Shown in pieces: positions 1 through 64,000 of a stretch of DNA of 64,000 nucleotides. Every line of letters begins with the position of its first letter. Position 1 is the first letter of the stretch. The stretch spans positions 171,430,001 to 171,494,000 of the forward strand of contig NC_042999.1 in assembly GCF_006345805.1 (NCBI RefSeq). Reading direction: 5' to 3'. The DNA comes from Octopus sinensis. Lineage: Eukaryota. The position numbers were made by a program, and so were the translations under genes. The notes beneath the pieces are model-generated. The model saw only the letters and a program-made list of their open reading frames with translations, ran no database searches and was not told where the DNA came from.

Positions 1-2700
1 ATTGCATAGAGATCCAACAAATAAATATCCTCTAAAATATATTGAATCATGTCCCATATTTAGAACGTAACCTAGCTATTCCAAATTTATTTGATACTAG
101 ATATCAAATGTGAGTATGTCAGGGAAGCTTAATGCATTTCATTCATTTCGAAACGAATACGTTCATCGCAGAAATTTCTACAAGCTACTTGTTTGTCATT
201 AAGACAGATCCTACTTTTTTTCTGTTTATAGAGAGTCGTAATGTGATTTGCACTACTAATGCTAAATCGTCTTGCTCCGAACTTTCTTGAAATAACTGAA
301 GAATATGTGCAGTTTTCTAAAGCAACAAAGATTTACTCAAGTTATACAAAACTTTCCTCTCCCAAATAATTCTCTGGCTTCACACCATTCTCTAGAAAGC
401 TGTATCCCGCATATCAACCACTGACATTGGTACGAACTCCCATCCCATCTGGAAATGATTTAATTACCGATACAAAGAACTTGAATAATCAGGGTTCCGT
501 GTATTTTCCTCAGGCAAACCCTTTTCACTGCATGAAAAGCCTTAGTTGAATCAATCAAAACCCGGACGAGATACATATACTGCGCATAAGTCTTCTCCTG
601 CATCTGTTTGCTGTGAAGATCTTATCCATTGTTCCTCTACATGAAAGAAGCGACATTGATATCCAAAGAGGGGTGTAATTTACAAGGCTTATATTCAGTC
701 AAGTAAAAACGATACCAGCCAGCAGCTGACAGTAGAGTAATACCTCTACGGTTGTCACTTATTCTGACGCCATTTCCATTATAAGTATGAAAGATACTTG
801 CATCCTTCCGGTCCTCGGGACCTACACCATCACTGAATTCTACAATAACAAGCTTGTAAAACTTCTATGGCCACCGTCAAAGCACATGACGTCAGCGCAA
901 ATTCGGTCTTTAGCATTTACTTTACCAAGATTCAACTTGCTTACTCGTCCATTGAGGATGCAGTGTCCAAAGATTTGATGACAAGTCTTTGTTGAATAGC
1001 ATGAATTACATAATCATCTACAACTGACTCACGGTTTAGAAATTCACAAAAAATGTTCAATCCAGCGACCTACGATTTCTGTAGATATATTGAGTAGGGT
1101 GATGCCATTTTAGAAAGCAAACGACCCGATTCAAAATTCATAGGCCCATAAACTTGCTTCTAAAAATTGTAAAGTTGCTTGCTGTCAATTTCATCATTAG
1201 CAACTTGAATATCACGTACAAGACATGCCCAGCAGGTTTTTCTGCATCTTCTTGAGTGAGATTTTATATTTTTATAAAATCTAACTCCTAGATTCTGCTG
1301 CACTTTAATCAGACCTCGGGTGAATCCACACTGTTGTATGATAATATTTGTTCATAATATATGTGATTGTAATTTAAAACCATTTTCATCGTAAAGCTCT
1401 AGGGGCATAAGATAATGACTGTTCATCTTCTCTACAATGAAACGCCCGAGATACTTCCATGGTTGTAAATCTGTTACAGCTCTGGCAATGAAATTCCCCA
1501 GTAAATTTACTTCTTCTGATTTGGAGATTTTCGTGAGTGCAGCTCACATCTGGGCATAGAATATTATTCCAGTTTCATTGGAAGTGGTCAGAGTATGGGT
1601 ATAGGCATTTATCGGAGTAGCATTTCTCAAGTGCAGACGCAGACTCATCAAAGTTCATCTACAGGTACAGGAATCCCCTCCAACAGCTTGAAGATATCGG
1701 ATGAAAACCAACGTCAGCTCTATGTGCTCTTCCTTTGATTTTCCACTGCAGAGAAAGGTAACCACATCCGACAATCTGAAGCAGATCATCACCTTCCAAA
1801 CGAATCTCTGAGATCAGCTATATCTATGTTATATTTTTTTAGTTCCCGAGCAACAATTTTCACGCATATATTCACTCTTATCTAATTGAGTACGCAGATT
1901 CCATCACAAAATATTAATCGTGCATCCAGATTTTATAAACACTTTTCTTCTATTCCGGGAGCAAATTGCGTATCTGTGGGTCACGCTAAACTGACCAAAT
2001 AGAAAAATGCTGGTAATTTATAGGTCAACTTTTCTAGAGCCTCCCCGATCTCCGGTCGAGCAGTGTTCTCCATAAATGCAGATGCTCAAGCATCCACGCA
2101 TCAACCAAATCCCATAGCTGCCTTGGAAATGGGCCACCTATGTGTAGATCGCTGGCTTGATGTTCCGAACACGTCTTGCCTGCATGCTTTGCCACCTTCC
2201 CATCACTGCAGGATTTTCGAGTATATAATTTTTTTTTTAAATAAAAAATGGCTGTATATTTATTATGCAGCAATACTTATGCAATATATTCAGCAATGCT
2301 TGAGCGAAATTTTAGGTCCAATAAGGTTTGTACCAAACCACAGGGAAACTCTCCACAATAAATATATGAATCAGAGAAGAACCGGTGCAATATATGTAGT
2401 GCGATTATGGGTCGCAGACTTAAGAATGTGGGAGTGCAATGATCTCAAGCGCAAGAAAAAAAAGAACAGATCCGGAAAATGTCCAACGCTATTCTCTGTA
2501 TATCAGAGAATCCTTCTCCTATAGAGATGCTCTAACAAAAGTTGAGTGATGCCTCAACCAGTAGTCTTTAGCATGTCAAACGCCAACCAACATAAAATTT
2601 CTGGGTGCTCGTGCTATTGCTAATTATTACCGACATATTGAAATATGAAGCGGTAATTAATATGCTTAAGAATAGTATATAGCATAGGTTTCCATACTAC
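1..2700 (-). mobile_element. Old, heavily decayed RTE-clade LINE (endonuclease + RT remnants), cut by the window start
   Basis: Minus-strand translation gives interrupted RTE motifs: DNRRGITLLSAAG (~720-760), GKVNAKDRICADVMCFDGG and EDRKDASI (~790-930, matching GKAPGSDAIPAEVFKSGG and QDFRDATI), a degenerate ADD-ALV RT motif (~250-290) and PRQLWDLVD (~2100-2130, matching PRSKHWHLID). Many stops and frameshifts. Confidence 0.75.
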
Positions 2701-2748
2701 ATATAGGTATTTTCCTGGCTGCAAATTATTATTTTATTATTAATTTTC

Positions 2749-3032
2749 CTTCTCAAGCCATGCCTGGTTCATAGGGCTGATTTCCCAGTTTCCTTGGCGT
2801 ATAGGTTCCCCACCTGGACGGGATGCCGGTCCGTCGCAGGTGTGCTGCGAGATGCAGGAGGAAAGAGTGAGAGAAAGTTGTGGCGAAAGAGTCAGCAGAA
2901 GTTCGCCATTACCTTCTGACGGAGTCGCGTGGAGCTTAGGGGCTTCGCTCATAAACACACACATTACCCGGTCAGGGATTCGAACCCGAGATCCCTCGAC
3001 CGCGAGTTCGCTGCCCCAACCACTGGGCTATG
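2749..3032 (-). mobile_element. tRNA-derived SINE, family 2
   Basis: The reverse complement starts with an A box (TAGCCCAGTGG) and a B box (GGTTCGAATCC). The body is shared with the copy at 46351-46560. Confidence 0.8.
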
Positions 3033-3099
3033 TACTTCCACAGCTGCAAATTAGATGGTTCGAAAACATTTGTCGTAGAATATCGAAATCCTAAAACGT

Positions 3100-3400
3100 A
3101 TAATTTTCAATAAGGATTGCTGCATACCGAAAATTAAATATGCAAGGTTTCCATAAAATGAAATATAATCTTAATAACTTTGTTTAGCATAGCAACATCA
3201 TCAGAATACCTCCAAGTCATGAAAGATGTGCATGACTACATTGCATAATATTCCATTCCAAAGAAATCTTTAAAGATGAATAGCCCTTGAAATTCGTAGA
3301 AAACTACAGTACGAATTTTGTTGTTGATATGAATTCTTAAGTGTTTTGTAAAATAAGAATGATTACAACGACAACGCAATGCGTAGGGATTCATTCACGG
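3100..3400 (-). mobile_element. Short LINE RT remnant
   Basis: Minus strand reads ..DL(E)..YSDDVAML, resembling the RT YADD motif, with a QG motif upstream. Confidence 0.4.
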
Positions 3401-3619
3401 ATTAGAAGATTCACACGCAACCACTGAAATGTGCACTCCCTCCAGGATACCCACAACCACAATGAACAGCTTCGCTTTTATTTTTGAATGAAATGAAATT
3501 TAACATGCAAGTTTGTCTAGTACATAGATTACAAGACCGAATATCTATCTGGGATTCATTATATAATGCTCTTATTTCCTTTTCGTCTACACATCATCAT
3601 CGTCGTTGTCCTTGTCGGT

Positions 3620-3858
3620 ATCATCTCCCTAGCTTTTACTTCATTTAGAACTGCTTTGTCTATGTATAATACATCATGTGTTCCTCTAGCCTTCTTCCTG
3701 CAACCTTTGTTTTTCGGGTAGTAAATTCTGGTTGTCAAGGTGGTCGTAAATACTTCCTGAAAGCATTCCTGTTAACATCTTCCACATTCATGTTAAGCAA
3801 GTGTTTGGTTGATAGTAGCTAGTTGTATTATCTATATTTTTCAATGAATAATCATGTA
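3620..3858 (-). mobile_element. R4/Dong-like (RLE) LINE RT fragment
   Basis: Minus strand reads WKMLTGMLSGSIYDHLDNQNLLPEKQ..GCRKKARGTHDVLYIDKAVLNEVK, typical of R4-clade RT domains 1-2. Confidence 0.65.
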
Positions 3859-3861
3859 GAC

Positions 3862-4225
3862 TACTCTTTTACTCTTTTACTTGTTTCAGTCATTTGACTG
3901 CGGCCATGCTGGAGCACCGCCTTTAGTCGAGCAAATCGACCCCGGGACCTATTCTTTGTAAGCCCAGTAATTATTCTGCATCGGTTGTCAAGCAATGCTA
4001 GGGAGACAAACACAGACACACAAACATACACACACATATATATATATATATACATATGTACGACAGGCTTCTTTCAGTTTCCGTCTACCAAATCCACTCA
4101 CAAGGCATAGGTCGGCCCGAGGCTATAGCAGAAGACACTTGCCCAAGATGCCACGCAGTGGGACTGAACCCGGAACCATGTGGTTGGTTAGCAAGCTACT
4201 TACCACACAGCCACTCCTGCGCCTA
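3862..4225 (-). mobile_element. tRNA-derived SINE, family 1 (octopus-type, CORE-like segment)
   Basis: The reverse complement has an A box (TGGCTGTGTGG), a B box (GGTTCAGTCCC), a CORE-like TTGGGCAAGTG segment, an internal (CA/TA)n tract and an AGAGTA-repeat tail. At least four near-complete copies lie in this window. Confidence 0.85.
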
Positions 4226-4481
4226 TTACATAAGTATTTCTTAGATACATTATATACTTATCTTTCCGAAGATATATTATGAAATCAATTGTTATCTTGA
4301 CCACCAACTAACGCTCCTTTATTACATCCTTCACAGTTTCTTCACAACTTTCACCGACCCTTTTATTTTTTCTATTTTCATTTTCTCTATTTCTTCATCT
4401 AATTATCTCTTTCTGTTTTAAATTTGACCTATCTATTCTTTCTAATTATACACATCTCTCTTCTCTCCAGAAAGTCAGAAA

Positions 4482-4519
<38 letters not shown>

Positions 4520-4559
4520 TACATTTATTTATTCGTCTTTTTCTAGGCTGTAAATTTAC

Positions 4560-6060
4560 ATTTTTCCATCTTAATATGGAGAAATTAATGGTTGCCTTCT
4601 TTCCTTCGCTTGTTGAGTATTTCTTATGATCTTCGTTATGATCTTCGACATTTTGGCCGTTACGTAAATCATTTGTATTTTCCTTAGTTCTATTATTATA
4701 GAAATCATTAAATTTTTTATTATTTGTTGCAGATATAATTTGTGCAATATTTTTTAAAACACAGAACCTCGCCCTTAATCTGTGTGACCATATTATTTTG
4801 GGATATTTGTTTTACTTTGAATAGTGTTTGGCTACTGCTTTGTTAAAATAATTATACTATATTGGTTTTAATTTGTTTTGCAAATGGCATTATGAACCGT
4901 ACTCTATTATCTTCATTATAATTCCTTTTAGAGTAATTTTTCTGGAGGTTAATTACTTTTATACATTGGGTGTAACGTTTTACAGAATTGCTATGCATAT
5001 TACTGTGAAGGCTCTCAATTACCACCGTTTTATTTGTTATCCTATTTAGGTTTTTATTTAAATAATCACAATTTTCGTTATTATAGTGTTTTGTTTTTGG
5101 ACTTCTTTCTAATATATTATCTTTACATTTTATTAGTTCCTCATTGTTTTATCATTGCTATTTGGTTTTTGGTATATTTATGCCTTCTATTTGTTTCTTA
5201 GTGTTTAATCATATATTATTCTCATCTATTTTGCATCGAATTCCATTTGTAATTATTTTTTCATTATGTTTATTTTCCTCTATTTTAATTCTATTATTAT
5301 GAATATCGTTTTGTGCATAGTTCACATTATTAGAATTTACGTTTGTTTCATACTATTTAAATTTTTACTTGTATCTCCTTTCATGCGTATAGTTCCTATT
5401 ATTAGTTATCATTTGGCCCATAGAATTTTAATTTTTGATTATATCCTACTTTATTTAGTGTTATTTTATAATAGATCTCATTCTGTTAAAAAATTACCTC
5501 ATTCATCGAGAGATTCAAAATCCTTTTTGAGATATTTCAAACTAGTCTATGTGCAATTGTTACTGTTTATGTTTACGTAACTTAGGCTGGCATTCGGCTT
5601 ATCGTAGGGTTAATATGTCCGTTTCTAGAATGTCGTTAATGTCCAAGAAGTGATGTAGTTGTGTTCATTTTCGATAGTTATGAAAAGTCCTATGTTCTTG
5701 AAGAATTTATAAAATCTTTCTTATATATTTCCAATCTCCATGGCATACATAATTCCACTTTCTCTTTTCATTATGTTGGATGTTACGTGACCAGGGGTAA
5801 TATACATAATAAGTTCATTCTAAATATTACTAATTGATGCGTTATTGTATAAAAATGATTCATGTTCGTAAGTTGTTAGCTTATTCTTACTTGGGTATGA
5901 CTGCAACACAACGCGGGTATAAAGGTGAAGTATATCAACATTGGGTCGGAAATATCTGGTAAGTTATGCTGTATTAAAGATTACTGTCGTATGTATGTCT
6001 TTATCTTTTATTCTTCACTTGTTTTGATCATCAGACTGCTCCCAAGATGGGTCGTCACTT
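4560..6060 (-). mobile_element. Possible very decayed non-LTR retroelement remnant
   Basis: Only weak RT-like words on the minus strand (YFRP near 5950-5970, FLDI near 5650). No continuous frame. Confidence 0.3.
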
Positions 6061-6142
6061 TGAAGAAGTGTTTTAGCCGAATGGATCAGCCCTAGTTCTT
6101 ATATATATATATGGGTGTATGTGTTTGCATATGTGTGCTTGC

Positions 6143-6211
<69 letters not shown>

Positions 6212-6599
6212 ATATATACGTGTGTTTGTATATATACATACATAATAATACGTGTGTGTGTATATATATATATATATATTTTCATTTTGCGGGCTGAAAA
6301 AAGACCTTTCTTGCTAAATAAATCATACCATGTACACATTTCTTCTTTATCGTCTCTAATTGCTCTCGCTTTAAGTCACTGCTTATACCTAGAAACTCTA
6401 TGAATGGGACCTCCTTAGCTAATATACAAAAGTAAAAGCTCAAATAAATAAACAAACACATACATGTCTTCATACTTACATAAATACACATATATAGATA
6501 CATATAGGAATGTGTATATACGTATATACATACATACATACTATGTATATGTATATTACTATTATACTACATACATACATATATATGCTTTTATTTTTT

Positions 6600-6810
6600 T
6601 CTTATTTTACATGTTTCAGTCATTTGACTGCCACCATGTTGGAGTACTGCCTTTAGTCGAACAAATCGACCCCAGTACTTATTCTTTGTAAGCCTAGTTC
6701 TTATTCTGTCAATATCTTTATTTGAACCGCTAGCTTACGGGGATGTAAACACACCAACATCGGATTGTAGGCGATGATGTGGGGACAAACACAAACACAC
6801 ACAATATATA

Positions 6811-6864
<54 letters not shown>

Positions 6865-7000
6865 CGACGGGCTTCTTTCAGTTTCGGTCTACCAAATCCA
6901 CTCAAATGGCTTTGGTTGGCCTGAAGTTATAGTAGAAGACAGATGCCCAAATTATCACGCTGTGAGACTGAACAGGCAAGCCTTTTACCACACAGCCACA
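6600..7000 (-). mobile_element. SINE family 1, diverged copy
   Basis: Aligns with 3862-4225 (gtttcagtcatttgactg ... accaaatccactca ... taccacacagcca). Confidence 0.8.
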
Positions 7001-7022
7001 CAATTCCGAAATATAACAATAT

Positions 7023-7066
<44 letters not shown>

Positions 7067-7373
7067 GGAGTAAGCACATAAATATGAAACAAGGTGGAAA
7101 AAAGAGTACTCAAATACCAGAGGTTGAGTAATATGCTTTATTTTAAATCACCAGAAATATTACAAAAGCTGTTACTCAAAGTCTCACTTTCTCGCTCGTC
7201 AGACATATTTTGTTATACTCCTGAGTAACAGCTTTTGTTATATTTCTGCTGCTTTTAAATAAAGTATGTGTATGTGTGTGTGTGTGTGCGCGCGTGTGTG
7301 TGCGTATGTGTATGAATAATTGACTATCTGTGTGTGGATGTATGTGTGTTAATTGATACACATATATGTATTT

Positions 7374-10300
7374 TTGTCAGGTCTCCGCTTGGAGCTACTG
7401 GTAACATGTAACCCAGTACAACCTGTTACATGGTCGGGTCGTTGGCGACTAAACTGGCAACCCCACCAAGATTTCTTGGTGAGGAGGGTGATTTGGACAC
7501 CCAGCAGGACTAAAAACAAAACTTGTCAAAGGGCAGAGGAACTCTCTCATGAGTCAATGGCCATCCAAAATCCGGAGTGGAGCCCCTAAGGCGGTTGGAT
7601 TGCGCCATGCGTGCCACCTTCCGGCAGCTCCTGCATCTTGGTCTACCCCCAGTCGTTTTGACTTTGTCTTGCCACTGGATCCGGCGCACCAGGACGAGAG
7701 AGTGAGGCTGATCCTGCGCAAGTCACCCTCACTATAATCCAATTCACGCGCATGTCACGACATCATGACGTCATGACACCATCCCAAAGTCCTGTGGCGA
7801 TGGGGAAACGGCGAAGTAGCAGGTGAGGATACACTGGGAGCTGCAGTCGTGAACCCACACACAGGCGGCTCAGGACATGTGGTCGCCCCTCACTGAACTG
7901 AGGCAGCAGTGAAGTCCGGCAGCCTCCTGAGTGACCGAACAGCCCTCTTCAGGATCGCTCTGCTCGCCTCCCCAGCATGAGGACGGGGCTAGAAAAGGTT
8001 GCCCTAAACATAGCCTGCCTCACCTCACCCGGGTCAGCAAACCGCGGCTGGCGGGGATCCTTTCCAAGCGGTCGAAACAAAGAAAGAAGAAAACAAACAA
8101 AGGTGCTCACTTTTGCAACTTGGAACGTGAGAACTCTGCTTGACAACACCAAAGCGGACAGACCAGAGAGACGAACTGCCCTGGTGGCCAGAGAACTGAG
8201 CCGATACAACGTCGATATTGCAGCACTGAGCGAGACCCGCCTTGCAGACAAAGGCCAGCTGACAGAGACAGGCGGCGGCTACACTTTCTTTTGGAGTGGT
8301 CGCAGCAGGGAAGAGCGTCGTGAGGCTGGTGTTGGTTTTGCCATTAAGTCAGTACACGTGCGGAAACTGGAAAGGCCCCCCGAGGGTATCAACGATCGGC
8401 TGATGAAGATGCAGCTCCCACTTGGAAACAAGACTAGTGCGACCATCATCAGTGCTTACGCCCCCACCATGACCAACCCTGAAGAAGTTAAGGACAGGTT
8501 CTATGAGGAACTCAACTCCCTCATCACGTCAGCCCAGCCTGGGAAGCTCATCCTCCTTGGGGATTTTAACGCCCGTGTCGTGACTGACCACCAAGCCTGG
8601 CATCGCGTACTGGGAAAGCAAGGAATCGGAAAGTGCAACAGCAACGGACAGCTCCTCCTGCGTGCGTGTGCCTCTCATGATCTTACCATCGCCAACACCT
8701 TGTTCCGTCTGCCAACAAGCAACAAGACATCATGGATGCATCCACGCTCCAAACACTGGCATCTGATAGATTACGTCATCGTCAGGGCGAAAGACAGGCG
8801 GGACGTGAGACTGGTCAAAGCCATGTGCGGAGCTGACTGCTGGACGGACCATCGCCTCATCATCTCCAGGATGGATTTCTACATCCGACCTAAAAGAAGA
8901 CCACAGGGTCAGAAAGTGACGAGGAAGCTTAACATCACGAAATTAAAGAACCAGCTGACTGCACAAGATCTCCAGTCACGTATGGACAGCAAGCTGTTGG
9001 ACATTCGGAGTACACTGAGCAGTGGGAATCATTCAGGGACACGGTTCATTCCATCGCCCTTGAAACTCTGGGCCAAGTTACGAGGAACCACCAAGACTGG
9101 TTCGACGAAAACGACCAGGAAATCCAAAAGCTCCTGGAAGAGAAACGTCGTCTGCTGCGGGCTCACCAAAATGACACCACCTGCACGGCAAAGAAGGCCG
9201 CTTTCAACAACATTCGCAGCACAGTCCAGGCTAAACTCCGCCTCATGCAAGACGCATGGTTAAGCGCCAAGGCGGATGAGATTCAGGGATACGCAGACAA
9301 ACACGACACCAAGAAATTCTACGAGGCGCTAAAAGCTGTCTATGGACCGCAGTTCTCCTTTGGATCAACCCCCCTGCTCAGCTCGGATGGAACCTCACTC
9401 CTGACTAACAAGAGGCTGATCCTGGAGAGATGGGCGGAGCATTTCAACATCGTGCTCAACCGACCAGCCCAGATCAACGAGGAAGCCATCGCACGACTCC
9501 CCCAGGTGCCGACAAACCACGAGTTGGCTGTTCCCCCTGCAGTCGAGGAAGTGAGTAGAGCCATCAAAAAAATGTCCACCGGCAAAGCTCCAGGCTCTGA
9601 CGCCATCCCTGCAGAGGTGTTCAAGTCGGGCGGCCCCACCATGATCAGTCAGCTCACCAGCCTGTTCCAGTCGATGTGGGACAGGGAACAACTCCCTCAA
9701 GATTTCCGGGACGCAACAATCGTCCACAATTATAAGCGGAAAGGAGATCGGCAGTCCTGCGATAACCACCGAGGTATCTCCCTCTTGTCCATAGCATGCA
9801 AGATCCTGGCCCGGGTCCTGCTTGACCGCCTTCTGGAACACTTGGAGCAAGGCCTTCTCCCTGAGAGCCAGTGTGGCTTCCGCGCGGGTCGAGGGACCAC
9901 TGACATGATATTCGCCGCCCGCCAGCTCCAGGAGAAATGCATGGAGCAGCACCTTGACCTCTGCATGACCTTTGTTGACCTCACCAAGGCCTTTGATACA
10001 GTCAGTCGGGAGGGACTATGGAAGGTCATGGGAAAATTTGGTTGCCCCAGCAAATTTATTGCAATTGTCCGCCAGTTCCACGACGGAATGACAGCCAGAG
10101 TCCTTGAAGACGGCAACTCATCTGAAGCCTTCCAGGTGACCAACGGAGTCAGGCAGGGCTGTGTCCTGGCCCCAACACTGTTCAGCATCATGTTCTCGGC
10201 AATGCTGTCCGACGCCTTTAGGGACTGCAAGTCCGGTATCGACATCAAGTACAGGACAGACGGGAAACTTTTCAACTCCAGAAGATTGCAGGCTGTCACA

Positions 10301-11332
10301 AAGGTGAGGGAGACAGTCGTCAGAGACTTTCTCTTTGCTGACGACTGCGCCCTTAATGCAATCGATGAGCAGGAGATGCAGCTCGAGATGGACAGGTTCT
10401 CATCAGCCTGTGACAACTTCGGTCTCACCATCAGTGCCAAGAAAACCGAAGTGATGTTTCAGCCAGCCCCCGGCAAACAATACCATGAGCCTCAGATAAG
10501 GGTGAACGGATGGATCCTACGAGTGGTGGAAAACTTCACCTACCTGGGCAGCACTCTCTCCTGCAATGCCAACATAGATGCTGAAACCATCAACAGAATC
10601 TCCAAGGCAAGCAGCGCGTTTGGGAGACTGCGAAAGAAAGTCTGGGAGCAGAGAGGAATCAGCCTCAACACCAAGCTGAAAGTCTACCGGGCAGTCGTGC
10701 TTACCACCCTACTATACGGCTGCGAGACGTGGACTGCTTACCGAAGGCACGAGCGCCAGATAAACCACTTCCATCTCAGGTGTCTTCGGAGCCTCCTTCA
10801 CATCCGCTGGCAGGACAAAGTCCCAGACACGGAAGTTCTGAAGCAGGCAGATCTCCCTAGCACCATCACAATCATGCGCAAGGCCCAGCTGAGATGGGCG
10901 GGCCACGTCTCCCGCATGTCCGGCACTCGCATCCCAAAACAGCTTTTCTAAGGTGAACTCGGCCAGGGCAGGCGCAGAGTCGGAGGGCAGAAGAAGCGCT
11001 ACAAGGATAGTCTCAAGGTCTCTCTCAAAGACTTCTCCATCGGAACAGAGACCTGGGAGACACTTGCTGCCAACCGCTCATCCTGGCGCAGTGCAATCAC
11101 CGTGGGAGCAGGGACAGCCGAGGAGGGACGGATTCGGTCAGCGGAGCAGAAACGTCAGATGCGTAAAGCCAGAGCCGCCTGCACCAGTAGCACGGCCCCT
11201 ACCCACTTCTGCCCCACCTGTGGGAGGGGCTTCCTTGCCCGGATTGGCCTCACCAGCCACCTCAGGTCTCATGGCGGCAGTTCCATCAGACGATGTCAGT
11301 TGGTCATCTTCGAACCGAAGGACGAACATTAA
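7374..11332 (+). mobile_element. Near-full-length young RTE-clade LINE (~4 kb)
   Basis: GC-rich block in AT-rich DNA, with a ~600-nt 5' UTR and one APE-RT reading frame. Candidate 8-bp TSD ATGTATTT at 7366-7373 and 11336-11343. Confidence 0.95.
7977..11332 (+). pseudogene. RTE pol: APE endonuclease, reverse transcriptase and C-terminal C2H2 zinc finger, with one frameshift and one nonsense codon
   Basis: APE motifs TWNVRTL, LSETR, GVGFAI, SAYAPT, LGDFNARV, IDYV, TDHRL. RT motifs NHRGISLL, QCGFR, FVDLTKAFD, GVRQGCVLAP, FADD, YLGS. Frameshift near 9010-9020 (the alternative frame gives EQWESFRD..HQDWFDEND). TAA at 10949-10951 where QLFYGEL is expected; the same frame continues to CPTCGRGFLARIGLTSHLRSH and stops at 11332. 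Confidence 0.95.
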
Positions 11333-11734
11333 TTAATGTATTTATATGCGTATATATGTTCTGCTTTCATTTGTCCCTTCAATACAAACTCTTAGCCGAT
11401 GACATAAACTTGTTTCCCCCTGAGTGACGTTGTTGTCACCGTTTCGCACAAGACAACAAACCAGCACAGCAGTATACACGTGCATACTCATATACCATAC
11501 CCGTATGTGAACACTGCAAAGCTCTCCCCTTATTATAAACACACACATATGAATAACAGAGGCATGTCTACACGCACATCCCAGATGAAAACATACACGC
11601 ACCCTTTTATGCAGTTGCGAAGATGCACAAGCAAGCAAACATACACGAATATTGAGGCACGCATATACACGGGTACCAGAGGTATTCATAGTGCACACAT
11701 CCATATCTGCATGCCATACACGCACACAAGCATT

Positions 11735-11830
11735 ATTATTGGACGCTCAGGAAAGAAGGGAAGAAGGAGGGTTTAACGTTTCGAGCGGAGCTCTTCGTCG
11801 GAAACATAGGAGAAGGAAAGATCCCGAGAA
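11735..11830 (-). mobile_element. Penelope-like terminal fragment carrying a minimal hammerhead-like motif
   Basis: Reverse complement GTTT-CCGACGA-A-GAGC-TCC-GCTC-GAAAC-GTT-AAAC (11771-11805). Confidence 0.55.
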
Positions 11831-11851
11831 GGGAAAACAGATATATATATA

Positions 11852-11916
<65 letters not shown>

Positions 11917-12607
11917 CTTAAAGTAAATTGATACAAAACAAGTAAACGTTTCTAGCACCACTATTTATGATAATATATCTAGGTTTTTATATATAGTGTA
12001 ATAAACATATACTCTGTATTTCTTATTAATGGAAAAAATCACTTGTCTGTAGCAGGAGAATAGTCACTACATTCCTGTTTTTTTGCCTTCATCACCAGCG
12101 GTAATAATGAAAATAATAGGTCAAATATTGCCCATCGCTGTCAGAATGCTTAAATTTTGTCCCTTCGTTATTTAACGAGACAAACTGAAATATCTTTTGA
12201 CACGATTATTTCTATATATGTAAAATTATACATGAAAGAGAGGAACTCTCAGAAGCTGCATTAAATATTATAGATGTACACAGATATCTGGAATATGCAA
12301 CAAGGATATTATCTCAGTGTAGTAAATTAGGAAAAAAGAGCTCAAAGCGATAGGACATATTTGTATTTCGGAATATTATGCATAGCAATATGCAAAAAGT
12401 AAGATCTTTGTCTGACGGAAGAAAGAAATAAAGTTATAATGCATTGAAAGAAATATGCATATTCTATGTATTCATTGGATATGAATTTTCGTGACCAAAT
12501 GAATATGTATGTTTGTAAAAATATTTATACGTATATATCTGTATCTTTCTAACAACTTCTAGCCCTCTTTCCTTCTCTCTCTCTCTCTTTCTCTCTCTCT
12601 ATCTCTC

Positions 12608-12671
<64 letters not shown>

Positions 12672-13487
12672 CTTTGTACATATACATGCACACTCACCAT
12701 ACACGCATACACGCCTATGTGTTTTTCAGATATCTTGTAAAGAAGCCAAGTTGTTGTACATAAATTGATATTATTGGAAACACCATTATTTATATATGGG
12801 AGAAAGTAATGTGTCATCTGAAAATGTGCTTCGTAATAGATATGGATATACGAGTCATATCTTTAAAATTATTATATATATGAAACGAAGGATTCCCTAT
12901 GTGATCTTTATTTCGGCTCATATTGATTAAGAATGTTGAACATACTTTTTATATTTTTAATGCAAATAAACAAATATAAATCAACAGAAAGAAAACACAT
13001 TGATTTTCTTGTATAACATGTCTGCCATTGATGTGTTTGCTGGCGTTAATGCTCAACTTTTCCGAGGTTATTAGCTATGTAGCCTAACTAGTATATAGTT
13101 GTAACTAGTTTTCGCAAGAGCAACATAGTTTCACCTCAATCAGAGTTTCTTGTGTCTTTCTCTCAGCAATGAGTTAATACAATTTTCCTCAAATTACCGG
13201 TATTTCAATAAGCAATGATCATTTCGATGTTCAGAGCTGTAGAATGTTCCCCTTGTTTGAATAATATTACTTATGCTACACAGGTGAGAAAATAGTCCAA
13301 TCACATTCTATGTAAAAAAAAAAGGTGCATTAAACTGACTGGCGTTCAGAGCTTCATATCGTACCACGAACTCAGCGTTATATCGATATGTGACTTGCAA
13401 CTTTTCTTAATTACATTCAAGTATATACAGACACAACCAGTAAAAATTTCAACTTCGTTCATTCTGTCTCTCTCACTATCTGTGACG

Positions 13488-13630
<143 letters not shown>

Positions 13631-13843
13631 GTATATCAGAAGTAGAAAGACAACCGACAACTGATGAAGGGTCCAATTTTCTGTGTTAACTCGTCCTGTT
13701 TTCCTTTTTTCTCGTTGCTTACGTATTTCATTCATTTTTGTCCTGTAATCACTGTCCACGTCTTGTATCCATCACTCTCACGTGTGTACGTTATTTACAC
13801 CATTGGTGACATCCTGTACCCATATATACATGTATATAAATAT

Positions 13844-16800
13844 CAGGGGCGTGCACTCTCAGCAATGCAAGGTATGCGCTGCATGCCTTCCTTGTTTCAA
13901 AGAAAATACGTCCAGTTGTTTTAGAAATATTGTCTCCACTTCGTACATCTGCTTTGATAAATGCTTTTAGAAGATCGCATGATACACACTCCCTCTCTGT
14001 CTGTATTAGTTTGTCCTTCCTTCCTCTCTCTCTCTCTCTCTATCTTAGTGACTCGATAAATTTATCGCTTGTCATGCGTTGGGAAGACAGCATGAGTCCC
14101 TTCTCTCTGTCTTTGATAGTTTGTCCCTTCTCCCTCTTTCTTTCTTTAAAAGATATACTACGAGGAATGGTCACCCCCTTCTCTCTCAGCGATTCGACAA
14201 ATTCAGTTTGGCGTGTCATGCTGTGCTTAGATCGCATATCACGCCTCTGGCTATTTTGACCGGAACACGAGCCGTCCCATAATTCTTGTTTTAGCCAGCT
14301 GAAATGTTGGAATAGCCTTCGCATGTAAGTTTGAAATTTTTTATCCAAAACATCCGTTTGCACTATCATATTTTTAGAAAGTTTTGAAAGCAAAAATATC
14401 TACATTATATTTCTTATTTCAGAAATAGCTAATTAATCTTAAATTAATTTAACAAAGGGTATTTTTCCGTTTTGTTGAAATTGACTTAAAATTTACGCCG
14501 GCGCTTCCACGTGGGTCCTTAAATAAGAGCAGCCTTTTTAAAAATGAGTGAAATGTGTGCTATAAACGATATTTTGAGAACTAGTTTTTCTAAAAGGGAC
14601 TTCGATGGGAAAAAATTAATTATAAATCGCGGGAGACCAACACCGAATTTACCTAATTTGCGAAGCTACAACAAGAAATTCACGAGACAATTTCAGGTTA
14701 ATTCGTATGAAAAGAAGAAATGGTTAACTGGAAGTGTTGCTCTTAATAAATTATTCTGTTGGCCGTGTTTAGTTTTTGGCTTAGAAAAAAATGTTTGGAA
14801 TGATAAAGGCTATGATGATTTAAATAATTTACATATGGCTATGCTAAAGCACGAGCGTTCTCAAAGGCATATAAAATGTTTGATAGACCTTAAAATATTC
14901 GGGAATGTTCGCATAGACTTACAATTAGATGCACGTAAAAATCAAAGCATACAACAGCATAATGAGAAAGTTCGACGAAACAGATCCATTCTGCAACGAT
15001 TGATCGATGTTGTTATTTTTTTAGGCCTCCAGGAATTATCGTTTCGGGGTCATTTTGAATCTGAAGGCTCTAATAATCGGGGAAATTATAAAGAACTCGT
15101 TTATTTGATCAGTAAGTATGACAAACAAATGGAAAGTCATTTAGATACAGCTTCTATCTTCACTGGTCTGTCGAACAGAATTCAAAATGACTTGATCGAA
15201 GCAATTCATAAAGTTATGTTGAATGAGATGCAGAAGGAAATTGACCAAGCTAAGTTTGTTTCTATTCTTGTTGATGAGACATCTGATGTCTCAGCATCTT
15301 CACAACTGTCAACAGTTTTACGTTATGTTACAGAAGACTGTGTGACGAAAGAACGATTTATCGGTTTTAGTGATGTTAGTGCAGATCGATCTGCAAATGC
15401 TTTATCTGAACATGTTTTTAAATGCATTGAGACGTGGGAATGTGGAAACAAATTGATTGCGCAGACATATGATGGTGCCGCTACAATGGCAGGACAACTA
15501 AATGGGTTACAGGCAAAAGTAAGAAAGAAATATGAATGTGCGATCTTTATTCATTGTTGTGCCCATATCCTAAATTTAGTTCTTTCACAATCATGCTCTG
15601 CTATGAAAGAATGCAAGATATTTTTTTCTACAATAAATGGACTCGGTACATTTTTTACGAAATCACCGAAAAGGACTAATGCATTAGATAATATTGTTAA
15701 AAAAAGATTTCCGAAAGCAACAGCAACTAGATGGAATTACTCCTCACGTCTTATTATTACCACAAAGGAAAATTATAATTTCATAATCAGCCTTTTTGAA
15801 CACATCATTGAAAATCCTGAAGCATGGGATGAGACCACCATAAATTCAGCAATTGGATTCTTACACATTTTAAAAGCTCCTGATTTCTTATTTTTGTTAG
15901 AGGTATTCAGTGACATTTTTTCTTTTACTGACGTCTTATTTAACATACTCCAGAGTAAAAGTCATGACATAGTGTATTGTAAACAGCAAATAGATAAAAC
16001 TAGAACTGTACTCGAAAACAAACTTGATAATTTTTCAGTCTTTTATGATAGGTTAGGGGAAAAATATGGAGTCGATGCAGGAATCGGAATTCAGAGATCC
16101 AAGAATATATCTATTGATCCCCAACGACATTATAGAACGCTTTATAACAAAATTATAAGTACAATAGTTGACCAAATAAAAGCACGATATTCATCCTTAG
16201 AAGAGTTTAAATTCATGGAACTTTTGAATTTCAACAAAGTTGATGAGTATTGCAAACAATTTCCTGTGGACTCTTTAGATTCTTTAAGAACAACTTATGG
16301 CAGATTTTTTGATGTAATACGATTACAAAGTGAGCTCAATGTGATGTATTCAATGAAAGATTTTAAAAAACCAAGTGTAAGTCATTTAATGAGTTACATT
16401 AACAGCACTGATCTTGTTGAAGCTATGCCAGAACTCTTCAATCTGTGCAAGTTGATTTTGACAATTCCGTCTACAACTGCTTCTGTAGAGCGATCCTTTT
16501 CTGCATTAAGTAGAATTAAAACATACCAAAGAAATGCGACAGGAGAAAGAAGACTGTCTGGGTTAGCACTAATGTCAATTGAAAAAGATTTATTACAAGA
16601 ATTGATGAAAAGAGAAGATTTCTATGAAAATGTGATAGATATATTTGCCCAGAAAGATCGAAGAATTGAATTAATTTATAAATGAGCTAAGTAACATTTT
16701 AAAACATTAAAAAAAATATATATTAAAGAGCATATATTACAGGTTTTGCTTAGTGTTTGTTATAACGTAAGGTTCGACCTTCTTACATCAGTATTGTTTC

Positions 16801-17640
16801 GCAGGAGAAATGTTTTGATTTCTTCGTGAAACCTACCTACATAGATTTCCCTTTCTGTGCTGCTGGGTGTAGTCTATTTACGGCCGTAAATAAGTGTTTT
16901 GTTTCACTTTCAATAAGTGTCTTGTTTCAATCTCAGAGATGTTGACTTCTGCCACAACAGTTTTGGGAGGCTTTTTACAATGTTGAATTTTCGCTGTCTT
17001 TCATTGTGTGCGTATTCATGTATATGCGTGTATTTTCAATGTATGTGCGTGAGACGTAGTCCTTTAATGTACGGAGTTCAGTAAGTCTCAGAACAGTCAA
17101 TAATTTTCCCGGAATTGACAAGTAGCATGATAAAGAACCTGACTTGTCTTCGAGAGCGTAACGATCTAAAACCATGGCCATATAATGTAACTAAATGTGT
17201 TCTTTTAATTAAATCATTTCATTCAGCTCAACCGATAGGTATAGGGGCTAATGCAGAATCGCACCCCTTTGAAAAACGAATTTATGTGAAAATTTTTTTT
17301 TGGATTCCTACCTTTAACAGAGATTCTGAATATGCAAAAATATTGACAGAATCCAATTTCATCTTTATTACATTTCACTTATGATTTTTAGACTTTTCTA
17401 AGGGAGAATGAGGATGGGAAAGTACTGACGTTTCGAAGAGCAAAGAATAATACAAACAATACACTTATTTCAGGATCATCTCTGCACAGCCATTTTTTAT
17501 TTCCTGTTTATTCTGCATATTCAGAATCTCTTATATGTAAATCGTAGGAATACGAAAATGTTTTACTGAAAAATTGCCGGTGGGAGGGGGGGGGCAATGA
17601 AATTAATTGCATGCCCAACGCCGGAAGTCACCGCACGCCA

Positions 17641-17643
<3 letters not shown>
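13844..17643 (+). mobile_element. Complete hAT DNA transposon (Tip100/ZMYM1-like group), 3.8 kb
   Basis: TIRs CAGGGGCGTGC (13844-13854) and GCACGCCACTG (17633-17643), 10/11 complementary. 8-bp flanks ATAAATAT (13836-13843) and ATATATAT (17644-17651), 7/8 identical. Intact transposase inside. Confidence 0.9.
14544..16685 (+). CDS. hAT transposase, 713 aa, uninterrupted (TTF-type zinc finger region, DUF4371-like core, hATC dimerisation domain)
   Basis: WL..S....LFCWPC..F and HERSQRH zinc-finger motifs; FRGH..SE...NRGNY. Catalytic D in ILVDETSD, D in QTYDGA, CxxH in HCCAH, W in TRWN, E in SVERSFS; RLSGLALMSIE in the dimerisation domain. Confidence 0.93.
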   Translation: MSEMCAINDILRTSFSKRDFDGKKLIINRGRPTPNLPNLRSYNKKFTRQFQVNSYEKKKWLTGSVALNKLFCWPCLVFGLEKNVWNDKGYDDLNNLHMAMLKHERSQRHIKCLIDLKIFGNVRIDLQLDARKNQSIQQHNEKVRRNRSILQRLIDVVIFLGLQELSFRGHFESEGSNNRGNYKELVYLISKYDKQMESHLDTASIFTGLSNRIQNDLIEAIHKVMLNEMQKEIDQAKFVSILVDETSDVSASSQLSTVLRYVTEDCVTKERFIGFSDVSADRSANALSEHVFKCIETWECGNKLIAQTYDGAATMAGQLNGLQAKVRKKYECAIFIHCCAHILNLVLSQSCSAMKECKIFFSTINGLGTFFTKSPKRTNALDNIVKKRFPKATATRWNYSSRLIITTKENYNFIISLFEHIIENPEAWDETTINSAIGFLHILKAPDFLFLLEVFSDIFSFTDVLFNILQSKSHDIVYCKQQIDKTRTVLENKLDNFSVFYDRLGEKYGVDAGIGIQRSKNISIDPQRHYRTLYNKIISTIVDQIKARYSSLEEFKFMELLNFNKVDEYCKQFPVDSLDSLRTTYGRFFDVIRLQSELNVMYSMKDFKKPSVSHLMSYINSTDLVEAMPELFNLCKLILTIPSTTASVERSFSALSRIKTYQRNATGERRLSGLALMSIEKDLLQELMKREDFYENVIDIFAQKDRRIELIYK

Positions 17644-17702
<59 letters not shown>
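17644..17702. repeat. (TA)n microsatellite abutting the right hAT TIR
   Basis: Directly visible. Confidence 0.95.
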
Positions 17703-17705
<3 letters not shown>

Positions 17706-18040
17706 AATTTAGGGTAGCAAAAAAAATCAATAGAAATTTATCGCAGTGGACGAATATATATATATATATATATGTATGTAAAATCCTTTCAAAATGTGTC
17801 TGTTAAGTACGCATTCCCAAACGGTTCAACAAATTCAAATCAAATTTCACAAGGTAACACTATGATACCCCAGTAATATTAATATATATTTTGGGGACGA
17901 AAACAATGTTCCATAGGAAATAATTTCGTATTACATCTCAAAATCCGAAGAATAAAAGTGATAACTTCGACGGGGTAACAGATATAAATAGTTTGAATAT
18001 TAGATTGTTTCACGTTTCGTAGTTTACCTATGTACATATA

Positions 18041-18422
18041 TACTCTTTACTCTTTTACTCTTTTACTCGTTTCAGTCATTTGCGGCCATGCTGGAGCACC
18101 CCCTTTAATCGAGCAACTCGACCCCGGGACTTATTCTTTGTAAGCCCAGTAATTATTCTATCGGTCTCCTTTTGCCGAACCGCTAAGTGACGGGGACATA
18201 AACACACCAGCATCGGATGTGAAGCAATGCTAGGGGGACAAACACAAACATACACGCACACACACATATACATATACATATATACGACAGGCTTCTTTCA
18301 GTTTCCGTCTACCAAATCCACTCACAAGGCATTGGTCGGCCCGAGGCTATAGTAGAAGACACTTGCCCGGAACCATGTGGTTGGTAAACAAGCTACTTAC
18401 CACACAGCCACTCCTGCGCCTA
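18041..18422 (-). mobile_element. SINE family 1 copy
   Basis: High similarity to 3862-4225, with a short deletion in the tRNA-like head. Confidence 0.85.
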
Positions 18423-18586
18423 TACTGATTTATACATACATACTTTATATATATATATGTGTGTGTGTGTGTGTATGTATCAGGAACATTAGACAAGGTA
18501 GAAGATGCTAAAAATAATCTTATCATGGAGAACATTTTAGTGCCGGTTTCAGCACGAAAAAAATATAGCAAAATTAAATCAACCTT

Positions 18587-18672
<86 letters not shown>

Positions 18673-19047
18673 AATATATATGTACATATATACATGTATA
18701 TGTATATATTTGTGTATATGCATGTATATATAAGTATATATATGCATATATATATATTCATGTATATATAAGTATGTATATATGTGTATTTATACATATA
18801 TATTTTTTTCTATATATATGTATATATGTATATATATATATATATGTATAGGAATATTTATAAATTTTTCCCAAATTTAATTTTTTTGCATACATACAGT
18901 TGAAAAAGTCTCAATGACCGAAACCAGTACTGAAATGTTTTTTATAAATTTTTTTTAGCATTTTCTACCTTGACTGTTTTTCCATATATATAGCCACTTG
19001 TGAGTGTATATATATACGTATGTATACCTATATATACACATATGTAC

Positions 19048-19160
19048 TCCCACCATCGCTTGATAAGCAATGTTGCTGTGTTTACGTCCCCGTAACTTAT
19101 CGGTTCGGCACAAGACACCGAGAGAATAAGTTCTTCGGTTACAAAGAATAAATTGTGGGC
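19048..19160 (+). mobile_element. SINE family 1, 3' fragment
   Basis: tgtttacgtccccgtaactta.cggttcggca..aga.accga.agaataag is the reverse complement of the family-1 body. Confidence 0.6.
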
Positions 19161-20044
19161 TTGGGGGTTTTATGTTTTGAAGCAGTTGCCCATAGATATT
19201 CTTCTTTCTGATATTTGGAGAGATATTGACATGTTAACTAGCACTAATCCATTCTATCTAAAAACAAAACAGTGAGTGCCAGATCTATTATGCTATGATG
19301 GGAATGTTCGCTAAACTATCTTTGAGCTATGTATGTGTTCCATAGCAGAAGCGTTGTTTTTATTCATTCTAGCTTGATCACATCTGCGGATGGCATTTTC
19401 TATTGCTTTAGCAATAACACCATATCGAGTTGGAGGTATTACTTAGATGAAGTTTTTGGGCCGTTATGAATACCTGCCTTCCATTCTCCACAGAAAAGTG
19501 ACATAATCAATGCTTGTGTTTGCATCTTCGGACTTTAAGGGCTTAAAGATGTGATATGCGTAGAAGTTATGTATTGTTAAGTAGTTACACTTATTAATGT
19601 TTCCATTCTTTTCAAGTTTATCGTAAACCAGTACGTACATATTTTGTGGCACTGCTTCAGGAAATAGCTAATAAAACACCTACAGACATTTCATGTTCAT
19701 CCTCCGCTCGTACGATGTTTTCACATCCGTTGCCTAAAGCGAGAACTTTTATCAACGGCAAACAACAGAGAAAACAGTTTTTTGTCGATCATTTATGCCC
19801 CAAACATATTTGAACTGATCTCAACGTTTGGTTACGCACAATAATGATTTCCTATCATGTGTCTACAATATTATTCTGTTCTAGCCTAGGTCACCGCAGC
19901 ACGTACTCAGTTACTATTTTAATACTGATCCACTATATGTTAGCAACGACATAATAACAGTTTTGCAAACGCAGAAAACACCAGCGGCTTTGAAATCCAT
20001 TTCATCTAATATGTTTATATATATGTGTGTGTGTTTTTGTGTGT

Positions 20045-20084
<40 letters not shown>

Positions 20085-20614
20085 ATACACGCATGTATGT
20101 GTGTTTGTATAGGCGTGTTTGCGCGCACAAGTGTGAAAATAAATGTCTGTGTGTGTATATATATATATACGTACAGTACATGAACATTAAAATTTGCAAT
20201 AACTATCAACAAGAGGACGTGCACAAAGAATGATGTTCAGTGAAACAGAGTGTTCTCAACGTTTCGATCATAGTTCTTTCTCGGAAAGGAAATAATTAGC
20301 CACATGTGGACATGATCCGTGAAATTTTCGGATCATGTCTAAATGTGGGTAAATATATGTTATGTTTTTGGTCCTCCCGAGATCACAGATAGAACTTGCT
20401 TTTTATATAGCGTCCACGTACAAGCTATTTGTCTCTCTATACTTTTTACTTATATTTCTTATATATTTTTTACATATTTTTTACATATTTATAGAAATAT
20501 ATTTTATAATATTTTTGTTGCTCATATATTTGTTACACATTTTTTCTGTTTTTTACCTTGCACACTGCAATTTTTCTTCTATATAAGTATATATATATAT
20601 ACATATGTATGTAT

Positions 20615-20696
<82 letters not shown>

Positions 20697-20724
20697 TTAG
20701 AGACAAAACCACTATTTTGCAAAA

Positions 20725-21140
20725 CATATAAACTTAGATAAACTTAGATATGTTTCGACCAAAGATTGGTCCAGGCCATGTCTAACTTAATAGCACCACC
20801 TGATAGGAATATTCGAATCCTGTTTAAGTCAAGTTTTGTTCAAGTAGTGAGTTCTTGTTGGGTGAGTTGTATCCAATTATGGGTGGCTTATCTGGTATTC
20901 TTTGAAGGAATCTATCCAGACTCCGTTTAAAGTTGATGGGATCCTTTTCCTCTTTGATCTCCCTCGGGACAATGTTAAATAGGGCAGGGCCTGTTGAGGA
21001 AAAGAAATTATGTTGCAGTGTACATGTATGTTGTGATCTTGAATTGGGCAGGGGATGTATGGCCCGTGGTCCCAGTCTTGGATGAACCTTGAAGCTAATG
21101 TTAAGGTGTTTGGGCAAAGTTGGCGGTATATTCTCCACAT
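20725..21140 (-). mobile_element. 3' end of a CR1/L2/Jockey-group LINE, 5'-truncated
   Basis: Minus ORF ..FFSSTGPALFNIVPREIKEEKDPINFKRSLDRFLQRIPDKP..GY...KNSLLEQ is a typical LINE C-terminus. It is followed by a 3' stem-loop (GACCA..TGGTC) and a tandem TCTAAGTTTA tail. Confidence 0.7.
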
Positions 21141-22140
21141 CGTACAAATATATATATATATACATATACATACATATATATATATATGCGTGTGTATGTG
21201 GACGTGTGTGTGTGTGTGCATGCTTGTGTATATGTATGGATACATACATATATTTCCCGATCTCGAAATGTACAGATGCTTTTTCTCAAGCTTGCCGTGT
21301 GTCTATCTTTTATCTTGTATCATTCAACTCTTTAATGTTTTGCTTATTTTAAGCACACTGTATCGTATCGACAGATAATCCTCAGTAAACACTATTTCTA
21401 TTAAGAAATATATACTGTAACGTAAACAAATATCATTGTGATTTCCACACAATACTCTACAAAACAAATATTTTGTTCAGAATTTGTATATAATTTCCTC
21501 TTTTGTTTTTTGCACAAACTAAGCAAATTCCACCGGAATACGACTGCTAATTTCAGCCTGATTACAAATCTAACATTATAAACCCAGATTGATAAACCTT
21601 CAGAGACGGATTACAAGAACCAAAAACAAAAACAACAACAACAGTAGAAGAGGTAAATAATTCCACAATACCAACACATGTCCGCAATAGTAGCAACTGG
21701 TCTGACACTGAAATCGATGCTGTTGTTTATGCATAGTTCATGTTCTCTCAAAATGAGAATAACAACGCCTCATGTATACATCTCATGACCAAAAATGTTG
21801 TTCAAATTTTTAATAATTGCCAAGCGAGGCAAATTCAAAACAAAAGCTCAGGCAAATGATTACTTCATATTGAATTATAAATAACCACGTGGGTAGGCTC
21901 GCTAAAATCTTTCAAGCAGTCACAGCCCGCGATGAGCAGCAGCAACAAAAGCAGCAACAACCACAACTAACACATCAACAATGAAAACAACGATGGCCAA
22001 CTAAAAATAACACAACAGAAACAACAGCCACAATGACAACTGCAACAACAATGTTCTCTCAGTCATATCATAAGATACCATCTTCTTCTACTACCACTAT
22101 AACTACAACTTCCTCCTCCTCCTAATAATCATCATCATCA

Positions 22141-22200
22141 TTTTCTTCTTCTTCTTCTTCTTCTTCTTCTTCTTCTTCTTCTTCTTCTTCTTCTTCTTCT
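22141..22200. repeat. (CTT)n microsatellite
   Basis: Directly visible. Confidence 0.95.
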
Positions 22201-23329
22201 CTTGCTTCTGCTCCTTCTACTGCTATGACTTCTGTCACTGGCCAGCCTTAACCACAACCCACTACGTCTGCCTTTGACTAATCTCAATCATTCCTTTCTC
22301 TCCCTTACCTATCGTTGCTGCTTCAAAATCAACACAACCAAACCCAGCTACTTCTGTTATCATTACCATAACAAAACCAAAATCCTCCCTCCCCAATCAC
22401 AACTCTAGACCTAAAACATTTTAGAAACCACTACCTCCTACAATTTTTACAACGAAATCCAAAATATATAGCATCATTCTTTGCGTGTGTGACTGTATAC
22501 ATACTTTGACAGAAATTTCATTCAACTACCATTCAAATTGAAGAATTTGAAATGTAGTAGCCAAAGAGAAATGGTCCAGTAGCTCCATACATAGTGATTC
22601 TGCTTCAACAGCAGCAGCAGCACCAAAATAAACAATTGTAACACTAAAATCTGTTGCTATTCTCATCACTGGTCTCATGTCTACGGTAAGATTGCATGAA
22701 GAAACATCTCTCCGGACTCAGCGTACCATCAAACAGAACACGTCTTGATATTACCAAAATCTCAGAAGAAACACAACCTTTTGTAGCAGTATCGGAATGT
22801 CCTTTTCCACAACTCAGGTACTAGGAAAGCACACAGAGGGAACAAAAACAAAAGCAAATTCAATCCCGTCGCGAAGCTTTTCACCAACCCTGGAAACAGA
22901 ACATTCAGTAGTAAGACTAGCAGATCAAACAACAGAGAAAACTGTCAATGTAACCATTACTCAGCCGCCAAATTCTCCTTAGCTGGGTAAATTCTTTTAT
23001 ATCTACGGGGAACCTAGTAAAAGAGATTCAGAAAAAGAAAAAAACATGTGAGCTATCTCACAGCACCATCTCCCTATACCTACCCCAGTGCAGACACTAC
23101 CCTCCTCGCTGCCAATAAGCTGTAGGTCACTTTCGAGCGATGCACCAATCCCGCCATCAATTCAAAAGATGAAAGATTTAATTCAGTGAAGACTTGAATA
23201 GCAACCACACTTAACGCATTTCTTTCGTTATTCTTACTGAGATACACCTTAACAATTCTCTTTTGGAAGCCGTAGTAAAAGCGGGAAATTATTTCATCAT
23301 TCGCGCATAATGCAACTCTAGAAGAAAGG

Positions 23330-23646
23330 GTAGAGTTATTATTTTCCAACCAAAGTGCAAATATATAGGAAACTACCACCTGTGTCATCTCTTGTGAAAG
23401 GTAAGAGAGTCCAGTTTGCTGGACATTGTTGTAGAGCTGAAAAAGAGGTAATTTCAACTCTTCTCCTCTGGAAGCCATCTACTCGCAATACCAGAGGGCG
23501 CACACTCTCCTACCCTGATGTAATCTCCAGGGATACAGACATCCAGCAACATGACCTCCGTAATGCCATGATGGACCGTGAAGTCTGGCGTAGCATGGTA
23601 AATTCCATTGTCTCGACCACGGTCGAACAATGATGATGATGATGAC
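23330..23646 (+). mobile_element. 3' end of an RTE/RTEX-type LINE with (TGA)n tail
   Basis: QIYRKLPPVS..VKGKRVQFAGHCCRA..LLLWKP..RGR..Y.D.I.RDT..LRNAMMDREVWR, then stop and TGATGATGATGA. Confidence 0.75.
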
Positions 23647-23844
23647 AGGTCACCCAGTCGCCACTACTGTATTTCAAAGAATGCTTTATTAATATTAAAT
23701 CTTTCATAATAAGTTTTTACTCCAATGCGATATGGTGCCCAATGAAGGACTAATATGGTATATCATCCAATATCTTTTCCATGACATATCTAATTAAATT
23801 ATATATGACGTGAGGAAATTTTCGCCGAAACCTATTTAAGTATA

Positions 23845-23902
23845 CATACATACATACGTACATACATACATACATACATACATACATACATACATACATA
23901 CA

Positions 23903-23935
<33 letters not shown>
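23845..23935. repeat. (CATA)n microsatellite
   Basis: Directly visible. Confidence 0.95.
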
Positions 23936-23937
<2 letters not shown>

Positions 23938-26900
23938 GTATGTGTGTGTAGTAAGAGAGAGACTACTCGAACGGCACACGTTCGGCTATTTCCGCCTGTC
24001 GCTATTGTTCTTGTTATTGCCGGCAGTGGTGGTGCTGCTATCTTTGTTCGGGTTGCTGCTGTTGCTATTAGTACTGTTATTCCTGCTACTGTAGTATTCT
24101 TTAGGAAAGCTGCTACGGTTGCTGCTGCAACTAGTGTCGGCTTCATAGACGACTCCATTGGTTTCGCAATGGCCTCCCCCAGGGCATCTTTTATAGTCCT
24201 GCATGAGCGTTCCCACTTCGCTAGAAGGCTCTTAATATTGGGGCGCAGCTAAAAGAGACCCTAGGTTGTATCTTGAAAATGTGTCCGTATCTGTGTGAAC
24301 GCGTGAAGCGTTTATCTACTAGGAATATCTACTACTACTTACACAGGATTTTGCGTTGAAGGAAATCGGTCTGATGATCAACACATACTGAGGAATATCG
24401 ATGCGCAAAACCTAAAGGTATCTTCCAGCATATCCCTTACCCCACTCAATAAAACACTTATATTTGCAGTGAGTTAATATTAACATTATCCTGTCAGCCT
24501 GTCGAACCATTATAAAAGTCGATGCGAAATACTGGAGCCTTAAGACACTTCTTACTATTTTGATATCCTGATGGGAGTTACCGACCTCGTAGGTTGTTAC
24601 TCGATCCTGTTCTCCTGGACCAATTCCCTAATATCTCTGGTGTTCTATACAGGGACGACGCTCTGTTGGCAACCCAGAAATCTAGTAACTGCGAAATAGA
24701 ACAATTTAGAAAAACAGAAAGATATTCTTTAAAAATGTGGACCCTAGCCGTCGTGGACAGTGTATGCTTCAATATGTTACCCCCATCCGCCCGTAAAGAA
24801 AATTTCGAGCAATTCGCTGAATATTATAACCGCGCACTATAACGCGCCGAATGTAAGAATCCTGTCGTATTCATCAGTATATGGAGCGACCTCCCTGACT
24901 CCACGAATCGCGGCACCATGAATACACGTGCCCCTTTAGAGAAAGTACGAAGTATCCTCCGTTTTCACCGTCACCCTATCCCCCAAAATTCTATATATTA
25001 GCAACATATTTAATAGGCACTCTTCCTACCCTGTGATCCCGGATCCCAAATCTACCACTACATATCCAAATCCATACCACTGCACATCTCCATACCCTAA
25101 GCTATTTTCGAGTAACCCCATAAACCGGAATAAACAAACGAGGACACGCGGGGTTATCTGGTTCCACCCCATCCCACTATTATGCCCTTAATGTTCAGAC
25201 CAGAGTACCCAAGCTCTTCTTTGCCCTACTTGAGAAATACCTACCCTTATTCTTTTATGTTTAATAGAACTGAGCGGTTGCCAAAATATATTTATTTATT
25301 TTGCAGTAGACATTGTCAATGGCAACAGCTTATATTCACCTAGTCAGACTCAATGTTTCTAAAAGATTTTGTCCCTACTCTTCCCTCTCTCCTTTTCTTT
25401 ACGTTTATATTAATTCTTTTTCTTAACAACTTTAGACGTTTGCCTACTCCCATATATTATTTCTTCCTACAAACGCTTTCCTTTATCTTTTCTCACTCTG
25501 TGAGTTCCACGCATTTTCGATTGAATCTCCCACGAGTTAATCCTTTCACATCAATGTAACCTTCAGTTAACTTAGGTATCTTTGGCGTGATGAGTAACTT
25601 GCAGAGAGCCCCAGGGTTCTACTAGCTAGGAAGCATATGTAACCTGGATTTTATCTAATCCATTACCTAAATTTGTACGTGTGTGTGTGTATGTATGTGT
25701 GTGTGTGTGTGTATTTATGTATGAATGTACACTGAATCTATCCTCAGAAACAACTGCATTCTGACGAAATTCAAAATTCAACATAACCTCCCTATTTGTC
25801 CGACCATGACAAAAATGGAAAATGTTTCACTAAAACCAGATGAAATCAAATTAATCTGGACACGAATATAATTAACATAGAAGAAACATGAATAGGATAG
25901 AAGGGACACAAGCATAATGTTATTTCATTTTGAAATGCAAGGTAATAAGAAGCACCTGATGTAAGGTTTACACAATCTTTCTTATACACCATACATTTTC
26001 TTATAACAAACGAATTGATAAAATGTCAGTGATAATTTCGTAGTCTTTAATAAGCCTCTTAAACGTGGCCCCTTGACTCCGCTTAAGCACCTGTTATTAT
26101 CAAGAATCTCATTTTTGATAACTCAATATTTGTTACATTGTATTGTATAGTATGAGCAGCTTAGGCTCCAGTATTGATGTTATCTCATATTTAACATAAA
26201 ATGTATATAGCCGATATTCATTTATTCTAACACTAATATATATCACCTTTAATTATGCTCCCTAACAATCGACCTAATTTCTACTTTTGGAACAGAAGCA
26301 TCTAAGATTGATCCTACTCTTCTTTCATCGGTTCATTTAATTGTATAAATTATTTTGTTACTGGTTTTTTTTTTTAAATTCATCTCCACCTGTCTTTATT
26401 TTCGATACACATTTTAATCTTCCTTACAAATTTGTAGATATCATGAGTTCCCTTCCTTTTAGATTATTTCCCGCCATTCACTTTTATTTATCTGCCATAT
26501 TCTAAACGATTTACCCACGGGAACCTCGGAGGATCAAAGATTAAGTAGTGTAAGGTCATTTGAGTGCAATACCGACTCTACGGCCCCAAACTGGTCATAG
26601 GTCACATCTAGAGGAAAGACTGAGTGATCTGAGTTGGCTTTCTTCCTCTATTGGCTTTACACACGTAAATCCCCACCTACAGCTGGGGATTTCACTGTGA
26701 GAACAAGTTTTAACAAGGGTTGTATTACATCAATGCATAAAGAGGGAGAAAAATAAAATGGATGAAAGTAAAGGAGTTCGAAAGACGAAAATTAGTTGAG
26801 AAGATGAAAAAAGGAGGCGGGGCTTTACAGGCCAGTTTGTAATGAATTTCTGTAGGGAGAAACGCGTTGTATATATGAGGGTATCCGTCTTTTGACATTA

Positions 26901-28192
26901 GTAAAAAAGAGAAGTGTTACATGTGCATATTTCTGGTATAAGGTTGCACATGTGTAACTGTGTGAAAGTACGGAAGTATGGTGGCATGGGTTACTGAGGG
27001 TGTTGCGTGTTAGTATGTCAGTGTGCCATCGGTTATGGTGTCAGAAGAAAGCCTTCAACTAAGAATGTGGGAATGGGTTGTTCGAATATGAGATAGTTGG
27101 AAATATGTGAGTAATGTGGGGTACAGATATGTATTTAAACGTACGGGTGTGAGAGGGAGGAATATGGAAGAAAGTTATGCATAAGTAAGAAGCAAGAAGG
27201 TACGATATTAGGGTAAAGAAAAATTTAGTTCGATAAAACAAGGGATATATGATTGCAGAAATTATAAGGAATGTCTATGCGTGTATGTATGTGGGCGGTT
27301 TGAAGGTGTATGAAAGGTGATGCAGCGGGAATGTGTGTATGTTTAAAAGCGATGGTTACGAGTAGAAAGCGTGTGGGTGGGTGCAACGGTACACGTATTA
27401 TATATAAGTTTAATATGTCAACATTCATAAATGAAATTTAAAATTATTCAGTATATTAATAGTGTAATTATTATTTATAATGCCAAGATAACTCAATTTT
27501 CGCTCCCCCCTTGTAACCTCTTTTCTCTCCCTCTCCCTCTCTTTTTCTTGCTTTCTATGGTAATACATAGAAACGTACAAAATAATATGCACACACTTAA
27601 ACACACATAATCGCATATGCAAACACATACACATGTAAACACACACACACACACACGCACACACACACACACGCGCACACGCACACACAAACAAACACAC
27701 ACATACACGCATGCACACACTCGTTGATATATCTAAGATGTGTTTACGTTATATTTTTATAAACGGTTAAACACAATCAAATTTAATTTAACCTTTATCT
27801 TAACGAAATATCCTTTTTCGCAATAAAATATGCGCAGGTAATAAAATTTAGTTTAATTTTTATTCTCATGATACTGAAAAATTTTGCAATTTATTTGGCA
27901 CTTTATCGAAAAATTTTCCTTCAGTGTTCCTACTCTCGCACAGATATGATTTTTATTTCTATATCGTTTTGACGTTCATTATACGCAGTTATAGACGTCT
28001 GCTATGTGATATCTATTATAGCAAATTTCAATTAGCAATAAATTTTTTGATTCAATATATTAAAGCAGACATACATTCGTACGTATATACATACATGCAT
28101 AAATAGATACATACATACATACATACATACATACATACATACATACATACATACATACTTATAATTATATACATTTATATATTTATATATAT

Positions 28193-28345
28193 AAGCGCAG
28201 AAGCGTTTATGTGCTAAGAAGTTTGCTGTGTAACTGCATGGTTCAGTCCCACTGCGTTTCAACAAGGCAAATGCTTTCTACTACACGGACGGACTAAAAG
28301 CTAATGTATAGATTTGATAGACAGAAAATGAAAGAATTCAGTCGT
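28193..28345 (+). mobile_element. SINE family 1, degraded 5' part
   Basis: ggttcagtcccactgcg B-box segment plus a degenerate body. Confidence 0.55.
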
Positions 28346-28359
28346 TTGTATAAATCAAG

Positions 28360-31339
28360 GCAATTGTCAGGCTAGAAGATAGGGATAGTGTAGGTTGTCC
28401 ACAAGACCACAAGGCTGTGCTATGCAAAGTCGAGTTAGATAAGAACCGTAGACACAGACCCTGTTACTTGAAGTTAAACGCGTCCTTCCAGGCACGCAAA
28501 GACTACCGAGACTCGATTAAAGAACTAGTTACGCGGAGATTGAAGGGGGCAGTTGTCAACAACCGGAGGTGGGCCACCTTGATGAGAGCGATAAGAGCAG
28601 GATCGATAGCGATTAGTAAAGAGTTAGCAATAGAAAGGAATAGATTACAGGATTAACAAGTTAGCAAATTAGAAGAGGCAATTAGAAAGGGCAGTGTGAC
28701 CGTTGTGTTCGCGGCGAAAATGGCACTTGACCACTTCTATGAAGCGAAATATGAAGGTTGCGTTGGGATAGGTAGACCCGTGCATTCAAACATGAAGCTT
28801 TACAATAGGCCCAAACGGTGGAGACGCGACGTGGAAATAAAACCATGATCAGGTCTTTGACGCATTGAGATGGGCGCACGCTACACAGCTCCGAACAGAT
28901 GTCTGCAGCTTTTCAGCAGCACTTCGTGCGATGGGTCGACGGCAGTACTGGACAATAGCTCGTACCTGGACAACTTGCAGCGGCTCTCAGCAGCTGACGC
29001 GAGGTTATGTTGAAGGCCAATAACAGACACTGAAATATAGGAGGCGATGAGCGATTGCACAAGACGTAGATCGACGGGTTTGGATGACCTTCCCTATGAA
29101 GTCTCTGTATTCATTCCAGATTTGTTTGACAACCTCTTGCCAGATGTCTACCGCAAGTGGCAACAGAACGGGAGAATTCATAGTGCTGTTAGAAGAGGTG
29201 TGGTAACAATGGTGATGATAGACGGCGACAATGGGAACGTATTAGAGAATTTCCGGGCCATTATTTTGCTAAACACAGATGTTAATATTTTGGCTAGGGT
29301 GTTAGCGACAAGTTGACGCATGTCGTCAGTAGCCTCGTCGGAGAAACACAAACGTGCGCAATCTCGAGCAGGTATATCCACAACAACCTCCACCTTATGT
29401 GATACATCATAGAGAGGCCTGGACCAAAGCTGGCTTTATGGGTGCCTTGATCAATCTGGATCAATCAAAAGCAATCGATAGGTTCGACCATCGTTATTTG
29501 GAAGCTGTCCCGAAAGCAGGCAGTTTTGGAGCCTTTTTCAGAGGCTGGATCGCTGCAATGCACAGCGGCTCCTGTTCAGTGGTCAAAGTAAACGTCCACC
29601 TATCAGAACCGTTTGGCATCGCAAGCTCAGTCAGTCAGGACTGTCCGCTGTCACCTCTTCTGTACTAATTGGCAATCGAGCCAGTGCTGCGGAAGTTGGA
29701 ACAACTAAGGGGTCTCCCTTTCGAACTGGGACAAGGAAGTGCAATGCCGACATGCGCGGACGACTTCACCGTCATGGTGTCGGCCGCCTCCGAAGTGGAG
29801 ACGTTCGGCACCATCAGTCGGTTGCAGGGGTGAAAAATCAATGCCGACGAATCGGTGGGCTCCTAGAGAGGCAGAGTGATGCCATCAGACAGCGACGTTG
29901 GACGCTGGACCGATGTACCTGTTAAGCTAATCGTGGTCTGGTTTGACACCGACCCCCAGATTTGTAAGAATAGGGACGTGGAGGGGAACAGGGTGGCCAG
30001 TCTTACCAAGAAATAGGCTGAGAGGAAGCTGTCCCTAAAAGGCCGGGCAGAGGTGGCGAATGCTTACATCGCCTCCGTTATCAATTATCGCCTGACCGTA
30101 GTGCCCTGTCCCGGTTACTGCTTGACCAAGTTGGAGCGCCTCTTATTAAAACTTTTGTGTAAGGGATGCGTTCCAATAGTCAGGCGGTCGGTCTGTTGCG
30201 ATCATCTTCTGAGTGGCGGATTAGGTATGCCGTAGCTATTAATGCTATGAAACGCTGTTAGGTTACGCCACCTACAATGATTTCTGGATGGTGAGAGTTT
30301 GTGGGCTCCTTTTCTGAGGATCGTTTTTCTGTTGTTCGTTTCCTTGACGGAGTTGCAGTCCTGGATGAAGAAAAGACTGAGACTGGGCGCCTAAAATGTC
30401 GTCAGGCGCTTACAGCCCTCTACCAGTCAGGCAATAGGATCAGTCGATGTTCCACTTCAGACATTTATAGAGGATTAGTGGCGGTGAAGTGCGACAACGG
30501 GCTCAGGGAGACTGGGCGCCGACAAGAACGAACCGGCAAGTCTGTTCTGGAGGACTTTCCGATAATTTCCAGATGTCCTTTGCCTAGCAGTGCTACCGGT
30601 TCGAGATAAACTCTACATGGATGTTCTGTCAGATGGGCTTGTCCGAGGTGTGTGCAGAGTGACGAAACCGTTCGCACGCCCTCGTTCAGTGTCCGGGCAT
30701 TGCTATCTTGTGCAGTTATTTCGAACATGGGCTGTCACGTGTGGAGCGGATCCGTCTATCGGCCGTGTCTGTAGTGATGATCGCCCTACCGCACTCCTTC
30801 AATCGGGCAAGTAAGGCGGTTTTTCTTCGCCTGGTGATTGTGGTGAAAGAGATTGTTTGGTGGACAAAGCTGAAAGGCATGAGAACAGACACATTCCTCT
30901 TTGGTAGAGCTCTCATTAGCTTCTTCAAGTTTCTCTTGAAAAGGAAAGTAAGGGTGGAGAAGAAAGTGCTGTCCTCGAGTGAGTTTATTGGAAGGTTGGT
31001 GAAAGTTGCGAAAAAGTCAAGAATAGATAGTACCTTTATAAATGTAGACCTGTGAGTCGGAGAGAAGGGATTGGAGAGGGCACTTGCTCCTGGGGTTTCC
31101 GGGAAATCTTGGACAGTGGGATTCCTCAATTATCCCTAGGGTCGTTCCTATATCAAGAGGGCCACTTTTCTATCATCTATCTGGTCACTATGCATAAGTC
31201 CCTTCTTTTTCAGTGTATACCATGTATACTTACCTTTGTTTTCTTATTTTTTTTCATTTCATTATATGTAAACCCCCAACACTTTATGTCTGTCTTTGTA
31301 TTGTTTCCCACATCCTTCGCCCTTGTGACAAATAAATGA
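28360..31339 (+). mobile_element. Decayed Tx1/L1-clade LINE (end of endonuclease, RT, C-terminal Cys region, 3' UTR)
   Basis: RSTGLDDLPYE, NFRAIILLNTDVNILARVLA, LINLDQSKAIDRFDH, SVSQDCPLSPLLY, CADD, LSLKGRAEVANAYIASVINYRL, LPVRDKL..CPRC..ETVRHALVQC. AATAAA at the end, then (TTA)n. Many stops and frameshifts. Confidence 0.9.
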
Positions 31340-31340
31340 A

Positions 31341-31398
<58 letters not shown>
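31340..31398. repeat. (TTA)n microsatellite
   Basis: Directly visible. Confidence 0.95.
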
Positions 31399-31399
<1 letters not shown>

Positions 31400-32037
31400 C
31401 GAGTGGGGGAGCAATGCATACCATCAAAGTGACATATTAAAAATCTATAAATTTATCAAAGTTTTATCACACAAAGAAATCTCTTTATAAACATCTCAAC
31501 ATTCTGAATTATTATTATCAAAGTGACACGCTTAAAAATATACGAAGCCGAGTATACCCATCATGACTACCCGTCTCATAAGGGCACATCAGGTATATGT
31601 ATCATAACCATATGTGCGAGACATGGTGATCTCTTATGAAGATAAACAGCGAATGGCCAAGAATTCTCTTCAGATCGCGTAACCCTTCCTCTTTAAATGG
31701 TCCTTGAATGATGGTTGTTTAAGGATGTTGAACGAAACACCCATGTTTCCAGAGGTGAATTATTCAAAGTTTAAAAAATTCTCCTTTCAACACATGGCTA
31801 TGCTGCTACTCTACTACTTCTGCTCGTAACCAGAGATGCACATACCGTCAAGTCAACAACTAAGAGACATGCTCAACTGCTTAAGGTCAAACAACTGACA
31901 AGCAAATATGTGGTATTGAGCAGAATATTTGCAGTAGCCCATCTTTTATACCATGACAGAACAATGTACAAGATAACATTGCCAATAAGTTAAGATCAGA
32001 AGCCATGAGAGCCACTGTCTGGTACTGCATCAGAGCA

Positions 32038-32040
<3 letters not shown>
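31399..32040. repeat. Interspersed repeat A, flanked on both sides by (TTA)n
   Basis: Shares long blocks (catcatgactacccgtct, ggatgttgaacgaa, ggtcaaacaactgacaagcaa, gttaagatcagaagccatg) with 42590-42975 and 47860-48330. Confidence 0.8.
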
Positions 32041-32106
<66 letters not shown>

Positions 32107-32739
32107 TCGCTTTGTTTTTCCATTTATTTCGTGTTTTACTTGCTTCTTTCATTCTCTCCTAAAGTTTTTTTACCTTTAATTTTTTTTCATTTCAATATGA
32201 AACCCCACTTTTTTATTTATATTATATTTCTTTTAATTATTTGTTATTCCAATATCTGGAAATAGTCTATTTTGTACCGTTCATTTGTTTACTCGCTTTT
32301 ACTCAGTTTTTCGATTTAACAATTGTTTATATTAATTTCTCCGCCACAGTAAACCTGTACTAGCAGCCAATTGTACATGGTTACATTTTGAAATTAGTTA
32401 CCCAGTCAGGTTGAAATGGTTATTCGTTGAACTGTTTCTACTAAATGCTACGATATTATATATACTCATGTACTTTAGTTATTTCATGTAATCATAACTG
32501 TGATGAACGGTCACGTAGAACTCTGAGTAGCAGCTTCTGCAGATGTTTTCGTCTTTAATACAATAGTATGTATGTATATTACCTAATTTCTTTCTTTCTT
32601 GCTCTGCAATTAATTAATTTTTTTAAAAACACTCTGTTATCAACTAGCACTTATTTCTGATGCATATGTTTATTGAGCTCTAATACTAGCTTATAACTAT
32701 CACTATGCCAAAGTGAAAAATTAATACATACATATACGC

Positions 32740-32839
<100 letters not shown>

Positions 32840-32885
32840 CTGTCTGTCTTTCTATCTAACTCTCTATCTATCTATCTATATATCT

Positions 32886-33620
32886 ATTGTCATGCCTCCT
32901 TCCTTCAAACGGGAAGGAAGAGCTATTTTCATCATCCTTGTGGCTATGGCGAAAGAATGTATCTGGTGGACGCGTCTGAAAGGATTGGAGTCAAACACTT
33001 TCCTCTCTGGTCAATCTCTCATCAACTTCTTCAAGTACCACTTGAAAAGGAAAGTGAGAGTAGAGAGGCAAGTTTTGACTAGCGAATGTTTTAAAAAAAG
33101 ATGGGTGAATGTAGCAAGGATGGCACGTATGAATGACGAAGCCACCTTGAGCATAATCCTATGAACCCAGAAATTGAAAACAGAGGGCTACCCACTTGCA
33201 AACAAATGTGGTAACATATAACAATATTGACCAAGGTTACCGTGGTCTTTTTCGTAGGCTTTTCTTCCCACGGATAAACCTTACTTGCTTTCCCCTTTAC
33301 ACCATATCTCATAACACTGTGATACATGATCCCTATTGATCGTTTTTCTTTTCCTCTTCCCCTTTTTTCTTCTTTTTTCATTTCTCTTTTCTTTTGTTCC
33401 TTTTCCTTTTATTTTTTATTTTTTTATTTTTTTATTTTTTATTTTATTTATTTTTTTTTGTTCTTTTCTTCCCTTTTACGATCCCTCTTGATCGAAAACC
33501 TACGCCACCCCTTTTTTTTGTTGTTTCTTTTGTTTTTTTGTTTTTTTCATCCCCCAAAAGAAAAGCTCTACCTTGTAACTTGTCCCATCTGTGTGCAGCC
33601 CTGTGTGGCCAATAAAGAAA
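32886..33620 (+). mobile_element. 5'-truncated Tx1/L1 insertion (ORF2 C-terminus + 3' UTR) with (TATC)n tail
   Basis: ORF 32892-33164 (MAKECIWWTRLKG..FFKYHLKRKVRVERQVL) is homologous to the C-terminus at 30708-31055. T-rich UTR and AATAAA before the TATC repeats. Confidence 0.85.
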
Positions 33621-33621
33621 C

Positions 33622-33660
<39 letters not shown>

Positions 33661-33673
33661 ACTATCCGTCCAT

Positions 33674-33710
<37 letters not shown>

Positions 33711-33714
33711 CCTA

Positions 33715-36492
33715 TGTCCTGGTGTTGGATAAATAACTTAACGAAATCGGGTAAAAGGAAGTATTCATACAACGTACTACAATTACTGTTACACGAGTTT
33801 AAATGCTTTCTGCCGAGATCTCTTTATTTTATAGCCACGTTTCAGTCCACTTCTAGTCACATATTGAGGACGGAATCTTCCAACATCTCTCATTTTAGAA
33901 TTGAGGTACTAACACCCAAACAATTTGAAACTACACTTTGTAGCAGCAGAAACCGGAAAAGAACGGAAATACTGGGATTGGGCTCTAAGCGTAAGAGATA
34001 TTAAAACTCTGAGAGGAGTTTAATTTTCAAAAAGGATGCCTTTTTTTACCTATATATAGAGAATAACGGACGTCGACGAGTCTGTAGTTGAAAACTTCTA
34101 CCGTGTAAACATGAATGAATTTTTTTTTACGGCAAAAATAATTACTAGTTCCAATTTTTCGATTTGGCTGTAATTTTTTCTGCTTATATCAGAGAACGTG
34201 AGGCATGAACAACCGCCTTCATGTTACTTATGTAGCATTACTGCTCCTATACCGTACTCACAGTCATCAGAAGCTGCTCCAATCTCCAACACAGGGTCGA
34301 ATTGTGCTAACGATAAATCAGATGTTGATATTCTTTTTTAAAATTTCCTCGAACTGCTTCTGACAATTTTCGGAATAATTCAACTTTATATCCTTTTTAA
34401 TTGATTATTTAATGAAATTCTGTTTTTATGCATATACGGAATATAATTTTGGTAATAATTTTCCAGTCTCCAAAATGCTTGTAAAGTCGCTATATTTGTG
34501 GGAAGGGGATCTGGTCGGCGTTCATTTCTCTAAATGATTTGTCCTAAATATTCTATTTTCGGTAAGAAAATTTAACACTTTTCTTCACTCAAAGTAAAGT
34601 CGTAATCCCTAACTTTTGCGAACACATATCTTATAGGCTCTACGTGTTGTTCCTGGGATTCTCTTATTATGAGTATATCATCCAGAAATAGTATTGCAAA
34701 TTCGCAGTCCGCTAACATTGCATCTATGATCTGTTGAAAATTTTCCGGTCCGTCTTTTAAGCGAAATAGTAAGCTGTTGTATTTATATAGTTCTTAATGT
34801 ATGTTAATTATTGGGTATTTAGAGCATCCATCGTCTACTTTAATTTGTAAGTATGTGTCAGAAAGATCCATTAAAAAAAATATCTTACCACCGTTTAATT
34901 TCACAGAAATATCCTCCGAGGTAGGTAGCAGATAGTGGCACTTTTAAGACGTTCGTTTAAACCTGTGGAAAATTTGCACGCACACACTGATTTCATTATT
35001 CATTTTCTTAACGTACACAGTCGGAGATGGTCATTGACTATATTCCACTTATTGGATAACACCATCTTTGTTCCAGTCTCTCTAAGATTATCTGTTCTAA
35101 CGCTGCGAATGGCACCGTTCGTTTTGGTTTAAATACCGCCGCAGCATTTCCTTTTACTTGAAACTTCGCCTTTGTTTTGGCGTACAGACCTAATTCATCA
35201 AACTGAACTTCAGGAAAAATCTTTTTTTGATTGTTTTTCTTTAATTCGTCAGACGACTTATTTGTATTGGCGGAAAAACCATTTACATTTTTACAGAAAA
35301 TATTTATGAGGAGGTTCCATAACTTAAATCATTCGATCCAGTCTGTTCCGAATATATTTGTCGTATTACTCAACACAAAAACATGGGTTTTTCAGATTTT
35401 TCTACAAAAAGTAACGTCACTTATCAATTCACCCTTAGAATGTGCAATTTTCAGTTTCTTTTAATCTAGGTCTCCCGATTTCCCCCCATGTATCTGTATT
35501 AAAAATCAAAATATCACTTCCTGTATCCAATTATAACTTGACGTTTGTGGTATTGATTTTTACATGCACTAATTCATCTCCTACTGCCAGTAGAGTTAAT
35601 TTTTAGTCCTGTTCTAATTTTGTTAATATCCAGGAACATATATCTGCATGTTTGCTTGTAGTAAGCCCTTGAACAAAAATTAAAACATTTGAACATGTCC
35701 GGGATTAATTCATATAATTTGAATTTTTCAAATTAACATTTCCGGCATATGTGACTAAATGTTGATCATCTTTTTTGACCAAATTTAAACACTGTCAGCG
35801 AGTATTCAATAAGGAACTTCTTTCACTGAAAACGTTTCATAAAAATATACGTTTTATCGAAACAAATCTTACCTTGTCTCCTCGGCAGAATATACTTGGT
35901 ATATTTTTCGTGTTCGGCACGGGATAACTATCTTAAAAGTAGTCATACTTTTTTCTTGTCAGATCAGTTCTTATATTCTTCCTTGAAGATTTCTTCGCAT
36001 CTCCGAAAAGGTAGTTCCTTCTGGTTTATAGCTGAATTCTTCAACAGAGTTTGCTACGCTGTCTGGTAAGTAGGAACCTGAAGTGTTTTCAGACTTCGTC
36101 AACATTAATTCTAACACCTGTTTGTTTTTGTTGTTGTTGTTGTTGCTGTTGTAGTTGCTGTAGTTGCTGTAGTTGCTGTTGCAGTTGCAGTTGTAGTCGC
36201 TGTTATTGCTGTTGTAGTTGCTGTTATTGTAGCTGCTGAGGCTGTTGCACCACGGATGCCAGTAAATCTTCCATGTTAAATTGAATTTTTTTTGGTTTCG
36301 TAGTAAAAAAAATTAATTAACCATCCAACGGACGGTTTGAAAAACTCGCCGTCACTTTTATATCCTGGTTTTGAATAAAATATTTAACGAAGCAGGGGGG
36401 AACGATACTTTTCACACGACGCACTACGATTACTCTTACACGAGGCTAAACGTTCTCTACCAACGGTTCACAGTGAACTGCTTAATCTGAAC
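33715..36492 (-). mobile_element. Decayed Ty3/Gypsy LTR retrotransposon (gag, protease, RT), internally deleted, both LTRs partly recognisable
   Basis: Minus strand: polyQ-rich gag start (~36120-36275), LDTGSDI protease (~35515-35545), LPTSEDISVKLNGGKIF..DLSDTYLQ, QQIIDAMLADCEFAILFLDDILI (RT), PLPTNIATLQA. Direct repeats at 33715-33810 and 36361-36460 (t.tcctgg..ataaa..ttaacgaa..ctac.attact.ttacacgag). PBS-like GTGACGGCGAG next to the 36361 copy. Confidence 0.85.
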
Positions 36493-37067
36493 AGTTGAAA
36501 GTTTTTTATTGTATAGCAATATGCCAGTTTACACTCAGTTACACATACACACACCACACATACACACGCACATACACATACACAAACACACACATATATT
36601 GAGAGAGAGAGAGAGAGGGGGGAGAGAGAGAGATGCATTTCGCTCCTGGCTGTCTTTGTGTTCGAGTAATTATTTATGCCTATGAACCTGCCTGTATGCG
36701 TAATGCGGTATCAAAATCTACATATATAAAGATGATGAGAAACAATTAAAAAGTTAATAATGTAGGGTCATTTAGCAATTATGTGTTTATGTATGTGTTT
36801 ATGTACATAGGCGCATGTCTGTCTATCTATCTACTACCTATCAATCTATCTACATATCAATCTATGTACCTATCTATCTGTTTACTACCTATCAATCTAT
36901 CTACCTATCTATCTATCTATCTATCTATATGCATATATATATATGCATATATATACCAAATTAATAAATAAAACATATGCATATATACATACATATATGT
37001 GCGTACCTACATCTACATGTATATATACATGCATATATGGGTAAAGGACTTCTAAGTAAGTTTGTTC

Positions 37068-37109
<42 letters not shown>

Positions 37110-37221
37110 CATGTGTGTGTTGGTATGCGTGTGTATGTGTGCGTGTGTACGAATATCTTTCTGCATACAATATATATATGCATGTATATATGTAATTATA
37201 GACAGTTTATCAGTGTTTATT

Positions 37222-37227
37222 TTTATT
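37222..37227 (-). promoter_or_regulatory. Candidate polyadenylation signal (AATAAA) of ALT-like copy 1
   Basis: Lies ~50 nt past the stop codon and is conserved at the equivalent position in copy 2 (50383-50388). Confidence 0.5.
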
Positions 37228-37274
37228 GAAAAGTATTTATAACAACATAAATGCTTAGAGTAAAACAATTACTT

Positions 37275-38603
37275 TTAAGCAATCAAAGATTGTATAAATT
37301 TTTGATGAAATTGTCTTATTTTCTCCAGTTGCTCATGGAGTGTTATTTGATCGAGTGGAAATGTATATTTAAAATGCATACTGTCAGGATTTTCACCAAA
37401 GACTTTACCAGGAACAACATAAATACCTGTAGTTGCGTATAGTTCACAGCAGTAATTTTCCTCGAGATCCAAAGCCTCATTTTCATCAGTAATCCACCGA
37501 CTTGGAAACAGTAATTTAGGAAAAGCACAATGGCCAGCAAATACCTGGCTGCAACTCATATAAGGCTGTAAGTTAAAAAAGTCAACGGTAATTTCAGCTA
37601 AATTTCCGAGTAGTTCTATGAAGTTGTGTCTTTCATTTTCGAATTTTGTAAATGAAGGGTATTTTCTTACATATTTTGGTGCTAGAAAAAGACTTAAATA
37701 GATTTGATGGACAGTAGCCGCGGAAGTAAAGGTAAGGGTGCCGAATTTTGTGGTCAACTTATCCATTCGTAAGCTATCAATGTAACTTATCTGCATACTT
37801 TTGTCACCCTGTGGACTTCGAGCTAATGAAAACAAACACATTAATTGCACAGATTTGTAAATTTCATCCTTTTGTATGAGTGCTTTCCTGGATGATAAAA
37901 ATTTGTTTTTTCTATAAACATCCATTTGTAAATTTTCTATTGCTATAAGCACAATGCCATGATTTTTGGCCACACGGAAAAATATCTCCAGTTCTTTTTC
38001 CGAATATAGGTGACCTGTTGGATATCCCGGATTCTCCAAAAATATACAATTTATCTTGCAATGAGATCCTTCTAGAGCTTTCACAAGTGCTTCTTCTTCA
38101 ATTGTCCATTGATCAGCAGCTTCTGTCAGATAATAGGGGACAGGCAAAAACCCACATATTTCGACTGCTTCCTGAATAATAGGCGATGAGGGATAAGGAA
38201 TTAGAATACCATAACCACTATTCATATGAGCACCTATGAAAAATTTTAAGATACTATTCAATAATGACCATTCATTATTTTCAATGAGAACCTCTTCGTC
38301 TTGTTCCAGATTTAAGGTACCATCTCGTTCTAAAATGTAATTTGTGACATCCTTTCTTGTGAACGGCAGACCGATAGTCTTCGAATAAGTGCCAACACCA
38401 TTTCCTGAAAAATTGCTTAAGTAATGATTTGCCAGTTGTTTTGCATCATCAGAAAACTTAAAAGATTCCGAAAGATCTGAATATATGCAGAGTACGATGA
38501 TCTCGTTTAAATAACTGTATTGAATGTAATCCTCCGTTTGCAGAATAGTATCAAATTTCACTCTCTTTTCAAAGCATCTCTCTTTCTGAGCAACGGAATC
38601 CAT
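37275..38603 (-). CDS. Alanine aminotransferase (GPT/ALT)-derived protein, copy 1; single exon, 442 aa, predicted catalytically dead
   Basis: Colinear with the ALT family end to end: LCIYSDL, GVGTYS..G..RKDV..YILERDG, GILIPYP, YYLTE..W, NPGYPTG, F.S.RKAL, EENYCCELYATTGIYVVPGKVFG, HFKYTFP, FHQKF. The ORF-track start at 38633 is TTG; the first ATG (MDSV) is at 38603. The PLP-lysine position is Arg (codon CGA, 37818-37820). Confidence 0.9.
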   Translation of the reverse strand: MDSVAQKERCFEKRVKFDTILQTEDYIQYSYLNEIIVLCIYSDLSESFKFSDDAKQLANHYLSNFSGNGVGTYSKTIGLPFTRKDVTNYILERDGTLNLEQDEEVLIENNEWSLLNSILKFFIGAHMNSGYGILIPYPSSPIIQEAVEICGFLPVPYYLTEAADQWTIEEEALVKALEGSHCKINCIFLENPGYPTGHLYSEKELEIFFRVAKNHGIVLIAIENLQMDVYRKNKFLSSRKALIQKDEIYKSVQLMCLFSLARSPQGDKSMQISYIDSLRMDKLTTKFGTLTFTSAATVHQIYLSLFLAPKYVRKYPSFTKFENERHNFIELLGNLAEITVDFFNLQPYMSCSQVFAGHCAFPKLLFPSRWITDENEALDLEENYCCELYATTGIYVVPGKVFGENPDSMHFKYTFPLDQITLHEQLEKIRQFHQKFIQSLIA

Positions 38604-39164
38604 AATGTAAAGCAGTTTAATGATACACTCCAAATTTAGGTAGTTAAAATAGCTCCAATAGGTATATTAATTTGTTTGTTATTAGTGTAAAATATTCTCT
38701 TAATTTCAGCCGTCTTAATTTCAGTCTTATCTTTTACTAGATGCCCTACTGAAATATCTCTGACATCGTTCCTCTATAGGCATGTTATATTCATGCTTTA
38801 CTAGTTTATTTCAAGATAAATGCATGTTTACACAGGTTAACAAAGTTCAATGTATTCTCGAGCAGCTGTGTGGTTACTTATCAATAAATGATAACGAAAA
38901 AACAATTGCCAAATACAAATCATAAATAGATAAGTAGATAAAGAGAAAACAATATTCGAACTAGGCAGAAATATGTACACCTCTTACATTGTCATTAAAA
39001 TTCGTCACGTAAGCGATGTTTACAAACCTGAGAGGTCAAAAACCGCAAAGTATTGAAATAAATCAGCAGTATGCTTATCACATGACACTTAAAGTATTCG
39101 CTCTGGATATAATTTATGAACTTAAACTGTTTCTCATCATAGCCTAAAACTATATATATATATA

Positions 39165-39350
<186 letters not shown>

Positions 39351-40040
39351 ATTATCAGCAGAAAGGAGATATTTTACATATCTATAATTATATTAATCAG
39401 TTATTTACACCATTCCTCCGTGGGCCTACGCGAATTTGAACTGCTTCGACTGCACACTCTTATGTATTCATCCTCCTGATTCCATTTTGGATACACTTTC
39501 ATCAGGGTCTATTATCTACTGCCATTTGAAGTGAAACTGAGGAATCAGAAAGCTGAGTGAATAAAGTGTTTATCAGGAAGTATTGGTGTTACTAAACATA
39601 CTTGCAGTATCAACAATTCAAGTTTCACATCTGCGAAGTGTGTTAGGTGAATCAATGTAGCGTTAAAATTAGATAGAGTTCGATTAAATGTTTTCATCGA
39701 TTCATTAGTGCTATCAAAATGTATAAACTTTTGCTAATTTCAAGGAGACTATTCTTATTTTTGCATTCAGAGGTATTTAATTAATTTTGATTTATTATTT
39801 GTTTGATTTCACAGCAGTTAGTCTAGTAATTTTGGATATCTAGCTATATTAACTGAAACCCGAATGAGACACTCGGATTTGCTAAGCGAGAATAATTACC
39901 AAAGTCTAACAACGTATTGTTTACACGGGGATCACGAAAGGTTCGCTGTGGTCAGCCGGCATATAAAATCGATTTCAGAGGAAACACAGTAACCGCTGGG
40001 ATTATATATCCCTTTGACTTTATATATTTCAAAGATGGAT

Positions 40041-40329
40041 GTGGAAATAGCACACAAGTAAATCTAAGACATTTCAATTTAGAAAGAATTTAATAAAATG
40101 ATTTAAAAATTATATAATGTAAATATATAATATTACCGGTTTCGATGAAGAATTTTAATCTTATCAAATAGTGCAAATTTACAAAATTTTGAAGTAAGAA
40201 CACTTTATCTTCTGTTTGGGGGTCAAAAGACGTTTTTGACCCCCAAACAGAAGATACACTGTTTTTACTTCAAAAACCAGTAATATTATATATTTACTTT
40301 ATATAATTTTACATTTGTGCTATTTCCAC
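40041..40329. repeat. Foldback (palindromic) element
   Basis: Perfect 22-bp inverted repeat at 40207-40228 / 40234-40255 with a 5-nt loop. Imperfect outer arms end in GTGGAAATAGCACA / TGTGCTATTTCCAC. Confidence 0.85.
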
Positions 40330-40599
40330 CCTCATAGTTTATATATAAATATTTGATTTGTATAGATCTCTAATACTTTTTCAACCTATATATATATATA
40401 TATATAATAGACATTACACATAATTCCTTTATTTGAGTAAATTTGGCTAACAACTGCTTTCAGTAGTGATTACAAGTACATTACTGGTTGGTTTACTGAA
40501 TTGATCTATTGATCAACTGAAGTAAATTGAACGACCTAAGAAAATTAATGCTACTTACGTCATAGCCATTTCTGGAAGTAACAAGCAGAGCAAATGAGA

Positions 40600-40900
40600 G
40601 ATAGCTATTGTGTGGGGAAGTTTGGGTAAAATGAGGATGTTCAAATAGAATAGGGAACAGAGGAAGACAGGTTACAAAGAGGTGTAAACAAGTAAGGAAT
40701 TGCTACATGTGTCAATTAGTAGAGGTAGCGGCATTGTACCGCCAAATTTGGAAGAGGGGCTGTCTAAAACATGGATCAGTACCCATTAGCATATTATCAG
40801 TTAATATAGATTATGTCATGGACTGGGATTAGTCTAAGGCAGTCATATTCAATGTTTTAATGTAGCATTGTGATGGAATAATGTTAGAAAGTGAAAAACA
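40600..40900 (-). mobile_element. Possible Penelope-like RT remnant
   Basis: Minus strand LMGT....IWRY, resembling AMGT..WxRYIDD; very degenerate. Confidence 0.3.
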
Positions 40901-42589
40901 GTATTTGTAGCCATATTGTAGAGGTCATGAAAGCACTTATCAGGATAGAAATAAACATACATCTAGAGATGTTGTTACAAATTGTGTGATGTCAAGGTAA
41001 AGATATTGGAACTTAGATGTAAATGCAGGTTGATCTGATTAATCAGATTTTAAAATTTAAACTGATAAAAATGTGAGTGTGTAAATTTTATCTAAAGTTA
41101 ATGTTTCTAAAATTAGTATTATGGTAAACTAAGATATAAAATATTAGATTGAACTAGCAGACTAATGTTTTATATCAAAACAATTATGATGAAGGTGACA
41201 GTATGAACATCAACAACAACAATATCAATAATATTAATAGCATAACAATAACATAATCTTCCAAATTAATAACAGAAATAGCAATATCAATAACCATGGG
41301 CTAATAATAAAATAGCGATAAGAGGGAAATGGTCCCAATGCTAGAGTGAAAGTAAAAAACTGAAGTTCAAATAAAATATTTAAAGAATAAAATGGGATAA
41401 ATAAAATAAAATGAAATATTTAAAAACCATTAAAATTTATATCAAACTTTAGAATAATTTTAAAAACATAACAAAATATATATTTAGAAAAAGGAGGCAG
41501 TCAGAATTTTGGATACTTCTTTATTAGCGCTTTCGTTCTTTGACCGAACTGGTCAAGACAAAATCAAAACGATAAGAATAGTGCGTTTACTTGTTAATTT
41601 ACATGGATCAGATGATTTTTGCTTTGTTTCGAAGAGGAGAAAAATACTTTTGTTGTTTTGGAAAAATGGGAAAGAGAGAAAGAAAAGCAAAAGTGGGGAA
41701 ACATACAAAGGGAGTGGTTTCAGTTCAATTACATAAAAAAAAGATGAAAGAAAAATGGGGGAGCAGGGTAATCAAGGAATAGGAAGAAAAGTAAAAGGTG
41801 GGGAAAGGATAGATAGATAGAGAGAGAGGTTTCTCTTCAAGTTGATGTGGTGAACCCGTTGAAATTTCACTACAAAGCACTTTTCCCTTCTTTTTTTCTC
41901 TTCATTCTCTTTCCCTTCTCAGTGTATTCCTATCAAAATATTTGTAAATAAACACATGTTTCTCAAAGGATAGATAACTTTCACGATGTCAATTCTAGTA
42001 AGTAGGACGGAAAAGATAGGAAAAGAGAGGAAGAAGGAAAAAAATTGGCGTTTTTTTTAGTGGGTGCGGTCATCACTGTGAAGTTTGAAAATAAAAAGAG
42101 TTGAAAGTCCTATGAAGATTTAGATTTCTTTACGGTTGTATAGTCAAATCCTATATTTCATGTTTTCACGAACAACCATTAAATATTAGTTCAACATTCA
42201 TGAATTAGGAAAATAAAGTCAAAAGTATAAAAAAATATTTTGAGTTTGGTACTGTTTATAATGCAATCTATGTACATATAATCAAATGTAATAAATGAAC
42301 TGCGTAATAACATGTATACTGTATATTTACCTGCAATCCACACAGTAGGATATAAATTATATAACAAAGCTGGCTTACTTAAATATATTTGTGAGCAACT
42401 TTCATAATTTTGTAGGATTCAGTTCTCTTTTTCCTGGTTGCTTGGATACGATAATTGAAAAGAGATATTGTTCACGAATTACTTTGCCAGGTAGCAATAT
42501 TTGATATCATTCCTAATCAGTGGTAAAATAGTTCTATAAACAAGAGTTGTGAAGATCCCAATGTTATATATATGTATATATATATATAT

Positions 42590-42974
42590 GATGGGGCCCA
42601 GTTAGAATTTTCTTCTGCTCGAGTAGCCCATCCCGCTCAAAAGGTCCCTGATTAAGGATTTTTAAGGATGTTGAACGAACAACCTATGTTTCCAAAGGTG
42701 AATTATCCAAACCTCCAGGAATTCCTTTCAACACACGGCTACGATACTCCCCCACTACTTCTGCTCATGATCAGAGATGCATATATTATCAGCCACTAAG
42801 GGACATGATCAACTGGTTATGGTCAAACAACTGACAAGCAAATCTGTGGTATTGAGCAGAATATCTGCTATAGCCCATCTTTTATTCCAAGACGAAACAA
42901 TGTACATGATAACACTTCCACTCAGTTAAGATCAGAAGCCATGGGAGCCACTGTCTGGTATTGCATCAGGGCAT

Positions 42975-42975
<1 letters not shown>
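42590..42975. repeat. Interspersed repeat A, partial copy
   Basis: Aligns with 31399-32040 and 47860-48330. Confidence 0.8.
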
Positions 42976-43200
<225 letters not shown>

Positions 43201-43202
43201 AT

Positions 43203-43345
43203 TGCCTTTGCACAGCTTCTAACGCTGAGATGTACTATGGTGTCAACTGTTCACTACCAGTGAACTAAGGTAACACCCCTTAGTTTTTCGATCACCATCC
43301 CGAGTATTCGAGCGTTCCAGGCAGTGCTGTTTTCTGCATGTGCTC
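43203..43345 (-). mobile_element. 3' end of an R4/Dong-like LINE abutting (TAA)n
   Basis: Minus strand HMQKTALPGT.RILG..IEK, matching the RLE-LINE terminal LQK.ALLGTARILRKVL motif, then the 3' UTR. Confidence 0.7.
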
Positions 43346-43369
43346 TACCCTTATTGCATCGTTAAATGT

Positions 43370-43860
43370 GAATGTTAATATATATAAGTCAGTGGTCTTG
43401 ACCACATTCCTTTATGATGCTGAATTTTGGAATCTGTACCGAAAGCACATCAACCACACTGACGCTTTTCATATGCAATACTGGCGTACTATCTCCAATA
43501 TAATACCGAGTGACCATATTCATAACAGTGACGTACTGAGAACTTATCAGGTATTGAAGCAATCCTCATCAAAATACAGCTTAGTTGGTCAGTTCAACTC
43601 TCACTTATGAATGATATCAGAATTCCGAAGCAACTTCTCTGGCTAATTCCCAAAATTAAGGCCAGGTGGAAGGCCACTCCGACGCTTCAAAGACATACAA
43701 AAAGACAATCTAAAACAATGCAACATTCCATTTTCTTCTTGGGAAAATAAGGCTTCAGAACGCAGGACCTGACGCCAGGCCTGCTTCTCATCAGATCAAA
43801 GACTTGAGCAAAGTCGACTCCAGCATCACGACAAACTTCGTGTAATGATGAAAGCACTGT
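43370..43860 (+). mobile_element. Decayed RTE LINE 3' fragment
   Basis: IYKSVVLTTFLYDAEFW.LYRKH...FHMQ, RIPKQLL, GGRPLRRFKD..KDNLKQCNI..WENKA. Confidence 0.75.
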
Positions 43861-43899
43861 CAAAACACTTTTTTCTCGTTCACGACAAGATACTCCTTC

Positions 43900-43962
<63 letters not shown>

Positions 43963-43965
<3 letters not shown>

Positions 43966-44200
43966 TTCACAATTAAAACCAGCTTTAATTGTGCTTCCGA
44001 GAATCTAATTTATGTTATAACTTGCTCTGATTGTGGATATAGCTATATAAGACAGTCAAGTATGGCATTTAGACAGAGAACCATACTACATGAAGAACAA
44101 ATCCGTTTACCACAGTGCAGACAGAGTCCTTTGCGTGTACACATAGATAGATGTACAAGTAACATCCTAGTAAACTTCAGAGTTTTCCCCATCTACCAGT
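43963..44200 (+). mobile_element. Penelope-like GIY-YIG endonuclease fragment
   Basis: FNCASENLIYVITCSDCGYSYI.Q....RQR..H matches the PLE C.S.NLIY.I.C..C...YIG.T..RL..R..EH motif. Confidence 0.75.
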
Positions 44201-44203
44201 ACA

Positions 44204-44246
<43 letters not shown>

Positions 44247-44464
44247 TATATATATTAGCGGGCCTCTTAGCCTAGGCCTGGTCTGTACGGTGCTCTTATG
44301 TATTCATAAGGCACATATTAGTATGTATCATAATGCCCACTTTCCCTACAATAAAATTTGTTGAATGGTATTGTAATATTATATAACATAATTTTGAACA
44401 TTTGTTTATGATATATCACCAAATTTCACTTCACCAATCGAAAATAAGTTTATTGTAATCGTAA

Positions 44465-44930
44465 TAATAGGTTGCCATGAAGGTTCTTGCGGTTTTTAAA
44501 CTTTAAATTCAGATGCACATGTCTCGGCTTAAACAAAACTTTATCAATCGAAATAAACACCGTCAGAACCAACACACGTTTGCCAACGCGAAACTAGTTT
44601 ATTTATGCTAGTAGCGTAAAAATACTGCGTACTGGTGGCGATGAAGTCGTTGAAGGCGTGTTTGGCATCTTGGATTTTGAAGCATTCCTCACGAAAGATG
44701 TTGGCGAGATGCTTGAAAAGAGATAGTCGGTAGGCGAGATGTCTGGTGAGTATGGCGGTTGAGGCAGAGTTTCATAATCCAATTCGTTCAACTTCTGCAG
44801 GGTCAGTTGTGCGACTTCCGACCGAGCGTTGTCGTGAAGAAAAATTGGTCCATTTCTATTGACCAATGCTGGCTGTTGTTGGCGGAGTAGCTTATGCATT
44901 TCATCTATCTGCTGACAGTAAAACCCGAAT
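44465..44930 (-). mobile_element. Mariner transposon 3' fragment with one degenerate TIR
   Basis: YCQQIDEM...RQQQPALVNRNGPIFLHDNAR...LQKLNELDYETLPQPPYSPDISPTDY. TIR-like TAGGTTG...TTGCGGTTTTT at ~44468-44493. Confidence 0.85.
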
Positions 44931-45787
44931 GGCACGAAAACCCTGATATATTTTCAATACATATATATATATATATATGTATGCATATATAAATATACGC
45001 GTGTGTTATATTTACACCTTAGAATGCATATGTAAGAATGTCAGTATTCCTGCATGTATGTATATATAAATGTTTATTCAAAGCATATGTACGCGACTGT
45101 GCCCCATATAATTTGTTTTGCAACTTGCAGAAAAATGTATCTTTTTAACGAAATTTGATACTAATATGTTTCGCATGGCACATATTCCCATCATATCGGA
45201 ATTTGATATGGAAAACATTCACCTCTAGTCACGAGAGCAGTTTCGAAAAATTGAAGCAATTTCGGCTTTGATGGGGGCGGAAAAAGGTTTTCACAACAAA
45301 TTCCTATATAGTTGCAATCTACACCATCATAAACATATTTTTGAAAATTTTATTTAGATATTTCCATTTTCGGTAAAGTTATGAAGAAAGAAATTCGGTG
45401 GGGCGCTCTTGTGTAGGTATGTCGTATCTGTATAAAACATACGATGAAAATATCGATTATATTTGGTGTTTTCAGCGTCACATCACAAACAAACTTTGTG
45501 TTTTTAAGGATATAGATAGATATGGACATTACAGCGAAATAGACAGTACACAAATTGCTAGCAATAGGAGTCAAGCAGCACTAACTCCCCCAACCACTCA
45601 TGAAATTCGTTCTCGGAAAATAAGTGCACGTGGACCAAATTAATTTAAACGAAACGAAAATCCTGAAATATTATCAATTATATTCAGGTTCTTCAGTGGT
45701 CAATCATCAAACAAGCAAGCAAACAAACAATCTTTGCTTTTTATAAGGGGACACACACACAAACACACATATGTACATATATATATA

Positions 45788-46200
45788 TACTCTCTTTTAC
45801 TCTTTTACTTGTTTCAGTCATTTGGCTGCGGCCATTCTGGTGCACCGCCTTTAGTCGAGCAAATCGACCCCAGAACTTATTATTTGTAAGCCCAGTACTT
45901 ATTCTATGGGTCTTTTGCCGAACCGCTAAGTGACGGGGACGTAAACACATCAGCATCGGTTGTCAAGTAATGCTAGGGGGACAAACACAGACACACAAAC
46001 ATATACACACACACTTATATACATATACATATATACGACAGGCTTCTTTCAGTTTCCGTCTACCAAATCCACTCACAAGGCATTGGTCGGCCCGAGGCTA
46101 TAGCAGAAGACACTTGCCCTAGATGCCACGCAGTGGGACTGAACCCGGATCCATGTGGTTGGTTAACAAGCTACTTACCACACAGCCACTCCTGTGCCTA
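45788..46200 (-). mobile_element. SINE family 1, full copy
   Basis: High similarity to 3862-4225 and 18041-18422. Confidence 0.9.
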
Positions 46201-46245
46201 TATATATACATAGACACACATATATATATACATATGTATATATAT

Positions 46246-46327
<82 letters not shown>

Positions 46328-46350
46328 TATATATATACATATGGTGGTGG

Positions 46351-46560
46351 AGTAGCCACGTGTTCCAGTGGTTAGAACGGATTCGCAGTCGAAGGATCGT
46401 GGATTTTAATTTTAGATTGGATGATGTATGTGTTTATGAGCGAAACAACTAAGCTCCTCGCGGCTCCGGCAGAAGGTATATGTGGGGATCCTATACGCCA
46501 ATGAAACCGGGAAACAGGACCTCATGAGCCAGGTATGGCTCGTGAAGGAGCCAAGGCAAC
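46351..46560 (+). mobile_element. SINE family 2, internally deleted copy
   Basis: Shares tgtgtttatgagcgaa, ctaagctcc, cagaaggta and cctatacgccaa with the reverse complement of 2749-3032. Confidence 0.75.
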
Positions 46561-46605
46561 AAAATATACAGATATATGCATATATATATATATTATATAT
46601 ATATA

Positions 46606-46644
<39 letters not shown>

Positions 46645-46978
46645 AGAACTATGTTACAAAATGAAAATAGAAGCTATACGTAGAAATGTAAGGGGAAAAT
46701 AACAAGAAGAAAATAAGCAAAATTGTACATAGGAAATCAAAAATGAAAAGCCTTTTTTATGAAAAGTAACGATACATATATAGAATGAGATGAACTGAGG
46801 TAGGAATAACAGTAATAAAAGTCATTATTGTGAATTGTTAGAGAGGTTCATAAGCATACCGGTTTCGTAAAATTACTGATCACTGCTTTGAATGCGGTGT
46901 TTGTATATGTGTCATTGTGTTGTCTTTGACGGTATCTATGTGTATGTATGTATGTATATGTGCGCATGAATACATGTA

Positions 46979-47024
<46 letters not shown>

Positions 47025-47109
47025 TAGATATATATGTGTGTGTGTACATGTATGTATCTTAAATGTATAGATTTGTATGCATTTTTATGTATATATATAT
47101 ATATTATAT

Positions 47110-47165
<56 letters not shown>

Positions 47166-47514
47166 CGTGTGTGTGTATACTGGTTTCAGACTTTTTACTG
47201 TTTCTGTGTTCATGCAATTTTATACTATGGTTCTTCTCACCCTTTTATTTTTGCTGCTCTTACCCTTCCTATTCTCACGTTTTCTGTCTATAATATAGCC
47301 AGCAACTTCCAACCTTAGTACTACTCATCCAAATCTCTCATTCGATACTTCATTTAGTTTCAACTACATAGATTTATATCGTTAAGTCACCTCGTATCCT
47401 ATTTCACTATATTCTCTCTCATTTTGCGCCCATGTGTGTATTCTTCCCGTATTCTATAACTCAACTTTTTCTTTGTTTGTTTGTTTGTTTGTTTCTTTCT
47501 TTTATTCTTTCTTT

Positions 47515-47712
47515 AGCTTCCTCCTAGGCTTGGCAAAATACTTGGTGGGATTTCGTACGTCTTTGCGTCCTGAGTTCAAATTCTGCCGAAGTCGACTATG
47601 CTTTTCATACATTCAGGATCAATAAAATAAATACCAGTTGAACAGGGGGGTCGATCTAATCGACTCATATCCTTCTCAAAAACTGCTACCCTTGTGGAAA
47701 ATTTGAAACCAT
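47515..47712 (+). mobile_element. tRNA-derived SINE, family 3
   Basis: B-box-like GAGTTCAAATTC, then gtcgact.tgcttttcat..ataaaataa.taccagttga. A related copy lies on the minus strand at 59235-59380. Confidence 0.6.
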
Positions 47713-47714
47713 TT

Positions 47715-47717
47715 TTG

Positions 47718-47789
<72 letters not shown>

Positions 47790-47793
47790 ATTA

Positions 47794-47829
<36 letters not shown>

Positions 47830-47860
47830 CATTATAATAATAATAATAATTATTATTATT
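47715..47860. repeat. (TTA)n/(TAA)n microsatellite
   Basis: Directly visible. Confidence 0.95.
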
Positions 47861-48330
47861 GAGTGAGAGAGCAGTGCATGCCATGAAAGTGACAGCGGGG
47901 TAAAATATACAAATCCAAGTATACACATCATGACTACCCGTCTGATAAGGGTACACCAGGCACATGCATCACAACCATATCTGCGCGACATGGTGATCTC
48001 ATACCAAGATAAACAGCACATGATCTTGCAGGTGGGGCCCAATTAGAATTTTCTTCTGGTCGAGTAACCCATCCCGCTCAAAAATGTCTCTGAAGTATTG
48101 TTTAAGGATGTTGAACGAACCACCCATGTTTCCAAAGGTGAATTATCCAAACTTCCAAGAATTCCTTTCAACACATGGCTATGATGCTCCCCCACTACTT
48201 CTGCTCATGATCAGAGATGCACATATCGTCAGCCACTAAGGGATATGGTCAACTTGTTAAGGTCAAACAACTGACAAGCAATTCTGTGGTATTGAGCAGA
48301 ATATTTGCTTTAGCCCATCTTTTATACCAT
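47860..48330. repeat. Interspersed repeat A copy
   Basis: Aligns with 31399-32040. Confidence 0.8.
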
Positions 48331-48343
48331 AGCAAATCTGTGC

Positions 48344-48385
<42 letters not shown>

Positions 48386-48386
<1 letters not shown>

Positions 48387-48545
48387 GCCCCTGCCTTTTC
48401 ACAGTATCAAACGCTGGAGATCTACTGCAGTGTCAGATTTTCACTACCTGTGAACTAAGGTAACACCTTATTTTTCGAGCACCTTCCGGAGTATTCTGGC
48501 GGTTTCAAGCAGTGGTTTTCTGCAAGTGCACCACCCTTACTGCAG
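48386..48545 (-). mobile_element. 3' end of an R4/Dong-like LINE abutting (TAA)n
   Basis: Minus strand HLQKTTA..TARILRKVLEK*, followed by the same 3' UTR as 43203-43345. Confidence 0.75.
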
Positions 48546-49140
48546 CCCCTATTTGTATATGTGTGTGTAGTATATATACGCATGTGTGTGCGTGCCTGTA
48601 TGTATGTATATACATACTTATAAATACATACATACATATATATATGTAATATATATTATATAATATAATATATATATATATATAATATATATATACTATA
48701 TATATATATATATATATATGACATATATATATATATGCTATATATATTACTATATATATAATATATTATATGTATATATGTATGTATATAATATATCATA
48801 CATATGTATATTTATACACAATAAATTGCAAGGCGGAGTGTGATATATCAGAGAAAAATCCAGTGGTAGCTAAATGAGACTGTGTGTTGAGACACCTACA
48901 TTGCAAGAAATAAGAGTTAACATACTCTTAATTCTGTAGGAAGCGCTCCAACATACATACTGACAGGGGAGGCAACAACCCAATGCCCGATCGAAATTAC
49001 TGAGTCTAGACACAAGCACATATACCAATCTATGCATCTATGCATTCCTCTCTCTCTCTCACTTTCTCTATCTATTTATACATACATAGATATACATTTA
49101 TATGTATGTATGTATGTATATATATATATATATATATATA

Positions 49141-49858
49141 TCAAACGTGAGGATAAAATTATTTTCGAAAAAAAAGATATATTTTCTCGAAAAAATTTTA
49201 TCAATGGCCAGCATATTAAAAAATACCTTTAACGGTTAAATTTATAAACAATTCATAAATGAGGGCAAAGAAAAAAAATTCTAATGCCAAATATGCCGAA
49301 AAATTGGACATAATGTCCATTAACCATATAATTCTTTCAAAGTACGCACGCTACTCGCGAAAAGGTCGACAGAAGTTTCTAAAAAATTCCATTATTACCA
49401 TATCGGACCGATTTCAGAGTTAGCTACCAAGAGCCCTCTCTTCGTCAGTGATACATGTGGCAGAAGAAATAAATGAGACACTTACTCATACCCATAGACG
49501 AAGCAAATACTAAGTCATGGGCACGACTAAGTACTGCAAATACATCCAAAATAGAAATACTCCAGCCCATTCGAGGCACGTGCGATTTGAACTGAGGCCC
49601 TCACAGAGTGAGTTAGTTCGGAAGTGAACGCTTAAATTTATATCAAATGTGAGGATAAAATTCTTTTCGAAAAAGAAGAAATATATTTTCTCGAAAAAAA
49701 TTTTATCAATGGCCAGCATATTAAAAAATACCTTTAACGGTTAAATTTGTAAACAATTCATAAATGAGGGCAAAGGAAAAAAATTCTAATACCAAAAATG
49801 CCGAAAAATTGGACATAATGTCCATTAACCATATAATTTTTTCACAGTACGCACGCTA
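49141..49858. repeat. ~215-bp direct repeat pair (49141-49353 and 49643-49858), period ~502 bp
   Basis: Long identical blocks, e.g. ttttatcaatggccagcatattaaaaaatacctttaacggttaaattt and gccgaaaaattggacataatgtccattaaccatataatt. Confidence 0.9.
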
Positions 49859-50382
49859 TATATAAATGCACACAGTGAATGAGAGAGAAAGAGTATGTGT
49901 CAGAGTGTGCGCGAGGGAGAGTGAGAGCGAGAGAGACATGTATGCATACATATACAAATATAAATAAATAGATACATCTATATATACACAAACATATATA
50001 TAAATGCAGGCAAATCTGTGTTTGCGTCTAAATATATATTTATGGCCATGTACCTCTCTGTATGCGTAATGTAATATCAAAAGCGTACATATATACAAAA
50101 CGATAAGACAATTTAAATATAGATAATGTACAGGCATTTTATTATAAATCAGAATTCAATCATTTTGTAACAAGTATGTTTGGACGTATGTGAATATCTA
50201 TATATTTATATACGCACGTATATGTGTGTACGTATGTTTGTCTGTGTGTACGTATGTTTGTCTGTGTGTACGGGTATGTATGTGTGTGTGTATTCATGTA
50301 TGTTCGTATGAACGTATATCTTTCTACATACAATACATTTGCATGTATGTAAGTAACTATATACAATTTATCAATGTTTGTT

Positions 50383-50388
50383 TTTATT
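50383..50388 (-). promoter_or_regulatory. Candidate polyadenylation signal (AATAAA) of ALT-like copy 2
   Basis: Same position relative to the stop codon as in copy 1. Confidence 0.5.
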
Positions 50389-50435
50389 GAAAAGTATGAA
50401 TAACAACATAAATGCTTACAGTAAATAGATTGCTT

Positions 50436-51764
50436 TTAAGCAATCAAAGATTGTATAAATTTTTGATGAAATTGTCTTATTTTCTCCAGTTGCTCATGGA
50501 GTGTTATTTGATCGAGTGGAAATGTAAATTTAAAATGCATACTGTCAGGATTTTCACCAAAGACTTTACCAGGAACAACATAAATACCTGTAGTTGCGTA
50601 TAGTTCACAGCAGTAATTTTCCTCGAGATCCAAAGCCTCATTTTCATCAGTAATCCACCGACTTGGAAACAGTAATTTAGGAAAAGCACAATGGCCAGCA
50701 AATACCTGGCTGCAACTCATATAAGGCTGTAAGTTAAAAAAGTCAACGGTAATTTCAGCTAAATTTCCGAGTAGTTCTATGAAGTTGTGTCTTTCATTTT
50801 CGAATTTTGTAAATGAAGGGTATTTTCTTACATATTTTGGTGCTAGAAAAAGACTTAAGTAGATTTGATGAATAGAAGCTGGGGAAGTAAAGGTAAGGTT
50901 GCCGTATGTTGTGGTCAACTTATCCATTCGTAAGCTATCAATGTAACTTATCTGCATACCTTTGTCACCCTGTGGACTTCGAGCTGACGAAAACAAGCAC
51001 ATTAATTGCACGGATTTGTAAATTTCATCCTTTTGTATGAGTGCTTTCCTGGATGATAAAAATTTGTTTTTTCTATAAACATCCATTTGTAAATTTTCTA
51101 TTGCTATAAGCACAATGCCATGATTTTTGGCCACACGGAAAAATATCTCCAGTTCTTTTTCCGAATATAGGTGACCTGTTGGATATCCCGGATTCTCCAA
51201 AAATATACAATGTATCTTGCAATGAGATCCTTCTAGAGCTTTCACAAGTGCTTCTTCTTCAATTGTCCATTGATCAGCAGCTTCTGTCAGATAATAGGGG
51301 ACAGGCAAAAACCCACATATTTCGACTGCTTCCTGAATAATAGGTGATGAGGGATAAGGAATTAGAATACCATAACCACTATTCATATGAGCACCTATGA
51401 AAAATTCTAAGATATTATTCAATAATGACCCTTCATTCGTGTCAACGAGAACCTCTTCATCTTCTTCTATATTCAAGGCACCATCTCGCTCTAAAATATA
51501 ATCTACGACATCCTTTCTTATGAAATCATCGCCAATGGTCTCCGAATAAATGCCAACACCATTTCCTGCAAAATTACTTAAGTAATGTTTTGCCAGTTGT
51601 TTTGCCTCATCAGAAAAGTTACTAGATACTAAAAGATCTGAATTTAAGCAGAGCACGATGATCTCCTTTAAATAACTATATTGAATATTATCCTCCATTT
51701 GCAGGATAGTATCAAATTTCGATCTGTGTTCAAAGTACTTCTCTTTCTGAGAAACAGAATCCAT
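50436..51764 (-). CDS. Alanine aminotransferase (GPT/ALT)-derived protein, copy 2; single exon, 442 aa, predicted catalytically dead
   Basis: EIIVLCLNSDLLVSSNFSDEAK..GIYS..G..IRKDVVDYILERDG aligns with ALT QVLALCVNPDLLSSPNFPDDAK..GAYS..G..IREDVARYIERRDG, and the rest is colinear. The ORF-track start at 51827 is TTG; the first ATG is at 51764. The PLP-lysine position is Arg (CGA, 50979-50981). Confidence 0.9.
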   Translation of the reverse strand: MDSVSQKEKYFEHRSKFDTILQMEDNIQYSYLKEIIVLCLNSDLLVSSNFSDEAKQLAKHYLSNFAGNGVGIYSETIGDDFIRKDVVDYILERDGALNIEEDEEVLVDTNEGSLLNNILEFFIGAHMNSGYGILIPYPSSPIIQEAVEICGFLPVPYYLTEAADQWTIEEEALVKALEGSHCKIHCIFLENPGYPTGHLYSEKELEIFFRVAKNHGIVLIAIENLQMDVYRKNKFLSSRKALIQKDEIYKSVQLMCLFSSARSPQGDKGMQISYIDSLRMDKLTTTYGNLTFTSPASIHQIYLSLFLAPKYVRKYPSFTKFENERHNFIELLGNLAEITVDFFNLQPYMSCSQVFAGHCAFPKLLFPSRWITDENEALDLEENYCCELYATTGIYVVPGKVFGENPDSMHFKFTFPLDQITLHEQLEKIRQFHQKFIQSLIA

Positions 51765-52123
51765 GATGTAGGAAGTTCCAATCGCCCGACCAGTTGCTGT
51801 AATGTATTTGTTAAAATATTCTCCCAATTTCAGTCTTATCTCTTACGAGATTTTGTACTGAAATAAATCTTTGACGCCGTTCCTTCTTGGGCGTTTTATA
51901 TATATGCGTTGATATTTTATTCATGTTTAAAGCGGTTAATAATGCATAATGTATTCTCGAGCAGGGGTGTGGGTACTTATCACAAAAGCATGATACGACA
52001 AAACAATTTTCGAATCAAGCAGTATCTACCTCTTACACTGCCAATAAGATTCGTCACGTATACACAAACACACACACATACCTGTATGTATATATATATA
52101 GATATATATATATATATATTTAT

Positions 52124-52158
<35 letters not shown>

Positions 52159-52185
52159 CATATGTGTGTGTGTGTGTATAGAAAT

Positions 52186-52376
52186 ACAGTAATCCCCCGC
52201 CTATATCGCGGTTCACCTATCGCATGATGCTGTTTTGTATTTCTAATAAAATAAATATATATACAAATAATAAAAAAAAATTAAAATATCCAGTGCACAA
52301 TTGTTACTACTTCGCAGATTTTCCCCTATCATTGGGTGTTTGGGAACGTAAAACCCGCGATAGTCAAGCTATTGTT

Positions 52377-52378
<2 letters not shown>
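52186..52378. mobile_element. Tc1/mariner (Tigger-type) MITE, degenerate
   Basis: Begins TA-CAGTAATCCCCCG..ATCGCGG and ends CCCGCGATAG..TTGTTG-TA; the TIRs are imperfect. Confidence 0.5.
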
Positions 52379-52407
<29 letters not shown>

Positions 52408-53861
52408 AATAATTGAGATTCAGTTGAAATAGGTACTTACGTTGAAGCACCAACTCAGTTCGGTATTATCCGTACAGTTCGAAGTAAGGTGAATAAAATC
52501 AAAATAAGCATCAAAATATCAAGTAGCAATGCTGTACGAGCGTTTCAAGCAGCTCCTTATTATGTATATTTGTAGTGACTTTATGTAAATAAGTCTCCTT
52601 TTGAGTAAATTATATACCCACTAGAAAATATAAAATCATACACACAATAGCACCTGTAACATTACAACTCTTCGATCTGAATACCTTGAACTTCCCTCAA
52701 TACCTCCATACTTACTAGCCCCTTTTCCCGGGTTACCTTTATCTTTTCCCTACCTCAAATTTTAATCCCCTGTCTCCTTAAATGTAGGTTATACGTATTT
52801 CTTATTATTTTCTATAAATTCTAATTATTTCGTTTTCTTATTCTGATATCCTTACCTATTAACCGTTCATCCCGTATAAATTGTTACTGTTCTTCAATAG
52901 ATATTTTTCAGTTACTTAAGTCTATGCGAGATGGTTATACTATATCCATATAAACGTATAAATATTTGTGTATGTGTATATGTTCATGTGTGCACATATA
53001 TAACTGTGTATCTGTACACATCTTTATTTTTTCTGATTTATGGCTTAAAATTTATATATAGATAGGGTGTTAATCTTTCCAGTTATTCCATACGTCAATG
53101 CCCTGAGCTGTCTTTATAGAAACCACCTACTAAGTAATTAATTAAGTACATAGATGAATGTTCAACTGATTCTATGAGATCTTTCATTTTTAATGTTTAT
53201 AATTGATATATATACACTCATTTTACCTATTTTGGTTATGATATTTTTGAAAATCTTAAATTTATTTTATACAACATAATATTTGTTACATTTTTGCCCA
53301 CAAGGGGCTAAACTTCCTAGTTTTCTTAGCGTTTTACCCCTTTACCTGGTAATTAACATCATGATTTTTATAGACAGTTACGTTAGATGCAATTGACTAC
53401 TCCTAAGGTATTCTTTCCTCCCCAAGGAAAATGGATACATATGACAATAAATATGACCATACCTAGCCATGAGCTGTCAACTCGCTCTTGTCCTGTACTG
53501 AAAACAGAAACAGTCTTCTAGTCTTAAATTTAGTAGTTGATGAAGAAATAAAGGAATTAGAAATAAATTACAATCCTTTCAAAGCTATGACCCGAATGGG
53601 TATCATACGATTCTTGGAAGTGTGGTTTATTCTTAGATAGAATAGCGTCAACAAGAATTTCTTCCATCATCTTGTTCTGTTAAAGTATTTGTGAAAAATT
53701 ATGTTAATGTGTCCGACTGGTTAAATGTATTTATTTATTTGTGCAGTTGAAAATGGTATTGCATGTAAACTGATGTAATGATTCCATTGTTCAATGAAAT
53801 GGAGTCGCTTGACACGGTCTTACTGCATCACTACTTGATAACCTGTTGCATGTTTTGATTA

Positions 53862-53905
<44 letters not shown>

Positions 53906-54727
53906 ATGTGTGTCTCTGCGTGTGCGTGTGTGTATGTATATATATATATATATGTGTGTGCCTGTTTGTATTTATGCATGTATGTATTACATGCGTGTAC
54001 CTATAAACAGAAATGTCAACGCACATTATACAATCACAGGAATAAACACTCAAAGCATTGAACCGAAGAGAGATTTATTGTATTTTATGTCAGTGTCACT
54101 TGCAGTTGTGATGCGTTCTGCATTTAAATAATTACATTACATTAGACCTAATAAATTACAGGTTTATAATGAGATATGATTTTGACTTTAAATACCACCA
54201 TTCATTGTATATTTATTGTGCGTATGTTTGCACAGCTTTGAATGTTAAACATGTTTTCTGGAACTTAACTCAGTTTGTTTACAAAAAAAAAAAAAGAAAA
54301 ATCAAACATATTTTTCTAAATTACAGTATCTGGCAGAATTTCTTTTCTCTACGTATATAATCTTAAACCATAATCAAATTCAGTTCGATTCATCTCAGCT
54401 GCTATTAAATGTGGCTTTAGAAAACATACAACTGCCAAAGTTAGAGATATTCAGTAGAATATTTTGTTTCACGTAGCGTTGTCTTCATTGCATTTTCTTA
54501 TATTATTGTAAAAGTTATTTTTTGAAGTACTTTCGTAGCAAATAACGGATTAAACAGAAGATTTTATTTTATAAACGTAACAAAGTTAAATACAGTCTGT
54601 CACATACACAGACACAGACACATACACATGCATAGATGAATACAATGATTAATTGAATTCAAACAAACATATATATGTCTATTTTGTTTGTGAGTTTGCG
54701 AGCGTGTGTTTGTGTGTGTGTGTGCGT

Positions 54728-54768
<41 letters not shown>

Positions 54769-54999
54769 CAAACATATGTAGCAGAACAAACATACATCGT
54801 AAATTCAAATATTTCTCCATAGACTATTAAATAGAAGTCATAATCAACTTTTGAAACTCATTTGGTTGTTAGATAAGTATGTATGTATGTCTCTTCTAGT
54901 TTTTTTGATTACTATAAATCACCTACTGAGGAGGGAGCCGGTTTTCAACGAAGATACTAGTCTCCATCGTTGGGATGAAATTAACAAAGACTTAATTCT

Positions 55000-55500
55000 C
55001 ATCAGCAGACCTTAACGCATAGTTTAAACTCAACTTCCTTTGTCAGCCTTATAACAAAACCATTGAAAACATTTGTTGGTTTTCAAAACGATAACAGTTG
55101 AGTTTATCTCCAGTCATTAAGAGCCACTGATGAGAATTAAGGTGAGCTACGCCAAAATTCGAAATCGCGAAAGGGCTATATACGCTAGGGACTTACCTGC
55201 CTTAGTCAGTCATTAAGTATAGTGCTTTAGTGGCTATGTAGCTAATTTAACTCTTATTTCAGCAGAAGTGTAAAACGGAAAAGGAAAATATTTGATGCCA
55301 CTACATCTGTTATTAAAAGTTTGGTTATTAGAGGGATTATATATTAATTTATCCTTAAAGCCACAATTCACTAGGGCCTTGTATGTAGGTAGACATTCAC
55401 TTGCTCTCTCCCACAAATTTAATGCTCTCAGCTTAGACTTTTGGTGCCAGCCAGGTTTGAGCAGTCTGAAGCGTAATCGGCCGAAACTGTAAGGAGGATT
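55000..55500 (-). mobile_element. Penelope-like remnant (RT to GIY-YIG linker)
   Basis: PTYKALVNCGFKDKLIYNP...IKYFPFPF resembles the PLE Y..AL..SGY...L.Y...IIWFNPP linker. Confidence 0.5.
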
Positions 55501-55879
55501 AGGAAACATGACTGATGAGAGAAAATTGCGAATGATTGGTCCTTGTTTTTTTCCTGTCCGTTCTTGTATCGTCAATATGTCCGGATCTCTGATTGTCTAC
55601 TGTTGCGTTCTTGTTCCATTTTAGGGATATATATATATACATAAACAGAGGATAGATGGATAAATTTGTCACCATGGGTTGGTTTTGATTCTATCGACTC
55701 ACACACAGTATATTAGGGTCAGTTAATCTCACCATCTGTGAGAAAAACAGCAGCGTGAAACAATTCACTCTGCAAGAAATTTCGAAACCACATACTGTAC
55801 TACTTGGTATTCGGGCTGGAAGATTCAATATCAACAGATGGTGAACGCACAGAACAAACGTTCGTTTGCCCTGTCGTCA

Positions 55880-56270
55880 AAACGTGTACTGAGAGTGTTC
55901 ATAAAATATGCAGTTAAGATCATTGTGTTTGGAGTGATTACTAGTGATTGCAGCGTTACCCCTCCTCTCATTTTCCCACACTGCCTCATACTCAACAAGG
56001 AGGCCTACATCAAGTCCCTGGAAGAGGTAGTACTGCCCTGGGTCAGGAGGGCGTCTGCTGGAAGACCCTATATCTGGCAACAGGACTCTGCACCATGCCA
56101 CACTGCCAGGAGAACCCAGTCGAGTGTGTCAGACAATTTTTGGGACTACATAATCCATAACATCTGGCCACATAATCCTCCAGACTGCACCTACTTGATT
56201 ATCATGTGTCGTGCGCAATTGAGCGACAGACAAAGAACACTCCATGTAATACTAAAGATGAACTCTCAGA
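55880..56270 (+). mobile_element. Tc1/mariner (maT-like) transposase fragment
   Basis: IVFGVITSD..PPLIFP...LNKEAYI..LE.VVLPW...GRPYIWQQDSAPCHT..TQ...NIWP.N.PDC. Confidence 0.8.
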
Positions 56271-56546
56271 TTGTATTACCTTCTAGCCTTAGTGTATTCC
56301 GATTTTAGCCTGGTGCTGGCGCGATAGGGGAGTGCCTGAAATATGTATACACACACACACACTCACACACACAGATATATATATATAATATATATCTATA
56401 TATACACATGTATATATACATACATATATACTTATGTACATACACATACATACATTTATATATCCACACATATACATGTAAATACATGTATATATGCTTA
56501 TATATATGTATATATATATATATACATACACACACACACACATACA

Positions 56547-56594
<48 letters not shown>

Positions 56595-56597
<3 letters not shown>

Positions 56598-56670
56598 AAG
56601 CACTCCGTCGGTTACGACGACGAGGGTTCCGGTTGATCCAAATCAACGGAACAGCCTGCTCGTGAAATTA
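56595..56670 (+). mobile_element. Short SINE-like fragment
   Basis: GC-rich ggaagcactccgtcggttacgacgacgagggttccggttgatcc next to a (TA)n tract; family assigned from resemblance only. Confidence 0.4.
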
Positions 56671-56966
56671 ATTTTGTTGTGTCTTGTAACCTTTTCAATA
56701 GTCTTGACTATTAAAAAGGTTGCAAGACACAACGAAAATTATATATATATATACACATACATATGTATTAAAGTCATCTTATGTTGAAAGTAAACAAAGA
56801 TTATTTTTGAAGCGTTAAAATGTATAGGAAGATACAGATAAGGAAATAATTTTATTCTCAGACACAGTATAATGCTAATAATATACCATTATCTCGCGTT
56901 TGAGAATAAATTTGTTTTTCTTTATCTGAAAATGTCAATACGCACACGCACACGCACATATATACA

Positions 56967-57081
<115 letters not shown>

Positions 57082-57369
57082 TCTCTGAGCGAGGTATAAA
57101 CAGTAGCTGCACGACATTGTGATGTACATTTGTCACTTAAATGTATATAACCCTTAAGGCTGGATGCTACTGTAGCTCGTAGCCCCAGGAGGACACCTTC
57201 AATTGGGTATTCACACACTTTCTGTGCCCTATCAGTATTTGCAATGCTACACACGGACTCGAGTTTCTGGGTATTGACCCGCAATCACCGTGTGACACTC
57301 ACCGGTTGTCGATGAAATGTAGGTTCCCTTTGCAAATATATATCCTTTTTCCAGTAACGAAAAGTTACT

Positions 57370-57441
57370 GATATCGAAAAAGTGTAAACAAGCAACCTCG
57401 CACAGAGATTTATTATTGCTTGTTTACACTTTTTCGATATC
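57370..57441. repeat. Perfect 26-bp inverted repeat with a 20-nt spacer
   Basis: GATATCGAAAAAGTGTAAACAAGCAA (57370-57395) and its exact reverse complement (57416-57441). Confidence 0.95.
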
Positions 57442-57444
57442 TGT

Positions 57445-58560
57445 GACGAGAAGCAGTTGAAGGAATGAACAAGTTCGGCCAGGCGAAGAAGTGTGGACGT
57501 GTCAGGTTAGGGTTTGGGTCGAAGGTCTGGGAAGTGTTTGAGGTCAAGAAGTTCTTCGTTGTGTAGGATCACCATATAGAGACTCTTGATATCAAGAGTG
57601 AAGAGAAGTTTAGAGGGGCCAGGAAGAAAGGAAGGAAGGAGAAAGAGTTGAAAAGACGAAGGCATGGTTAGTGTCGTGGATGTGTGAGGGGAGGGAGGCC
57701 ACTAGTGAGGCAAGTACACGGTCAAGGTGTTTCGAGTTCATTTCCGTGGGGCAGTTACAAGCGGAGACGATGGGGCGGCCAGGTTTCTTGAGCTGGTGGA
57801 TTTTGGAAAGGAAGTAAATGGTAGGGGCACGAGGAGTGCGGACGATGTGGTTGGAGGCATTGGGAGGGAGACGGGAGGAGGAGATGAGGTCATGTTTATT
57901 TGAGGACACAGCCTGTTGGTAGCTAGGCATGGGCTTGGAGGGCAGAGAGCAATAGAAGGTGTCCTGAAGTTGGTGGAGAGCTTCAGCCTTGTAGAGGTCT
58001 ACGCCCCACATCACTAAGGCTACACAGTTGTCGGCCGATTATATGACAATGCTTTTGCGGCGTCGGAAACATCGAAGGGCCGAGATTTCGGCTAGGGAGA
58101 TGATCAGATGTAGAGGACATCTGCGAATGTTAAACTGTTGTTACCATTACTCCTGATCTTCTCCTCTCTGAAGCGGAGCAATCCAGTAACGAATTTCAGA
58201 CCCGTGCTGATATTCATAGTTTTGTGCGCCGTGTCAGATTATATGCACTGTTCCACAACACTACACTTGCATCCAACGAAGAGGACTGTCTAGCCGACCT
58301 GGGCCGCCGACCATCCCACTAGACGCCAGCTCCTGTCTAGTTCCAAGCAGTCGATCATTTTGCGGGTATCTGCAGTAAATGACGTTGCTAGAAGTGCAGG
58401 TAAGGAAGTCGGTGGTATGATAGGGACAATGATGGGAGCCTGTGAGGATGGTGGTGTTGTTGATGTAGGGGCAAGTGCGGCCCGCGTGGGCGGGAGCAGA
58501 GGAACGAACCAGGTTGGAAGGTGGGGTTACGGAAGAAAATCCTTGGTACAGTGTTATATA
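57445..58560 (-). mobile_element. Penelope-like element, RT N-terminal fragment
   Basis: YFLSKIHQLKKPGRPIVSACNCPTEMNSKHLD..LASLVASLPSHIHDTNHA matches the PLE LPKIHK..PGRPIVS..CPT..S..LD motif; SIVI.SAD (IKPADK-like) lies upstream. Confidence 0.85.
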
Positions 58561-59234
58561 TTCGAAAAAATGAGTAGAAAAGGCTTTTTTTTATTATTTT
58601 TCCAGTATAATACTGGGATGTTAAACAAATGAGACTCAGTTTTGAAACTGATAATTTAGAGATTACGTTGTGTTTAAGTAGTGAGTGTTTAATTACAAAC
58701 ATTTCAGAAGAGATACAAAAGGGGGAAATAGGGAAATTTCGGCCAGTAGAGAAGATAGAGTCAGCCTGTAGCTGACTTTATACCAAATCTGGCTGGCGCT
58801 TGTTTGGATGTGAGAGCAATATTCTATTGCGTATTTCATGCAAACTTTATTGAGCATCAATTATTAAGGTAATATCTTCTTGTCTTGAGTCGTTATGTTG
58901 TGCCTATGTGAAGAGTACGGTGTTTCCTCTTGGAAGATTCACGGATTATGATGGTATCCAATTCTGAGAGCCCTTGACAGATGGATTTGAGTGATGTTTA
59001 TGATTGAAAGGTATGTAGTGCGATGTTTTCTTCATGCGAGCAGCGTTTTGTTTTCTGTTATTGAAAAAATAAATCACCAAACAAAGCAAAACAAAATTGA
59101 CATAATCCCCATTTACCCATTTGTTAGTGAGTTGAAATGCTTTAGAAACTCAATATCATGCATTGTTTTCTGTGGTATTTTACTTTTGCTGTTTCAAAAA
59201 TGAAAAATCAAAGATTTAATGACGGTTGAAAATT

Positions 59235-59380
59235 GTGGCAGGTAACACGATCACATCAACCCCAGTGTTCAACTAGTACATATTTTATCGGCTCCGAAGG
59301 ATGAAACACATACTCGACCTAGGTGGAATTTGAACTTAGAAAACGTAAATACGGACGCAATACCGATAAACATTTAGTCT
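59235..59380 (-). mobile_element. SINE family 3, degenerate copy
   Basis: tcgacct.ggtggaatttgaact is the reverse complement of the head at 47515-47712. Confidence 0.5.
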
Positions 59381-61816
59381 AGAGTGATAATGATTCTTCC
59401 ACCTCGCTGCCTTATATCTAGTTTCGATAATAAAAATGATCTGCCACCTTATGATAGTTTAATTCACTCAGTAGTTTTACTCGTACAAGTTATTGGCTTC
59501 ATGTCTATGAAACTGTTTTGTAAATATATGGTGTATAGTGACATGAATACTTTCCTCTGCTGCATTAACCATAAAACTGAAATTAGAGCCAACCAACATA
59601 AGATTGAAAACAGACTCTGAGCTGCAATCAACAATATATCTTTTGCGGCGCCGTACGTGCTGTATTAGTTTATTGATCTAAATGCGCGTTGTCTACATAT
59701 AATGATAGGCTTGTCAAGTTTCCTCAGTTAAAATAGGACCTTGAGATGAACTTTTATTTCATTGAAGGTATGTGAATGGAAGATAACATTTGCATTGATT
59801 CAGTATATATTCCAAAACCTTTGGCAGAATCACTTTATTAAAGGATTACGTGTTCTACATGATAACATGTCATCTGCACCTTTAATTTCTTGTATCAACA
59901 TCTAAACTACTATAAAATATTTCATATCTAATCCTTTCTCAGTAGAAAATCTGTTATAAAGAGCACCTTAGTAAAAGTTGTTAACGCCCAACAATAAGAT
60001 TGAGGAATAAAATATATCTTTGATATAATTGTATAAGCTCACTCAGAATTGAAATGGACAAATTTTGAATAATTGGATATTTAAATCAGTCAAGAGGTAT
60101 GGAGCACCAAACTTTCGCATTGACGCTTGTTATATGCATATAGGAGGATAGTAGGTATGTTGAGAGATATTATACCACCCCTAGAATAGGTTGAAGTATA
60201 ATAGAAGAACAACTATTGTAACACAGAAAGAGAATATTATTTAACTCCTCAGCTGAAACAGTTTGGAACTTTGAAAGAACTATCAATTGTTGATAGAAGC
60301 TAGTATTTTATAACTACATAATTTATTAACAACGGGGAGAGGAAATCCAATATCAACTAGAGTCGGATGATGAGATATCTAAAAAAAACAAAAAAAAAAA
60401 CAGAGCAATTTCGATAGCTTCGGATTTTTGTCAAATTACTACCTATGTGTAGGCAAATTATCTGGTATTATTTCTCACGCACATTAAAAATTCCCCCGAA
60501 GTGCCACTGAACTAATTAAAAAACTTCGTTTGAGGATGCTTGATTTTCACTTTAATTTATTTACTCTTCGTTGAACAGTACTACGCATTTTTGAAGGAAT
60601 AGGGAATTAAAATTTCTATAATTTGTTAGCCTTGCATCAAATACAATCTTTCATTTAATGAATATGTATATAATGAGGAAGTATAATTATCGATGATAAA
60701 TATTTTGAAAATGAAAATTAAATGTTTATAGAAAACAGATGAATATATTTCTGAAATTGAATATATTTCTATTCAAATATAATTTTAATTAGGATACTTC
60801 CACTTCGTTTACTTCTGCATCTAAAGAATATGCGTAGTTTAAATATTAGGCATATACACTGAAGAAAAAACTTATATGATGATATAATTTACATCATATT
60901 GACTCAGATCTCTGTGTATAACAAAAATAAAATTTTATAAATATTTGCATCAAATCTTATGTATTTCATTATTTATAATGACAGCGATATCGTAAGAAGA
61001 TTTAATTAACAACTTCGCGTTTTCCTGATTAGACTGTACATCACAGCACATATAAAGTGTAAACTTTTTACTAAAAACAAAAGAACCACCTTCCACTCGT
61101 GAAGCGTTCTCCTTGCATAAGACGTAACATTTATATACATTCACATAATACTTTTCTACGGCCACATAGAGCGAAGACTGATCTGATCAAATATATGATA
61201 TTGTTCATTTCTAAAGTAAAATCTTTCATTCTGAAATATATTTGATTAGTGATTTGTAACAATGTTTCAAAATAATCAAATCTTCATCAACATGCATGAA
61301 AACTTCTAGACTTGTTGGAATTTTTTTTATTTCGGGAGAAAGTAACGAAAAGTCTAATGTTTCTATTGTGAATAACTTTGAGCAAGGAAACGTTGTTTGA
61401 ACATCATAAGAATTCCGGTAATGTGAGAAATGAGACTAATTGTCTACAGTTTGGTTGATAACTGTAGATACGTGTTTCGACCTGATTAGCATTGCAGCTG
61501 CCCTAACATGAAATATGCACTGAAAATCAGTCATATACAAATACAGAAGCAAATATCCAAGTTCCGTGTGAATTGGCATAATTAGAAGGAGAATGAGGAA
61601 AGAGTATTAACTCGAATAGCTAGTGACGTGATGTTAAAGAGATTCTGTCTAAGAACATAGGATCGAAATGTAAAAAAAAAACTGTTCCATTTTCTCCGAG
61701 CGTCAAACTAATACCCATGCTTGTTGTTTCTACAGCTGTCTTCGTTTTTTGTTTTTCTATAAATATGAACTATACACACACACACACATACACACGCGCA
61801 CACATATATATGCATA

Positions 61817-61870
<54 letters not shown>

Positions 61871-62172
61871 TGTACACGTTTATCAATTTGTATTGCAAAA
61901 TTTCGGATGTGAACTCGTGTGTTAAAGCAGATATTGTATTTCGGAAGAGTAATTTTTTATGCCAGATAAACACACGCGCCATATACTCGTTCTTCCCTCG
62001 TTTATTACTGTTCTTATTCATTCTTATTTTAACTCGTGTCCATTGTCCGGAAATATTTCGTTACACATTTGTAACATCTTCAGCAACTCTTGGTTTTCGT
62101 GTGTGCTCTTGCTCCACTTACTCAATTATATTCGTCTAAGATGTGTATGTTTATGTGCGCATGCATTTGCAA

Positions 62173-62175
<3 letters not shown>

Positions 62176-62234
<59 letters not shown>

Positions 62235-62250
62235 TGTGTGTGTATGCTTG
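62176..62250. repeat. (TG)n microsatellite
   Basis: Directly visible. Confidence 0.95.
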
Positions 62251-62389
62251 TGTGTGTGTCACTGTTCTTAGCCGCTGTATGGCGTTCCGCTCAGCCCGTC
62301 CTCTCACTCCATTGTGCTGCTGCTGTCCTAAGACCCAAAATTTTGGTATAGTTCCTGTATCTCTCTGTGGCTGTGTGTTCGCCCACAGT

Positions 62390-62800
62390 GTTGATATCGT
62401 GGTAAATGTTGTTAACACAACTGGCAAATGCAAAATGTATTGTGAGAGGGGTGAAACGGCATAGCACATCGTTAGCGAATGCCCGAATTTGACACAACAC
62501 AAATACGAAAGACGACATGACAACGTGTCAAGAAAGATCCACTGGTAGCTCTGTGGATATCACGACCTGCAAACAGCAAAGAGGTGTTATGAGCAAACCC
62601 CAGAAGGAGTCATCGCGAATGAAAAATTGCAAAATCCTGTGAGCACATCTTAACAGAGTTCGGGAAACTGGACATTATTGTGGTGAATAAAAAGGAAAAC
62701 CATACATGATAATTGACATAGCATGTCCCGGTGACAGCAGGATGAACGAGAAAGAAGAAGAAAAATGAACAACTCTGACGATTGGAAATGGCAAATACTA
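62390..62800 (+). mobile_element. R4/Dong-like LINE C-terminal fragment (CCHC knuckle + restriction-like endonuclease)
   Basis: CKMYCERGETA.HIVSECPNLTQHKYERRHDNV.RKIHW, KIL, KLDIIVVNKKEN..IIDIACPGDSR..EKEEEK. Confidence 0.8.
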
Positions 62801-62829
62801 AGGGAATCAATTAGCTTTAGCATGAAGAG

Positions 62830-64000
62830 ATAGAAAGTAGATCTCTGCTCGGGTGACACACACTTAGGGCAAGTTAATATGAAGAGAGGAATTTTCCAAG
62901 GAGACTTGTTACTGCCTTTAATATTAGTCTTATATCTGATCCCTCTCAGTTGAGTATTAAGGAATGCAAAAGGCAGGGTACCAGATGAAGGCACCAGATC
63001 AGAAATAGTAAGGGAAAAATTAACCATTTGTTTTACATGGGTGATCTGAAGCATTTTAGTACGAATGAAAAATACAAACTGTAAGACTCTTTAGCAAAGA
63101 TATTGGCATGATATTTGTCATAGGTAAGTATGCGATATTAGTCATGAAAAGACACAGTCAACAGTGAAGTCATCCTATCACCAGACGGCCAAGTATTAAA
63201 ATCATTGAAAGATGGAGACAGTTATAAGCATCTAGGAGTATTAGAATCTGACAAAGTACTAGCTATAGAAATGAAAAAAGAAATTTGAGAAGTAGTATAT
63301 CAGAAGCGTGAGGAATCAAGGCTAAATGGTCCAAATCTATTGAAGGCTGTAAATATTTGGGAAGTATCTTTACTGAGACATTCAGCAGCTTTTGTAGATT
63401 ACACAAAAACTGAATTAGCAAAACTAGACAGAAGAACTAGGAAGGAATTCAATATGAACTGATGATTGCATCTAAGGTCAGGAGTTGCAAGGTTATACTT
63501 ACCTAGAAAGGAAGGTGGAAGCGGATTAATATCAGTGGAATACTGTGTGGAGTTAGCTAGAGTAAATATAAACTCCTATGTTGATAATAGGGAAGAACGG
63601 TTATTTAGAGCTGATACAGTTACAGCAAGACATAGGGAAACCAAAAATACAAACGAAGTTAAAAAGTAGAAAAAAAGATCAAAAGTTATCTGACTGGCAG
63701 GAGATGCTTTGCATGGTAGTTGCAATAGTATTAGTGTGACATTGTTATGGTTGTAGAAACGAAGGCTGAAAAGGGAGAGAAATTGTTTGTTAGCAGCAGC
63801 ATGATCAAGCATGAAAGACTAATTGAATAAAAGCCAAGATAGGCAAAAACCAAGTGGATTCCCAATGTAGGCCATGCAAATCAAAAGAGAAAAGTGTTAC
63901 TGATATAGTAAGTGAATGTAGCATGCTGACACAGAAGGAATACGAGAAAAAACATGAAAACCTGGGTAGAGTAATCTACTGGAAGTTATGTAGAAAGCTA
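62830..64000 (+). mobile_element. Decayed R4/Dong-like LINE (RT, thumb, CCHC), running off the window end
   Basis: KRGIFQGDLLLPL, INHLFYMGDLK, YKHLGVLES, LNGPNLLKAVN, LDRRTRK, RLYLPRKEGGSGL, CRPC....V.DIVSEC..LTQKEY..KHE. Confidence 0.85.

What the first reader, a model, noticed from the sequence alone, without database searches (positions are those of the whole stretch)
37700..38400. The residue ALT donates to its partner subunit is kept while same-subunit cofactor residues are lost
Seen: the GxYS tyrosine is retained in both copies (GTYS, GIYS). The paralogs differ around it (GTYSKTIGLPF vs GIYSETIGDDF) and in the segment after the former catalytic Lys (TTKFGTLTFTSAATV vs TTTYGNLTFTSPASI). 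Established: in fold-type-I dimers Tyr70* and the ~292-297 segment come from the neighbouring subunit and complete the active site. Inference: these proteins could heterodimerise with a catalytically competent aminotransferase, completing, retuning or inhibiting its active site, with each paralog offering a different donated surface.
Basis: inference. Interest (0 to 1): 0.72.

Follow-up and report, generated by a model that had tools for sequence, protein, structure and literature searches.

The report
Dead alanine-aminotransferase gene pair in octopus

Summary
The window is Octopus DNA. It carries two intronless tandem genes on the minus strand (par1 38603..37275, par2 51764..50436), each 442 aa. 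Their best solved relative is human ALT2 (E 6e-46), and the AlphaFold model has pLDDT 90.6.

All nine family sequences found keep the GxY tyrosine. These come from three Octopus species and three distant relatives at 35-44% identity. All have lost the same-subunit cofactor and substrate ligands (N194Y, D222I/S/L, Y225L, K258R, R266Q/H/S, R386K). They also lack about 40-50 N-terminal residues present in ALT.

Orthologue dN/dS is 0.34-0.40, so these are constrained pseudoenzymes, not pseudogenes.

Codons 1-120 and about 260-298 keep paralogue identity in two species. The middle and C-terminus are homogenised within each species.

Heterodimerisation with active ALT could not be tested. The tyrosine is one of 20 of 48 ALT-invariant residues kept. 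The 284-298 segment is among the least conserved. No positive selection is seen. Self-association, including par1/par2 dimers, is the more economical reading.

It is an undescribed pseudo-ALT family, currently annotated as "alanine aminotransferase 1".

The parts
37275..38603 (-). par1: intronless 442-aa ALT-derived pseudoenzyme gene (ATG 38603, stop 37275-37277)
   Evidence: ORF. Pfam PF00155. 3IHJ human ALT2 E 6e-46. AF2 pLDDT 90.6 with Foldseek top hit 3IHJ at TM 0.82. The exact protein is in databases as a 442-aa model.
50436..51764 (-). par2: tandem paralogue, 442 aa, 90% aa / 93% nt identical to par1, 13.2 kb upstream in the direction of transcription
   Evidence: The same order and spacing are seen in O. 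bimaculoides.
38358..38402 (-). par1 Tyr loop NGVGTYSKTIGLPFT (codons 68-82); Tyr73 = 38385-38387, the equivalent of Tyr70* of aspartate aminotransferase
51519..51563 (-). par2 Tyr loop NGVGIYSETIGDDFI; Tyr73 = 51546-51548
38013..38033 (-). par1 NPGYPTG (ALT: NPGNPTG); the Asn194-equivalent is replaced by Tyr, invariant in the family. The par2 copy is at 51174-51194.
37926..37943 (-). par1 AIENLQ (ALT: ADEVYQ); Asp222 -> Ile and Tyr225 -> Leu. The par2 copy is at 51087-51104.
37812..37829 (-). par1 SLARSP (ALT: S-x-S-K-G); the former Schiff-base Lys is Arg262 (37818-37820). par2 has SSARSP at 50973-50990.
37710..37754 (-). par1 segment TTKFGTLTFTSAATV (codons 284-298): helix end, loop and helix start that correspond to the partner-donated ~292 region. 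par2 has TTTYGNLTFTSPASI at 50871-50915.
   Evidence: T289N and A295P are paralogue-specific in two species. This is the least conserved stretch in the family.
37368..37376 (-). par1 HFK (ALT: HFR); the alpha-carboxylate-binding Arg386-equivalent is Lys, invariant in the family. The par2 copy is at 50529-50537.
37852..38245 (-). Gene-conversion tract 1 (CDS nt ~359-752): 2 differences between par1 and par2; 17 species-specific sites shared by both paralogues and 0 orthology-pattern sites in nt 396-767
   Evidence: (paralogue dS 0.02 versus orthologue dS 0.16-0.19)
37275..37697 (-). Gene-conversion tract 2 (CDS nt 907-1329): 1 difference; contains the longest identical run, 331 nt (0 of 100,000 permutations matched it)
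38604..39010 (-). par1 upstream region with blocks conserved between both paralogues and both species (ACGTGACGAAT, GATAAGTA, CTGCTCGAGAATACAT, TATTTCAGTA, GAGAATATTTTA); a candidate promoter and 5' leader. The par2 equivalent is 51765-52059.
   Evidence: Function is inferred only.
37222..37227 (-). AATAAA polyadenylation-signal-like hexamer 47 nt after the par1 stop codon. The par2 copy is at 50383-50388. Paralogue homology ends about 165 nt after the stop.

Best explanation
The two ORFs are tandem members of a small, old, lineage-restricted family of ALT-derived pseudoenzymes.

Shown:
- They are intronless, which suggests descent from a processed ALT transcript.
- They start about 40-50 residues later than ALT.
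- They keep the complete fold-type-I architecture.
- Every same-subunit ligand of pyridoxal phosphate and of the substrate carboxylate has been replaced. Several replacements (Tyr194, Asn224, Leu225, Asp228, Ser263, Lys412) have stayed fixed across 35-44% sequence divergence.
- They evolve under moderate purifying selection.
- In Octopus the pair undergoes continuing gene conversion that homogenises the central large-domain core and the C-terminal domain. The first 120 codons and codons ~260-298 have stayed paralogue-specific since before the split of O. bimaculoides from the window's species.

Inferred:
- The proteins no longer bind PLP or transaminate.
- They still dimerise through the conserved aminotransferase interface, as homodimers and probably as par1/par2 heterodimers. 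The two proteins are 90% identical, and conversion keeps identical the central region that contributes much of the fold-type-I subunit interface.
- In such dimers Tyr73 and segment 284-298 of one chain line the remodelled, more open cleft of the other chain. That cleft would now serve as a non-catalytic binding site for a small molecule or a protein.
- The paralogue-specific residues around it (72, 75, 79-82, 108, 112, 260, 289, 295) would give up to three dimer species with slightly different clefts.

On this reading the retained tyrosine is a scaffold or cleft residue of the family's own dimer, not a part lent to active ALT.
For: - Homology and fold: PF00155; 3IHJ 6e-46 over residues 39-448; AF2 pLDDT 90.6 and pTM 0.90; Foldseek top hits 3IHJ (TM 0.82) and 3TCM.
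- Dead site in all 9 sequences, tyrosine kept. 0/9 cofactor ligands kept against 20/48 invariants overall, p = 0.004.
- The family is distinct from canonical ALT. In a scan of 1.84 billion representatives the scores fall from E 2e-87 (last member) to 8e-46 (first ALT). Only octopus, Logan and ENA members were found among 5.8 billion proteins.
- Intronless in three genomes. No other ALT-like exon lies in the 64-kb window. In-frame stops precede the ATG in a relative. Family members have 13-26 residues before the first conserved helix, against a median of 66 in ALTs.
- Constraint: orthologue dN/dS is 0.34 and 0.40. ORFs are intact in three Octopus species. Block 181-240 is the most conserved part of the family (25/60 versus 76/368 invariant columns, p = 0.0009).
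- Gene conversion: orthology-pattern versus concerted-pattern sites are 25:3 in nt 1-358, 0:17 in nt 396-767, 4:3 in nt 779-885 and 0:4 in nt 901-1048. The paralogue dS is 0.29 at the N-terminus and 0.01-0.02 in the tracts. The longest identical run is 331 nt. O. vulgaris par1 still carries V146/H165 where the window's par1 has the par2 residues.
- Upstream blocks shared by both paralogues and both species suggest similar regulation.
- Precedent for an inactive ALT paralogue that is a homodimer: ScAlt2 (PMC5960717).
Against: - Dimerisation, loss of PLP binding and the existence of any ligand are inferred, not shown.
- The new pocket residues are invariant at about the background rate of the family (8 of 28 changed ALT invariants against 23.6% of all columns). 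High conservation of block 181-240 may reflect only the folding core.
- Loss of the N-terminal arm could weaken any dimer.
- One member (P0007) still has Lys at the Schiff-base position, so residual chemistry in part of the family is not excluded.
- No expression or tissue data for the octopus genes were available. Transcription is suggested only indirectly, by roughly 1.4-1.5-kb Logan contigs with staggered 5' ends from a series of runs for a relative.
- The shared conversion boundaries could result from sequence divergence blocking conversion rather than from selection.
Confidence: 0.5

Rival explanations
1. par1 and par2 heterodimerise with the species' active ALT. The dead chain supplies Tyr73* and segment 284-298* to the one functional site of the heterodimer. 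This completes, retunes or lowers activity, and the two paralogues give different effects.
For: The tyrosine is invariant in all family members while all same-subunit ligands are lost. Paralogue-specific residues flank the tyrosine loop and the 284-298 segment and have been kept apart in two species despite conversion elsewhere. Shared active sites allow complementation between chains in the related ACC synthases (PMC5258695). Dead paralogues that activate their live partner exist (PMC5201418, PMC3663545).
Against: Identity to canonical ALTs is only about 20-27% in the multiple alignment, and the N-terminal 40-50 residues are absent. Enzymatically active ACS heterodimers form only within the same phylogenetic branch (PMC5258695). 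The tyrosine is kept no more often than other scaffold invariants, and it is also kept in 11 other Lys-less ALT-like proteins. Segment 284-298 is poorly conserved across the family, whereas a part that must fit a highly conserved ALT site should be constrained. dN/dS is 0.4-0.55 with no significant excess of replacements. The paralogue differences also affect same-subunit pocket elements and the disordered N-terminus. There is no direct test.
Confidence: 0.12
2. Scaffold-only reading. The tyrosine and its Gly-rich loop are kept only because they are needed for folding and packing of the fold-type-I core. The paralogue differences are weakly constrained drift in the tracts that gene conversion does not reach. 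The protein's function (structural, abundant-protein or protein-binding) does not involve the former active-site cleft.
For: 20/48 ALT invariants are kept, most of them Gly, Pro or aromatic scaffold residues (G71, G78, P136, P138, P141, Y157, W166, P192, P195, G197, G399, F402). dN/dS is higher in the N-terminal tract (0.41-0.55) than in the centre (0.24-0.25). The new pocket residues are not more conserved than background. Three of the 15 fixed paralogue differences lie in the disordered first 19 residues.
Against: The same conversion boundaries in two species, and the persistence of T289N, A295P and L260S inside an otherwise homogenised half of the gene, hint at selection to keep the differences. 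Block 181-240, which carries the former cofactor ligands, is the most conserved part of the family (p = 0.0009).
Confidence: 0.3
3. The ORFs are non-functional relics (processed pseudogenes) or annotation artefacts.
For: They are intronless, flanked by microsatellites and transposons, and have a dead active site.
Against: Full-length ORFs are intact in three Octopus species for both paralogues and in three relatives at 35-44% identity. dN/dS is 0.34-0.40. Upstream blocks and an AATAAA hexamer are conserved. The AF2 model is confident.
Confidence: 0.03

Closest known systems
Animal alanine aminotransferase (GPT/ALT1, GPT2/ALT2; human ALT2 structure 3IHJ; barley AlaAT 3TCM)
   Same: Clear homologue over the whole fold (E 6e-46, Foldseek TM 0.82). 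It keeps the GxY tyrosine loop, the RDG, PxPxxP and NPGxPTG scaffolds, E223/Q226, and the C-terminal GxxFG and HF(R/K) motifs.
   Different: It lacks the Schiff-base Lys (Arg in 8 of 9 sequences), Asn194, Asp222, Tyr225, Arg266, the phosphate-loop Gly and Arg386. It lacks the N-terminal ~40-50 residues that carry the YAVRG and NIGxxQ motifs. It is intronless and lineage-restricted.
Saccharomyces cerevisiae Alt2, the inactive paralogue of Alt1 (PMC3458083, PMC5483587, PMC5960717)
   Same: An ALT paralogue without alanine aminotransferase activity that has been retained after duplication. It is dimeric.
   Different: ScAlt2 is 67% identical to Alt1, keeps all catalytic residues and still forms a PLP Schiff base (PMC5960717). 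The octopus family is about 20-27% identical to ALTs in the multiple alignment and has lost essentially every cofactor ligand, so the way it became inactive is different.
ACC synthase isozymes with shared active sites and heterodimers (reviewed in PMC5258695)
   Same: The same fold-type-I subgroup; apple ACS is among the top structural matches. In ACS, residues from both chains build each site, so a chain that is dead by itself can in principle complement a partner.
   Different: [quoted passage not shown] The octopus proteins are far more diverged from any active enzyme, and no interaction is known.
Trypanosomatid prozymes, the dead paralogues of AdoMetDC and deoxyhypusine synthase (PMC5201418, PMC3663545)
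   Same: A lineage-restricted, catalytically dead paralogue kept under selection.
   Different: The folds are unrelated. In those cases the heteromer and the activation were demonstrated biochemically. Here nothing is known about partners.
Other Lys-less 'ALT-like' proteins of vertebrates and a beetle found here (rays and skate, Albula, Chanos, Pleurodeles, Catharus, Puntigrus, Pholidichthys, Coccinella)
   Same: ALT homologues without the Schiff-base Lys that keep the Tyr70-equivalent.
   Different: They keep the N-terminal segment, Arg266 and (all but one) Arg386, and most keep Asn194 and Asp222. They are separate from the octopus clade, scoring E 1e-42 or weaker against 1e-87 or stronger within the family.

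Membership tests
Alanine aminotransferase (EC 2.6.1.2), class I/II aminotransferase | Fold-type-I aminotransferase fold with large and small domains | tested here: met
   PF00155; 3IHJ aligned over residues 39-448; AF2 pLDDT 90.6; Foldseek 3IHJ TM 0.82 and 3TCM TM 0.83
Alanine aminotransferase (EC 2.6.1.2), class I/II aminotransferase | Schiff-base lysine (S-x-S-K motif) | tested here: not met
   Arg in 8 of 9 family sequences, Lys only in P0007. Among the other 82 aligned sequences, 70 have Lys.
Alanine aminotransferase (EC 2.6.1.2), class I/II aminotransferase | PLP ligands Asn194, Asp222, Tyr225, Arg266 and the phosphate-loop Gly | tested here: not met
   Replaced by Tyr, Ile/Ser/Leu, Leu, Gln/His/Ser and Asn/Arg respectively; Gly remains only in P0007
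Alanine aminotransferase (EC 2.6.1.2), class I/II aminotransferase | Arg386-equivalent that binds the substrate alpha-carboxylate | tested here: not met
   Lys in all 8 sequences that cover the position
Alanine aminotransferase (EC 2.6.1.2), class I/II aminotransferase | N-terminal segment carrying the YAVRG and NIGxxQ motifs | tested here: not met
   Absent. Family members have 13-26 residues before the first conserved helix against a median of 66. There is no such exon in the window, and stop codons lie upstream of the ATG in L006.
Alanine aminotransferase (EC 2.6.1.2), class I/II aminotransferase | Tyr70-equivalent donated to the partner subunit's phosphate site | tested here: met
   The residue is present in 9/9 aligned sequences and in both O. 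vulgaris orthologues. Whether it is donated to anything was not testable.
Prozyme-type pseudoenzyme (dead paralogue that regulates its active paralogue in a heteromer) | Catalytically dead paralogue kept under selection | tested here: met
Prozyme-type pseudoenzyme (dead paralogue that regulates its active paralogue in a heteromer) | Physical complex with the active enzyme | not testable with these tools
   The structure tool predicts single chains only and gives no coordinates. No interaction data were available.
Prozyme-type pseudoenzyme (dead paralogue that regulates its active paralogue in a heteromer) | Change in the partner's activity | not testable with these tools
   Needs enzymology
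ScAlt2-type inactive ALT | Catalytic residues and the PLP Schiff base retained although activity is lost | tested here: not met
   The ligands are lost. The ScAlt2 definition is taken from PMC5960717.
Processed (retro)gene | Uninterrupted coding sequence where the parent gene has introns | tested here: inconclusive
   The single-ORF state is shown in the window, O. bimaculoides and the ENA contig. The intron-containing structure of the octopus parent ALT gene was not examined here and rests on general knowledge of metazoan GPT genes. No poly(A) tract or target-site duplication is recognisable.
Tandem paralogues under gene conversion (concerted evolution) | Tracts where paralogues within a species are more alike than orthologues, next to tracts showing orthology | tested here: met
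   Site patterns 25:3, 0:17, 4:3 and 0:4. The dS contrast is 0.29 versus 0.01-0.02. A 331-nt identical run was matched by 0 of 100,000 permutations.

The most novel reading that the evidence does not exclude
A cephalopod-type 'pro-ALT'. The dead chains pair with the animal's active alanine aminotransferase, and the two paralogues (kept different around the tyrosine loop and the 284-298 segment against continuing gene conversion) set the activity or amino-acid preference of the single remaining active site in a tissue-specific way. This would be the first natural pseudo-subunit regulator of a PLP fold-type-I enzyme in animals.
Probability: 0.12. Interest if true: 0.75.

Novelty: new variant of a known kind. 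Interest (0 to 1): 0.45.

Why it matters
Public databases label these proteins "alanine aminotransferase 1" or "glutamic-pyruvic transaminase", yet they cannot be PLP enzymes. Metabolic reconstructions and ALT-based physiology in octopus would therefore miscount them.

They add a clean case to the small set of PLP-fold pseudoenzymes. The cofactor site is fully dismantled and the N-terminus truncated, but the fold has been kept under selection over deep divergence.

The octopus pair is also a compact natural experiment. Gene conversion erases differences over about two thirds of the gene, while two short tracts near the former inter-subunit cleft stay distinct in two species. That pattern points to where function may lie and makes the dimer-partner question directly testable.

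The side observation that Lys-less ALT-like paralogues are scattered through vertebrates suggests that dead ALTs are a recurrent and unstudied outcome of ALT duplication.

Tried and rejected
1. Taxon of the distant relatives. I searched the literature for SRR27666064 and ERZ21867824 (nothing). I then spent the last protein search on a LINE reverse-transcriptase fragment next to P0006, hoping for a named close hit. All best hits were unnamed copies from the same ENA assembly, so the host of P0004, P0006 and P0007 remains unknown. A cephalopod host is only a guess.
2. A profile search with the family alignment found no further members at E <= 1e-40.
3. The bacterial promoter/terminator scan is irrelevant for a eukaryotic locus and was ignored.
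4. I looked for an upstream exon that could supply the missing ALT N-terminus. 32 ALT or ALT-like proteins were run by tblastn against the window and hit only the two ORFs. The sequence just upstream of the ATG differs between the paralogues by a 29-nt indel, which is not a multiple of 3. That possibility is rejected.
5. Positive selection on the variable tracts. Pairwise dN/dS is 0.4-0.55. The single value above 1 (1.97, codons 256-300, par2 orthologues) rests on 7 replacement changes against 1 silent change and is not significant.
6. Enrichment of invariance at the replaced pocket residues. 8/28 against a 23.6% background is not enriched, so I do not claim it.
7. Literature on the specific octopus accessions: none found.
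8. Pseudogene reading: rejected (see rival explanations).
9. Multimer modelling could not be attempted.
Full report
**What is at the locus**

The window is AT-rich animal DNA full of microsatellites and transposons. The finding's coordinates fall inside a 442-codon uninterrupted ORF on the minus strand (par1: ATG 38603, stop 37275-37277). A second copy lies 13.2 kb away on the same strand (par2: 51764..50436).

The exact proteins are in public collections on a 174-Mb chromosome. Their 90%-identity cluster also contains two Octopus vulgaris proteins. O. bimaculoides has the same two genes in the same order about 11 kb apart. All are annotated "alanine aminotransferase 1(-like)" or "glutamic-pyruvic transaminase".

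The O. bimaculoides par1 gene model is short (272 aa). The open reading frame itself runs intact up to an assembly gap.

**Checking the observation**

Both quoted motif pairs are present exactly as written. The proteins match Pfam PF00155 and align with human ALT2 (PDB 3IHJ) from residue 39 to 448 at E 6e-46. An AlphaFold2 model built on a 90-sequence alignment is confident (pLDDT 90.6, pTM 0.90; only residues 1-19 are disordered). Its best structural matches are 3IHJ (TM 0.82) and barley AlaAT 3TCM.

In a 91-sequence alignment the former active site reads as follows in all nine family sequences:

| Canonical residue | State in the family |
|---|---|
| Asn194 | Tyr |
| Asp222 | Ile, Ser or Leu |
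| Tyr225 | Leu |
| Schiff-base Lys | Arg (Lys only in P0007) |
| Arg266 | Gln, His or Ser |
| Arg386 | Lys |
| Phosphate-loop Gly | lost (Gly only in P0007) |
| Tyr70-equivalent | Tyr in 9/9 |

Both O. vulgaris orthologues also keep the tyrosine.

**Is the retained tyrosine more than chance?**

Among 48 columns that are at least 90% conserved in 67 canonical ALTs, 20 are kept in every family member. None of the nine same-subunit cofactor or substrate ligands is kept (p = 0.004). The losses are thus targeted at the cofactor site, and the tyrosine is the one cofactor-contacting residue that escaped.

However, about half of the other invariants also survived, mostly Gly, Pro and aromatic scaffold residues. 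Eleven other Lys-less ALT-like proteins found in the same search also keep this tyrosine. These come from rays and a skate, Albula, Chanos, Pleurodeles, Catharus, Puntigrus, Pholidichthys, Coccinella and two unnamed sources. Retention of the tyrosine is therefore compatible with a purely structural role.

**The family**

A scan of 1.84 billion representative proteins gave only three family clusters: octopus, P0006 (44% identity) and P0007 (36%). The score then drops from E 2e-87 to 8e-46 at the first canonical ALT. The word-indexed searches added P0004/P0155/P0156 (42%) and nothing else.

P0006 and P0007 sit about 90 kb apart on one 205-kb ENA contig, and each is a single uninterrupted ORF. 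P0004 and its near-identical variants occur on 1.4-1.5-kb Logan contigs from a series of runs. Those contigs have staggered 5' ends and in-frame stop codons upstream of the ATG. I could not name the hosts.

All members start 13-26 residues before the first conserved helix, whereas ALTs have a median of 66 residues there. No ALT-like exon exists elsewhere in the window. The truncation removes the segment that carries the YAVRG and NIGxxQ motifs of the ALT consensus.

The intronless state in three genomes points to an origin from a processed transcript before the family diversified. This is an inference, because the parent gene's structure was not examined.

**Selection**

Orthologue comparisons between the window's species and O. 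bimaculoides give dN/dS of 0.34 (par1) and 0.40 (par2). The centre scores about 0.24-0.25 and codons 1-120 score about 0.41-0.44. Reading frames are intact in three Octopus species and in relatives at 35-44% identity, so these are functional genes under moderate constraint.

Across four lineages 23.6% of columns are invariant. Block 181-240 is the most conserved part (25/60 versus 76/368, p = 0.0009). It carries ENPGYPTGH, A-x-ENLQ-x-D and FLS-x-RK. The segment 286-300 (1 of 15 columns invariant) and the N-terminus are the least conserved.

The replacement residues Y194, N224, L225, D228, S263 and K412 are invariant. As a class, though, replaced invariants are not more conserved than background (8/28), so I do not claim a demonstrably selected new pocket.

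**Why the paralogues differ where they do**

The 75 nucleotide differences between par1 and par2 are strongly clustered:

- 58 lie in nt 1-360.
- 14 lie in nt 751-906.
- 3 lie in the two near-identical stretches (nt 361-750 and 907-1329).

The longest identical run is 331 nt, and none of 100,000 permutations matched it.

Adding the two O. bimaculoides genes shows the cause:

| CDS region (nt) | Sites grouping by paralogue | Sites grouping by species |
|---|---|---|
| 1-358 | 25 | 3 |
| 396-767 | 0 | 17 |
| 779-885 | 4 | 3 |
| 901-1048 | 0 | 4 |

Synonymous divergence between the paralogues is 0.29 in the first tract. It is 0.01-0.02 in the homogenised tracts of the window's species and 0.03-0.08 in O. 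bimaculoides. Orthologue dS in the central region is 0.16-0.19.

So the duplication predates the species split. Gene conversion has since homogenised the centre and the C-terminus independently in both lineages. It is still going on: O. vulgaris par1 keeps V146/H165 where the window's par1 now has the par2 residues.

Fifteen amino-acid differences are fixed by paralogue in both species: 5, 9, 13, 23, 33, 41, 45, 46, 75, 82, 108, 120, 260, 289 and 295. Others sit next to same-subunit elements of the old site (108 and 112 by the phosphate loop, 260 by the former Lys) or in the disordered N-terminus.

The differences therefore ring the old cleft as a whole. They are not specific to the donated surface. 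No test shows positive selection. The recurrence of the same conversion boundaries in two lineages is compatible with selection keeping the tracts distinct. It is equally compatible with divergence itself blocking conversion.

**Mechanism**

What is shown is a folded, constrained, PLP-ligand-free ALT derivative, present as a tandem pair that exchanges sequence.

My preferred inference has four parts:

- The proteins still dimerise through the aminotransferase interface.
- They do so with themselves and with each other. They are 90% identical, conversion keeps the large-domain core identical, and conserved upstream blocks suggest similar regulation.
- Tyr73 and segment 284-298 then line the partner chain's remodelled, lid-less cleft.
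- That cleft serves as a non-catalytic binding site.

- Identity to ALT is low: 20-27% in the multiple alignment.
- The N-terminal segment is missing.
- The supposedly donated 284-298 segment is poorly conserved, although it would have to fit a very conserved site.

The inactive yeast ALT paralogue Alt2 is a homodimer, though it keeps its catalytic residues and still binds PLP (PMC5960717). Dead paralogues that activate live partners are documented only in unrelated folds (PMC5201418, PMC3663545). My estimate for it is about 0.12.

**Novelty and score**

I found no description of this family. It is a new variant of a known kind, an enzyme-derived pseudoenzyme. Three things set it apart: complete dismantling of the cofactor site, N-terminal truncation with an intronless gene structure, and a very narrow distribution. 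The mosaic of gene conversion around two persistent paralogue-specific tracts gives it some extra interest. Interest is moderate (0.45). It would be high only if the pro-ALT model proved true.

Noticed in passing
Proteins P0009, P0010, P0012, P0020, P0021, P0025, P0034, P0035, P0038, P0063, P0086 (not in the window): ALT-like proteins without the Schiff-base Lys (Arg, Ser, Asn, Gln, Phe, Asp or His instead) occur in rays and a skate (Hemitrygon, Hypanus, Leucoraja), Albula, Chanos, Puntigrus, Pholidichthys, the newt Pleurodeles, the thrush Catharus, the ladybird Coccinella and two unnamed sources. All keep the Tyr70-equivalent and Arg266, and all but one keep Arg386. They are annotated as ALT1/2-like. 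Dead ALT paralogues may be a recurrent, unstudied class. Some could be gene-model errors.
   Followed up: partly
P0007 / L005:10001-11302: The most divergent family member keeps Lys at the Schiff-base position, Gly in the phosphate loop and Tyr at the QYPLY position, but it has the family's other replacements (Y194, L222, L225, S271, K412). It may represent an earlier stage of decay or retain some chemistry. The ENA gene model reads through a TGA as Trp at its end; the ORF ends at ...MTMVK.
   Followed up: partly
L003:10001-11686 (O. bimaculoides CM046603.1): The par1 orthologue of O. bimaculoides is interrupted by an assembly gap (a run of N) after codon ~348. The RefSeq model XP_052822760.1 (272 aa) and the older 360-aa model are truncated or mis-spliced because of it. 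The readable part is intact.
   Followed up: yes
window 7977-10951 (+): A LINE with an apurinic-endonuclease ORF (PF03372/PF14529) overlapping a reverse-transcriptase ORF (PF00078). It forms a GC-rich island (0.49-0.54) in an otherwise ~0.33 GC window. Both ORFs are long and open, so it is possibly a young element.
   Followed up: partly
window 14544-16685 (+): An intact 713-aa ORF with DUF4371 and the hAT C-terminal dimerisation domain. It is either a hAT-type transposase or a domesticated derivative.
   Followed up: partly
window 42592-42889 and 48033-48329: A ~300-bp direct repeat (90% identity) lies in the spacer between the two genes. It is probably an interspersed repeat and was not examined further.
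   Followed up: no
window 36051-36239, 36780-37270, 38995-39350: Dense microsatellites ((TGC)n giving a poly-Cys ORF, (TA)n, (CA)n, (GATA)n) directly flank both genes. They mark the ends of the duplicated unit, which runs from ~300-400 nt upstream of the ATG to ~165 nt past the stop.
   Followed up: partly
window 38604-39010 and 51765-52059 (-): Short upstream blocks are identical in both paralogues and both species (ACGTGACGAAT, GATAAGTA, CTGCTCGAGAATACAT, TATTTCAGTA, GAGAATATTTTA), although the surrounding sequence carries indels. These are candidate regulatory elements. TATTTCAG could also be a splice acceptor of a 5'-UTR intron.
   Followed up: partly
window 55838-56308 (+): A 156-aa ORF whose sequence resembles the C-terminal part of a mariner/Tc1-type transposase by eye. 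It had no Pfam hit at E <= 0.001.
   Followed up: partly
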